From Macrostomum lignano (lineage: Eukaryota): a DNA stretch of 64,000 bases. Position 1 is the stretch's first letter. Each line of letters begins with the position of its first letter. A program made the position numbers and the translations under genes. Under the pieces are notes generated by a model that was not told the DNA's origin, searched no databases, and saw nothing but the letters and a program-made list of their open reading frames with translations. The stretch spans positions 62,001-126,000 of the forward strand of contig NIVC01000001.1 in the NCBI GenBank assembly GCA_002269645.1, read 5' to 3'. Shown here piece by piece: positions 1 to 64,000 of this stretch.

Positions 1-916
1 ATTGTGAATGGAAGGACGCGGAATAAACCGTGGCCTTGAGAGTACTCTCTGGTTGGTTGGTTGGTTGGTGGAAAAATAAGGACATGTCATATGCATGAAC
101 CTTCAGTTCAGTCAGCGTTGGGAAAAGGACGTGAGCGGTTCGGAGGCGAAAGGTAAAGAAGAAAAAAACAACTCCCAAGATTAGAATGACAAAAAGAATG
201 AAGTAAGCGCTTCACCAAGTTAGTAAAATCAGCTGTTTTGCGACCGCCCCTCCATTTTCTCTCTCTCTACCAGTCCTTTTCAATAATAGCAGGTTCGCCT
301 TGCGAGATCGCCCATGGCGCCCTTGTGCTGTGGAAGAGGAAGGGGGGTTGACGAACCGGTCAGCTGACTCTGAAAACAGCCAACCCCGCACACTGTACTA
401 AAAGAGAGGAGGGGGCTGGGTTAATTGCGAGAGCGTAAAGCCCACCCCACTCCCCACGCGGCGGAGAACTTGGATAGATAAGGGGGACGGCTGTTAGAGA
501 GAGGGTGGCCGTTGATTGGGCACAGGGAGAGACAGCCACCCCCGCCCCTAGAGCGATTTTGAGGGGTTCGGGGGGTCTGGATCTATCTATAAAGAGCGCG
601 AGGGCTCTCGCATATTTTATTGAATGTAGGACTGCTAGCAAGTTTATTACCCAAACGGTCCATTCCGCTATTAGTTTAAGTCCCTAGATTAACCTTTTTA
701 AGAGCTTATCATAATTTATTTTAATTTTACGATATAGCTGGTCATTATTACGCTTTTTACGCTTCTCTTTGTATTTAGTTTGTAAAGAGTTGATTGTCGC
801 CTTCGCACTATTATTTTGTTTACTTGTAGCTCAAGAGCCTCAATCCTTTATTTAATATAGTGCTAGCTTGAATTAAATAAACGATTATATTTAATTAGAG
901 ACTCGGAATCTGAATT

Positions 917-3900
917 ATGGTACACAACATGTCCGACAGTCGTAGAAAACGCAGAAAGAGCAGCAAGAAATTCTCTTACAGGGGCAGTTACTCTGCTTCA
1001 AGCGAGGAACTGGCCAATATTAATAATAGCAACATTAGCAACAAGGTGCAGATTCGAGAGCAGGTGAGTTTGTCAACTGATTAAAATCTAGTAGTGATTA
1101 ATTCAATGATGAATGTCCAAAGTATTAAAAGACCAAATTTTAACTATTTAACTCTGCAGACCGAAGTCCATTCCGTGACGCAGCTTCAGCAGGTTTCCCC
1201 GCCACCGCCGCCGCCTCGGTCTCTGCTGCCCGACGGCCTCGAAGAGGGCATCTATCGACTGCTGGATGCCGAGATGGTGTACCATCCGAGAACAGATTGC
1301 CTGCTGAATAATACGGTGAGATCAGTGGGGTCCAGTGCATTCGGTGGCTTAGCCCCTGGGGGGGGGGTCAAGGGGGTCAGCAGACCCTCCTCGAAAAACA
1401 TAGGGGTCATGACTCATGACGCATTAGAGATGGAAAAATCCAGAATGGCATTTTTATCTACATGCATACATGCGCAACCCCCCTGATTTTACACTGGCCA
1501 TGCGACTTACCTCTGAAAGAAACTCTGGGTAAACGGCAGGAGTAACTATAACTGCCTTATTAAGGCTAAAATGCCTCGTCATCTAACTAGTGCCTTGTCT
1601 TTTTCCTGGTGGGCATTTTTGCGACTTACCTTGCCAGTTACCTTACCTGAGCCCCTTGCCAGCCGGCCGGATTGGCCGGGTCGGCTGGGTGTTGCGCATG
1701 TATGTCTACATGTATTCAAAATTTTCAAATGAACGATATTGTGTATCATTTTGTTTTCTTTCGTTACTTAATCAGTTTATAGCATGAATATAAACAAATG
1801 TATCGCTTCAAATAACTCTTAGACAAACCGCACGACGTCATGAATCTTTATAAAAAAACGATTAACATTCGATATAATAATGTTTCTGTTTTGAGGGGAA
1901 ATACTTTCAAAATTTGCTATGCAGCTACTGTCAGTAGGCTACGTGCGAATTTTGCCATTATTTTTTTAAAAAATGCTTATAAGACAATTCAATATTTTCA
2001 CCTCAAGGTCTGCGGCGACGACAAGGTGAACCCCGGCCTACGCGACGAGGCCATGTTCAGCCTTCGTTTCCTGCACAAACTTCACAATCTGGCTCCTGAG
2101 TGCTTCGCCCACGCTGTCAACATTACCGATAGATTTTTGGCCAGGGTCAAGGTCAAGGCCAAGTACATGTCTTGCCTGGCAACCGCGGCCTACCTGATCG
2201 CGGCCAGGATGATCGAGGAGCCCGAGGTGAGCTTTCGAAATCTGACGGTGGCCTTGTCAGGATTGGCGAATTGCAATTTTTTATTAGAGATTTCTAGCCA
2301 GTGCTGTCCATGCACCTACATGTACAACTTGCACCTAAATTAGGCAACCACTGGCATGCATGTACACTTGTACCTACACTAAGCATCCCTGACATACTTT
2401 CATAATTAGACACCATGAAATACCTACATCAGACACTCTGACATACCGACATCAGACACCCTGACATACCGACATCAGACACCCTGACATACCTACATCA
2501 GACACCCTGACATACCTACATCAGACACCCTGACATACCTACATCAGACACCCTGACATACCGACATCAGACACCCTGACATACCTACATCAGACACCCT
2601 GACATACCGACATCAGACACCCTGACATACCTACATCAGACACCCTGACATACCTACACCAGACACTGACATACCTACACCAGACACCCTGGCATACCTA
2701 CATCAGACACTGACATACCTACACCAGACACCCTGGCATACCTACATCAGACACTGACATACCTACACCAGACACTCTGACATACCTACATCAGACACCC
2801 TGACATTACCTACATCAGACACCCTGACATACCTACATCAAACACCCTGACATACCTACATCAGACACCCTGACATACCTACACCAGACACTGACATACC
2901 TACACCAGACACCCTGGCATACCTACATCAGACACTGACATACCTACACCAGACACCCTGGCATACCTACATCAGACACTGACATACCTACACCAGACAC
3001 TCTGACATACCTACATCAGACACCCTGACATTACCTACATCAGACACCCTGACATACCTACATCAGACACCCTGACATACCTACACCAGACACTGACATA
3101 CCTACATCAGACACCCTGACATACCTACACCAGACACTCTGACATACCTACACCAGACACCCTGACATACCTACACCAGACACTGACATACCTACATCAG
3201 ACACCCTGACATACCTACACCAGACACCCTGACATACCTACACCAGACACTGACATACCTACATCAGACACCCTGACATACCTACACCAGACACTCTGAC
3301 ATACCTACATCAGACACTGACATACCGACATTAGACACTTCTAACACTTGCCTACCTTCACTAGGCAGCCCTGATATCTATGTAAGGCATCTCTGACAGC
3401 TATATTACGCAATCCTGACACCTGAATCGAACACCCCTCCTATCCACTGTACATGCAAGTTATAGGCGCTCCTTTGGCATTTCTTAGTGCCGGAAGAAGC
3501 CAATTGTTACCCAAACAGCTGTCAGTCCAAAAAACCCATCAATCCCCATCCCCAGAACCAGCCCTCGCCAGAGAAACTGGTCCGCATCGCCCGGTGCGGC
3601 GGCTCGCCCACCGACCTGGAGCGCATGGCGGCCATCATTCGGGTGAAGCTGCGCCCGACTGCCGCCTGCGACCCAGCCGGCATCGAGAAGCCGCAGCAGC
3701 TGCAGCAGGAGGCCGGCCGGCTGGAGAACGCCGTCACTCCGCTGCACTTCCTGTCTCTGCTGGCGCCCCTGTTCAACAGTAGGGAGCAGTTTCTGCGGGC
3801 AGTCGGCGACCTGGAGACTGCCCTGTGCTCGGTGACCGTCTACAGCTGCAGGCCCGCGCTGCTGGCGCTGTGCGTAGCTCGGCGGCACCTCCTTGCTGCA

Positions 3901-4939
3901 GATGCGGTCGGCGCCGCTCACAGCAGCTCCATGCTGGCTGTGCTTGATGCAGCTGCCCAGCTGATGCAGGTGAGGCCCTGTTCCTGTGTGCTCTGCGGCT
4001 ATTCTCTCCTCTGTGTGTGCTCTGCGGCTATTCTCTTCCTCTGTGTGTGCTCTGCGGCTATTCTCTCCTCTGTGTGTGCTCTGCGGCTATTCTCTTCCTC
4101 TGTGTGTGCTCTGCGGCTATTCTCTTCCTCTGTGTGTGCTCTGCGGCTATTCTCTCCTCTGTGTGTGCTCTGCGGCTATTCTCTTCCTCTGTGTGTGCTC
4201 TGCGGCTATTCTCTTCCTCTGTGTGTGCTCTGCGGCTATTCTCTTCCTCTGTGTGTGCTCTGCGGCTATTCTCTCCTCTGTGTGTGCTCTGCGGCTATTC
4301 TCTTCCTCTGTGTGTGCTCTGCGGCTATTCTCTCCTCTGTGTGTGCTCTGCGGCTATTCTCTCCTCTGTGTGTGCTCTGCGGCTATTCTCTCCTCTGTGT
4401 GTGCTCTGCGGCTATTCTCTCCTCTGTGTGTGCTCTGCGGCTATTCTCTCCTCTGTGTGTGTGTGCTCTGCTGCTGTTTCTCTCCTCTTCCTCTCCTCTC
4501 CCTGTTCCTCTCCCCGTCTCTAACGTCTCTAACTGCTTTAACCAAGCCATTCGCATGCAGGAAACTCATTGCCATCCCACTGCCTCCCCCGGTGCAGCTG
4601 AGCCAGGCAGACCTGGCCTCTTGCGACGCCTTGATCGCCAGGGAGACGCAGCGGGTTTGCAGTCGCCGGGGCAGGCGGTCTTCGCCGCAGCGGCAGCTGC
4701 TGACCGCCTGCACCTGGTCCGCTGCGCACAGCCTGCGCGCCAAGATACAGAAGCTGCAGAAGCAGCGGCAGCCGCAAAAACAGCAACAGCAACAGCAGCA
4801 TCAGGTGACTTGCCTCCCAGACTCACTCGGCTGCCCAGCCTTGGGCACCATCTGCGAGGAGCGGCCGGGCCGGGCTGACGAAGACGACAGCGACCAGGTC
4901 CAAGGCCTGCTGGACAACTACCAGCTGTTCACTGCCTGA
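917..4939 (+). CDS. CCNG: Cyclin G-like protein (5 coding exons)
   Basis: Exons 917-1063, 1160-1315, 2008-2226, 3556-3969, 4598-4939; all GT-AG and phase 0. The cyclin box NPGLRDEA...AVNITDRFLARVKVKAKYMSCLATAAYLIAARMIEE and LVRIARCGGSPTDLERMAAII match the cyclin G/I pattern, closest to cyclin G from memory. Exon 1 and the start codon are less certain. Confidence 0.85.
1527..1592 (+). other. Degenerate 28S rRNA fragment (helix 69-71 / R2 target region), copy 1, in cyclin intron 2
   Basis: GGGTAAACGGCAGGAGTAACTATAACT matches 25/27 and AAATGCCTCGTCATCTAACTAGTG matches 23/24 to the conserved eukaryotic 28S sequence; the central CTCTTAAGGTAGCC is altered. Flanked by 12-bp direct repeats TGCGACTTACCT at 1501-1512 and 1620-1631. 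Confidence 0.75.
2425..3335. repeat. Minisatellite, 21-23 bp unit (CATACCTACATCAGACACCCTGA), cyclin intron 3
   Basis: Tandem copies read directly. Confidence 0.95.
3985..4460. repeat. Minisatellite, 29-30 bp unit (TGTGTGTGCTCTGCGGCTATTCTCTCCTC), cyclin intron 4
   Basis: Tandem copies starting about 15 nt after the donor at 3970. Confidence 0.95.
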
Positions 4940-6069
4940 TGAATGCAGCCTTGAACTAATCGCATGCCCTAATTGTTATCTAGTTTATCCCAGAATCTCT
5001 TCCTAGCAACATCGGCTTTCTGATTAATTTCATTTTTTTCTCTGGCACTCTTTTTAAGCGGGTCTGTCTGTCTGAGAAAGAGAGTCATAATTTGAGCTAA
5101 CACATTTAACACGCTTTCAGCATAGCAACAAGCTTCCTTAGCAACCAGTATGTTGTTGTTGTTTTTGTTATTTATAATTTTGTAGCAAAGAGTCCCCTAT
5201 TTGCCCATTGTGCCCTGTGTACATAGCACCCATTCACTTGCTGTCGAACCCGGTTTCGACTGATTTGTTTGTCTGCTTGAATTTCTGCATACGCAACGAC
5301 ATCCGTTGTCCTGCTTTTTTGAGTCTTTGCTATCGTTTTTACCGATGTGTATTACTATTATCATTATTATTACTATTTAGTGAGTGTAAATGCCCTTCCC
5401 TTGCTTAATTCGCTTTTCATAGTTGTTGCTGTTCTTTGTATTTATTCAAAATTACATTTATTTTTAATATTCAAGGTCAGACCAATCTGCTTGCTGATTA
5501 ATAAAGTTTAATGTGCATTTAATAACGAAAAATGTTCACCTGCAACAGTTCGCTGTGAGCAGATCAATCTAATCTGTATTTTGTTTAACTCAGTGCTAAG
5601 TTGTTTTCTTAACTATCAACATATTTCTCGGAGATCAACCTGTCACAACACTGACTCGATCGGCCATCAATCACACGTTTACCTTTGCCTGCGTTAATTT
5701 TTGCTTTCCTGTGCAGCTTTTCTTTGTGTTGTGCAATCTGATTTTGTTACAAAAGCCACCCAAACACGCTCGATCTTTCCTGTGTACATGCCAGTGCCGC
5801 TGAGTGTTGTGTGTCCGCCTGCCTGTCTGCCAGACTTTTGCTTCTGTCTGTCGCTGTATTTTTGCACTCAGTTTCTCACTGCTCCTTCACTTGCTGAATC
5901 AAGTCATCGCTGCCAAGCCCAGTGAAAGTTTTTCTGCAGCTCATTTTCTATGTGACTAAATAAATATTTCCGTTAATAGTGATACACTCTGCTTTTAGAA
6001 TTACAAAGAAAATCAGCTTCTTTGTTGTTCTGTGCTTTTCTTCAGTGAATGACGTAAAGAGCAGTGTGT

Positions 6070-6590
6070 ACACAAACCAATGGACAGACATTTCAGACAC
6101 AAATCAATGGACAGACATTTCAGACACAAATCAATGGACAGACATGCAGACACAAATCAATGGACAGGCATTTCAGACACAAACCAATGGACAGGCATTT
6201 CAGACACAAACCAATGGACAGGTATTTCAGACACAAACCAATGGACAGACATTTCAGACACAAACCAATGGACAGGTATTTCAGACACAAACCAATGGAC
6301 AGGCATTTCAGACACAAACCAATGGACAGGTATTTCAGACACAAACCAATGGACAGGCATTTCAGACACAAACCAATGGACAGACATTTCAGACACAAAC
6401 CAATGGACAGACATTTCAGACACAAACCAATGGACAGGTATTTCAGACACAAACCAATGGACAGGCATTTCAGACACAAATCAATGGACAGACATTTCAG
6501 ACACAAATCAATGGACAGACATTTCAGACACAAACCAATAGACAGATATTTCAGACACAAACCAATGGACAGGCATGCAGACACAAGCCA
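6070..6590. repeat. Minisatellite, 27 bp unit (CAGACACAAACCAATGGACAGGCATTT)
   Basis: Tandem copies read directly. Confidence 0.95.
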
Positions 6591-6639
6591 ATGTGAACGT
6601 GTAGAACAGATGGACACAAATAAGCCAAAAGAAGTTCAG

Positions 6640-7372
6640 GCACAGAACAGAAAAGCATGGATAGACACCAACCATGCCATCAAGAATGCAGGCACAGAAC
6701 AGACAAGCATGGATAGACGCCAACCATGCCATCAAGAATGCAGGCACAGAACAGACAAGCATGGATAGACACCAACCATGCCATCAAGAATGCAGGCACA
6801 GAACAGACAAGCATGGATAGACACCAACCATGCCATCAAGAATGCAGGCACAGAACAGACAAGCATGGATAGACACCAACCATGCCATCAAGAATGCAGG
6901 CACAGAACAGACAAGCATGGATAGACACCAACCATGCCATCAAGAATGCAGGCACAGAACAGACAAGCATGGATAGACACCAACCATGCCATCAAGAATG
7001 CAGGCACAGAACAGACAAGCATGGATAGACACCAACCATGCCATCAAGAATGCAGGCACAGAACAGACAAGCATGGATAGACACCAACCATGCCATCAAG
7101 AATGCAGGCACAGAACAGACAAGCATGGATAGACACCAACCATGCCATCAAGAATGCAGGCACAGAACAGACAAGCATGGATAGACACCAACCATGCCAT
7201 CAAGAATGCAGGCACAGAACAGACAAGCATGGATAGACACCAACCATGCCATCAAGAATGCAGGCACAGAACAGACAAGCATGGATAGACACCAACCATG
7301 CCATCAAGAATGCAGGCACAGAACAGACAAGCATGGATAGACACCAACCATGCCATCAAGAATGCAGGCACA
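6640..7372. repeat. Minisatellite, 52 bp unit, near-identical copies
   Basis: GGCACAGAAC recurs at 6691, 6743 and onward with 52-bp period. Confidence 0.95.
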
Positions 7373-7989
7373 GCTCAGAACCAAAGACACAAACTGATAA
7401 ATAGGGTATGGTATGGTAGTCAGTCGCAGACTTCATTTAGGCAAGCATTCATAATTTTTGTTAAGAATCGAGGCCAATATATTTACTGCAGTCACGGTGT
7501 CTTCCTCTGGAAGCAGAAGTTTATTCATGCACTTTTACTGGACAAGGCTGGCTCAGAGTCGGCCTGCCAGTTTAAACAGCAGCTGGCCTCAGCCAAACAG
7601 GATCTTTTGTGTTGACTGGGCTAGAGTGGAGCTGCACTAATACCCCATATAATAGTGCACGCGCACCAATGCAATTGCCCATGCAGACTGCACTACATTG
7701 CACTAAAGCCTTTTTTGCAGTTACAGCGGTTATGAAATCCCCCCAGCGAATCTAATATTGAAGTCTACTGTCTATCTTCACGATTTTCTATCAGTAAATA
7801 AAGGATTGTTGTAAAGGGCCACTTTCACTCTAAATATTTTTATATGTACTTTCTTTTCTTTGTTGCATATGCATATTTTACACGCAACATTCTATATCAC
7901 CTCTCAATGCATATAATGATCTAGTCTCCTTTATCCCTTTTATTACGAGCTAGTCTTTCTCCTCACTGATCTCCGCCTACCCATTTGTC

Positions 7990-8475
7990 CTTGATCCTTC
8001 TTCCCACTTCTCCACCTCTTCCTGTTCCCTTCTGTCCTTCAATCTTCTTTCTTCTCTCCCCTTTTCCCTTCCTTTTTCCATACCCCTCTTCCCCTTCCAT
8101 ACCCCTCTTCCCCCTTACATACCCTTCTTCCCCTCACATACAGTACCCTTTTTCCCCTCACATACAGTACCCTTCTTCCCCTCACATACAGTACCCTTCT
8201 TCCCCTTACATACCCTTCTTCCCCTTCCATACCCCTCTTCCCCTTACATACCCCTCTTCCCTACCCGTTCCCTTCCATATCCCTCTTCCCTACCCGTTCC
8301 CTTCCATATCCCTCTACCCTACCCCTCTTCTCCTTTCCATACCCCTCTTTCCCCTTCCATACCCTTCTTCCCTCTCCCATATCCCTCTTCCCTTTCCATA
8401 CCCTCTTTCCCTTCCATACCTCTCTTCCCTTTCCCTTTTCCCATACTCCCCTTCCCTCTCCGATACCCCTATATA
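7990..8475. repeat. Pyrimidine-rich low-complexity tract (CCCCTTCCATACCCCTCTT-like)
   Basis: Degenerate CT-rich repeats. Confidence 0.85.
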
Positions 8476-10124
8476 CAGTTTCAGAACTCCTAAAACTCCT
8501 GTCTCAAACACATTCGTATCAATTGAATTAACTAGCTTACATCGCGGATGCACAGTGGAGTTATGGTTAGGAAGGGAATGGCAATAAGCCACCGTGAGGT
8601 GCATGATACTCGTAGTCTGTAAACAGGCCGCCAAAAACCACGTGTCCAGTGCTGCGTGTCCCAGACCACTTCATCTCTGCAGTTCAAAATCTGAAACGAT
8701 TGGTTTAACCCCTCCCCCCAGTCCGCGTTCAAACTGCAGAAGTTCACATCGCGTCGCCCCACCCAAATCCCCATGTTTTCTGTCTAAGAGTATCTCGATT
8801 AATGGCGGACAGACAGGGGCATTAGTGCGCCTGCACTTTGCAATAGTGCACAGAGGCACACTAAGCGCATTAATCAGCATTCGATGGCTGATGGCAGCCT
8901 GATAGACTGTCTGCCTGCCTCCAAATAGAAGCTCCTTAAACTGGATTGAACACAAGATTGGCGATGCACTTTTGCGGCTGTCCAGGCATTTCTGTATGAG
9001 TTGGAATTGAATTTGCATACGAAGTCGAAGTCGGAACCAATGCCTCTAAAGAAGTTCATTAGATGTGGAATATTTTAGAAAACAAGGACAGGCAGACGGA
9101 GGACTTAAATTAATTGGAATGAATGAGTGATCTTGAATTTTAAATTTATTTTTTATTTATGAAGCCAGATGTGACTGACTGTCTCACACAGCAGCTCCAT
9201 TAGAACACTGTGCGCATAAGGCAACTTCATCAAGAGACGCTGGATGCTAAGCAAACCACTACAAGCGTAATTAACGGTGGTAATGATAACAACAAAGTCA
9301 ATTCGAATAATCACTAAAATAATGTTTTGAGCGCGACAATTGCTAACAGACTAAAATATTGCACATTCACGTGTCCGCATGGATTGAGCAATTTGCAGAT
9401 AAACTAAAAAAAAACTAAAAAAATTCTAATTAGACTACTCGAATCTGCGCAAAATGAGTAACAGATAACGGGAATCATGGACAAAAAGGGCGAAATACTT
9501 TTGCAACGATTTAAGAGCTTAGAAAATTCTAAAAAATACTAAAGATGTTACTGAAAGTAGAGAATAAAGAAACAGATGTTTTCCAAATATACTAAAACTC
9601 TAAGGTTTGTATGCTTGTTTAATTACTAAATTTGACCTCATAGCAAAAATTTAGCAGAAAACAAAAATAGGTTTACAGAGAAGAAAAAGTTAAATGCTAA
9701 AAATTGGGCACAAAACTCCTATATATTCTATTAAATTTAGCACAAATACATTGCTCGGCAGAGAGGGCGAGTGACCTGTGTGTATTGCTACACATGTATT
9801 ACCAGGGACTAATCAAGAAATACGGGACCAAAGGTTATACCAAAAAATACATTACGGAGATGGGAGATTTTCAGTCTTTGGAGGCAGACCCAATGTTCAC
9901 CTTTTGATATGTTTTGAAATTTATAAGCAAATAATGACCTAAACAGTATTCTTCGATACATATCGGCAAAATGAAAATGGTAATATAAAAAAATTGCCTA
10001 CAGTAAAAAGCAGGAAAATTCCTAAAAAAACGGCACAGGCGCGGTGGGGAATACGAGCAAATTGACAACACCTGATTTTCTCTTGATAAAAACCCCAACT
10101 TTCAGTCATGGCTGCTTCGGCTAC

Positions 10125-20118
<9,994 letters not shown>

Positions 20119-20266
20119 CCTGAATTTGATGTACTCAGCAAACTGAAATAATAAAAAATAGCATTCTTATAAAACTTTAATTTCTAAAAGACATATGCCT
20201 ATATATGAGAAATATATTATTTATGAATGAGAAATATATTGTATGCTTATGAATCTATGTTAAATC

Positions 20267-20389
20267 CAGTAGCACAACCAGAAATTTGTTGAAGGGAGGG
20301 TGGATTCTAGAGGGTAAAGACCCAAGGGAATGGGGCTAGGAGGTGGCTTTGTTTTTGGCAAAAACTTAGCCCCTTTGGTTGCACCACTG
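20267..20389. mobile_element. hAT-type MITE (123 bp)
   Basis: Imperfect TIRs CAGTAGCACAACC / GGTTGCACCACTG; perfect 8-bp TSD GTTAAATC at 20259-20266 and 20390-20397. Confidence 0.75.
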
Positions 20390-23300
20390 GTTAAATCCCA
20401 AAAGCAAAAGTTTCAATATTGGTTTTAGACAAAACAAAAAATAAGAAAACAAATCCAAATGCTATATAATGCTATATAATGCTACTATAATGCTATATAT
20501 ATATATAATTAAAGAAATCTATTTAAATGAGTAATATATTAAATCCTTGTATTTTAAAATAGAATATATAGATTATGGAATTCTAATATTCAAAAAATTA
20601 TCAATTAAGAAATTAAAGCTATAATAACTAACAAATACAAAGAGAGATCCTATTATATAGACTAGGCCCCCAATTGCTGCTAATATATCTTGATAGATTA
20701 AGCTTATAAAAATATTAAATACTCAACCTATTTGTTTAATATTTTCTGTTCTAATATATTCTACTATCATTTTATTTTAAAAATTAGTTACTTAAGGTTA
20801 AAGTTATTTATTAACTAATTTTTGTTTATTTAAAGGCAACAACCTAAGTCAAGTGGTCCATAGATAGTATGGTACTCTTATGTAATAGTAGCCTAGGTTA
20901 AATTCCAAATCCAAGTGTAGGCATATTAATTTTAAAAAAAGTAATGCCTTTTGCAATATGTGAAAATTTCACTTAAAGTATACCAGGCCCACCAGGGTGC
21001 ATATAGCCACCCTGTCTCTGAGGATTGTGTCTGTAAAGTAAGTAGGTTTACTATCAAAAAGCATCAAATTTAAACAATATTTATAACATATTAAACGTAC
21101 TGTGTTGTGTATTTACAATTGTATCAATCAATAATAGAAATAAAATTTGTCTATTGACACTAGTGTAGTATTCGTAATCGTATTCGTAGAAAACTAATAA
21201 ACAAGACTCAATGACGATTGGGTTGGATCTTGAAATCGATCTATCTGATCTAATGTTTGACAGCTGAAGTGCATATTCTATTTCTAAATTTTATTGGGCC
21301 AACACTGCTCTGGACTGGACAGAGTGCCAGCTGGCCTGCCTGGCCACCGGTGATTTGGAGTCTCAAAAAATTATTCAAATTTCCGCTTAAGTTTTCATAG
21401 AACGTACAAATTTTAATTATCGCAAAGCGTTATTAAAAATCCGTAACATATAGTAAGCCTTTCAAGCTACCAAGACGTACATCAAAGCGATAGTAGGATA
21501 GAAAGGTACTTAGGTACGTTGACAATAGGATTAAAACTAATGAATGGTTGCAATTTATTTCAGAATTAAATGTTTTTTTGCCCAAATTGACTAAAAACAA
21601 AAATGTATGTGTTTTGTTTATCGTTTGACTACTGTTGGTTGCCGAGAAGACAGATAGCTACCAAAGACTACTCGATTTGTTCGTTAAGTTTTTCTGGCAA
21701 GATTTTTCCGCTAATGATTTGCTATGCTAGGTAGTTTTGTCTAGTTTTTTGGAAAATATACCCATCTTCTCTAAAGAAGGATTGTCGTCAGATAGCACTC
21801 TGCACTGCCCAAGCAGCTCGATGCAGCCAGCAGCTTCCTGTAGCAGTACAACGTCATGGAAACCTCTGTAGCTTGCGCCGACGTAACTGCTGGGCATTAA
21901 ATTACACCCGAGGGTTAACTCGTTAAATGATAAAATTTGTTATTAAATACGAACACTGCATGGACCCCCTAGATATACTCTCGCAGGGCAGGCAGAATTA
22001 AGATCCTTTGCGGGATATAATCTCCTGTTGTGAGCAGTTCGTCGGTGAGAATCAGCAATTCCGGCTGTGGGCAGTATTGCTCGGTGTGGACAATGTGGTC
22101 TGTCAGCTAGAGTCGTTGAAGCGGCGATAACAGACGCGACCTTGATGTTTGACTAATAGCTATAGTGTGAGCCGCATCAATCAAAACCTGCTGTTTAGCC
22201 ATTTGGAAGCCAAAGACCTGCACCGCAGGCCATTACCGAAACGGCCCAAAAGTCCAGAGATTAAAAAATGCCTATGGCATCAAAAAACCACATGTATGGC
22301 TTACACTGTGCAGGTCAAGACTGATTTAAATATTGTCCATTATGCATTTCCATTATGTTTTCACTCAAATTTCAGAGGTGAAAAAAGCGTGTACAGTGAA
22401 AATATGAGGTGATGCACAAATGTGTGGTCGTATTAAATATTTAATCACTTCACGCATACGAGTATTATAACTAGTTTAAACAAATACGAAATTTGACTGC
22501 ATGGTTCCAAAGAAAACAAGGACATGAAAAGAAAATTGTGTAACAGGTTTCAAGTTAGGAGACGCCAATGCAGGACCGCTCGTGTGGGAGCTCAATGTGT
22601 CTCGTACCCCTGAAGCATGGATCTGGACAGAGACCAGGATGTCCGGGACATTGGCTGCAGAAAAATACTGTCTTCTTAGCTGGAACGTCAGGTTTCAAAG
22701 AGCACATTCCGCATCGTTTGCTTGGGCGAGCCTGGGCTCCGTTGCTGGGAGTCTCATTGGTGAATGAATTGGTGAATGAAGCTGTACGTACACTGTAATT
22801 TCATGCGCTCAGTTAAATGTGCAAGGCTATAAAATCCGAAAAAACCATGCACAGTCACACGCGTCAGAGGGGGCATAGGAAAGCTGAAGCCTCCAAAAAA
22901 TTTATAGGCTTTTGAAAGGTGCCCTCGATAACTTGCAAGCACGGTCCCAGAATGGGGAAGTGCGGCAGCTGCATGCTCACTCCGGCATTGAAATGAGAGC
23001 AGTCTGCCCCATCTCAATAGTTCTCAAATTCAAAGGGGACTCATCCTGGGAGGAGGTCAAAGTATAGTCAGGACCCTGTAAAAGAAAAAAATCATGTTAA
23101 GTACATTCATGTATTTTCTACATGAAAAAAGAAGACACGAAAGTTTTATATACGCTGAAGTACCAATCTCAAATAGTCAAAGGTCTACACAAAGAGAAAA
23201 TAGCTGGTATAGTAACTTTATTTTTGTTAAAAGTTAAGCACTCATATTAGTAGAGGAAAAGTTTTAATCAGTTTTTTATTGGAAAGGTACTTTACAGCAT

Positions 23301-23646
23301 ATTACTTGGCCTGTAAATTTGAACTGTCACTGTCACAAACTGTCACAAACAAGCAAACAATAACACGGGAAATTACAAATAATAAAAAATCACAATAATA
23401 AAGTGTTCTTAAACTTTTTAAAACTTGGTATAAACTTATTTTAACACTTCAAATATAGAAACTGAGACGAATTCCTTGAATAAAGCCTTGAGATCGATAA
23501 AAATTTATTGAGCGAAAAGATCAGTAAAATATAACAGCTGCTCTCTGCATACACTGTAGCAGACTGCCGGAAATATCTAAACAAAAAGTACGCGTTGGTC
23601 TCCTCCAGAAAACAAGTCAATCAGAAAACTCAATAAAGCTGTGCGC

Positions 23647-26600
23647 TCAGCTGAAATTGTTGCGCTGAAAGTGCGGCGCCGCCGGCTCGACCTCCGTGAT
23701 GCCTCCGCCGCCTCCGCTTCTGGCAGATTGGCCCGACCGCCTGGGGCCTACAAAAGTGACGGAGCCCTCATTGTTTGCACCATCGAATTCGTCGACGTCT
23801 TGTTGTTGCTGTTCGGAGAAGTCCCGGTTAGACGCCGGCGGGGGCGGCGGCGACGGACCCGAAGCCGCGGAGACGTTGCTGTCGTCTCTGGTCAAGCCGG
23901 CAACCACGATGGCGATGTCCTGGAGCATGCGGTGGATGCCGAGCAGCTCGGATCGGGTGCTGGATTCCAGTTTCTCAAGCCGAGCCTGCATTCTCAGCGC
24001 AGCTCTCTGCAGAGAGCGGACAATTTGATTGAGCAATACTGAGTGTAGTTGTGGCTCAACAGCCAAACTGTGGGTCAAGCTTAGCTAATATATTCAATGG
24101 ATACCACCAAAACTTCATCTAAAAAAGGACCTCCGTGATTCCAAGGGTCTGTAGGCTAGGATAAGTATCCAGTATCAAAGTGTCGACATCATGAGCATAG
24201 TTACTCGTGGTTTGGCTATTCAGTTTGAATTAGTAGGGGATTGTAGCCTAGTGGTTAGAGCGTCGGACTCACGACTGAAAGGTCAGGGGTTCGATTCTCG
24301 ACCCATGAGGAACAACATGTGTCCTTTAGCAAGACACTTAATTCTACATTGCTTCAGTTCACCCAGCTGTCAAGTGGGTGCCAGCATTAGCTGGGGTAAT
24401 TGAGGGTGCGTGTGGTGACCCCCCAGTCCTTGGACTCAACAGTCCAATAGCTGGGGATGAGCTGTCGGCTGCACATCTGCCGAATAGGGCAGGTGCAATA
24501 AAAATTGAATTTATGTACACGTCTTATCAGTTTAAATCCATTAACTTTTGATTTTTACTGGCAAGACACTTATAATAAAAGTGCGCTCAAACCCCTCACC
24601 TCCGCCATCTGACGAGTCTTTGTTTTGCGTTTCCTCTGCTGTCTCCTGGCTTCGCTCTCGTCGACGACAAGGTCGTTCTCGTCCGAGTCAGACTGCTCAA
24701 TCTCCCTTTCGTACAGGCGAGTGACTCTTTTTTGAATCTTTTTGACCATATCCTGCGGTTTCGAGAAAGGCTTTTTTTGTACTTCGTTGCAACTGCGAGC
24801 CAACTCAGTGATAAAAACTCTGCCCCCATTGTGAGAAGTGACAGAAACGGCAATGACTGAGAGAGCTCGATTTAAGTCAATGGCTATTGCTTCTAGGAAA
24901 ACTTGATTTTCTGAATCAACTTGAACTTTGGAGAATGAAAATAAGCGTGCTGAGTTCTCTTCGCGATGATCCCAGTTTCTATAGAGACTTGATGCGAGTG
25001 TAAAACTGTCAGCCTTGACAAATCAAGCAATGACTCACCCGAACTTCCAGAGTCGCCTTCTGCTGCTCCTCGACAGAGCTGCTCATTGTCACGTCGTCGT
25101 CGTAATGCAGCTTGAGTGGGTTGCATTCCTCTTTCAAATATTTGTGAAACTTCACCCGTTGAGACTTGCGCATTGATTCGTAGCAGTTGAGCAGAGTGAT
25201 CGCCTTCTGCATTGCGGCAGCCGGTTTGGCATTGTCGAATACGCTGTTTTGGCCGAAGATAAGTGAAATCAGAAGTCAGTGTGATGATAGTACATATATT
25301 TGAAAATGTCAACTTACGACTTGAACGTCTCCGACAATTGAGCAATGAACAGGTTGAGAAACAGAATGGCCGAGATGGCGAACCAGCAGCCGAGTATGAT
25401 TTGGGACGTGATCGGATCGATGTCCGCCATTTGCTGCAAGATTTATTGTTTCATAGATTTAATCTGCTGAGGTTGAATACTGTAATAGATTATTGGTTTG
25501 CGTTTAGAACCTCACTAAACCTCCCTTTCGCCCGGATTGATCGTGTTTTAATCTATGGGAATTTGCATAATATCTGTTCCAGAGACTCATATCTTTCTCA
25601 GTCTCTCGAAAGAGACCGCCCCCCTCATTCAATCAGAGCAGCAGGCAGGAACGGGAGTGATTTGCTCTCCTAAAATAATAATAATTGATTACACCTTCCC
25701 TAATGAGTAGTTGGTTGTGCAACCGACAGCTCAGCCGCAGCTGTTGCGCGGCGCATCTGAAGGGTGTTCAGTCCAAGGACTGGGAGGGTCGCCACACACA
25801 GCCTCAATTACCCCAGCTAATACTGGCACCAATTTTACAGCTGGGTGAATTGAAGCAATGCAGAGTTAAGTGTCCTGCTCAATCTGAAGTTGTGAGTCCG
25901 ACCGACCACTAGGCTAAAACCCCACTAGTATATAAATAATGCTCACGTCGTATTGATATTCATCAACGAGAGTCAGGCGGAACATCGAGAACGCGGTGCT
26001 GTAGAACGTTTCCATGTTCTCCACGGTGACCCGTTTGAAATTGTGCATGCTGTAGTTTTTCAGCGTCTTGGATGTCAAAATGTCGGCCTCTCGGAGGTTC
26101 TTATCGCCGCCAAGTATGGTCCAGAATATGCAGGCTGCGGGGGTGAGTCATTCGAGTTGGTCTGTTAGTCAACGGCAACACTCTATACAGCACACTGTTA
26201 AACATCTTTTAAAGTTCTGAAAGGACATCGGACTGCAGGACTGATCTCACTGCACGAAACACAGCCCAGGCAAACCCTCATTCATTCTTATGCTCCAATT
26301 GGGCAGATATGCAACCGACAGCTCAGCCGCAGCTATTGCGCGACGCATCTGAAGGCTGCGTACGGCTGTTCAGTCCAAGGACTGGGGGTCGCTGCACACA
26401 CCCTCAATTACCCCAGTTAATGCTGGCACCCATTTTACAGCAATGACTACTTAAGAAGAAGAAGAAGAAAAAGTGACTTCAGTGGTCCTTGTTTTACAGC
26501 TGGGTGAACTGAAGCAATGCAGAGTTAAGTGCATTGCTCAAGGGCACAAATTGTTCCAGCGGGATCGGGAATCGAACCCCCGACCTTCAAGTCGTGAGTC

Positions 26601-27559
26601 CGACGCCCATAACGGTCGAACCACTAGGCTACGCCCCCACTTCATTATTCATTCATTCTTCAAGCATACAGAAACTCCCGCTTCGGTAAGTTTACACGGA
26701 CGAGCGCCACTGATATCTCATATTTAAGAAAGCACGAACTCTCCGCGAAAGCAAATGATCAAAAACTGAGAATTCACTCACTGAACGGAATGAAGAACTC
26801 AAGGTAGAGCAGGAAAAACTTGGCCAAATCGCCCAGAATCATGCCCAGCATCACAATAAACGGGCCGAAAAACTCGAACGGTTTCACGTACTTCAGCAGC
26901 CGGATCCACAGAACAACAATGTTAAGCGCCATGATTCGGACGTGCCAGCGGGCCAACACGAGATTCCCTTCGCCGCCTGGCCAGAGAAATTCAGCGAAGT
27001 GCGAGATCAGCGAGGCCAGCAGGATGATGTAGCAGGCCCAGTCCAGGTAGTTCCACCAATCGTCAAAGTAGGAAATCAGCGACTTCTTGATTTCATCAAC
27101 CTCTTTGCGCAGGTATTTGCCCTCGTCATCGTGGCTCGGATGAACCAACTCCAAATCCTCTTCGATCAGCTTCAATTTCCACGTTTTCCAGGCCTGAAAG
27201 TGCGTGACACGGTAGCAAGCACTACACTCCCAGCAGGCAGCCACCTCACTCCCAGCAGGCAGCCACCTCACTCCCAGCAGGCAGCCACCTCACTCCCAGC
27301 AGGCAGCCACCTCACTCCCAGCAGGCAGCCACCTCACTCCCACCAGAAAGCCACCTCACTCCCAGCAGGCAGCCACCTCACTCCCAGCAGGCAGCCACCT
27401 CACTCCCAGCAGGCAGCCACCTCACTCCCAGCAGGCAGCCACCTCACTACTAAGGGCCGGCAGATACACACAATGTAGCGCATAGACATAATTGTACGCA
27501 TAAATGTACGCAATTTCCGGTATATAGGACCAAATGCACGCAAATGTACACAATGTACA

Positions 27560-27594
<35 letters not shown>

Positions 27595-27679
27595 AGGCGC
27601 ATCCTGCAGCGCATCCTGCAGCACCGATCGCCGCAGGCGATGGCGCCATCGGCAGGAAGCTCTTGCTGTGAATACGCCT

Positions 27680-27716
<37 letters not shown>

Positions 27717-30700
27717 TGTACATTGTGTACATTTGCGTACATTTGGTCCTATATACCGGAAATTGCGAAATTGCGTAAAAAGGATGCGTACATTTATGCG
27801 TACAATTATGTCTATGCGCTACATTGTGTGTAGTTCGTTGCCCTGCGTTTGTAAATACAGTTTAGCCCGTGCACTGCATTGATGCCTACTTTTGTGTTAG
27901 GTACCTGCTTTTTATTAAATACACTGCACCAAAAGCAACTTTAATCGGTACATACTGTGTTTTTGTAGAGGTGCCGGTATGCTTTTTAATACATATGTCT
28001 TTAGTGTAATTTGGTGTGCTTCTTCAACTTGGCTCGCGAATCTTGCACTATGGCTCTCTAGTGGAAAGTACTCTTACTTGTGCTGGTTGCGGGTGATTTT
28101 AAGGCTTTCTGCTTGACTTCTTTAGTTTACTTGATGGTTAAATGAGGAGTGGGAGCTGACGCGCCTACCTCGGGGGGAGGAATGCAGCCCCGCGGTCTGA
28201 TGCAGCGCTTTCTGTTACCCCTCTCCGTCCGCACTGTACTTGGTCTCCGCTAGGATCACCCCTTGGGGTTAAGAGTGGGCGGGTCCTTTGTACTCGACCC
28301 TGGGTTAAAAACTCACATTTGGAGGCTCTGGGGAGAGTTGCAGTGGAGTTCAACAAATTTCTGATAAGATCTCTTGCGGGGGCATGACACTCGTCTCGAA
28401 ATAATAAAAACCTGAACAAGTGCTGGATGCCCTTACTAGTTGGCGGGTTGTTACCTCTACAATTGTGTACTATTTCTGTCAATATTTTCCCCTGCATTAT
28501 GTCAATATGTGCTACAGGGTGTCATAATATGATACTTTTACGCACTAATATGTACACTCGTATCATAATTTTCCTGCATTGTGTCTGCTTCTACATCTAC
28601 GATGTGTGTATTTTAACCTATCCCCCGATATATAATATGTGCCCGCGATGTGTGGTAATATGCCGAAATGTACATGTACAAAATCAATAGTGTGTATATA
28701 CGTCTGCATCGTTTTTGTCTATGTTTTAATAATATACACCTGCATTATACTGGCTTTCCATATGAGTGGCAACTCCTTTGTAACCTACAATTCGTTGGCT
28801 CAGTGTTAGTGGTATTTTGTAATTAAATTACTACGTCTAAATGTTGTATTATTATTGAATTCAATTATTATTGAATTTCACTCCTCATGTGCTAGGGAGG
28901 TCTAATTGTAATATAATCTTGCTATTAATCTACCATCTCTACTGTAAGTAGACTGTGACTTAGTGTCTGGGCTCGAGTTGTGTACTCTTTGTATGAATGC
29001 ATTCTTGGTGTGTAACTCCTGACCATCCCTTCCCTCTGGGAGCACTGCAGGTAGACTAGTATGGCTTGGTATTCAGGGCTGGCGTGTGCACGTAATACTC
29101 TGTAATATTTACCGGACTCGGGTGGGGAAGCTCGCTGTACGGCTCTCTCCGTGGGGTGTGATTCACCGCCTCTCTGTCCCGCGCCTCCTGCCAGGGCAGC
29201 TCTCTGTCCCTCCGCGGGGGTGACTTACACACTGCCTCTCTGTCCCGCGCCGCGTGCTGCGACATGCCGGGTAGCGTCCTCTATCTCCTACTGCCTCCAC
29301 GCACTCTCTGTCCCCCTCCTGCTACAGGAGGGCTGGTTGCTCGCTGTACAGGGCAGCGTCAGCATCTGGGTTTCCTTCCTGCACCGTCTACCCCACCACT
29401 ATACTGACTAACCGCATGCACACGACATTGGTGGGAGGGGCGGAGTTCCCCACTGACGGGTGTACACCTACTCGACGCTGAAGGTACACTTGCTGAAAGC
29501 CCACCTTGTCAGATGTACACTTGCTGAACACCCATCCTGTCAGATGTACACTCGCTGGACGCCCACCCTGCCGGATGTACACCCCGGGTGACTAATTCGC
29601 TTACTTTTCTATTAAAATACTTGCCATTTATTATGTCTGCTTTTTATTCAATTTTATATGGTTTGAAGGTTTATTTTGCTGTAATACCTAGTTTCTTATA
29701 AAAATCTACTCTCGACGATGGTTGTATTGGCTATTTCATTAAAATAACCTGCTTTTGAATAAAACGTTGTATTTAAGCCTCCAGTTTTTTTTCAAAATTA
29801 TAATGGAAACCCTCCCGACACCCCTGGAACCTCCTCGAGCAGCTTACATAGAGCTTGCAGACCCTCGAAACCCCTCTAGTGTGCCCTGATTTCAGCGGTC
29901 TAGAGGTTAACATCTGAATTTTTACACTATATTTTCCTTACATACAGCAATACAGGAGGGTTTGGAAGAGTGAGTCTGGCGGGAGAGGGGGCTTGTGGGA
30001 TGATGAGGATGTGTTCACTGTTTAGCAGTTTTAGCCTACCTTTTGGGCTAATATGCTTACTATTATTACTACTATTATACCTACTATGTACATACTATTA
30101 TACTACCCACTATTAAATATGCGGCACTAAAACCAACTTTTGATAATACATAGCGTGTTTTGGTGGATTCTCCCTCACGTCTCTGTCCCTACACATGTGC
30201 TTTTTAGTATTCTCTGTTTGTGTACCTCTCTGTAACGTCTCTGTACGCTCAGACTGGTTTCTCCGTCCCCGCGCGCGCCTCTACTAAAGTTTGCGGTTAC
30301 CTACCCCTACACACTGCTCTCTGTCTCCCTCCGCGCACACCTCTCTGCCCTTGCATGCAACTTGCATGTCTACTCCCCTGTCCTGCCCTCGCGTGGGTCC
30401 CTGTCTATACATAGCTACCAGACCCTACCTCTCTCTGTGCCTTGCTCGCAACTCTGTCCCAGGCCCCCCTTCATACTTCTCTGTCCCGGGCTGCAACTGG
30501 CTGACACGCGCCTCTCTGTTCCCCAGCCTGCGTGGCTGCCTACCCCTGCACACTGCTCTCTGTCCCCCTCCGCGCCTCTCTATCATCCTATTCCTGCAGC
30601 TGACCGTGCCGTTCAGCTCTGTCCACGCACGGCTCCACCCCTGCCCGTGTCTCACTGTACCGCCCTGTGTGGCTCTCTTACCCTGCGCGTTTGCTCCCCA

Positions 30701-33700
30701 TCTCCCTCCTGCTCCATATGTTTCTGTTCCCTCACACTACGCACACGTGGCTGGCTCTCTGTCCAAACACATCTCTGCTCCTCCACTCTATCCTCGCGTG
30801 GCCCCTTGACGGTTCGCATGCCCCTGCATACCCTGCCTGCCTCTCTGTCCCCTGCAACTGGGGAGGGAGCTCTCTATCCTCTGTATGGCTTTCTCTGTGG
30901 GGTGTGTGTGACTCACACTACCTCTCTGTCCTAGCATGCGCCTCTCTATCCGGCTCCTGTAGCAGGCTGTGTTGTTCACATCTCTTTCCACCCACCCTCT
31001 GCCCGTACACGCTCAGTGTACAGGGCTGCGTCAGCATCGGGGTTAAAACTTCTCGCTCCCTATGCTTCAACAGTATAACAACCTAGTGGCTGGTTCTCTG
31101 TCCACCCACCCCTCTCTGCCCGTACACTCTCACTGTACAGGGCTGCGTCAGCGTTAGGGTTGAAACTTCTCGCTCCCTATACCCCACAACCGTGTAGTGT
31201 CCTAGTATGGGCGCGACCTGGGTTCGATTTCGCTAGTTGAGATGTAGGTGAGAGAGGGGAAGAGGCCCGTATCGATGACTACATATCGGTGTACACACAT
31301 ATCGGGAGAGTGTACACTCGGGGCGCCTGCTGCATACATATCGGTGTACATATAGGGAGAGTGCGCATACATATCGGGAGGGGCGCCTGAGGTGGGGAGG
31401 GCGCCTGCGGCATACATGTCGGGGGAGGGCGCGTGCGGCGGGGAGGGGCGCCTGCGGCATGGACGCCTGCTGCTCTGGAGGGTGCGCTTGGGATCTGATT
31501 GATTTGGGATCTGATTGATTTGGGATCTGATTGATTTATTGGGATCTAATATCGGTAGGTGCGCCTGCGGCTGGGGAGGGTCGCCTGCGGCTGGACGGCG
31601 CTTGGCGCCACGCGCCTACGGCGCGCGCGCGCCGAGCGCCGATATCGATACGGGTATCGATCACCTAGTGATCGGGGCGCCAGCCAATGAGAGGCGAGGA
31701 GGGTTGACACCCACCCCACCTCCAAAATCAACCCATCTGCCGGCCCTTAGTAGTCACCTCACTCCCAGCAGACAGCCACCTCACTCCCAGCAGACAGCCA
31801 CCTCACTCCCAGCAGACAGCCACCTCACTCCCAGCAGGCAGCCACCTCACTCCCAGCAGGCAGCCACCTCACTCCCAGCAGACAGCCACCTCACTCCCAG
31901 CAGGCAGCCACCTCACTCCCAGCAGGCAGCCACCTCACTCCCAGCAGGCAGCCACCTCACTCCCAGCAGGCAGCCACCTCACTCCCAGCAGACAGCCACC
32001 TCACTCCCAGCAGGCAGCCACCTCACTCCCAGCAGACAGCCACCTCACTCCCAGCAGACAGCCACCTCACTCCCAGCAGGCAGCCACCTCACTCCCACCA
32101 GAAAGCCACCTCACTCCCAGCAGACAGCCACCTCACTCCCAGCAGGCAGCCACCTCACTCCCACCAGAAAGCCACCTCACTCCCAGCAGGCAGCCACCTC
32201 ACTCCCAGCAGGCAGCCACCTCACTCCCAGCAGGCAGCCACCTCACTCCCACCAGAAAGCCACCTCACTTCATAAAGCATTCCTATATAAGGCTTGACTG
32301 ACTCACCTCGTGGCGTCGACGAGACCGAACGATTTCCCTGATCTCTTCAATAATCAGGCAGGCCGTAATTACAATGGCTCCAATCTGGAAAGATGTCAAA
32401 GTAATAGAAATTAATGAGGAATTTATTAACAAACAAAGGTTTAAACTGCATGACGCACCAGGACGGCCACTCGATATCCTTCCCGAGGAAAGTCGTATTC
32501 ATGCCGCTGAGTCCACTCTTTGTCCACGGCGAATATTGTCCAGAGTATGATGTTGATCAGTTGGAGAATAATCTGGCCAATGGCTCGGATTCTAAAGGTG
32601 AGAATTGTAGTTTTTTATATGATTTCAGATTTGAAAAGTTTATCAGTCAAGCACAGTCGAAGCCACGCATACGGTGGCAAGACACTGCGAATTGGGTTGG
32701 GCCATTCGTCTCAAGGTCTGTGTACTGGGTTTGGGCCATCCGACTCAAGGACTGTGTACTGGGTTGGGCCATCCGACTCAAGGACTGTGTACTGGGTTGG
32801 GCCATCCGACTCAAGGACTGTGTACTGGGTTTGGGCCATCCGCTTCAAGGTCTGTGTACTGGGTTTAGGCCATCCGCTTCAAGACTGTGTACTGGGTTAG
32901 GCCATCCGACTCAAGGACTGTGTACTGGGTTGGGCCATCCGCTTCAAGGACTGTGTACTGGGTTGGGCCATCCGCTTCAAGGACTGTGTACTGGGTTGGG
33001 CCATCCGACTTAAGGACTGTGTACTGGGTTGGGCCATCCGACTCAAGGACTGTGTACTGGGTTTGGGCCATCCGACTCAAGGACTGTGTACTGGGTTTGG
33101 GCCATCCGACTCAAGGACTGTGTACTGGGTTGGGCCATCCGCTTCAAGGACTGTGTACTGGGTTGGGCCATCCGACTCAAGGTCTGTGTACTGGGTTGGG
33201 CCATCCGCTTCAAGGACTGTGTACTGGGTTGGGCCATCCGACTCAAGGACTGTGTACTGGGTTGGGCCATCCGCTTCAAGGACTGTGTACTGGATTGGGC
33301 CATCCGACTCAAGGTCTGTGTACTGGGTTGGGCCATCCGACTCAAGGACTGTGTATACATGTAACTGGGTTGGGCCATCCGCTTTAAGGATTGTGTACTG
33401 GGTTGGGCCACCCGGCTCAAGGACTGTGTATAAACTGGGTTGGGCCATCCGCTTCAAGGACTGGGTACTGGGTTGTGGGCCATCCGTCTCAAAACCAATG
33501 AAAGCATAAGCAAAGCAGTGGTAGCGGGTTAACCAGGTTAAAAAACAAGTTAAATTGTCTGCAAAAATGTTAACAATAAAACAAACGCATCGATATTTGC
33601 AAACAGAAACCAATAGCATTAAGGCTTATGCATTCGTTCAAGCAAAAATATAAAAATGTCTTATCATGATTATAAAGCAAATGTGAGAACCATTTTCCAA

Positions 33701-36700
33701 GATTAGGATTTTGTTAGATTTTATGATTCAACCATTTTGTATTAACTGTTTGCAACCAGGCTCAGACCTTCCGAACTGCGTCCACTGCACCCCAAGCATG
33801 GCACTGATCACTGTGGAGTCAATCACTTGATAGTTGCTTGTCTCTATGATGGCTTTTAACTGAAAGTGAAAAAAAATGTGTTTTTACTGCTTCCATTATT
33901 CAGGCCTTTCCAAGCCGGAGAAACAATATTAAACTCAATTTCAAATTAAAGTACACTTAAGAGGAAAAATTGAAATGTGTCTTTAGGTTTACCACACAAT
34001 AGCTCTGCAATGGGTTGATTGGTTGGATTCAATGCTGGTTCAGTATGCAGCTCAAGTTGCACACGGATTGTTCAAGAAGTCAGTTTTCTAGTAATAAATT
34101 TTCATGCAACACCCAAGGACTGCTCAAGTAGACGGACGGAAGCCTAATTTTCTTGGAAAATGACCGAAATGTTCATCTTTTGATATGTCTTGCATTTCTT
34201 ATAGCTCTATTGATATTCTTGGCTCTGCTCGTGCAATTAACGCCCTTGAAGGCCAACCCCCAAGGCACAGTGAAGTGTACATGCCTAACGATAAATAAAG
34301 TTAGGGCCCCTGTACACTCCTGTGTGATGAGTGTGTGCCTGTGCGCTTGTGTGCCTGCTCAGGGAAGTCGGCGGAATGGGCAGTAATGCCTCTCGCCGGT
34401 TGTGTGACGTACAATGTCGCTTACAGTGCGCCAGGGTGCACGCGCCCTCGTGCCTCTGATGAAAAAGTTGCAAAAATGTATTTAAAAAAACCCTAATTGA
34501 AATCCGACACTTGCACCCGAACTCTACTCGACCGAAACAGTAGTGTATTAAGCGTGTTCTTTCGCAGCTTATAGATTCACTCACAGCCGAGTGGTAGGCG
34601 ACCCGCACAACCTCCTGCTTTCCTTTGGTGTCGACACCTTCGTCAGCCCCGGTGGACTCCACCTGCCTGGGGTCGAGTCGGAACAGGTCAAGCTTCTGCT
34701 TGCGCTCGATGCGATAGGTTTTGTTCAACTGCGCCAGAGCGGTATCGGCCTTGCATAGCGATTGAAGGTTGAGGGCGCGGTAAGTCTAAGCGAACTTGTT
34801 GACATCGAGTTGAGACATTCTAAGAATTAAAATTTGAAGCCTCGTCTCTTACCAGGGGCGGCATCTTCTTGATCAGCGGTACGAAAGCAATCTGGCCGGT
34901 TTTGTCCTGGACAAACGCGTCGCAGTTGTGTTCCAGAAGGAGAGCGGCAGTCTCGCTGCGGTCTGCGGCGCGGTTCGAGTTTAATTGGGCTGTTGGACTT
35001 TTTCCTGCCAGCTTAGCGTCTGTGTCTTATTGTCCTAGTGTGTGTCTGTCTATGTGTCTCATTGTCCTAGTGTGTGTCTGTCTATGTGTCATATTGTCCT
35101 TGTGTGTGTCTGTCTATGTGTCTCATTGTCCTAGTGTGGGTCTGTCTATGTGTCTCATAGTCCTAGTGTGTGTCTGTCTATGTGTCTTATTGTCCTGGTG
35201 TGTCTGTCTATGTGTCTTATTGTCCTAGTGTGTGTCTGTCTATGTGTCTTATTGTCCTAGTGTGTGTCTGTCTATGTGTCTCATAGTCCTAGTGTGTGTG
35301 TGTCTATGTGTCTCATAGTCCTAGTGTGTGTCTGTCTATGTGTCTTATTGTCCTGGTGTGTCTGTCTATGTGTCTCATTGTCCTGATGTGGTTGTCTATG
35401 TATCTTATTGTCCGTAGCAGTGTTAGATTCTGGCTATTTAAGTTTGTCTGTCTTAGTATTTCTTGTCAGGGGGGTGGTAGCCCAATGGTCTAGATCAACG
35501 CTCTCAATGTGCCAGCGGCCCAGCCTCGATTCCCAGTGCAGTCACATTAATTTGGGACTAAGTTGGAATCTCGGCAATTAACGCCCTTGGGAGTTAGCAC
35601 AGTGAAGTGTACATGCCTAACGGTAAATAAAGTTAGGGCCTCTGTACACTCCTGTGTGAGTGTATGCCTGTGCGTATGACTGCGTACGTATCCGCGCGCT
35701 TGTGTGCCTGCTCAGGGGAGTCGGCGGAACAGGCAGTAAGGCCTCTCGCCGGTTGCGTGAAAATGTCGCTTAAAGTGCGCCAGGGTGTACACGGCCTCCA
35801 ACTAAAAACAAAACCAACCCAGCTCGCAGGCGGCGAACAGAGGCGTCCTCTGCCTCTCGTCCCTCTCTTCCATTTCGCAGCCCAGCTTAATCAGGGCCCG
35901 CAGTGCCCTGGTCGAGTCGGTCTTGGCTGCAAAGAACAAAGGCGTCTGGCCGTTGTTGGCGCGGGCCTCCTTGTCGGCGCCGAGTTGCACCAGGGTGCGG
36001 CACATCTCCGGGTAGTCGTAGGCGGCGGCCACGTGCAGCGGAGTCCAGCCGAAGTCGTCGGCAGCGCGGACGTTGGCCCCGCTTCGCACCATCTGCTCGG
36101 CGACTTGGGGACTCCAGTTGAGCGCCACCTCGTGCAGGACGGTCTGGCCGTGGGTGTCGCGCCAATTGAGGTCGGCGCCCCGATGCAGCAGGTCGACGAT
36201 GACGTCAATGTCGAGCTTTTCGGTGTACAAGTCGCTTTCGCAGTTGCTGGCTTTGATGAAGTAGCGCATGAGACAGCGGCTCAGGTCGGCCCGGCTCGTC
36301 AGGTCCGTCATGTCTTTGCCGAATAGTCGAATATTTGTTGCGCCTTTTTTCGGCGCTTCCTCTTTTAGGATGGAGCAGCAGGTGGCTGTGTCGAGTGCGG
36401 TTGGGATTGGGAGAAGCGATTAGAACAAAGGAGAGCCTATCAATGAAACGAGACCTAGTCTAAGAAGGCCAAAAGGGTGGCACTGTTGAGAGTTGCTCGA
36501 TCTACTCCAGGGGTTTGGCGAACTTTTTACCTCAAGGGACATTTGGAGAATCCAGCGCATGACTGCGGGCCAGAGGAAGGGAAAGAGAAGAGGGAATAGA
36601 AGAGAAAAGAGAAGAGGAGAGATGATAGAAAGCACAAGAGAAGGGAGAGAAGAGAACGGAGAACGGAGAAGGAGAGGAGAGAAGAGAGCTGAGAAGAGCC

Positions 36701-37745
36701 ACAAACCTTAGGCGGGCCGGATTGCTATTGTGAAGTTTCAAAGGACCCGAGGGTCGGATAGAGAGGCTCGGCGGGCCGGAGTTTACCGATCTGATCTACT
36801 GCAATCAAGTGCTAGATGATAAATATAGATCGTTGCCATGGTAACTTACATCCCGTTTGGCCCCCGAGCTTGGAGTGTCGAATGTCGACTCGCTTCTGGG
36901 TGAATTTTCTTCGCTCGGAGGACACCGATCGCCAGCGATGGATCATCACCGACATGTCGGCCACTTCGCGAATCCCCAGGCTTTTTCGTCGACTAAAGAA
37001 GCATTTTTATTTAGTATCAAAATTATATTTATGCCTCCATTAGTCTAAAAAACAATCTCTTTATTATTAATAACTCATACTCTGCCATCTGCAACTTAAT
37101 AAAACTTTTCGGAAAAGTGTGAATGGTAGAACTGCATAAACGATTGAGTGGGTTATTAAAAACAGGTTTTTTGTTTTTTGTGGATATTCGGATTAACTTA
37201 GCATATAAACTTCTGACTTTAACCTTAAAATTTGTCCTAACTTAAAGTTATTTCAATTCTATATCTAAGTTTTTAAATTGAAGCAGTTATCTATAGGATA
37301 TTTAAATATATATAAACATTAGCAAAACTTTCGTTTTAATTTTTAACTGCCACATAATTTTACTTCTTGTCATAAGAATTTATAGTAATCCAATGTGTAA
37401 ACTGTACACTGAAGGATTCACGTACATATATCGAAAATTTACTGCACATATAGGAGCTAAAAAGTAGCAAATGTTTTTCTATTGCCAAACAATTAAATAT
37501 TAGAGTAACTAAAGTGTTTCAGAAACTTCTCTACAGTGTACAAAATTTTCTTGCTTAGTCTACTCTTAAGTCTGTCATACTAGTATCGTTTTCTCAAGTT
37601 TGCTCGTAGTCAATTGATGTCTATTTTATTTTTTATTTACATATTTTTAAGACCGTTTGTTACTTAAGGTTGTTACATACCCTTTGTTAAGCTCTTCATG
37701 CTTCTGCTTCGTCGAGGAATCACTTTCATTGCCTTTTTTATCCAT
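23647..37745 (-). CDS. Ankyrin-repeat TRP-type cation channel (14 exons, about 928 aa)
   Basis: Exons 37745-37681, 36992-36850, 36385-35819, 34962-34853, 34749-34585, 33859-33768, 32591-32459, 32384-32307, 27193-26782, 26134-25947, 25433-25318, 25243-25039, 24752-24600, 24006-23647; all GT-AG with matching phases. Ankyrin motifs (GQTVLH, GWTPLH, GQTPLF, QRTPLF), pre-S1 QWTQFG, YFDDWWNYLDW, WIRLLKYVKPFEFFGPFIVML, pore FSMFRLTLVDEY, S6 LNLFIAQLSETF and a C-terminal coiled coil. Confidence 0.88.
24236..24512 (+). mobile_element. tRNA-derived SINE family A (CORE-like centre), near full length
   Basis: A-box TAGCCTAGTGG, B-box GGTTCGATTC, central GTGTCCTTTAGCAAGACACTTAA...CACCCAGCTG..AGTGGG, A/T-rich tail; related copies elsewhere in the window. 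Confidence 0.8.
25676..25920 (-). mobile_element. SINE family A copy
   Basis: Reverse complement of the 24236 element (GCAACCGACAGCTCAGCCGCAGC...TTTTACAGCTGGGTGAA). Confidence 0.75.
26278..26638 (-). mobile_element. SINE family A copy with a short internal insertion
   Basis: Includes the tRNA head (GGGAATCGAACCC...CCACTAGGCTAC); about 48 nt inserted between duplicated TTTTACAGC. Confidence 0.75.
27225..27445. repeat. Minisatellite, 22 bp unit (CAGCCACCTCACTCCCAGCAGG), left part
   Basis: Same unit resumes at 31755 after the insertion. Confidence 0.95.
27446..31754. mobile_element. 4.3 kb non-autonomous TIR element, 6-bp TSD, superfamily uncertain (Polinton-derived or hAT variant)
   Basis: Perfect 20-bp TIRs ACTACTAAGGGCCGGCAGAT (27446-27465) and ATCTGCCGGCCCTTAGTAGT (31735-31754); CACCTC duplicated at 27440-27445 and 31755-31760; interrupts a 22-bp minisatellite. 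Confidence 0.85.
31755..32270. repeat. Minisatellite, 22 bp unit, right part
   Basis: Continuation of the array at 27225. Confidence 0.95.
32690..33480. repeat. Minisatellite, 33-34 bp unit (GGGCCATCCGACTCAAGGACTGTGTACTGGGTT), TRP intron
   Basis: Tandem copies. Confidence 0.95.
34218..34465 (+). mobile_element. SINE family B, 5'-truncated copy
   Basis: Shares GCACAGTGAAGTGTACATGCCTAACG...ATGTCGCTTA with the copies at 35469 and 49851. Confidence 0.75.
35010..35410. repeat. Minisatellite, 30-32 bp unit (GTCCTAGTGTGTGTCTGTCTATGTGTCTCATT)
   Basis: Tandem copies. Confidence 0.9.
35469..35813 (+). mobile_element. SINE family B copy with tRNA-like head
   Basis: Head GTAGCCCAATGGTCTAG...CCTCGATTCCC, shared body, A-rich tail. 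Confidence 0.75.
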
Positions 37746-39089
37746 GGTGTTTGTAGTTGGATCATGAGATTTGTGAACAAAAGTTGTAGTGTGTAAAAAA
37801 AGAAATTATATGCGTGTTGAATTCGTTGCTCTAAGCACTTTACCTTAGTAGTAAAAGTTAAAACAAAATATTGAAAATATAAGAACTAATAACCAGTAGT
37901 CTGATGTTGCAAGAATATGAAGTGTTTTAGAACTGTTATTAACATAAGAAATGCACCATTTTTTATGGATTTATTTTTTCGGTTTGAGTCAACTTTCCGT
38001 ATTTCAGTAGTAAATTGTATGTTTACTAACGATATATAATAAATTGTACTGTATGCCAGTTGCCAGAATATATTGTTTTTTTTTATACATGCATAATCAT
38101 TCATAAATAATAGGAAAAAACAATTTACTTTTAATTTTAGTCAGCCAAAAAACATGGCCCTCGCTTACTCGCATCCAACTCCTACATTGTCGTCTAGTAA
38201 ACTTGTTATGTAGCTCATTGATGTGCGATCACTCATACGTCAAGGCTTATGGCGGAATTTCTGAGATTGTCAAGATTAACGGGGGATTGCTGAGATATTA
38301 AGGCTGAAAGGTCAGAAGCTGCATTTGTCTATTTAATTTTTATTCCATTTTTTGTTGGCTCTCTAACGGGGGCGCTGATTGCTAGTTTCGAGCTAAAACT
38401 TAAAGATTTACATGTGTAGAAGACTCGTTTCATAACAGAACGTTTTTCTATTTTTTAAGTTTAATAGGGAATTTCTAAAGTAAATATTGCGTCTTTAGAT
38501 TAAAGACTGCTACATTAATATTTTTAGAATAATTTCTGAAAAATAATGTGCGAGATATAAGCCTAAAATATAAATCAAGCTTGCCATCAAGGAGTTTCTC
38601 TCTTGACCCACATATTTTAAATAAATAAAAATTATCTTAAAGAACAAAAGACATCGCCAACAGGTTGGTTTGTATTGAATAGATTCAGCAAGAATTCCAA
38701 ATATTACTGCAGGAATTTCCAGTCTATTTAATTACCAGTAATTTCCATAAACAGTAACCAACAGTAGTCACTGTTTGCACAGATATTTTCACAGGTCAAG
38801 ATTCCAACAGTGAACAGAATGACAAAATTGAATGCAAGGCAAAGCTTGTATTTAATAAATAATTAATTGGACTTCTGCTAGCATTGCCATTTCACCCAAA
38901 CTATAAATAGTGTTTTTAATGCTCTAAATAGCATAAACAGCATTAATATTATTGTATAGAAGGAATAACAATTGCAGTAAGACTAGCTGCTATATTATAT
39001 ACGGTTTTAAGCTTCGTTGATACTAATGCGTTGAAAAACAACCAATACGGAACGCAGCAGGTTTCTTTCTCTGAATTCGGGGATCATAA

Positions 39090-40200
39090 GCGGCTTGAGG
39101 GCATTTTTGGGGTACCGTTTGAGGGTATTTTAGGGGTGCCGTTTGAGGGTATTTTAGAGGTACCGTTTGAGGGTATTTTAGGGATGCCGTTTGGGGGTAT
39201 TTTAGGGGTACTGTTTGAGGGTATTTTAGGGGTGCCGTTTGAGGGTTTAGGGGTACTGCTTGAGGGTATTTTAGGGGTACTGCTTGAGGGTATTTTAAGG
39301 GGTACCGTTTGAGGGTATTTTAGGGGTATCGTTCGAGGAGGGTATTTTAGGGGAACCGTTCGAGGAGAATATTTTAGGGGAACCGTTCGAGGAGGGTATT
39401 TTAGGGGTACTGTTTGAGGAGGGTATTTTAGGGGAACCGTTCGAGGAGGGTATTTTAGGGGTACCGTTTGAGGAGGGTATTTTAGGGGTACCGTTTGAGG
39501 AGGGTATTTTAGGGGTACCGTTTGAGGAGGGTATTTTAGGGGTACCGTTTGAGGAGGGTATTTTAGGGGTACCGTTTGAGGAGGGTATTTTAGGGGTACC
39601 GTTTGAGGAGGGTATTTTAGGGGTACCGTTTGAGGAGGGTATTTTAGGGGTACCGTTTGAGGAGGGTATTTTAGGGGTACCGTTTGAGGAGGGTATTTTA
39701 GGGGTACCGTTTGAGGAGGGTCTTTTAGGGGTAACGTTTGAGGGTCTTTTAGGGGTACTGTTTGATGGTATTTTAAGGGATACCGCTTGAGGGTATTTTA
39801 GGAGTTCCTTTTGAGAGTATTTTAGGGGTACCATTCGAGGAGGGTATTTTAGGGGTACCGTTTGAGGAGGGTATTTTAGGGGTACCGTTTGAGGAGGGTA
39901 TTTTAGGGGTACCGTTTGAGGAGGGTATTTTAGGGGTACCGTTTGAGGAGGGTATTTTAGGGGTACCGTTTGAGGAGGGTATTTTAGGGGTAACGTTTGA
40001 GGGTCTTTTAGGGGTACTGTTTGATGGTATTTTAAGGGATACCGCTTGAGGGTATTTTAGGAGTTCCTTTTGAGAGTATTTTAGGGGTACCATTCGAGGA
40101 GGGTATTTTAGGGGTACCATTCGAGGAGGGTATTTTAGGGGTACCATTCGAGGAGGGTATTTTAGGGGTACCATTCGAGGAGGGTATTTTAGGGGTATTT
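39090..40200. repeat. Minisatellite, 24-27 bp unit (GAGGAGGGTATTTTAGGGGTACCGTTT)
   Basis: Tandem copies with an internal block duplication. Confidence 0.95.
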
Positions 40201-40493
40201 TAACCAAACAATGACCACTGCATGAATAATTTTCATTACCATAGAGTGATACGGAATGCTATATTATAAAGTTAGAAATCAGAGTAAAGCAAAATCTCAG
40301 AGAAATATTATATTAAATGTGAGATTAGGAATGAAAGAATCAGCTATACTATATTATAAGGATACCCGCTGTTTACTCATGACTTATAAGTTTTATATTA
40401 GCAATAAAACAAGGGGTACTTAAGAAACCTATTGCAAGATAAAGCAGTGAAGCAATTATAACAAAGCAGTGTTAAAAATAAGAAAGCCGCTGC

Positions 40494-43400
40494 TCAAGCC
40501 ACCCCAGTGCTGACAATGCCGAGCTCCTCCAGCAGTGACTTTGGCTCCTCGCACTCCTGAAACACAGTGAGGATAAATGATGAGGATTTCCCATCGGCAA
40601 TGCGAGACACGCGGGAATTATTAACAAGTTCTATTTATACATATAGTACATAGTGCGGGCTGTTTCACAACATTATAGAAATAATAAAATATAATACGAT
40701 TACTTAGCACAGGTATTTCATAAGTACACTTGTACATAACACTTGTTATACATTCTGTTAAGTAAGTTGAAATTCCTTCGTCGCTTTCTAATAATCTACC
40801 TCAGTGTTACAATTTTTGTTAATCTTAATTAATTTGTTAATTAATTAATTTTTAAAACTTATCCACCTCTTGGCTTGGCCTTCCAATAATCAACCTGACT
40901 TGACCTCAGGGATACGTAATCCACCTGACCTGGCCTTAGATAATACACCTGACCTGGCTTTCAGATAATCCACCTGACCTGGCTTTCAGATAATCCACCT
41001 GACCTGGCCTTTAGATCATGCTTGGGCGCAACCTTGGGATTCACCCGGCCGCCTCTATTGGCAACACACACATGTAAGTCGCTATTGGACGGAATAGTAG
41101 TCACGTGACTGCTCTCAGCCAATAGCGACTTACATGTGTGTGTTGCCAATAGAAACGGCCAAGTGATTCCCAAAGTTGCGCATGTGTGCTTTAGATAATC
41201 CATCTGACCTGACCTTCAGATAATCCACCTGACCTGGCTTTCAGATAATCCACCTGACCTGGCTTTCAGATAATCCACCTGACCTGGCTTTCAGATAATC
41301 CACCTGACCTGGCCTTTAGATAATCCATCTGAACTGACCTTCAGATAATCCATCTGACCTGACCTTCAGATAATCCATCTGACCTGACCTTCAGATAATC
41401 CACCTGACCTGGCTTTCAGATAATCCACCTGACCTGGCTTTCAGATAATCCACCTGACCTGGCCTTTAGATAATCCATCTGACCTGACCTTCAGATAATC
41501 CATCTGACCTGACCTTCAGATAATCCATCTGACATGGCCTTCAGAATATCCACCTGACCTTCAGATAATCCACCCGACCTGACCTTCAGATAATCCACCT
41601 GACCTGGCCTTCAGATAATCCACCTGACCTTCAGATAATCCACCTGACCTGGCCTTCAGATAATCCACCTGACCTGGCCTTCAGATAATCCACCTGACCT
41701 GGCCTTCAGATAATCCACCTGACCTGGCTTTCAGATAATCCACCTGACCTGACCTTCAGATAATCCACCTGACCTGGCTTTCAGATAATCCACCTGACCT
41801 GGCCTTCAGATAATCCACCTGACCTTCAGATAATCCACCTGACCTGGCCTTGAGATAATCCACCTAAACTGGCCTTCAGATAATCCACCTGACCTGGCCT
41901 TAGATAATCCGCCTGACCTGGCCTTCAGATAATCCACCTGACCTGGCTTTCAGATAATCCACCTGACCTGACCTTCAGATAATCCACCTGACCTGGCTTT
42001 CAGATAATCCACCTGACCTGGCCTTCAGATAATCCACCTGACCTGGCCTTAGATAATCCACCTAGTCACTACGACAGTGTGAAATGAGTTTTTCATCACG
42101 GAAATTAGCCAATGAAAATTGAAAGGGTAAAATGAAGGGAAGTCAAAATATCGAGGTTAGAGTTAAAGGTCAAGGCCGAACCAGATTTTCGACATACAAA
42201 GGGATTAAAGAGGCTATTAAATTAAAACTATCCTAGAAACTTAAACTATACACATACTAATAATTGCACAGGCTGTTAGATTAAAGCTACGGCTTTAAAT
42301 AAGAACCGTTTCATTAGGGACAGCCTGAAGGAAAACTACAAGGCTTAACGACAGTAAAAATAAACAGCACCGGCACAGAAGCGACACAGTTTGATAAAAG
42401 ATCACCACATTGAATTAGTAAACTTACAGCACCAGCGAAATAAATTGAATTGCGGAACTCCACACAACAATTTGACAACAAGAAGGGAGAGAAAATTAAC
42501 AAAATCTGGGGCAAAATTTTACCAGCCAATAGTTTTAATTGGCACTCGCACTGGCTGACGGAACTCAGCCAAGCCCGTGGTCGTCAAAGAATCCCTGCGG
42601 AGTCTCTTCCTTCAGTGCGGGAGTTCGATTCGGTTTTTTAAAAGGGCGATTAAAGTGCAGGCACTCTGGGAGGCTGGCCCAGCAACTGAGGATCTGTGAG
42701 GCTGGCACAGCAACTGAGGATCTAGAAGGCTGGCCCAGCAACTGAGGATCTGTGAGGCTGGCACAGCAACTGAGGATCTGGGAGGCTGGCCCAGCAACTT
42801 CAGGAGGATCTGGGAGGCTGGCCCAGCAACTTCAGGAGGATCTGGGAGGCTGGGCCAGCAACTTCAGGAGGATCTGGGAGGCTGGCCCAGCAACTTCATG
42901 AGGATCTGGGAGGCTGGCCCAGCAACTGAGGATCTGAGAGGCTGGCAAAGCAACTGAGGATCTAGGAGGCTGGCCCAGCAACTGACACTGTGGGAGGCTG
43001 GCTCAGCAACTGAGGATCTAGAAGGCTGGCCCAGCAACTGAGGATCTGTGAGGCTGGCACAGCAACTGAGGATCTGGGAGGCTGGCCCAGCAACTTCAGG
43101 AGGATCTGGGAGGCTGGCCCAGCAACTTCAGGAGGATCTGGGAGGCTGGGCCAGCAACTTCAGGAGGATCTGGGAGGCTGGCCCAGCAACTTCATGAGGA
43201 TCTGGGAGGCTGGCCCAGCAACTGAGGATCTGAGAGGCTGGCAAAGCAACTGAGGATCTAGGAGGCTGGCCCAGCAACTGACACTGTGGGAGGCTGGCTC
43301 AGCAACTGAGGATCTGGGAGGCTGGCCCAGCAACTGAGGATCTGGGAGGCTGGCCCAGCAATTGAGGAGCTGGGAGGCTGGCCCAGCAGCTGAGGATCTG

Positions 43401-46400
43401 GGAGGTTGGCGGTGGTCCAGCCTGAGGATCTGGGAGGCTGGCGGTGGCCCAGCAACTGAGGATCTGGGAGGCTGGCCCAGCAATTGAGGAGCTGGGAGGC
43501 TGGCCCAGCAGCTGAGGATCTGGGAGGCTGGCCCAGCAACTGAGGATCTGGGAGGCTGGCCCAGCAACTGAGGATCTGGGAGGCTGGCCCAGCAATTGAG
43601 GAGCTGGGAGGCTGGCCCAGCAGCTGAGGATCTGGGAGGCTGGCCCAGCAACTGAGGATCTGGGAGGCTGGCCCAGCAATTGAGGAGCTGGGAGGCTGGC
43701 CCAGCAGCTGAGGATCTGGGAGGTTGGCGGTGGTCCAGCCTGAGGATCTGGGAGGCTGGCGGTGGCCCAGCAACTGAGGATCTGGGAGGCTGGCCCAGCA
43801 ATTGAGGAGCTGGGAGGCTGGCCCAGCAGCTGAGGATCTGGGAGGCTGGCCCAGCAACTGAGGATCTGGGAGGCTGGCCCAGCAACTGAGGATCTGGGAG
43901 GCTGGCCCAGCAATTGAGGAGCTGGGAGGCTGGCCCAGCAGCTGAGGATCTGGGAGGCTGGCCCAGCAACTGAGGATCTGGGAGGCTGGCCCAGCAACTG
44001 AGGATCTGGGAGGCTGGCCCAGCAACTTCAGGAGGATCTGGGAGGCTGGCCCAGCAACTTCAGGAGGATCTGGGAGGCTGGCCCAGCAATTGAGGAGCTG
44101 GGAGGCTGGCCCAGCAGCTGAGGATCTGGGAGGTTGGCGGTGGTCCAGCCTGAGGATCTGGGAGGCTGGCGGCGGCCCAGCAACTGAGGATCTGGGAGGC
44201 TGGCCCAGCAATTGAGGAGCTGGGAGGCTGGCCCAGCAGCTGAGGATCTGGGAGGCTGGCCCAGCAACTGAGGATCTGGGAGGCTGGCCCAGCAACTGAG
44301 GATCTGGGAGGCTGGCACAGCAACTGAGGACCTGGGAGGTTGGCGGTGGACCAGACTGAGGATCTGGGAGTGCGGCGGCCCAGCCAGCCTGAATATTGGC
44401 ACTATATTAGCAGGCAAATTTGCAATCTAAAAGGAATCCAAGCTCACCTCCTGCAGCAGATCCTGAGCAGCGATGGCTTTGAGCACATTTTTCTTGCTGG
44501 TCTCTTGAACTTCGCCGCCAAGCATGAATTCGTCCAGCATGAAATAGGCCTTCTCAAAGTTGAAGATGATGTCCAGCTCGCACACCTGACCGCAGGTAAG
44601 TGCATAGCCATTGAGTATTTGCCCTTGATTATTGCCTATTTCATGTCAATCTGCTATCTATGGTACTGTCAACCAAAATCCGCGCAGACTCACGCTGCCA
44701 AAGTACTGATCCAGCAGCTCCACATAGCGATGAATGATCTCTAGACAGAGCAGCTCATTGTCGCTCTGCTCAATGGCGCAGCAGAAGTACAAACTGGCGT
44801 ATCTATCAAGTGTAAGCAAAGGCGACACAATGCAAACAATGGCCTATTTGACAGCATGTTGGAATACAGTTTGACAAAATTGCTCACCTTTTGTAGACAA
44901 TCTTCAGATCTTTCCATTCAATAAAGGCACACATTTTCGGCTTCCTGGCTAGAATCATGGTGACCAGGTCTCTGGTGATCTTTTTCTTCATCTTCTCTGA
45001 GTGGGCCATGTACCATTTTTGTAGGCGCAGCTTGCCTTGCCTACTAAACAGTAGCATAAAGTGCATCTAAAATAGCATGGCAACATTTAGGGAAATAAAA
45101 ATAGATTTAAAAGTCATACAAATTATAACTAATCACATAATTTAATTAAGTGTATAAAATCACTTTAAAAGCAAATCTTTGAATCTAAGAAAGAATTTAT
45201 TTTAGTAATCTACTACAAAATGCACTTTTTATGTTAAAATTATCACCAATTATAGATTAGCAAATGAAATTAAATATGTGCTTATTAATTAAAAATTCAA
45301 CTGTTGCTTATAGAAAGACACATAAAAAGACAATCTAGAATGATTTTAAGTGCTTCATTTTTTGAATTTAGTTTATTGAAGTAAAAGTAATATAAAGTAA
45401 AGCTTATTGTTAGAATTTTAAGCAACTATTAAATTTCAATGCATAATATATCCTAATGGTAAATAAGAGAATAAAAAAATAAAAAGATTATTTATCTATT
45501 TTTTGCTATGATCATTAAAGCAAAGTATGATTTCCTAAGTTTAAAATAGTTTTTATAATAACCATATAAGTAATGTACAGATTGTCCCTCAAAATTTTTT
45601 GTTTATAATCACAATCATGCCATGGCATGTCTATGCCAGAACAAATCCTATTAAAAAGTTTACTTGCATACTTGCACTGTGCACCAAAACTATACCTATC
45701 AAATAAGTCTACTTGCCTTATATGTTAGAACTGCTTTTAAAAAAAACAAAAATAAGTATTTTCCTTTTGGAAAATATTGATAACACTTATATTTAAATCT
45801 ATTTCAGTTTTTGTCTTATAACAAAGTATGCCAATATTTTGTCTTGCACCACACTGTGCTAGATTTTTTTCCTTGCCTACTGTTGGACCAGAATGCACTA
45901 GTGTAGTACACTTCCAACTCCATTTTGTATTGTATCTAATCTAAATTTCTTTAAAAAAGGCTATCTTCTTGATTATCATAGGTTTCAATACATGATATGC
46001 CACCTTTCTAACTAAGCCTATGGCCTGGGCTATGGCAATTGGTTAGACCTACAGAAACTATTTTTATTATATAATATTGCATAGACTCTAACATCTTGAT
46101 TCTTCAAAATATAATTTGATTTCTGATCTTAAAAATTCTGTTAGTCATAAGACATAACCTTCAAATGGACAGTTTTAATGAAACCAAATAAATAGGCTTT
46201 AGGAAAACAAATTTATATTTTGGTTTAGCTAATCTTTATAACAGAAAAAATATCTTATTGATAGATATAGAAAATATCGGCTATCCTGTAGTTTCGCACG
46301 TTAAATTATTTTACGGAATTATTTTGCCCTCTATTCAAGGGTGGTGGGGGGTGGGGGTTATAATTAAATGTGCGAAACTACAGGATAGCCAAAATATCAT

Positions 46401-46506
46401 ATACTATTCAATTTTTGAAAATGATAACAATTTTTTTGCAGGTGCCCACCCACAGTACACTGATTACAGTCCAGATTAAGTTCAAGAAATAGAATGCACT
46501 TACCAT
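40494..46506 (-). CDS. AP1S: AP-1 complex subunit sigma (163 aa)
   Basis: Exons 46506-46504 (ATG|GTAAGT), 45066-44888, 44802-44694, 44585-44448, 40556-40494. [20 protein letters not shown]...[10 protein letters not shown]...[20 protein letters not shown]...[13 protein letters not shown] is unmistakably AP1 sigma. Confidence 0.95.
40905..42062. repeat. Minisatellite, about 25 bp unit (TCAGATAATCCACCTGACCTGGCCT), AP1S last intron
   Basis: Tandem copies, interrupted by a MITE at 41017. Confidence 0.95.
41017..41188. mobile_element. Foldback hAT-type MITE (172 bp)
   Basis: Almost fully palindromic about TCAC|GTGA (41104/41105); CA...TG ends; 8-bp TSD CTTTAGAT at 41009-41016 and 41189-41196. Confidence 0.8.
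42660..44380. repeat. Minisatellite, 28-32 bp unit (GAGGATCTGGGAGGCTGGCCCAGCAACT), with higher-order blocks
   Basis: Tandem copies; variant blocks repeat at about 300 bp. Confidence 0.95.
46279..46390. repeat. Inverted repeat (21-bp perfect arms), probable MITE remnant
   Basis: GGCTATCCTGTAGTTTCGCAC / GTGCGAAACTACAGGATAGCC; no TSD identified. Confidence 0.6.
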
Positions 46507-47269
46507 TTTTGTATCTATGCTAATATGTGCAGAAAACAAGAAAGTTTAAGATTTCTAGAGGCCTAGGCCTAATTACCTAATGAAAATGTGACTTAAAACA
46601 CACAAGATGGAGGAGGTTCGAACAAAAGTAAAAAACGTAAAGGAAAGGTTGGGTGATTACTAATATTTATTCCTACTTAGCTATACGCAGTCTAATAAAG
46701 TATAGATGATTACTTTTTAAGGTTCTGAAGAAAAAACGACTTGGATCAAACGAATCCAATTAACGGCAACTTACTCGATTAGAGTCGAAGAGTTCCTAGA
46801 ATAGATGTTCAAAAGTGTACACAATTTGCACACACACCAAATAAGACAAAAGCATAACAAAGTTTATATCTTAAAATAGACATACTATTATTAAACTGCT
46901 TACTAAAGCTTATATTTTAAACTTTAAAAAGTTTTGAGAAATTCAGGAGATAAAACTAGTGAAGATATATATACTTTCACTAAATTTCACTTTTCGCATT
47001 ATAGACACTTAAATGGACTGCTACGAGCTACTTAACCATCCTTCTCACACTACTATTAGTAGCATTCCTTGCGAAAGTTGACATGTCAACATTGCATCAA
47101 TGTTGTTATAACAATTCATTGCATGACAACATTTGCCACGACAATATTAAGCAACATTATGATATGCTGACAACGCCAAAGCCAATGCAAGCCATGCAAG
47201 CATTTGCCAAGCAATCGCATGCAAATTCAATGGCGGTTTGCAGCCTAATCTGATGAATTTTGGTGCAAA

Positions 47270-47515
47270 AAGGTCGGCGGGCAAACTTCTGGCGGGCAAA
47301 CTTCGGCGGACAAACGTCGGTGAGCAAACGTCGGCGGGCAAACTTCGGCGGGTAAACTTCGGCGGGCAAACGTCGGCGGGCAAACTTCGGTGGGAAAACG
47401 TCGGCGGGCAAACTTCCGACGGGCAAACGTCGGCGGGCAAACTTCGGCGGGCAAAATTCGGCGGGCAAACGTCGGCGGGCAAACTTCAGCGGGCAAACGT
47501 CGGCGGGCAAACGTC
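47270..47515. repeat. 14 bp tandem repeat (CGGCGGGCAAACTT/CGT)
   Basis: Tandem copies directly upstream of the recombinase remnant. Confidence 0.9.
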
Positions 47516-47529
47516 GTGCTCCCGATACC

Positions 47530-48361
47530 GACTCGATATTTGGTCAGTATCTGCGCCTGTTCGGTGTTTAAAAAGGATGATGGAACCGCGTACAGTTGCA
47601 GTTCGCTGGCATGGTATGCATGCGCGCAGGAATCCAACGGTACTTGAAGAATTTACGAGGATAGTGACGGTGGGTATCGAGCATTAGAGCTTGAAGATTT
47701 GGCGTTGTTGTATGCGTATTTTGACTGTAGCTCGCCACAGAAACTGCAACAGGAAGTCTTCTTTCTCCTGAGCTCGCACTTTGCCTTTCGTGGACGTGAA
47801 TGGATTCGAGGGCTTGAGAAAAAAGATGTCATTCTGCGGGAATCTACTGGAGGTATGACGTGCGTTGACTTATCGAAGGAAAATAAATAAAAGTGTGTGT
47901 CCGCCGATGCCCCTCGGTCCAATCGGGAGATTGGGATTTTTCCTGTGCAAGACAAACTCTGTGTGTCCAGTTGAAGCGATCAAACTGTATCTTTCGAAGC
48001 TTCCCTCTGAGTATCTTTCGAAGCTTCCATCTGAGAATAGCTGTCTGTTTCCTAGGCCTGCCATCAAGTGGCAGAATGGAGCATGGTATTGCCCAAAGGA
48101 CATATTGTTGGGCAAGAACTCTCATTGTCCAACATTATGAAGACGATCTCGAAAGCGGCCAGGCTCTCGCGGGACTACACTAACCATTCGATCCGCGCAA
48201 CAACCATAACAAGCTTGGCGTCTGTTGGATTCAGTGCCGAAGCGATTCAAACCGTCTCCGGACACAAAAAGGTGGACAGTGTTGTCCGTTATATAAAGCG
48301 GACAGCGATGGCCCAGAAGCGAGCATTGTCTTCAGCAATCACAGATAGTCTACATGCCTAA
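47530..48361 (+). pseudogene. Crypton-type (DUF3504-like) tyrosine recombinase remnant
   Basis: Motifs in shifting frames: KKDDGTAYSCSSL, LQQEVFFLLSSHFAFRGREW (catalytic R), CPVEAIKLYLSKL, YTNHSIRAT (HxxR), SGHK, VVRY (catalytic Y). Has stops, frameshifts and a 24-bp internal duplication. Confidence 0.85.
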
Positions 48362-49411
48362 AATGAGCTACGTTGAGCGTGGCCAGTCATCAAGCACAAG
48401 AGTCAGTTGCGCTGTGCGAACAGTCATCTAGCGTTCCAACTGCCGTCACAAGTATTGGCCAGTCTGATAAATCCAGTCCGACGATCGTGTTGGAGAAAAA
48501 CGGGGCTAAATGTTACGTTTATAAGTGAGTGCGAAAAGGTCGCTTTGCAAAAGTTGAGTTTGGCTCTGGACTCTAACTGCTTTGTTTGACTCGTTTGTTT
48601 GTTTTTTGTTTATTTGGTTGAAATACATGAAATTGAAATAATAGGAGTACATTATCGGCCCGACTTTTCGGGCCAAAATGAAATCGTCTATGGCAATAAT
48701 CGAATATCAGCCCGCCCGATAGCCACGTAGTCAGTTGTCAAGTACATTAGATCAAGATAAATCGAACAAACAAGTGTCAGCAAGAAAACTTCGACTTCGA
48801 GCAGACTCTCCCGTCCTCCTGCGCTGTAGATGGCAAATGCAGGTACTTTTACATTACGCCACTTTCGCCGTTTAGTAAAAAGTACCCGATACGGCGGAGT
48901 AAACAGAAAATTTACAAAGGCTTTTTTGTATGTCGATCTCTGTCGGCGTCATGGAGAAGTTGTCATAGGGATGTCAATCGATCTCGGGTTTTATCGATAA
49001 CTTTCAAAGGAAGTCAAGGATGCTATATAGCTCACAAAATTCTTGGTTTGAAACCAAATTCTACAGTCTCTTGTATATTTTATAGCGATTTGATAAAAAC
49101 TAATCAGCGTATATTGCATGTTTTTTAGTCAGCAATAAAGACTTTTACAGAAGCGTAGCTAGCATAGCATCCGACAACCTGAGGATGAAAAACTTACTGA
49201 AAAACATGCTTCAGTGAGTTTCTTTTTTCCAACAGAGCTGCATTCAGTTTGTTTTTTATATTTAATGGCCATCACGTCAAGCTCTTGTCGGCATCATTTT
49301 GGATGCTTGTATTGATTTTATACAGTGTTTGCTGTAAAACATTTTCCAAGTCCGGGTAACCCATGCTGGGTCTGTCTTCAAGCAGTTACCTGTTCACCTT
49401 TGTACCTTTGA

Positions 49412-52400
49412 CTAGACGTACATTTTTGCAACATTTTTTCTCGCCAACAGAGGCTCTTCAGACGAATAGATGAGCCGAAAGTTGTGCCTCGTGACCAGTT
49501 CGGCGTCTCTGACGGGCAGTCTGCGTTGGAATCGCAGCAGCGTTTCGCTGGTCAGACAGGCAGCCTCGAGCCATAGGCTCGGCTTCAGCTGATTCAGCAC
49601 TGAAGTCTGCCGGCTCCAGGACGGGTGCGAGTTGAACTCAAGCAAGTAGACTCGAAGCTGTTCGTCAACCAGAAAATCGACGCCCATAATGCGGAAGCTG
49701 TTGCTGAGTGAACTGGTGCGGTCGTCCAATTTGGGCCGAAACACGGCCGACACGTAGCCCAGAATGGCGCCAACTTTCAGGTAGAGCTCGTCTCTGGCCC
49801 AGTCCTGTGCAATTGTTTTGAGTTGGAGGAACACTGAAGGCAAAGAGAAGGGGTGCCGTAACCTAAGTGGTCTAGCGCGGCGCTCTGATGTGCCAGCGGC
49901 CCAGGCTCAATTCCAAGTGCAGTCACATTAATTTGGAGCTAAATTGGAATCTCGGCTTGGCTCTGCTCGTGCAATTAACGACCTTGAGGGCAAGCCCCAA
50001 GGCACAGTGAAGTGTACATGCCTAACGATAAATTAAGTTAGGGCTGCTGTACACTCATGTGTGAGTGTGTGCCTGTGCGTATGACTCCGTACGTATCCGC
50101 GCGCTTGTGTGCCTGCTCAGGGGATCGGGAGTCGGCGGAATGGGCAGTAATGCCTCTCGCCGGTTGTGTGACAATGTCGCTTAAAGTGCACAAGGGTGCA
50201 CACAACCCCTGCCTCTAATAAAAAATTAAAAAGAAGGTTAAGGGAGCAGCACAGGATCAAGGAGCGAAGGGGTTTAAAAATAGTAAAAATGCCTGGCAGT
50301 GGCTTCGCAAACTCATGATAGCCGCTATCCCACTCCCTCACCTTCCGCGGCAGCCGATGCCTTCTGTTTAAATATTCATTGAGCTCGTCGGGATACCAAG
50401 TGGTGACCTCCTTCAGCTGGCCGAAATCCGGCGTGTGCTTGGCCTGAACGCTCTGGTTGGTGAGGTGAACTGCCAAGTCCGGGTGGTCTGGGTTGTACGG
50501 CGCGGTGCACAGGCGGAGAAAACCCGGATGAAGAAAGGTGAAGTAGCCGGTGCTGAAGAGACAAATGACAACGGTAGGTTATTTTGTGACGGAGAGAACC
50601 GACGAAACAGCAGAACCATCACACAACAACAGAACCGTCACACAACAACAGAACCGTCACACAACAACAGAACCATCACACAACAGCAGAACCATCACAC
50701 AACAACAGAACCGTCACACAACAACAGACCCGTCACACAACAGCAGAACCATCACACAACAACAGAACCGTCACACAACAACAGAACCGTCACACAACAG
50801 CAGAACCGTCACACAACAACAGAACCGTCACACAACAACAGAACCGTCACACAATAACAGAACCGTCACACAACAGCAGAACCATCACACAACAACAGAA
50901 CCGTCACACAACAACAGAACCGTCACACAACAACAGAACCGTCACACAGCAACAGAACCGTCACACAACAGAACCGTCACAAAAAAAACAGAACCGTCAC
51001 ACAACAACAGAACCGTCACACAACAACAGAACCGTCACACAACAACAGAACCGTCACACAACAACAGACCCGTCACACAGCAACAGAACCGTCACACAAC
51101 AACAGAACCGTCACACAACAACAGAACCGTCACACAACAACAGAACCGTCACACAACAACAGAACCGTCACACAGCAACAGAACCGTCACACAACAGAAC
51201 CGTCACAAAAAAACAGAACCGTCACACAACAACAGAACCGTCACACAACAACAGAACCGTCACACAACAACAGAACCGTCACACAACAACAGAACCGTCA
51301 CACAGCAACAGAACCGTCACACAGCAACAGAACCGTCACACAACAACAGAACCGTCACACAACAACAGACCCGTCACAAAACAACAGAACCGTCACACAG
51401 CAACAGAACCGTCACACAACAACAGAACCGTCACACAACAACAGAACCGTCACACAACAGAACCGTCACAAAAAAACAGAACCATCACACAACAACAGAA
51501 CCGTCACACAACAACAGAACCGTCACAAAAAACAGAACCATCACACAACAACAGAACCGTCACACAATAACAGAACTGTCACACAACAACAGAACCGTCA
51601 CACAGCAACAGAATCGTCACACAACAGAACCGTCACAAAAAAACAGAACCATCACACAACAACAGAACCGTCACACAACAACAGAATCGTCACACAACAG
51701 AACCGTCACACAATAACAGAACCGTCACACAATAACAGAACCATCACACAATAACAGAACCGTCACACAACAACAGAACCGTCACACAACAACAGAACCG
51801 TCACACAGCAACAGAATCGTCACACAACAGAACCGTCACAAAAAAACAGAACCATCACACAACAACAGAACCGTCACACAACAACAGAATCGTCACACAA
51901 CAGAACCGTCACACAACAACAGAACCGTCACACAACAACAGAACCGTCACACAGCAACAGAACCGTCACACAACAACAGAACCGTCACACAGCAACAGAA
52001 CCGTCACACAGCAACAGAACCGTCACACAACAACAGACCCGTCACACAACAACAGAACCGTCACACAGCAACAGAACCGTCACACAACAACAGAACCGTC
52101 ACACAACAACAGAACCGTCACACAACAACAGAACCGTCACACAACAACAGAACCGTCACACAACAACAGAACCGTCACACAACAACAGACCCGTCACACA
52201 ACAACAGAACCGTCACACAACAGCAGAACCATCACACAACAACAGAACCGTCACACAACAACAGAACCGTCACACAACAACAGAACCGTCACACAACAAC
52301 AGACCCGTCACACAACAACAGAACCGTCACACAGCAACAGAACCGTCACACAGCAACAGAACCATCACACAGCAACAGAACCGTCACACAACAGAACCGT

Positions 52401-55400
52401 CACAAAAAAACAGAACCATCACACAACAACAGAACCGTCACACAACAACAGACCCGTCACACAACAACAGAACCGTCACACAACAACAGAACCGTCACAC
52501 AGCAACAGAACCGTAACACAGCAACAGAACCGTCACACAACAGAACCGTCACAAAAAAACAGAACCATCACACAACAACAGAACCGTCACACAACAACAG
52601 AACCGTCACACAGCAACAGAACCGTCACACAACAGAACCGTCACAAAAAAACAGAACCGTCACACAGCAACAGAACCGTCACACAACAACAGAACCGTCA
52701 CACAGCAACAGAACCGTCACACAGCAACAGAATCGTCACACAACAGAACCGTCACAAAAAAACAGAACCATCACACAACAACAGAATCGTCACACAACAG
52801 AACCGTCACAAAAAAACAGAACCGTCACACAGCAACAGAACCGTCACACAACAACAGAACCGTCACACAACAACAGACCCGTCACACAACAACAGAACCG
52901 TCACACAACAACAGAACCGTCACACAACAACAGAATCGTCACACAACAGAACCGTCACAAAAAAACAGAACCATCACACAATAACAGAACCGTCACACAA
53001 CAACAGAACCGTCACACAACAACAGACCCGTCACACAACAACAGAACCGTCACACAACAACAGAACCGTCACACAATAACAGAACCGTCACACAACAACA
53101 GAACCGTCACACAATAACAGAACCGTCACACAACAACAGACCCGTCACACAACAACAGAACCATCACACAACAACAGAACCGTCACACAACAACAGAATC
53201 GTCACACAACAGAACCGTCACAAAAAAACAGAACCATCACACAATAACAGAACCGTCACACAACAACAGAACCGTCACACAACAACAGACCCGTCACACA
53301 ACAACAGAACCGTCACACAACAGCAGAACCATCACACAACAACAGAACCGTCACACAACAACAGAACCGTCACACAACAACAGAACCGTCACACAACAAC
53401 AGACCCGTCACACAACAACAGAACCGTCACACAACAACAGACCCGTCACACAACAACAGAACCGTCACACAACAACAGACCCGTCACACAACAACAGAAC
53501 CGTCACACAACAACAGAACCGTCACACAGCAACAGAACCGTCACACAACAACAGAACCGTCACACAGCAACAGAACCGTCACACAACAACAGAACCGTCA
53601 CACAACAACAGACCCGTCACAAAACCAACACAACGAATTCATTTCTGACCTCATTTTCGAGCCTTTGACAGTGTACCGCCTTGCATTGACCACCAGCAGG
53701 TAAACTCGCAGATCAAACTTTCGCTTGTCAACAAGCAGAGGCCGCTCAATGTAGCGCTGCAAGATCACCTGGGAACGATTCATCTCCAGAAATTGGCTGC
53801 TGCGCAGAAAGTCCAGCAAATCCCCTTGGACGCAATCGGGACGGATTCGAACCAACTGCTGCTGATGGCCCATGCGGCCGCTGCAGTGAGTTTCGGCTCT
53901 TGTGAGCTTGAGTAGCAAGCAGGCAGACAGCAATATAAATCATAAATAAATCAAATGACATTCAAAAACTCAACATACAAGGCTGGCTTTGCAAGATAAA
54001 CGCCAGGCTGTTCGACTAAAATGCAAATAAGAAGTTTAAAAAAACTTACAAACGAATTATGCTTAATTCACTAATGAGCGCCATTTAGCATATATAATGA
54101 CAGAAGCATTTACCGAGCACCTGTTCGAGCTGACAATTGTTCAAATTTATGGTGGGCGGCGTGAATTCCAATGCGTGAACTCACGGCCTGAACCGGTTAG
54201 ATAAATCCGAGCGCTGGTTCGCATTCGCTTCTCCGATTGCCTCATCGATTTAATCAGCTCCCACTTGTTGCACAGGAAGTACATGCGATGTACATAGGGC
54301 CGAATCACCAGAAATTCTGGGCCGCCTGCCGGTCAGGGTGCAAGCAGATTGAGTTAACAAGCTTTAGCCTTGCAGGGAAGTTAATGTAGCATCGATAGCA
54401 TGATTACTACACAATTTATATTCGCATTATAAAGTATCAGCACAATACTTATACCAAAACAGCTTGTTACAACTCCTCCAAACAGGGGGAATTTCACATT
54501 CCTTGTTGCTCAATGACGCGACACATCGGAGTTCGCGATTAACCACGCCTTAAGTTTATATATGAGCAATTAAACACTGTCCCAACAGTATGGAAACTGT
54601 ACGGTCCTCACTCAGTGACAAGCCGAACTTGGCAGAGGTCAGGCAGAGCATGTTCAACCGGCCCGTGCCCGTCATCCGGGCCAGAGCGAAGTCGTCCGAG
54701 TCCGTCTGCTGCTCCTCGTCGAAGCGGACGAAGCCCAGCGCGTCGAACACTTTGGACAGGCTGCGGGCAAGGCGCACCTTCTGACTGAACTTGCGATCTA
54801 TCAGGGCTCATTATCGGGGTAGAATTACGTGATTTGCAGATTTGCTTTTACGCTACTGTTAGTAGTTTCAGTCTAGAGAAATACCAGTAGTTAACTTTCG
54901 TTAGGTTACCCGTTTAAAACGTAACCGTGAAAAGAATTTCTAGAGTCCTAGCAAACAACTCACTAGTGACTACTCTAGCGATTCTGATACGACTCCTATG
55001 ACTTTTTAACCACTCAAACGAATGTAATGTGACGGCGAGGCGACTGTTGAGTCGTGAACGCATCAGGTAAGTTGTAGAAATGTAAAAGAGTCGCGAAAAA
55101 GTCGTCTAAGAGTCTAAATTCAAAATGCGAGTCTACGATTAGTGCATAACGTGATGCACCTCATTGATTTTACAGCGATTCTAATAACAAAACAGTAATA
55201 TAATAACTGATTACACCTGCTCTAATAGGCAGATATGCGTGCAACCGACAGCTCAGCGGCAGCTACGAGTATTACGCGGCGCATCTGACGGCTGCGTACG
55301 GCTGTTCAGTCCAAGGACTGGGGGGGGGGGGGGGGTCCGCCGCACACACCCTCAATTACACCAGCTAATGTTGCTACCAATTTTTACAGCTGGGTGAACT

Positions 55401-56033
55401 GAAGCAAATGCAGATTTAAGTGTCTTGCTCAATTGGGCACAGATTGTTCCTCTCAGTCACGAGTCCGATGCTCTACCCACTAGGCCCCAGAGTTTTTGCT
55501 GAGTCGCAGACAGTAAAATGCCTCAAATTTACTCTTAGACGACTCTGAGACTACTTTTTGGCGACTTTGACCGTGACATCTCGTCATTTTAGAGTCGTAT
55601 AGAGTCACTTCTTTCAAGTTTTACTTGTGTTACCTGCATTGACTCTGAAACAATTATGGGGTGACCCAAGTGATTCTGGGACGCTTCTTGTGCTTGGTAC
55701 CGTTGTCATCGGACTAAGGGTCTCTAGGAGTGTTCAAAAGTAGAAAGCAGATGGAATTTTCCGTTTTCAAACAGCGATACTCGTAGAAAATTAGAGATAA
55801 GATCGAATTTCGGTTGCACAGCAATTGGATTCTGGACCAAATGCATCCTAAAAGAAATCACGTGTCTGATAGTAAGGATTTAAAATCTTCTAAGCTGAGG
55901 TATGAGGTGTCTATCAGGTACTTAAAAATAACCAGTTGGGTCCCAAAATGGAAGTTTTTCAAGAAGTCCTTCAGAAACCAACAATTATTATTAGCTGCAT
56001 GAGCCACTCACAGAGCCGGACTGACTCCGGCAT
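49412..56033 (-). CDS. TTLL10: Tubulin-tyrosine-ligase-like protein, TTLL10-like (polyglycylase family)
   Basis: Exons: tentative 56033-56012, 54797-54612 and 54325-54185; about 53896-53677 (VILQRYIERPLLVDKRKFDLRVYLL); 50552-50342 (HPGFLRL..PYNP...HLTNQSVQ); 49804-49412 (GVDFLVDEQLRVYLLEFNSHPS). The 5' exons and the acceptor near 53896 are not fully resolved. Confidence 0.75.
49851..50226 (+). mobile_element. SINE family B, near full-length copy
   Basis: tRNA-like head GTAACCTAAGTGGTCTAG...GCTCAATTCC, shared body, AATAAAAAA tail. Confidence 0.75.
50610..53625. repeat. Minisatellite, 19 bp unit (CAGAACCGTCACACAACAA), about 3 kb, filling a TTLL intron
   Basis: Tandem copies covering nearly all of intron 53676-50553. 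Confidence 0.97.
55195..55478 (-). mobile_element. SINE family A copy
   Basis: Same body (GCAACCGACAGCTCAGC...TTTTACAGCTGGGTGAACTGAAGCAA...CCACTAGGC). Confidence 0.75.
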
Positions 56034-56374
56034 GGAGAATTCCAGGCCGCCTACTCTGCAGGCTGAAGCCAACGAAGTCAGTTCCGTAGTTCCGCTTGAA
56101 GAGGTCGCTTTTAACTAGCAGGTCGTACCTGCCGAACAGAATCGTCTGCTGCGAAGCTGGCGGCATCCTCGTTGGGCCTCGTTGACTTGCTGAGCAAATT
56201 GTCCTTTTTATTCAATGCCTATCAGCTTTATCTGGCGCTTTAAATATCGCAGAATCGGTTCATCTTCGAACACCAACTTGCTGTCTATGGTAAATTGGAG
56301 TACCGCTCTTGTTTTTATAGCCGATTGGATGGCAACCCGGACAATGGGTGGTTATGAAATCATAGAATGGATTG

Positions 56375-57440
56375 CTAATCTAGCCCACAAGGATGCAGGA
56401 GTAGAATGGATTGCTAATCTAGCCCACAAGGATGCAGGAGTAGAATGGATTGCTAATCTAGCCCACAAGGATGCAGGAATAGAATAGATAGCTAATCTAG
56501 CCCACAAGGATGCAGGAATAGAATGGATTGCTAATCTAGCCCACAAGGATGCAGGAATAGAATGGATTGCTAATCTAGCCCACAAGGATGCAGGAATAGA
56601 ATGGATTGCTAATCTAGCCCACAAGGATGCAGTAATAGAATGGATTGCTAATCTAGCCCACAAGGATGCAGGAATAGAATGGATTGCTAATCTAGCCCAC
56701 AAGGATGCAGGAATAGAATGGATTGCTAATCTAGCCCACAAGGATGCAGTAATAGAATGGATTGCTAATCTAGCCCACAAGGATGCAGGAATAGAATGGA
56801 TTGCTAATCTAGCCCACAAGGATGCAGGAATAGAATGGATTGCTAATCTAGCCCACAAGGATGCAGGAATAGAATGGATTGCTAATCTAGCCCACAAGGA
56901 TGCAGGAATAGAATGGATTGCTAATCTAGCCCACAAGGATGCAGGAATAGAATGGATTGCTAATCTAGCCCACAAGGATGCAGTAATAGAATGGATTGCT
57001 AATCTAGCCCACAAGGATGCAGGAATAGAATAGATAGCTAATCTAGCCCACAAGGATGCAGGAATAGAATGGATTGCTAATCTAGCCCACAAGGATGCAG
57101 GAATAGAATGGATTGCTAATCTAGCCCACAAGGATGCAGGAATAGAATGGATTGCTAATCTAGCCCACAAGGATGCAGTAATAGAATGGATTGCTAATCT
57201 AGCCCACAAGGATGCAGGAATAGAATGGATTGCTAATCTAGCCCACAAGGATGCAGGAATAGAATGGATTGCTAATCTAGCCCACAAGGATGCAGGAATA
57301 GAATGGATTGCTAATCTAGCCCACAAGGATGCAGGAATAGAATGGATTGCTAATCTAGCCCACAAGGATGCAGGAATAGAATGGATTGCTAATCTAGCCC
57401 ACAAGGATGCAGGAATAGAATGGATTGCTAATCTAGCCCA
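56375..57440. repeat. Minisatellite, 39 bp unit, highly homogeneous (about 27 copies)
   Basis: ATAGAATGGATTGCTAATCTAGCCCACAAGGATGCAGGA repeated with no spacers. Confidence 0.97.
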
Positions 57441-57934
57441 TACGAATTCAATGAAAGTAAAGTAGAGGAAGCAAAAGGAGGCTCTCGAAAATTGCTTAGC
57501 AAAGATAAAGCAGCTCAGCAATATCGAATTTCGCAGTTTCTTTTTAAAAATTAACATTGTCTTCTTCAGCGTTCCAGTGAGGACAGCTGGGTGTTTCTGC
57601 CCAAGGACGAATTCGCAAGCTACTATTAGTAGGAAAGTGGAAAATTTATATGATATTCCGCAGAGTTAAGAAATATTGCGACCTCTAAGTACAGTAAACA
57701 CCGTTATAAAGTAAAGTTAACATCAATAAAGACTGTGCTTGACTCTCTACTAAGACTAATAATGCAAAAAAGATGTGCGAGAAAGTTGAGAAAATATTAA
57801 AAATCATTGCGTGCAATTTCAAACTGAAAATAGCAGAAACTCATTGTGCTTGCCGACTTGCGGTCAAAGTTTAGTTGAACAGCATATGGCTTTCAATGAA
57901 TCAATGTTAGTCTCTGCTGGCAGGTCATCTGAGG

Positions 57935-63281
<5,347 letters not shown>

Positions 63282-63404
63282 CTGCGGATAGGAAATAAGT
63301 TGTTCCTTATGTACTCGCTGTGTCTAAAGCTTGAGCAATAATATAAAAGCAGGTAACAGTTGCCCTTCCAGTTGGGCTCCATGCACTGTGTGACACCCTG
63401 AAAT

Positions 63405-63820
63405 TCGGGTTGGGACTCCACATCGTGACTCTAAGACCTTCAGGTTGTTGGGATTCCACATCGTGACTCCAAGACCTTCAGGTTGTTGGGATTCCAAATC
63501 GTGACTCCAAGACCTTCAGGTTGTTGGGACTCCACATCGTGACTCCAAGACCTTCAGGTTGTTGGGACTCCACATCGTGACTCCAAGACCTTCAGGTTGT
63601 TGGGATTCCACATCGTGACTCCAAGACCTTCAGGTTGTTGGGACTCCACATCGTGACTCCAAGACCTTCAGGTTGTTGGGATTCCACATCGTGACTCCAA
63701 GACCTTCAGGTTGTTGGGATTCCACATCGTGACTCCAAGACCTTCAGGTTGTTGGGATTCCACATCGTGACTCTAAGACCTTCAGGTTGTTGGGATTCCA
63801 CATCGTGACTCCAGGACCTT
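63405..63820. repeat. Minisatellite, 38 bp unit (GGGATTCCACATCGTGACTCCAAGACCTTCAGGTTGTT)
   Basis: About 11 tandem copies. Confidence 0.95.
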
Positions 63821-64000
63821 CCATTTGGAATCCCAAATCTTTTTGGAAACCTAGCCTCGATTACCTCCACGGGTTGAAATCCCATACTAAGACTATTACT
63901 ACGTAAAAAGGAAACGTAGATTTGGGAAAATCTGCTTCTGTCTTTGCGCGCAGATTAGAGCGCCAGCTTGTAATAATCCGACCAGCTGAGGGAACAGTGC

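Follow-up and report, generated by a model that had tools for sequence, protein, structure and literature searches.

A one-armed copy of a gene-less palindromic element, probably a satellite of a Polinton split in two, in Macrostomum lignano

Introduction

The closest described relatives of the element reported here are the Polintons or Mavericks, together with the adintoviruses. In the available parts of the sources consulted (PMC8097293, 10.1101/2023.08.22.554363, PMC8502044, PMC6431247), these elements have a 6-bp target site duplication (TSD), an end motif of short repeats and terminal inverted repeats (TIRs), and a single element of 13-25 kb carries the polymerase pPolB, an rve integrase, a double-jelly-roll capsid protein and a packaging ATPase. 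The end motifs given in the accessible text of the vertebrate survey are (AGT)2, (AG)3 and (AC)3A (PMC8097293). Two other systems are similar in part. The snap-back defective genomes of AAV are described in excerpts of PMC8235507 as self-complementary, helper-dependent and nicked by Rep. The Bidnaviridae, as far as the available text of PMC4061559 and PMC8502044 goes, have ssDNA in two segments with matching termini, parvovirus-like capsids and a Polinton-derived pPolB, and the polymerase and the capsid lie on one segment.

The element lies in a window of 64,000 nucleotides of the M. lignano assembly (contig NIVC01000001.1, positions 62,001 to 126,000, forward strand). It shares with Polintons the 6-bp TSD and the short-repeat end, here 5'-(ACT)2//(AGT)2-3', a variant outside the three of that survey, and has neither a TIR of 100-1500 bp nor pPolB and integrase together, as an autonomous Polinton would. 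Unlike Polintons, it has no genes, the putative helper genes are distributed over two elements of ~10 kb, and nucleotides (nt) 7-26 of the ends are hypervariable. It consists of one arm and the central hairpin of a larger palindrome and is very probably a snap-back satellite that would be copied and integrated in trans by a bipartite Polinton. Literature searches, with Repbase, subscription papers and supplements outside their scope and many texts accessible in part, returned no description of a two-part Polinton, of Polinton satellites that are palindromes or of hypervariability at Polinton ends.

The element in the window and its host site

The element is 4,309 bp long (27446-31754). The 20-mer ACTACTAAGGGCCGGCAGAT occurs in the window only at 27446 (plus strand) and 31754 (minus strand), and 100 shuffles gave 0 matches, in agreement with the perfect 20-bp TIRs of the initial annotation. 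CACCTC is found on both sides, at 27440-27445 and 31755-31760, within a 22-bp minisatellite; this TSD, originally deduced from the phase of the repeat, is now backed by related elements. A 9-bp TSD (CACCTCACT) was considered and rejected, since the relatives have 6 bp. The longest ATG ORF is 147 aa and a transposase is absent, as had been noted. Both ends had been called structured. This holds for the left end, where ~370 bp form a strong hairpin (z=-24.7); the structure at the right end is not significant (z=-1.7). Three public runs, assigned to RNA by guess, cover the arm and contain no GT..AG joint. The features are as follows.

27440..27445, plus strand: left TSD copy, CACCTC; 6-bp TSD in 40 of 43 related pairs
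27446..31754, no strand: whole element, 4,309 bp, with a single arm, probably derived from a gene-less palindromic Polinton satellite; 98.3% to the C816 copy over 3.7 kb
27446..27465, plus strand: left terminus, of which nt 1-20 alone are left, fused to the hairpin arm at nt 19/20 with one T shared
27465..27832, no strand: hairpin at the centre of the parent palindrome, its stem containing (CA)n/(TG)n tracts
27600..27674, no strand: asymmetric 75-nt core at the palindrome axis, source of a 31-mer that is matched 50 times in the assembly
27833..31734, no strand: the non-coding arm that was kept; 14 RCAGAGAG motifs, all on the same strand
29163..29591, minus strand: internal stretch, 70-76% like nt ~100-640 of the capsid-type TIR
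29586..29588, no strand: position of a ~0.5-kb deletion that the C816 copy shares and most sisters lack
31549..31754, minus strand: subterminal TIR sequence of the polymerase type, 93-95% to the C491 and C307 ends
31729..31748, minus strand: variable zone of the right end, nt 7-26
31735..31754, minus strand: right 20-bp terminus, last bases AGTAGT-3'
31755..31760, plus strand: right TSD copy
27225..32269, no strand: host 22-bp minisatellite split by the insertion, likely an intron
26774..27190, minus strand: neighbouring host exon, part of an ion-channel gene (Pfam Ion_trans, E=5e-8), limits approximate

Two copies of the host locus, 98% identical, lack the element, and each has 10-11 uninterrupted minisatellite units. 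The insertion is therefore recent or polymorphic, and the recent mobility proposed initially is upheld. The minisatellite has ~34 units in the window (27225-32269) against 10-11 at the two empty loci (L122, L123). Upstream of the host exon, at 25786-25841 and 26386-26680, there is a repeat that we take to be SINE-like.

Relatives with the same ends

The exact terminal 20-mer has 25 matches in the assembly (control 0), so that other copies, for which a genome search had been suggested, do exist. Looser end patterns gave 305 and 62 matches; from the 305, the first 100 were listed, and 163 stretches were read. These match counts exceed the number of true insertions, since single insertion sites are represented twice or three times (C2210/C355/C5162; C1090/C986/C2787; C551/C1416), either as duplicated loci or as haplotypes. 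A perfect 6-bp TSD flanks 40 of the 43 relatives with two ends, and 7 bp are found in none. The same 6-bp TSD was present in 19 of 21 further end pairs, one of the two misses being an end slip. ACTACT ends and 6-bp TSDs are common to three types of element: A with a polymerase, B with capsid and integrase, and the gene-less palindrome C.

Three candidates for further coding segments (C558:43471, C56:643541 and C102) were excluded as rearranged derivatives with inserted repeats. The sequence at C56:643541-661960 (L142, L143) is an 18.4-kb hybrid derivative with capsid-type-like ends, pieces of the satellite arm and the centre core. Mariner-like transposase ORFs occur within or beside end-bearing derivatives (L067:1117-2130; L077:4959-6134).

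The two coding types

Type A is 8.8-10.1 kb long and encodes pPolB (Pfam DNA_pol_B_2), beside which it has at most two unknown ORFs. Type B is about 9.8-10.5 kb long (13.9 kb with insertions) and encodes an rve integrase (Pfam), a double-jelly-roll capsid protein and an ATPase whose homologues carry PF04665; two more ORFs are presumably the protease and the minor capsid protein, by motif and position. The structure model of the capsid protein (pLDDT 80) matches the major capsid proteins of PBCV-1, Sputnik and mavirus with E of about 1e-15 to 1e-17. Pfam gave no family for the ATPase, protease-like, capsid and minor-capsid-like ORFs of type B or for two type A ORFs, PHROGs gave none for eight ORFs, including the two unknown ones of type A, and a PDB sequence search with the protease-like ORF found nothing. 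The TIRs of the coding relatives measure 0.44-1.4 kb.

In the elements read, the two gene sets are kept apart. Integrase, capsid and ATPase had no tblastn match in the ten type A elements read across (2.4 kb of C4 unread), pPolB had none in ten type B elements, and pPolB and integrase were not found together in any of these 20 coding relatives. The matches to pPolB (134 of 134 candidates scored) and to the capsid (98 of 451 scored) have three contigs in common, on which they lie at least 47 kb apart, as judged by eye. Complementary gene sets on separate elements with matching termini, as in a segmented virus, are thus found here, with a capsid census covering 98 of the 451 candidates. A second family, with ACTACG ends, is likewise split into polymerase and capsid types. 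The elements resemble bidnaviruses in this arrangement and differ in that they integrate and separate the polymerase from capsid and integrase, insofar as the bidnavirus sources describe it.

Pairs of ACTACT ends belong, in the coding types, to Polinton-like elements. The initial annotation had inferred a non-autonomous, Polinton-like element, and its proposed inspection of copies for Polinton genes bears this out, with pPolB on one type and integrase, capsid and ATPase on another, and with TSDs of 6 bp. The unclassified DNA transposon that it had also allowed for is set aside, since the coding types with these ends are Polinton-like.

Several details of the coding copies were noted in passing. 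The second family (B2/A2 loci L032-L041, L054-L061) has ~88% identity in the capsid and ~70% in pPolB, and its nt 7-26 are variable too. Copy-back coding copies with near-perfect arms occur at C1090 (L006/L007; 4.7 kb) and C1313 (L040/L041; 3.7 kb). The pPolB gene is spread over several ORFs in every copy read (L003, L019, L050/L051, L056/L057). A gap of ~440 bp has the same position in the two families, close to a (GT)n tract; such gaps are possibly introns. Introns were not seen in vertebrate Mavericks, according to the available text of PMC8097293. A Fic-domain gene (L010:5421-6197, E=5e-14) is present in the B1 capsid type and has no match in B2.

The gene-less palindromes

Type C has no genes and is palindromic from end to end about a single 75-nt core. 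The core 31-mer has 50 matches in the assembly, some of them in duplicated loci. Among 32 copies with both ends, again including some duplicate loci, 28 are 8.1-9.4 kb long, and the TSD is perfect in 30. The self-complementarity is 96-99.9%, mostly above 98.4%. The arm begins with TIR sequence of type A, followed by the stretch that is 70-76% like the type B TIR. The oriented RCAGAGAG motif occurs 14 times on the same strand of the window arm, four times per capsid-type TIR and four times in 57 kb of the host window. A tblastx comparison of the arm with eight coding loci, made for decayed genes, placed all of its best 30 matches in the TIRs and thus showed no such gene.

The window copy is made up of one arm, the palindrome centre, a further ~150 bp past that centre and 20 bp from the opposite end; self-complementarity is kept over 370 bp only. 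Its short TIR is peculiar to it, the TIRs of its relatives ranging from ~0.4 kb to whole-element palindromes. The analysis adds three points to the initial annotation: the 20-bp TIR is what is left of a 4.3-kb arm, the structure at the left end corresponds to the middle of a 9-kb palindrome, and the putative helper is divided between two elements. The nearest sister, C816 (98.3% over 3.7 kb), is itself broken. Another one-armed, TSD-flanked copy of 5,094 bp, C1283, has its break at about 450 nt, and other one-armed copies break elsewhere than at nt 20 or lack the end.

With ends as in the coding Polintons of the same genome and no genes of its own, the element is a non-autonomous Polinton derivative. 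Such derivatives, in Kapitonov and Jurka's account of 2006 and in Repbase, are said to be gene-less products of simple deletion that keep Polinton ends. Compared with these, the elements described here are whole-element palindromes of near-constant size with one common centre. The parent family is self-complementary over its whole genome, as snap-back genomes are, and, like those of AAV, would depend on a helper. It differs from the AAV case, as portrayed in the accessible part of PMC8235507, in that its members are presumed to be protein-primed rather than nicked by Rep, are gene-less, are integrated with a TSD and form a stable multi-copy lineage.

The variable zone at the ends

The terminal six nucleotides are invariant within a family. 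Nucleotides 7-26 differ by 35-49% between insertions in pairwise comparison, and by 40-49% when aligned. For nt 27-66 the difference is only 0-8%, a value taken from the alignment because unaligned values for nt 27 onwards of the polymerase type are inflated by indels. The variable zone is not sorted by type: over 45 insertions the difference at nt 7-26 is 0.462 within types versus 0.469 between them (permutation p=0.23). At nt 27-46 the ends group by type (0 of 1000 permutations), at nt 23-26 partly so (p=0.014), and linkage to type grows inward. The first 21 loci were left out of this test, since they had been chosen by the exact 20-mer. Excluding loci picked in that way, distinct alleles of nt 7-26 number 14 of 18 in B1, 13 of 15 in A1, 12 of 12 in C and 12 of 12 in B2. 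Nine of ten block pairs have four-gamete sets. End alleles appear to have been swapped among all three types.

The two ends of one element are identical in 29 of 43 cases. Copies on C135, C37, C41, C633, C3150 and C4635 have a perfect TSD, yet their ends differ from each other at 7-13 positions of nt 7-26, which is consistent with hybrid molecules. Slips of 3 nt are found with the TSD intact, giving (ACT)3 at one C1201 end and a single AGT at one C1329 end, as jumping-back would give. This mechanism is described for adenoviruses (PMC4974454) and expected for Mavericks (PMC8097293), in the parts of these papers that were available. The transition in phi29 ends at nt 10, according to the same part of PMC4974454, which is shorter than the 26-nt zone here.

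Proposed mechanism and alternatives

The mechanism proposed here is read from integrated copies alone. Many independent, TSD-flanked copies without genes imply mobilisation in trans, and the satellite is likely to be the parasite of a virus split in two, because its ends are common to two separate Polinton types with complementary genes. Type A would supply replication and type B integrase and capsid; type C would parasitise both. The type A pPolB would begin at the ACTACT repeat by protein priming and jumping-back; a terminal protein fused to pPolB, reported in the accessible text of PMC11161782, is predicted for it. The displaced satellite strand could fold into a 4.5-kb hairpin duplex, restoring the origin at once, which would be a replication advantage. 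The 8-9.4-kb size of the satellite, close to that of type A, would suit packaging by the type B capsid and suggests packaging selection. The type B integrase would make the 6-bp TSD. In the weakest step, short nascent chains would switch templates at initiation, producing both the mosaic nt 7-26 and the window junction at nt 20; strand exchange near the origin is the simplest account of the end shuffling.

That the window copy lost its left arm by a template switch at nt 20 is given a little less than an even chance. Its junction, at nt 19/20, lies inside the variable zone and is unique among the 25 20-mer matches; nothing thus indicates that the half-size form has moved in its own right. Donor site and 20-mer agree at only 9 of 20 positions, a level reached by 4.4% of arm positions. 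It is quite possible, if not expected, that a full 9-kb palindrome was inserted and subsequently lost its left arm by deletion within the chromosome, through palindrome instability, the family and the helper being as in the main reading. The unique junction, the many copies truncated at various places and the broken C816 sister would all agree with this. A random break in a 4.3-kb arm would, however, hit its first 26 nt in ~0.6% of cases (one event, noticed post hoc), and neither paralogous locus has a full copy. Long palindromes are hard to assemble, and inversions run into the flanks at C356 and C201, so the half-size form might also have arisen during assembly, by collapse of a full palindrome at the window locus. 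This is improbable: the assembly contains more than 25 full palindromes, each within its own flanks and TSD, and the ends and TSD in the window are clean. Contigs of four public runs, which drop rare variants, were compared with 27425-27556; none covers 27425-27464, and the three runs with cover continue as the full arm, a result that favours neither reading.

The family itself may be read in other ways. Polymerase-only, capsid-only and palindromic elements might all be defective derivatives of a complete helper that was not seen, in which case there would be no true two-part virus. The capsid census, with 98 of 451 candidates scored, leaves room for such a helper, other Polintons with 30-33% capsid identity are present in the genome as potential helpers, and rearranged derivatives are many. 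Both types are, however, numerous and near-identical, with fixed gene order and size, and the ACTACG family is split alike, which makes a hidden helper improbable. For the variable zone, it is quite possible, if less likely than not, that an old polymorphism is maintained by diversifying selection, either for host binding or in a race between helper and satellite, and is spread by ordinary end repair rather than by switching at initiation. Common blocks recur often instead of being singletons, and end repair would give the identical ends seen in most elements. Against it, integrase and polymerase are mostly 97-100% identical between copies with different end alleles, so that no element protein visibly co-varies, and crossovers fall inside a 20-nt zone of about 45% divergence. 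A MITE or foldback of a cut-and-paste transposase (hAT, CACTA, Mutator or Galileo-like) is scarcely credible. The foldback architecture and the mariner-like ORFs in or near two copies recall such elements, but these ORFs are sporadic and every coding type with ACTACT ends is Polinton-like. The hAT, CACTA and Transib elements have their own transposases and make TSDs of 8, 2-3 and 5 bp, respectively. The hAT and CACTA alternatives raised initially thus fall with the tabulated TSD lengths and with the lack of any such transposase among the end-sharing types.

The preferred reading, a snap-back satellite of a bipartite Polinton, can be extended to a two-segment integrating animal virus with a double-jelly-roll capsid and a capsid-sized palindromic satellite, in which 20-nt cassettes are exchanged by switching and the window copy is the fossil of an initiation product restarted at the hairpin. 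In this complete form it is tentative and rather unlikely.

Significance

The mechanism of Polinton replication is expected by analogy with adenoviruses and phages, in the available text of PMC8097293. The integrated copies would record that replication in 3-nt slips, copy-back and snap-back genomes, a size constraint and an end exchange confined to nt 7-26. Split Polintons would escape surveys that require both genes together, within 4-40 kb (PMC8097293) or as five proteins within 20 kb (the nematode survey), as the accessible parts of these surveys define them, and gene-less palindromes would escape such surveys entirely. The main interest lies in the three-part system and its end zone rather than in the single copy of the window. 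Together they would offer a natural system for the study of helper-satellite conflict in an animal and of the origin of segmented DNA viruses.
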